DNA of 64,000 nt from an uncultured Candidatus Saccharibacteria bacterium. Lineage in GTDB: Bacteria; Patescibacteriota; Saccharimonadia; CAILAD01; BJGX01. Positions 1 to 64,000 of this stretch are shown piece by piece. The first letter of the stretch is position 1. Each line of letters starts with the position of its first letter. The translations under genes were made by a program, and so were the position numbers. Under the pieces are notes generated by a model. It was given only the letters and a program-made list of their open reading frames with translations, did not search any database and had not been told where the DNA came from. The stretch lies in NCBI GenBank assembly GCA_964610335.1, contig CAZSVP010000001.1, positions 287,442 to 351,441 of the forward strand, written 5' to 3'.

Positions 1-30353: not shown

Positions 30354-31639
30354 TGACTGCCAAGCATACCATTTCTACCTTGCCCAATGGGGCTAGGCTC
30401 ATAATCACGCCGATGCACGATGCAGATAGCGTATCGGTACATTTCTTTGTTGGAGCTGGTGGACGCTATGAGAAGAACCCAGCCGACCATGGCGCAGCTC
30501 ACTTTATCGAACACTTGCTATTCAAGGGCACGCATAAGCGTCCCAAGGCTAAGATTATCGCTGAGGCAGTAAATGGAGTGGGTGGCATTATGAATGCTTA
30601 CACCACGCCAGATCATACTAGCTATTACATCAAGTTACCCAAGAAACACTTTGAGCTGGCCACAGATATATTGGCAGATATTCTTACCGATCCACTGTTT
30701 GACCCAGAAGAAATTGAGCGTGAACGACAAGTGGTGATTGAAGAGATGGACATGTTCAATGATGACCCAGCTCGCAATGTTTATGACTTTGTGGGGCCTC
30801 TGTTGTGGCCTGATTCTACTTTGCAAACCAATGTGATTGGTACCAAGAAAAGTGTCAATGGAATTACACGCACTCAGCTGCAACATTACTTTGGTAGTCT
30901 CTATACCATGGACAATTTGGTGGTGTCTATTGCCGGCAACATTGGACTCAAGGATGCAGAGGCTAGAGTAAATACGCTTTTACAACCATTCTCTAGTAAG
31001 CGTAAGGTAGGATATGACAAGAATATTGGTGGGCTAAGTGACATACGCAGTAAGATTGTCGAACAAGCCACCAATCAAACACATCTAGTGGTTGCCGGCC
31101 GCGCACCGCACATTGATGCCGATGATGAGGCTACTGTCAAAGTGCTAGCCACAATCTTAGGTGGTGGTATGAGCTCACGGCTGTTTCTCAATGTTCGTGA
31201 AGAGAAAGGCTTGGCCTACAACATCAATATGGATGTCAGTAACTATGTAGATAGTGGTAGTTTTGAGATCTATGCTGGCATACACAACGAAAAGGTCGAG
31301 TTGGCGTTGAAGGCTATAGTCGATGAGCTGCACAAAATTGCCGATACAGCAGTGCCCTTAGATGAACTACACAAAGCACAAGAGCAGCTGCGCGGAAGGC
31401 TTATTATGGGCTTAGAAAACAATGCTGCAGTTGCAGATATGTTGGGAGGCCAACTAATCGTAGCTGGACGTACTTGGACCTTAGGCGAGATATTGTCTAC
31501 AATAGATCAAGTAACTGTCGAAGATGTTCAGAAGGCTGCGCGGAAATACCTACAAGATGACGGACTGAGACTAGCCTTGATTGGCCCGCACACCAAGAAA
31601 ACCACCGACAAACTTGAAGCAATAATTTCGAAAGGATAA
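30353..31639 (+). CDS. M16 family zinc peptidase (pitrilysin-like)
   Basis: Inverted zinc motif HFIEHLLFKGT (HxxEH). 428 aa. Confidence 0.8.
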   Translation: MTAKHTISTLPNGARLIITPMHDADSVSVHFFVGAGGRYEKNPADHGAAHFIEHLLFKGTHKRPKAKIIAEAVNGVGGIMNAYTTPDHTSYYIKLPKKHFELATDILADILTDPLFDPEEIERERQVVIEEMDMFNDDPARNVYDFVGPLLWPDSTLQTNVIGTKKSVNGITRTQLQHYFGSLYTMDNLVVSIAGNIGLKDAEARVNTLLQPFSSKRKVGYDKNIGGLSDIRSKIVEQATNQTHLVVAGRAPHIDADDEATVKVLATILGGGMSSRLFLNVREEKGLAYNINMDVSNYVDSGSFEIYAGIHNEKVELALKAIVDELHKIADTAVPLDELHKAQEQLRGRLIMGLENNAAVADMLGGQLIVAGRTWTLGEILSTIDQVTVEDVQKAARKYLQDDGLRLALIGPHTKKTTDKLEAIISKG

Positions 31640-31643
31640 ATAC

Positions 31644-32267
31644 ATGTCAGACAAAATTATTCCAGCCAATCCTGAAAGGCTTGATCAATTACGGCGCGAA
31701 CGGACATTGGTACTGATCAAGCCAGATGCAGTAATGCGCAAACTAGTGGGGGAAATTGTGTCACGATTTGAGCGCAAAGGCCTAAAGCTGGTAGCTATGA
31801 AGATGCAACTTCCATCCAAAGAGCAGGTTAGCAAACACTATACCGATAGCGAGGAGTGGCTAAATAGTTCAGGCCAACGCACTTATGATGGCTATATTGA
31901 GAAGGGTATGAAACCACCAGCCGAACCACGTGAGTTAGCTCTTAACACACGCCGTAAATTGATGGAAAGCCTGGCAGCAGGTCCAGTTGTAGCTATGGTG
32001 CTCGAAGGCGCCCATTCAATAGAAGTGGTACGCAAGATGCGAGGGGCCACTAGCCCGCTTACTGCCGATGTGGGTACAATTGGATTCGACTATAGTTTGG
32101 AGAGCTACGAGCTCTCAGATTCTGGAGATTGGGCTATCAAAAACATTATTCATGCTTCTGACAGCGTTGAGAATGCCAAGCTTGAGATGGATATATGGTT
32201 TGACCAGGGCGATATCAACGACTACAACTCAGCAGAAGACCATATCCTATATAGCAAGGATTGGTAA
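31644..32267 (+). CDS. ndk: Nucleoside diphosphate kinase (extended form)
   Basis: NDK N-terminal motif ERTLVLIKPDAVMRKLVGEIVSRFERKGLKLVAMK. 207 aa with insertions. Confidence 0.7.
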   Translation: MSDKIIPANPERLDQLRRERTLVLIKPDAVMRKLVGEIVSRFERKGLKLVAMKMQLPSKEQVSKHYTDSEEWLNSSGQRTYDGYIEKGMKPPAEPRELALNTRRKLMESLAAGPVVAMVLEGAHSIEVVRKMRGATSPLTADVGTIGFDYSLESYELSDSGDWAIKNIIHASDSVENAKLEMDIWFDQGDINDYNSAEDHILYSKDW

Positions 32268-32644
32268 CCATGAACTCATACCAACGCCGCATCGACCAAT
32301 TCGCTCGCGATCGTGATTGGGCGCAGTTTCATAATCCCAAGGATTTGTTGCTTGGTATAGTCGAAGAGGTGAGTGAGATACGCAATATCGTCAAATGGGA
32401 ACAAGACCCCAAGGTGTTGCACCAAGTACTCGAGGACAACAAAGCTGAGTTAGCTGACAATATAGGTGATATGTACTGGTTTATAGCCCTACTTGCCAAC
32501 CAACATGGCATCAACATCGACGAGGCCGCCGATGAGGTGATCAAGGCGAACGAGAAGCGGTTCCCACTGGCAGATACCAAGGCCCGCCATACCAACCGCT
32601 ATCTAGGCGGTAAAGACAAGCAATACGACGACAAAACGAAATAA
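32261..32644 (+). CDS. MazG-like nucleoside triphosphate pyrophosphohydrolase
   Basis: 127-aa all-alpha NTP-PPase (…LGIVEEVSEIRN…ELADNIGDMYWFIALLANQHGI…). Confidence 0.65.
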   Translation: MVTMNSYQRRIDQFARDRDWAQFHNPKDLLLGIVEEVSEIRNIVKWEQDPKVLHQVLEDNKAELADNIGDMYWFIALLANQHGINIDEAADEVIKANEKRFPLADTKARHTNRYLGGKDKQYDDKTK

Positions 32645-32648
32645 TTAC

Positions 32649-32723
32649 TGGTGCCCCCGCTCCGATTCGAACGGAGATCTACTCCTTAGGAGGGAATTGT
32701 TCTATCCATTGAACTACGGGGAC
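32649..32723 (-). tRNA. tRNA-Arg (anticodon CCT)
   Basis: Hand-folded cloverleaf: acceptor GTCCCCG/CGGGGGC, D stem gttc/gaac, anticodon stem attcc/ggagt with loop ctCCTaa, T arm ccgttcgaatcgg, encoded CCA. Confidence 0.8.
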
Positions 32724-32833
32724 GTAACGGCTATTATACCTTTTGCCTCCTATCTTGACAACAGATAACATTGGTTGTATAGTTTGAGGTCCTATTCGCG
32801 ACCTTTTGGTCATGTACCTATTGGAGGTGGGCC

Positions 32834-33283
32834 ATGCCCATCTGTTACTTCTGTGGTCTGGTGGACCGCGCCAGTGGAGCCAGCAAGTGTCCGAGCTGCG
32901 AGAACAGCTACAGCAGCCGTCCTGGTGATGAAGCCGCCGGCCCGATCAGCATCGAGCCACAAGCGACCATCCAGTTGCCGCCGCATCTCTACGAGGTGCG
33001 CTACAACGAGGGTGGACGAGATATGGCTCAGGTCATCGTCGAGGCATCATCGACCCAGCAGGCACGACATCGCGTCTTCTGTTGGCGCAAGAACGAGACC
33101 GGCGTGTTCCTGGACTTGGCCGGCAATCGCATGAGGTTCCTCAGTGGTGATGCCCAGCGCATTCAGCTCAAGAACAACATCACGGCACGCAAGTACCGTG
33201 GTGGACCGGTCACGAGCTACATCACCGAGTCGCCGACCGAGAAGGGCAAGATGATCGTGGTGGAGCTGGCCACCGTCAGCTAG
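32834..33283 (+). CDS. Hypothetical protein with N-terminal zinc ribbon, high-GC (putative horizontally acquired)
   Basis: CYFC…CPSC ribbon at the N-terminus, 149 aa. GC is far above the flanking tRNA/MazG region. Sits immediately beside tRNA-Arg. Confidence 0.4.
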   Translation: MPICYFCGLVDRASGASKCPSCENSYSSRPGDEAAGPISIEPQATIQLPPHLYEVRYNEGGRDMAQVIVEASSTQQARHRVFCWRKNETGVFLDLAGNRMRFLSGDAQRIQLKNNITARKYRGGPVTSYITESPTEKGKMIVVELATVS

Positions 33284-33394
33284 ATCAAGCAATGGCCGTC
33301 GAATGGATCCCGTCTCAGTTTCACTAGCTAGTGATTACTGGGGCGGGTTTCCTGTTTATAGCCGAAATTATTGAGATAGGCTAGAATAAGAGTT

Positions 33395-33949
33395 ATGGCA
33401 ACCAAACGCGATCGTGCTCAAAAAAGGCAATTTGCTGGTCAAGAAGATGACGAACAGGTCATAAAAGTAGCTCATCAGTATCCTGTAGTGATGCGCAAAC
33501 AACTAATTATCTTCTTACTAATACTTTTAGTAGGACTTATACCTTGGGCAATCGCGTATGGTAACAATTATGATTGGCAGAATTATGGCGCACTATGGCT
33601 ACTGATCTGGCTGATTGTATCTATCTTCTATGCTATCCGCAGTTGGGTAAGTTGGTACTACACACTCTACCTGCTTACCAACAAAAGGATTGTTACTGTC
33701 AAACAAGTCGGCTTCTTTAGCCGCAGTGTTACTGATCTGGCGCTCAGCAATATTCAAAACGTCAACTACACTCAGAAGGGTATGCAAGCTATGCTTTTTG
33801 GTTATGGCACTATTAGTGTTGAAACTCTCTCTGGCGCAGGTGGGCTCAAACTTACTTATATCCACCGACCACAGCAACTGCAGCAAGCTATTATGAAGCG
33901 GGTTCACAACGGTTCGCATTTGGACAAATCGGCTTCAGATGGTGTATGA
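33395..33949 (+). CDS. Bacterial PH-domain membrane protein (YdbS/YdbT-like, bPH_2)
   Basis: Two TM helices followed by …YYTLYLLTNKRIVTVKQVGFFSRSVTDLALSNIQNVNYTQKG…. Confidence 0.55.
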   Translation: MATKRDRAQKRQFAGQEDDEQVIKVAHQYPVVMRKQLIIFLLILLVGLIPWAIAYGNNYDWQNYGALWLLIWLIVSIFYAIRSWVSWYYTLYLLTNKRIVTVKQVGFFSRSVTDLALSNIQNVNYTQKGMQAMLFGYGTISVETLSGAGGLKLTYIHRPQQLQQAIMKRVHNGSHLDKSASDGV

Positions 33950-33985
33950 TGGAGCGCATAACTAAAGTTTTGGAGTAATCTTCGT

Positions 33986-35062
33986 ATGCCTAAAGATCCA
34001 GACATCAAGTCCGCAAATAGCAAAAAATCTTCTAAAAAAGCCGAAACCAAAAAGTCGAAGGCAGAGGCAAAGGCCAATGCCAAGAAAACAGATAAGAAAG
34101 CTTCTCTTAGCTCGTTGAAGTTTCAGGATAAGCTCAAAAGGATTGGTGTATCTCATAAGGCCAATAAGAAGACTGTTGCAGCTGTAGTGATTGGCATTGT
34201 GCTGGTAATAGTGATTACTATCACTACCTTTGGTGTGTTGATCTACCGCTATAAGATGAACAACAGAGCGGTGAAGATCGCTGCTCGCGTGGTGCCATAT
34301 CCAGTAGCAAGTGTAAATGGCAACGTGCTTTGGAACACAGTTACTTACAACCAATACCTGTTCGAGTTGGCATCGATTCAGAAGTTTTATCAGTCTCAAG
34401 GTGTTGATCTAAATAGTGAGGATGGCAAGAAGAAACTTGAGCAGCTCAAAAATGATCTGATTACTCAGCTTGAGAACAACATACTTATAGACCAGCAGGC
34501 TAAAAAGTATGGTATTAACATCAGCCAAAAAGAGATTACAACAGAGTTTGACCAACTAGTACAGAACGCCGGCGGTCTCGACAAGGTCAAACAAACTCTC
34601 TCTAAGCTTTATGGATGGTCGATTGATGACTTCAAAGACAAGATTCGCCAAAGCCTTGTCCAAAAGAAGCTTGCTGACAAGATCTTGTCAGACACCGAGC
34701 TCAACAAAACTGCTGAATCCCAAGCCCAGGACGTCCTCAAACAGGTTCAAAATGGTGGTGATTTTGCAGAGCTAGCTAAGAAATACTCTAGCGATGGAAG
34801 TGCCGCAGCAGGTGGTGACCTAGGATTCTTTGCTAAGGGCCAGATGGTACCAGAGTTTGAAAATGCTGCCTTCGCTTTGCAACCAGGCCAAGTAAGTGGT
34901 GTAGTGAAGACCCAATACGGCTACCACATCATCAAAGTTACAGACAAGAAGGATGATCAAGTACGTGCAAGTCATATCTTGATTAAGGGAGTGGACCTAG
35001 AAAGCTGGCTACGAGATCAGCGCGAGAAGGCTAAGATCCAACAATACTTCTTCCCTAACTAA
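33986..35062 (+). CDS. PpiC/parvulin-type peptidyl-prolyl isomerase (PrsA/SurA-like foldase), membrane-anchored
   Basis: Parvulin signature …[59 protein letters not shown]…. Lys-rich N-terminus plus one TM. Confidence 0.75.
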
Positions 35063-35077
35063 AGACTCTTCTCATTC

Positions 35078-35112
35078 AAAAAACTCCCCCTAAAAGGGGA
35101 GTTTTTGTTTTG
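35078..35112 (+). terminator. Rho-independent terminator (aaaaaactcccc-ctaaaa-ggggagtttttgtttt)
   Basis: Perfect stem flanked by an A-run and a T-run (bidirectional geometry). Confidence 0.6.
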
Positions 35113-35307
35113 TTTACGCCTCCGCTGTAGGAGGATGGGCTTTCGCTGTTGGAAGATAATGTTAGTTTGAAAAAAGTATATTACTTGTGCTAAGCTAAGA
35201 TCATGAGATTAACCCACAAACTAACCACATGGTCATCCTTTGTTCGAGAAGCTGCCTCTACCGCACGAGGGGTTAGTTTGTAACTTGTAACTGTATACAT
35301 TTTTTAT

Positions 35308-35336
35308 AGGCTGCCCTCTCGGGCAGTTTTTTGTTG
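35308..35336 (+). terminator. Rho-independent terminator-like hairpin (ctgccc-tctc-gggcag + TTTTTTG) in an intergenic region
   Basis: 6-bp GC stem plus a T6 run not attached to any annotated CDS. May terminate a small RNA (see findings). Confidence 0.35.
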
Positions 35337-35362
35337 CCTGAGAGTACATTGAAAGGAGTCAT

Positions 35363-35593
35363 ATGGTAGCCATACTAGAGAGCGAAGGTCATGGCAGGGT
35401 AGCAGATCTGCTGCTTTTGCTAGAGCAGTGTTGTAGCGGATGCGATCTGGCATTTGTGGAGAGTGATCTTTACGAAGGTGTCTACGATCGTGTCTTCCGT
35501 CGCAGCTATGTTATCCATCCGGATTGTTGGGAGCTCCTTCTCAACCGTGTCAAAAGGAGTAACTATGGACGAGATCTTTCCTGGCAGCGTTAA
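35363..35593 (+). CDS. Small hypothetical protein (76 aa), first gene of the high-GC island
   Basis: Good RBS (aaaggagtc) 6 nt before the ATG. Overlaps the AlkB-like gene start. Confidence 0.3.
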   Translation: MVAILESEGHGRVADLLLLLEQCCSGCDLAFVESDLYEGVYDRVFRRSYVIHPDCWELLLNRVKRSNYGRDLSWQR

Positions 35594-36227
35594 CTTCGAT
35601 GCTTTACTGAGGCAAGTGTCACTTACAGGAGGGGCGTTTGAGCCCCACGCTATGAGCCGTGGGGCGATCAGAGCAGTATTGACGGAGTTTGAACAGCTAG
35701 AGTTTACTCGGTACAGGCGTGGCCCTGAGTGGCCAGTGAGGGAGTGTTACGAGGTAGTTAGAGCACGTCATCACGAGCGAGCCGACATGCCAGTGCTTAC
35801 ATCTATTGGCGATGAACTGGGCTGGCAAGCAAGGTTGCCGTCTATACGTGGCCTAAACAACAGGCTTTGGTACCCCAACTATGTAAATGTGTTGCGGTAC
35901 TATGCTGAGAGTGAAGATGTCATCAGTGTTCATCGTGACTTTAGCTACGATCACTATTTGATCGGAGTGCTGACAGTTGAGGGTTATACGGAGTTCGCCT
36001 TTCATGGTGAGTCAGTAGTAGACGATCCAGTTATCTGGCAGCTTGGCCCTGGTAGTTTGGTGTTAATGCGCGGAACTGGCCTGGATAGTAGTGGCGTTCG
36101 GCCCTATCATGAGCCCAAACCGCCCAAGCAGGGTAGGCGTACGGCGCTGGTATATCGCATGGATATACGCTTACTTGAGCAAGTAGAGGCTCAATTAGCA
36201 GATTCTGGTGGCGCATATGACGACTGA
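35565..36227 (+). CDS. AlkB-like Fe(II)/2-oxoglutarate-dependent dioxygenase (putative nucleic-acid demethylase), high-GC
   Basis: Start after RBS aaaaggagt. Motifs in AlkB order: HRD (HxD), FHGES (second His), GSLVLMRGTG (cf. AlkB GDVVVWGG), RTALVYRMD (cf. RYNLTFR). Confidence 0.5.
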   Translation: MDEIFPGSVNFDALLRQVSLTGGAFEPHAMSRGAIRAVLTEFEQLEFTRYRRGPEWPVRECYEVVRARHHERADMPVLTSIGDELGWQARLPSIRGLNNRLWYPNYVNVLRYYAESEDVISVHRDFSYDHYLIGVLTVEGYTEFAFHGESVVDDPVIWQLGPGSLVLMRGTGLDSSGVRPYHEPKPPKQGRRTALVYRMDIRLLEQVEAQLADSGGAYDD

Positions 36228-36236
36228 AATGGACGA

Positions 36237-36270
36237 GGTCCCGTCCCGGTAATGAAACTGGGACGGGACC
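36237..36270. terminator. GC-rich palindromic hairpin (ggtcccgtccc-ggtaatgaaact-gggacgggacc), no T-tract
   Basis: 11-bp perfect inverted repeat between the convergent AlkB-like gene (+) and a small minus-strand ORF. Shares the GACGGGAC arm motif with the hairpin at 12187. Confidence 0.35.
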
Positions 36271-36301
36271 TTGGACCTTGAGAAGCAACCAAAACCGCTG
36301 T

Positions 36302-36496
36302 TCAGACTTGATTGCTATGGATGGATCGGCTGCGAGCGAGCTTGATGAGCTTGCTCATGAGGTTGGGGTGTTCGATCTCGAGCCGTACGCTCACTCGCTT
36401 GTTCTTGCTGAGCTCGTCGCGAGCGGTACCGATCACGAAGTGTATGGGGTGCGGCACATCCCACCACGCCTTGCGAACAAATTGAATTGCAGCCAT
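36302..36496 (-). CDS. Small hypothetical protein (64 aa), cassette 1 of the minus-strand array
   Basis: Preceded on the minus strand by the junction motif GGCGTTTGTCG, an AT-rich promoter-like stretch and gaaagga before the ATG. The overlapping + strand ORF 36278-36529 is the alternative reading. Confidence 0.25.
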   Translation of the reverse strand: MAAIQFVRKAWWDVPHPIHFVIGTARDELSKNKRVSVRLEIEHPNLMSKLIKLARSRSIHSNQV

Positions 36497-36632
36497 CTTG
36501 GGTATCCTTTCGTTGGCTACCGATTTTAGGTCTGGCCGGAGTATAACCTATAACGTTTTGATAGTAAACAGTATATATACGACAAACGCCCCTAAGCGGG
36601 GCGCCGGTCGAGGCACAGCCTAAGGGCGGGAA

Positions 36633-37088
36633 CTAGGGGACGATCACGTCGGCACGGGTCAAGATGTGCCGAACTCCCTCGAGACGTGCCACCTCATCGG
36701 TGGCCTTACGATCTTCCAACTGGGCAAGTCTCTCGGGTCGTAGCCGATCGTAGATGTCGGCCAGGCGGACCTTGCCTCCCGATGGATCAGCGGCAGCGCG
36801 AGTGGCGGCTTGCTCGAGGGTTTCACCCTCTGTACGAGTCACTGACAGAAGCGTTCCGATCAGTGGTGCGCTCCAGCCCAACTCGAGCATCTTCTCAGGG
36901 GTGATGGCACTACGCTCGAAGATGTCGTGGAGCACTCCTGCGGCCTGCACGTTCTCAGGCTCGCCGACGTCGCGCAGTCGTTGCATCACGCGCAGCGGAT
37001 GCAATATGTACGGCTCGTCGAGCAGCGGATCGGACTGACCGTAGTGAGCTTCCATGGCCAGTTTGATAGCATCTTCCAGTGTTGGCAC
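36633..37088 (-). CDS. Small alarmone hydrolase-like HD-domain protein (RelA/SpoT-type (p)ppGpp hydrolase domain only), high-GC
   Basis: AMEAHYGQSDPLLDEPYILHPLRVMQRL…AAGVLHDIFERSAITPEKMLELGWSAPLIGTLLSVTR matches the HD_4/SpoT hydrolase signature (HxGQ…PY..HP…HD..E). 151 aa. Confidence 0.6.
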   Translation of the reverse strand: MPTLEDAIKLAMEAHYGQSDPLLDEPYILHPLRVMQRLRDVGEPENVQAAGVLHDIFERSAITPEKMLELGWSAPLIGTLLSVTRTEGETLEQAATRAAADPSGGKVRLADIYDRLRPERLAQLEDRKATDEVARLEGVRHILTRADVIVP

Positions 37089-37099
37089 TACAACCTCCC

Positions 37100-37130
37100 A
37101 GTTGTGTGTATTTCGGGGTTCGAGGTGGGT
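37100..37130 (-). promoter_or_regulatory. AT-rich sigma70-like promoter driving the HD gene (minus strand: TTGACA-N17-TAGTAT region)
   Basis: Minus-strand reading …cgtcttgacaacactagcaataatgttagtatagtaccc…. Embedded in otherwise GC-rich DNA. Confidence 0.35.
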
Positions 37131-37258
37131 ACTATACTAACATTATTGCTAGTGTTGTCAAGACGTAGCTAATTCGATTAGTTAAAACGAGAAACGCCCC
37201 GCAGGGCACGAGCAGTCGTAGTATGACTGTTTCTCGACGCCGCGAGGCGCGTTCGGGA

Positions 37259-37669
37259 TCAATTCGGATCCCAGCTACGGATGTATGTGCCGCAATTGGC
37301 ACAGTGGACGTCGGCCTCGCGCAGCACTTTGTTGAAGTTGCGCATGGTGGTGTCACTGCTGCCACAGCTCGGGCAGTGGTTGCGAGCCTTGTAAGCTGCC
37401 AGATATGGGCCGATGCAGTCGGTGCAGTACAGCGCGCTGCAGGGGCCGGTCGCACGGTTCTGGTCGGTGATTGGCTGGTAGCAGTGCTGGCAGTGGTCGC
37501 GCGCGGTCTTGGTGGGGTCGTCGATGCGGAAGAGAAGCACGATGCCACCGGAGCCGTGGTAGGCATGTGCACCGTCGGAGTGGGCTTCGCGGTCGCAGCT
37601 CCAGATGCCATCTTCGCCAAGGGCCTGGCCGCACAGCTTGGTTGCAACAGGGTGAGTCGTGATTGGCAT
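37259..37669 (-). CDS. Cysteine-rich (multi zinc-ribbon) hypothetical protein, high-GC
   Basis: Start at MPITTHP after RBS ggaggcagcc. Multiple CxxC pairs (CQHC, CTDC, CPSC, CANC). Own promoter (ttgcac-N17-cataat) on the minus strand. Confidence 0.4.
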   Translation of the reverse strand: MPITTHPVATKLCGQALGEDGIWSCDREAHSDGAHAYHGSGGIVLLFRIDDPTKTARDHCQHCYQPITDQNRATGPCSALYCTDCIGPYLAAYKARNHCPSCGSSDTTMRNFNKVLREADVHCANCGTYIRSWDPN

Positions 37670-37922
37670 GGCTGCCTCCAGTACGTTTCGGACAATAGAC
37701 TCAAAGCGCATTATGGCACTTCGTGGCTGGATTGTGCAAACATAGCCTTATAGATGATAAACGAGAAACGCCTTCTTGAGAGCGACAGTATACTTCGCGA
37801 CTTTTTTGCCTGCTTAGGCGGCCTCGATCCGGATAGCGGCATATTGCTTTGCATCTGCCTAACCGGCTTCGCCGGTTTAATTAGAACAAACTCTAACATA
37901 GAAAAAACCCCACTTGTGTGAG

Positions 37923-37999
37923 GTTCTTTCTATGGCGGGCCCGACCGGATTTGAACCGGCGATCTCCTCCGTGACAGGGAGGCGTGTTAGGCCACTACA
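37923..37999 (-). tRNA. tRNA-Asp (anticodon GTC)
   Basis: Hand-folded: acceptor GGGCCCG/CGGGCCC, anticodon stem cctcc/ggagg with loop ctGTCac, T arm ccggttcaaatccgg, encoded CCA. AT-rich host-like flanks. Minus-strand terminator hairpins at 37860-37920. Confidence 0.85.
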
Positions 38000-38153
38000 C
38001 CACGGGCCCTCGTCCAAATAAGAATTTTTAACCTGGTTATTTTACCAAAAAACTGGTTTTTGATCAATCACTACTTTGACCTCAAGCCAATCTTTGCGCT
38101 ACAGTATGGTTACTGTTCGCATTCTTCACAAGTTCGACAGAGAGGAGCAGCAC

Positions 38154-38771
38154 ATGCTGCCCAAGTTTCACCTCATCAAGTTGTGTGTTGGTGTACAGGA
38201 GTTGATTGGCCACAAGAGTAGTGGTGAGCCGGTACATTCGGCTATCCGCAAGCGGCCCATCGGGAACGCGGCTCGTAGGCTGACACTGACAGGTTTGGAG
38301 GGCGACGAGCAAGTACAGCGCGAGGATATTCGCGATGGCAAGCCTGTTCACGGCGGCACAGAGAAGGCTCTCTACGCCTATCCAATCGAGCACTACCCAT
38401 CGTGGGAGAGAGCACTTGGTTTGCACACCACCTTGACTGCCGGAGCGTTAGGTGAGAATCTCACAATCCATGGTCTGCGCGAAGCAGACTGCTACGTAGG
38501 TGATGTGTGGGCGATTGGGGATGCACAGCTGCGTGTTACCAAACCCAGGCAGCCTTGCTACAAGTTCAACATTCACATGGGCACGCCCCTGGCTGGCAAG
38601 CTCATGTGGCAGAGCGGCCACTGTGGCTGGTATCTGGAAGTGCTCACGCCAGGTGAACTGCTGCCACGTTGCGGTGAAGTGGAGGTTGTAGAGCGTTACG
38701 AGCAAGCACCAAGCATCGCAGAGGTGTTCGCTCAAAAGCGCTCCAAGACTGGTGGAAGGGTCGCTTCATGA
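38154..38771 (+). CDS. MOSC-domain protein (YiiM-like), high-GC
   Basis: RBS agaggagc. Beta-barrel MOSC features including …GENLTIHGL… and a conserved Cys in …KPRQPCYKFNIHMG…. 205 aa. Confidence 0.55.
   Translation: MLPKFHLIKLCVGVQELIGHKSSGEPVHSAIRKRPIGNAARRLTLTGLEGDEQVQREDIRDGKPVHGGTEKALYAYPIEHYPSWERALGLHTTLTAGALGENLTIHGLREADCYVGDVWAIGDAQLRVTKPRQPCYKFNIHMGTPLAGKLMWQSGHCGWYLEVLTPGELLPRCGEVEVVERYEQAPSIAEVFAQKRSKTGGRVAS

Positions 38772-64000: not shown

Follow-up and report, generated by a model that had tools for sequence, protein, structure and literature searches.

The variable slot downstream of tRNA-Asp in this Saccharibacteria chromosome is best explained, with rather better than even confidence on our part, as a tRNA hot spot with a hyperplastic islet of moron-like units, which are joined by terminator/promoter junctions that resemble the PeSLs of T4-type phages. 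The window, i.e., the whole 64-kb stretch of DNA that was analyzed, places the slot in a chromosomal context of GidA, NDK, PpiC, RNase P RNA and tRNAs. According to this explanation, the islet, bordered on one side by tRNA-Asp and the partial copies that trail it and on the other by a conserved HD-64aa-220aa block, would be built of autonomous single-gene (occasionally two-gene) units, each with a sigma-70-type promoter, a Shine-Dalgarno sequence, a small GC-rich gene and a Rho-independent terminator. The terminator motif would insulate one unit from its neighbour and the next promoter would restart transcription. Whole units would be gained, lost or replaced between strains by a presumed recombination route through the intergenic terminator/promoter spacers, in the way that units are exchanged at PeSL junctions, and slot position 1 would probably be fed by site-specific insertion at the 3' end of tRNA-Asp.

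Three minus-strand genes make up the array in the window, as the first-pass annotation had described them, except that the Cys-rich product has 136 aa and not 137. The gene for this 136-aa ORFan (37259..37669, GC3 0.77) holds slot position 1, where other strains have a 142-aa gene instead. Next comes a 151-aa stand-alone HD hydrolase of the RelA/SpoT hydrolase type (36633..37088), similar to small alarmone hydrolases, and then a 64-aa ORFan (36302..36496, GC3 0.71) that always adjoins the HD gene. Public assemblies contain called genes that match the 136-aa and 64-aa products. A convergent 220-aa gene of unassigned function on the plus strand (35565..36227), kept in all strains and in related species, forms the fixed boundary of the array. 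GC3 is 0.66-0.77 in the unit genes vs. 0.40-0.48 in the flanking housekeeping genes, a shift of ∼0.25, and a foreign origin of the units is plausible. The HD and 64-aa units are nevertheless a poor fit to simple recent import, because they are conserved across species and have still retained their GC richness: orthologues of the HD gene occur in L005, L230 and L231, the gene is conserved beside tRNA-Asp in related species, and in one of these it directly follows the tRNA.

The cargo is mostly ORFan in Pfam, PHROG, NCBIfam, PADLOC and protein-cluster searches. Specifically, the 64-, 142-, 82-, 133-, 144-, 168-, 220-, 147- and 132-aa proteins have no match in Pfam, PHROG or NCBIfam (nor has the 64-aa protein in PADLOC), a 149-aa protein has none in NCBIfam or PADLOC, and PADLOC reports no defence-system match for any cargo. 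The main PHROG match among the cargo is the HD hydrolase family: the 151-aa protein matches PHROG 990 with E = 2.8e-24, scores below the cut-off for Pfam HD_4, has 2032 homologues, and has as its closest solved structure 7smg, a (p)ppApp hydrolase (E = 1.6e-15). For the Cys-rich protein there is only one homologous cluster among 5.8 billion proteins, together with weak zinc-finger matches below cut-off and one weak PHROG match of unknown function (E = 0.006). Scanning viral contigs with the Cys-rich, HD, 142-aa and 144-aa proteins gave no close relatives, and a metagenome scan with the HD protein gave no confirmed locus.

Upstream of each of the three units stands a copy of GGCGTTT(C/G)TCGT(T/A)T. 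A pattern search finds three copies in the 64-kb window, all on the minus strand and none elsewhere, where 0.06 would be expected by chance; none of 100 shuffles gave three. The form GGCGTTTSTCGTWT likewise has exactly three matches, a count that is unchanged with one mismatch allowed. Both the number and the strand had been recognized in the first-pass annotation, though its positions of 36578, 37183 and 37758 are off by 1-2 nt. The minus-strand copies are J1 (GGCGTTTCTCGTTT, 37759..37772) and J3 (GGCGTTTGTCGTAT, 36577..36590), both found by the pattern search and the latter also by cross-species comparison, and J2 (GGCGTTTCTCGTTT, 37185..37198), delimited as the end of a 3' arm plus an interrupted T-tract. 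When the three junctions are aligned with their flanks, 14-17 nt are common and the flanks do not align, with conservation confined to GGGGCGTTTSTCGTWT. The motif is present in some units and absent from others: the terminator of the unrelated 142-aa gene of other strains has it (GGGGCGTTTCTCGTAT), the 82+133-aa and 144-aa units of sibling strains are without it, and so are about half of all the units seen in those strains.

At J2 and J3 the motif closes a strong GC hairpin, and the stems are followed by the T-rich tails TTTCTCGTTTT and TTTGTCGTAT, which is the predicted architecture of an intrinsic terminator. The hairpin after the Cys-rich gene (37194..37250, minus strand) is long and GC-rich, with a folding energy of -34.8 kcal/mol (z = -3.57) and a match in a terminator scan; the one after the HD gene (36587..36628, minus strand) is a two-tier GC structure folding at -27.8 kcal/mol (z = -2.84). 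From these energies, transcription would be expected to terminate at the hairpins. The idea that each unit ends in a hairpin abutting the next motif holds for the presence of hairpins at J2 and J3 but not for the abutting, because at both places the motif opens with 4-6 nt (GGGGCG) that belong to the hairpin as its 3' arm. J1 has no significant hairpin (fold z = -0.49). As part of the explanation given above, and with the same better than even confidence, we therefore read the motif as the descending arm plus the interrupted U-tract of related terminators, GGGGCGTTT(C/G)TCGT(T/A)T. J1 is preceded by a partial tRNA copy and not by a gene, and its sequence differs among strains (CGCG..., GGCC...), so that it is probably a relic, an orphan terminator tail.

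Intrinsic terminators with interrupted U-tracts are well known, e.g., those with tails of the rrnB T1 type. The junctions share with them a GC stem ending in GGGGCG followed by one of the two tails, a form that also occurs behind ordinary genes of unrelated bacteria. Unlike generic terminators, however, they carry a near-identical tail on unrelated neighbouring genes, and the J3 terminator is invariant across species in its last 27 nt, motif included: the identity is 27/27, loop and all, in five lineages between which the identity of the HD proteins is no more than 70-83%. This constraint on J3 exceeds the need of a plain terminator, and an alternative long-range pairing in which the loop takes part may account for some of it. 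A further strong hairpin (36236..36271, minus strand; an inverted repeat with fold z = -4.73) ends the 64-aa unit and is common to the convergent 220-aa gene; its 5' arm is identical at 16/18 positions to the terminator arm of the unrelated 149-aa gene (33309-33326). In another species (L008), two unrelated units have a common 50-nt terminator with 88% identity. This pair and the 18-nt arm of the window make shared terminators on unrelated cargo a recurring feature. Host-type terminators in the window have long uninterrupted T runs instead.

Between motif and gene the first-pass annotation had placed a promoter and a ribosome-binding site, and both can be seen for all three units. The sigma-70-like sites, identified by consensus match only, are TGCACA-17-CATAAT with a TG extension before the Cys-rich gene (37710..37738), TTGACA-16-TAGTAT with TG before the HD gene (37134..37161) and TTTACT-17-TATACT before the 64-aa gene (36540..36568), all on the minus strand, and sites of the GGAGG type are visible before each start. 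As consensus predictions, these promoters would fire independently for each unit; promoter-like sites over the 10-kb region number 18 against 11.2 ± 4.0 expected, which is not a significant overall enrichment. In the three units the motif and the -35 element are variably spaced, about 8, 19 and 22 nt apart. The order hairpin, T-tract, -35/-10 and Shine-Dalgarno is found at J2, at J3 and, in L002, behind the 142-aa gene. In its spacer and -10 region the HD promoter differs from the version in other strains and species.

Evidence for exchange comes from comparing the order of the units in close relatives, where the slot from tRNA-Asp to the HD gene holds five different gene sets. Written from the tRNA onward, these are Cys/HD/64 (the window, L001 and L003), 142/82(88)+133/144/HD/64 (L002, L087, L091 and L092), Cys/82+133/144/HD/64 (L086, L088 and L090), 142/88+133/168/HD/64 (L085) and Cys/144/HD/64 (L229). 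The flanks are 95-99.8% identical among strains with different layouts: for example, over 907 nt of HD-64 the identity of L002 to the window is 99.8%, and upstream of this the two differ completely. In L014 the site is nearly empty. Related genomes keep the order tRNA-Arg, PpiC, variable stretch, tRNA-Asp, variable stretch, tRNA-Thr, and two further GC-rich ORFans, the 149-aa gene beside tRNA-Arg and a 132-aa gene (39378-39776), are also present, absent or replaced between strains.

Every mapped end point of these differences is intergenic. Between the window and L086 or L229, homology stops exactly after GGGGCGTTTCTCGTTT at J2, and other breakpoints fall in a -35 element, a -10 element or at a start codon; most indel breakpoints lie outside the motif, in promoter spacers or at start codons. 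A derivation of the window layout from that of L086 by a single motif-by-motif deletion fails, because L086 has no motif before HD and a 50-nt promoter segment is peculiar to the window. The notion of a cassette array survives in the sense of exchangeable modules, given five layouts among near-identical strains, but the motif itself does not behave as an attC-like or dedicated recombination site.

The anchor of the slot, which begins downstream of its 3' end, is tRNA-Asp (GTC) at 37933..38009 on the minus strand (ARAGORN; Rfam tRNA 66.2 bits). Its own terminator hairpin (37897..37934, minus strand, an inverted repeat) is host-style with a long T run. Further downstream, at 37817..37878 on the same strand, is a partial copy of the tRNA-Asp 3' half with a long hairpin in place of the T-loop (AAACCGGCGAAGCCGGTTAGG...GCCGCTATCCGGATCGAGGCCGCC), which scores 62.4 bits with covariance model R1. 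The slot begins right after this element, which occurs in 1-3 tandem copies depending on the strain, and both alternative first units (Cys-rich and 142 aa) start directly after a copy. Tandem partial copies of a tRNA 3' end are the usual sign of site-specific insertion at a tRNA gene. These copies are, in addition, structured hairpin elements conserved in sequence, order and structure in several Saccharibacteria species, a side finding that may be newer. The tRNA-Pro in the window has trailing copies of the same kind.

Other traces of the tRNA end are a degenerate copy (TATCGGATCGGCTCCCCA) in the 5' leader of the 142-aa gene and, ahead of a second unit in L008, a block made up of a further terminator, GGCGAAGCCGGTT... 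and a truncated ATCCGGTC. Short repeat units are bounded by tRNA-end copies, and gene units have a copy on the tRNA side only. The 82-aa, HD and 64-aa genes have possible degenerate copies in their 5' leaders, which were judged too weak, and an inverted match of 36230-36244 to the tRNA 5' end was treated as chance. Rfam at E ≤ 1 across 36200-38100 returned tRNA only.

These copies are what makes serial integrase-mediated insertion at the tRNA-Asp 3' end a tentative possibility, unlikely but not to be dismissed lightly. Each unit would then be the remnant or cargo of a small integrative element that accreted in tandem and decayed, the recombination core would be the tRNA 3' end (ATCCGGTCGGGCCCGCCA) and not the motif, and the terminator motif would be a conserved part of the element backbone. 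The strain-variable number of tandem copies, the start of both first units after a copy, the degenerate copy in the 142-aa leader, the second terminator/copy block of L008 and the like copies behind tRNA-Pro are all in line with this, as is one unit that is present in L086 and precisely absent from the window, with its boundaries at copies; accretion with decayed, integrase-less elements is also a described process (PMC5704250). However, no tRNA-end copy is found at the Cys/HD or HD/64 junctions or at the distal end of the array, and the conservation of the partial copies across species makes them unlike independent decay scars. Nor is there an obvious enzyme. The sole tyrosine recombinase in the window (25980-26891) is 10 kb off in a conserved housekeeping context, with XerD/XerC as its best matches, and no integrase turned up among the larger ORFs examined from the variable regions of L005, L008 and L009, three related species. 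Within about 8-10 kb there are no genes for phage structure, phage replication or an integrase, and no distal att copy of the array was found, so that any route of entry is presumptive. The expected attP carrying the tRNA-half element was sought with two patterns, neither of which matched any of the phage and viral contigs searched.

Integron cassettes are the more familiar form of such arrays. They have an adjacent IntI, attC sites with R''/L''/L'/R' boxes and GTTRRRY at each boundary, and are mostly promoterless, being read from a common Pc. The resemblance lies in the head-to-tail arrangement of small unrelated genes, the repeated hairpin-bearing junction and the strain-variable content. 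The first-pass annotation had likened the array to integron-like cassettes or serial site-specific insertions. In such a dedicated cassette system, which we regard as very improbable, the 14-nt motif would be the crossover core at which circles are excised and re-inserted by a recombinase acting in trans. The motif copies are indeed direct repeats bracketing single genes, J1 lacks a hairpin as attI does, one strain breakpoint is exactly at the end of the motif, and the hairpin and motif at J3 are invariant across species. But a search for an integrase finds none of the integron type in the window, since the Xer-type protein reaches 153 bits against a cut-off of 265 for TIGR02249; there is neither a GTTRRRY core in the motif nor an imperfect palindrome of the 60-140-nt attC type, and every unit has its own predicted promoter. 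In addition, the motif is a terminator end that the 82+133-aa and 144-aa units do without, most breakpoints are elsewhere, and the window layout cannot be derived motif by motif from others with no motif before HD. The pdif/Xer modules of Acinetobacter plasmids, with 28-bp XerC/XerD sites (11-6-11) in alternating orientation, also differ: here all motif copies are direct repeats on one strand, and the junction alignment contains no 11-6-11 dif-like site.

A wider search points in the same direction. The hairpin-plus-motif pattern CGCCCC-N3-6-GGGGCGTTTSTCGT was run against viral and metagenome contigs and does find matches, 5 of them viral and the others in at least 120 metagenome contigs, almost all of them single copies in unrelated, mostly high-GC contigs. 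By our own rough estimate the count is about the chance level for GC-rich DNA. The metagenome contigs inspected are unrelated except for one relative of the present locus. One match (L211) has the same junction sequence as the HD terminator of the related species in L005, and another, of 22 nt (L175), belongs to an unrelated bacterium, in which it is an ordinary terminator flanked by housekeeping genes. As the matches are unrelated and occur at about the chance rate, the motif is not the signature of a widespread cassette family.

To an ordinary, vertically inherited cluster with look-alike terminators and no modular exchange we give hardly any credence. The HD, 64-aa and 220-aa genes are conserved together in related species, J3 included, and the motif is a generic terminator form, as such a cluster would have it. 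But five slot layouts among near-identical strains and the GC3 shift are hard to accommodate, the strain comparison contradicts it outright for the Cys-rich unit and the slot, and three independent terminators would have to carry the exact tail STCGTWT after GGGGCGTTT (p ∼1e-6, a rough value that allows for the T-rich composition). Least credible of all, in our view, is that the motif is a shared operator or UP-like element through which one DNA-binding protein co-regulates the three promoters. Its place upstream of each promoter would fit, as would the conservation of J3 in sequence and not only in structure. The variable distance to the -35 element and the overlap with a hairpin arm do not, in other strains neither the 144-aa gene nor HD has the motif at its promoter, and Pfam, PHROG and NCBIfam find no regulator gene in the array.

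The preferred explanation, an islet of moron-like units with PeSL-like junctions, takes its two comparisons from phages. Morons are independent transcription units of HK97/HK022-type phages (Cumby, Davidson & Maxwell 2012, PMC3594210). Like them, the present units have a single small gene with its own predicted promoter and terminator, deviant GC, patchy presence and mostly unassigned function. Unlike morons, which are defined in phage or prophage genomes, they lie head to tail in one slot beside a tRNA gene of a bacterial chromosome, with no recognizable phage genes or integrase nearby. PeSLs are promoter-early/stem-loop cassettes of T4-type phages in which similarity spans about 100 bp, promoter included (Arbiol et al. 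2010, PMC2839356; Comeau et al. 2014, PMC4122927). Similarity of that length suffices for homologous recombination, and mini-circles are the intermediates of the phage system. The likeness is that junctions of a terminator hairpin and a sigma-70 promoter flank ORFans in a hyperplastic region, that the end points of indels and replacements between close relatives fall in the junctions, and that the signals travel with the gene. The differences are that here only 14-17 nt of terminator tail are common and the promoters share consensus hexamers only, that the hairpin is upstream of the promoter and not within it, and that the setting is a bacterial chromosome instead of a T4-type phage.

For the tRNA side, the closest parallel is with tRNA-linked islands formed by tandem accretion and with decayed, integrase-less CIMEs (reviewed in PMC5704250; Pavlovic et al. 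2004, cited there). The array shares with CIMEs its position directly downstream of a tRNA 3' end, the strain-variable tandem repeats and the lack of integration genes in the window and the loci examined. However, its units are tiny (0.1-0.9 kb) and no distal att copy bounds the gene units, and the tRNA-end copies, unlike simple CIME scars, are conserved and structured across species.

A more radical interpretation, which we consider doubtful, is that the locus represents an undescribed family of integrase-less, single-gene mobile units beside tRNA genes that dock at mimics of tRNA 3' halves and have the GGGGCGTTTSTCGT terminator as their backbone. In the mimics, which occur after tRNA-Asp and tRNA-Pro and are conserved in several species, a covarying hairpin separates the strands of the T-stem, and the acceptor 3' strand comes next. 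A recombinase provided in trans would use them as structured att-type sites or as small RNAs. If this were true, the array would be a tRNA-anchored analogue of an integron whose units have their own promoters. The tRNA-half hairpin elements beside the slot are, in any case, the part that most deserves dedicated study.

For annotation, the locus is a caution that a junction motif repeated between small genes need not be a recombination site and can be a terminator tail. In the fixed HD member, the likeness to a (p)ppApp/(p)ppGpp hydrolase is a hint that conflict or stress genes may gather in the slot. Saccharibacteria and other CPR bacteria have tiny genomes in which gene gain and loss are little known. 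Here, small GC-rich ORFans, each with its own predicted promoter and terminator, turn over in varying combinations between strains at tRNA-linked slots, which would represent a phage-like gene flux, of the moron/PeSL kind, in the chromosome of an episymbiont.

The pattern GGCGTTTSTCGTWT matches three times in the 64-kb window, and still three times when one mismatch is allowed, where 0.06 matches would be expected by chance; none of the shuffled windows contained three. All copies are on the minus strand: J1, nearest tRNA-Asp (37933-38009, minus strand), at 37759-37772; J2, after the gene of a 136-aa Cys-rich protein, at 37185-37198; and J3, after the gene of a 151-aa HD hydrolase, at 36577-36590. 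The first-pass annotation had claimed a repeated motif upstream of three small minus-strand genes, and this much is borne out. The genes themselves, for the Cys-rich protein (37259-37669), the HD protein (36633-37088) and a 64-aa ORFan (36302-36496), are present as minus-strand ORFs whose products are also called in public assemblies, and the array genes have a GC3 of 0.66-0.77, against 0.40-0.48 in flanking genes (PpiC, NDK, GidA and others). Each gene is preceded by a predicted sigma-70-like site and then a GGAGG-type ribosome-binding site. The promoter-like sites are TGCACA-17-CATAAT with a TG extension for the Cys-rich gene (37738-37710), TTGACA-16-TAGTAT with TG for the HD gene (37161-37134) and TTTACT-17-TATACT for the 64-aa gene (36568-36540), all on the minus strand and all three called as consensus matches only. 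Across the 10-kb region as a whole, promoter-like sites are not significantly enriched (18 found against 11.2 ± 4.0 expected).

Alignment of the three junctions leaves only GG(GG)CGTTT(C/G)TCGT(T/A)T in common; beyond it the sequences cannot be aligned. The start of the motif (GGGGCG) is, in J2 and J3, the 3′ arm of a strong GC-rich hairpin (-34.8 kcal/mol, z = -3.57, and -27.8 kcal/mol, z = -2.84, respectively), and the remainder is an interrupted T-tract, TTTCTCGTTTT or TTTGTCGTAT. As folded by the model, J2 and J3 thus have the hairpin arm and T-tract of Rho-independent terminators. No significant hairpin was found at J1 (fold z = -0.49), which differs among strains (GGCG..., CGCG... or GGCC...) where J2 and J3 are constant, and we take it to be a relic tail. 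Spacings of about 8, 19 and 22 nt separate the motif from the following -35 element, and this variation speaks against an operator of fixed geometry. Where terminators of the host type occur in the window, downstream of PpiC and of the tRNAs, their T runs are long and unbroken, and the cassette terminators therefore have a "dialect" of their own.

Outside the locus, the hairpin form CGCCCC-N3-6-GGGGCGTTTSTCGT has five matches in viral contigs, and metagenome contigs contain at least 120 more. By our rough estimate, tens of matches would arise by chance in GC-rich DNA. The matches listed are nearly all single-copy, in unrelated and mostly high-GC contigs. Among them, one (L211) has the same junction sequence as the HD terminator of the related species L005, and the one that extends furthest, to 22 nt (L175), is a terminator of the ordinary kind, set between two housekeeping genes in an unrelated bacterium. 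Given this scatter, we rejected the motif as the hallmark of a mobile cassette family; judged by its sequence, it is a generic terminator form. We estimate the probability that three neighbouring terminators converged on the exact tail at about 1e-6, and because convergence is so unlikely the three are probably related by descent.

The flanking PpiC-type isomerase has its closest relatives in Candidatus Saccharibacteria MAGs, at 63-80% identity. The order tRNA-Arg, PpiC, variable stretch, tRNA-Asp, variable stretch, tRNA-Thr is conserved, with spacings that are very unlike between species: the site is almost empty in L014, where PpiC lies 70 nt from the start of tRNA-Asp and tRNA-Thr follows about 600 nt further on, and the corresponding intervals in the window are 2.9 kb (PpiC to tRNA-Asp) and 2.3 kb (tRNA-Asp to tRNA-Thr). 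In the nearest species, L005, tRNA-Asp is followed directly by HD with the same terminator, a 64-aa-like ORF and a convergent 220/263-aa gene, and the Cys-rich gene is absent from the locus. The HD gene, J3 and the 64-aa and 220-aa genes are therefore the fixed part, and the slot extends from tRNA-Asp to the HD promoter. Relative to PpiC and HD, tRNA-Asp is not oriented alike in all species: it is divergent from HD in L230 (290-370) and on the plus strand in L009-L013 and L015, which suggests repeated inversions at the hot spot. Patches of raised GC3 (0.63-0.64) also occur outside the island, at 5446-6084 (plus strand) and 11494-12201, and may be more imported genes.

Contigs of sibling strains, gathered from many samples by exact-protein look-up, fill the slot in five ways, each followed by HD and the 64-aa gene. 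With genes named by the length of their product, these are Cys-rich (layout A: window, L001, L003); 142, 82 (or 88) plus 133, 144 (B: L002, L087, L091, L092); Cys-rich, 82 plus 133, 144 (C: L086, L088, L090); 142, 88 plus 133, 168 (D: L085); and Cys-rich, 144 (E: L229). The flanks are colinear and 95-99.8% identical. Between the window and L002, the HD-64 block is 99.8% identical over 907 nt, and nothing is common from tRNA-Asp to the HD -10 region. When A is compared with C or E, homology stops exactly after GGGGCGTTTCTCGTTT and restarts just past the HD -10 element, with a 50-nt promoter segment private to the window between the two end points. Layouts B and C have alternative segments from the end of a partial tRNA copy to the 82-aa gene start codon, and E differs from C by a deletion that starts at one promoter's -35 element and stops upstream of the following promoter. 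Every mapped end point falls between genes: one coincides with the motif, and the rest are in promoter spacers. The motif recurs in the terminator of the unrelated 142-aa gene (GGGGCGTTTCTCGTAT), but it is absent from the 133-aa and 144-aa units, which end in different hairpins, so that the earlier claim that every cassette has the motif holds in the window and not for the array generally.

The 151-aa protein is predicted to be a stand-alone HD hydrolase of the RelA/SpoT hydrolase type. It matches the Pfam family HD_4 below cut-off and PHROG 990, a phage phosphohydrolase family, with E = 2.8e-24; most of its 2032 homologues carry the annotation (p)ppGpp synthase/HD hydrolase, and the nearest solved structure is that of a 149-aa (p)ppApp hydrolase (7smg, E = 1.6e-15). 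It is possibly a small alarmone hydrolase that an episymbiont has retained next to the variable slot. The Cys-rich protein finds only its own cluster among 5.8 billion proteins, with weak sub-threshold zinc-ribbon matches that include Lar, ECs_2282 and YnfU-type prophage proteins. For the other cargo, searches for family, defence-system and close viral matches found none.

A second unit resembling a moron, i.e., an autonomous single-gene phage transcription unit, occupies 32755-33365 (plus strand), adjoining tRNA-Arg (32649-32723, minus strand). It has a strong predicted promoter (TTGACA-17-TATAGT), then the gene for a 149-aa Cys-rich ORFan (32834-33283, GC3 0.77), then a terminator. The gene is strain-variable, a different sequence taking its place in L229, and the called gene at this position differs in length in some other strains. 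The 5′ arm of its terminator, CCCGTCTCAGTTTCACTA (33309-33326), is identical at 16 of 18 positions to that of the 64-aa gene (36250-36267), a match of which none would be expected by chance. In the more distant species L008, two consecutive small GC-rich genes near tRNA-Asp end in 50-nt terminators that are 88% identical to each other (8110-8159 and 9044-9093, minus strand), and no similarity was found between their 178-aa and 130-aa proteins. Unrelated cargo with related terminators thus recurs in the clade. The second L008 gene is preceded by a block made up of a terminator, GGCGAAGCCGGTT... and a truncated ATCCGGTC. A 132-aa GC-rich ORFan (39378-39776, minus strand, GC3 0.74-0.75) is present in L229 and missing in L085, where about 83 nt replace the gene and its upstream region (39306-39840 in the window), the third strain-variable spot within 8 kb.

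The terminator after HD, GGCGCCCCGCTTAGGGGCGTTTGTCGT (36577-36605, minus strand), is identical at 27 of 27 nt, loop included, in five lineages (among them L005, L229, L230 and L231) whose HD proteins are only 70-83% identical and between which the surrounding intergenic DNA has diverged. Such invariance does not sit easily with a plain terminator. An upstream segment is complementary to the loop and 3′ arm of J3, and its variants CGCCCUUAGGC, CGCUCCUAGGC and CACCCCUAGGC preserve the pairing through G-C/G-U changes. An alternative long-range pairing, in which the loop takes part, may explain some of the constancy.

The slot starts after partial copies of the tRNA-Asp 3′ end: one in the window (37817-37878, minus strand), one in L002, two in L086 (84-154 and 210-271), three in L229 (with elements at 4385-4455 and 4509-4565) and none in L005. 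A tRNA-type terminator hairpin opens each unit that carries a copy, and one L086 unit with boundaries at tRNA-end copies is precisely missing in the window. Two copies of the same design trail tRNA-Pro (59002-59077), at 59143-59206 and 59218-59269 (plus strand). In these tRNA-half elements the T-stem 5′ strand is followed by TT and then, where the loop would have CAA, by an AGC-hairpin-GCGCT; the 3′ strands of the T-stem and of the acceptor come next. The elements fall into two subtypes in fixed order. A covariance model built from eight copies found new ones directly after tRNA-Asp in five other species at 32-64 bits; elements lie in L013 (11668-11737), L009 (3117-3186 and 3245-3299), L011 (6521-6580), L012 (20881-20938) and L010 (12784-12852). 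Paired cells make up 94.6%; shuffles give 84.6%, with none of 500 attaining 94.6%, and sliding the partners gives 18-42%. These counts come from a model-fitted alignment and so lean towards structure. Compensatory changes are seen in all three inner pairs, and T-stem pairing goes from C-G to A-U in the tRNA-Pro-derived copies. The window and L011 are about 90% identical in the "short" subtype but only 63% identical in their PpiC proteins. Neither an Rfam family nor an attP match in viral contigs was found for the elements, which are conserved and structured. A degenerate tRNA-Asp 3′ end (TATCGGATCGGCTCCCCA) also occurs in the 5′ leader of the 142-aa gene, in L002 (340-357) and L085 (about 5309-5326), 31 nt before the start codon. 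In L008, three tandem copies that include the tRNA-Thr 5′ end (GCCACCTTAGCTCAGTTGGTA) lie 111-128 nt apart (11485-11753, plus strand), the last being the start of the tRNA-Thr gene; these are 5′-end duplications, unlike the 3′-end copies.

The exchange of units among strains, in five layouts, supports in part the cassette array of the first-pass annotation, but its integron-like character is not supported. The sole tyrosine recombinase in the window (25980-26891) is of the Xer type. It lies among housekeeping genes in a conserved neighbourhood, and its score falls short of the integron-integrase cut-off. In the variable regions of L005, L008 and L009, the larger ORFs that were tested included no integrase. 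An integron-like system also fails on attC structure, on promoterless cassettes, since the units have predicted promoters of their own, on universality of the motif and on the positions of the breakpoints; we regard it as very improbable. The main rival holds that recombination at the tRNA end explains everything. It would account for the L086 unit bounded by tRNA-end copies; as a complete explanation we consider it rather unlikely.

On the reading we favour, which is probable though by no means certain, moron-like transcription units make up a hyperplastic islet at a tRNA-Asp hot spot. Related intrinsic terminators would form a family, with the junction motif as their tail, and units would turn over through recombination in the terminator/promoter spacers, much as at the promoter-early/stem-loop junctions (PeSLs) of T4-type phages; the first slot position would probably be supplied by tandem site-specific insertion at the tRNA end. 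The locus belongs to known kinds, a tRNA-linked variable islet with moron/PeSL-like units, in an unusual host, and most of the remaining novelty lies in the conserved tRNA-half hairpin elements.
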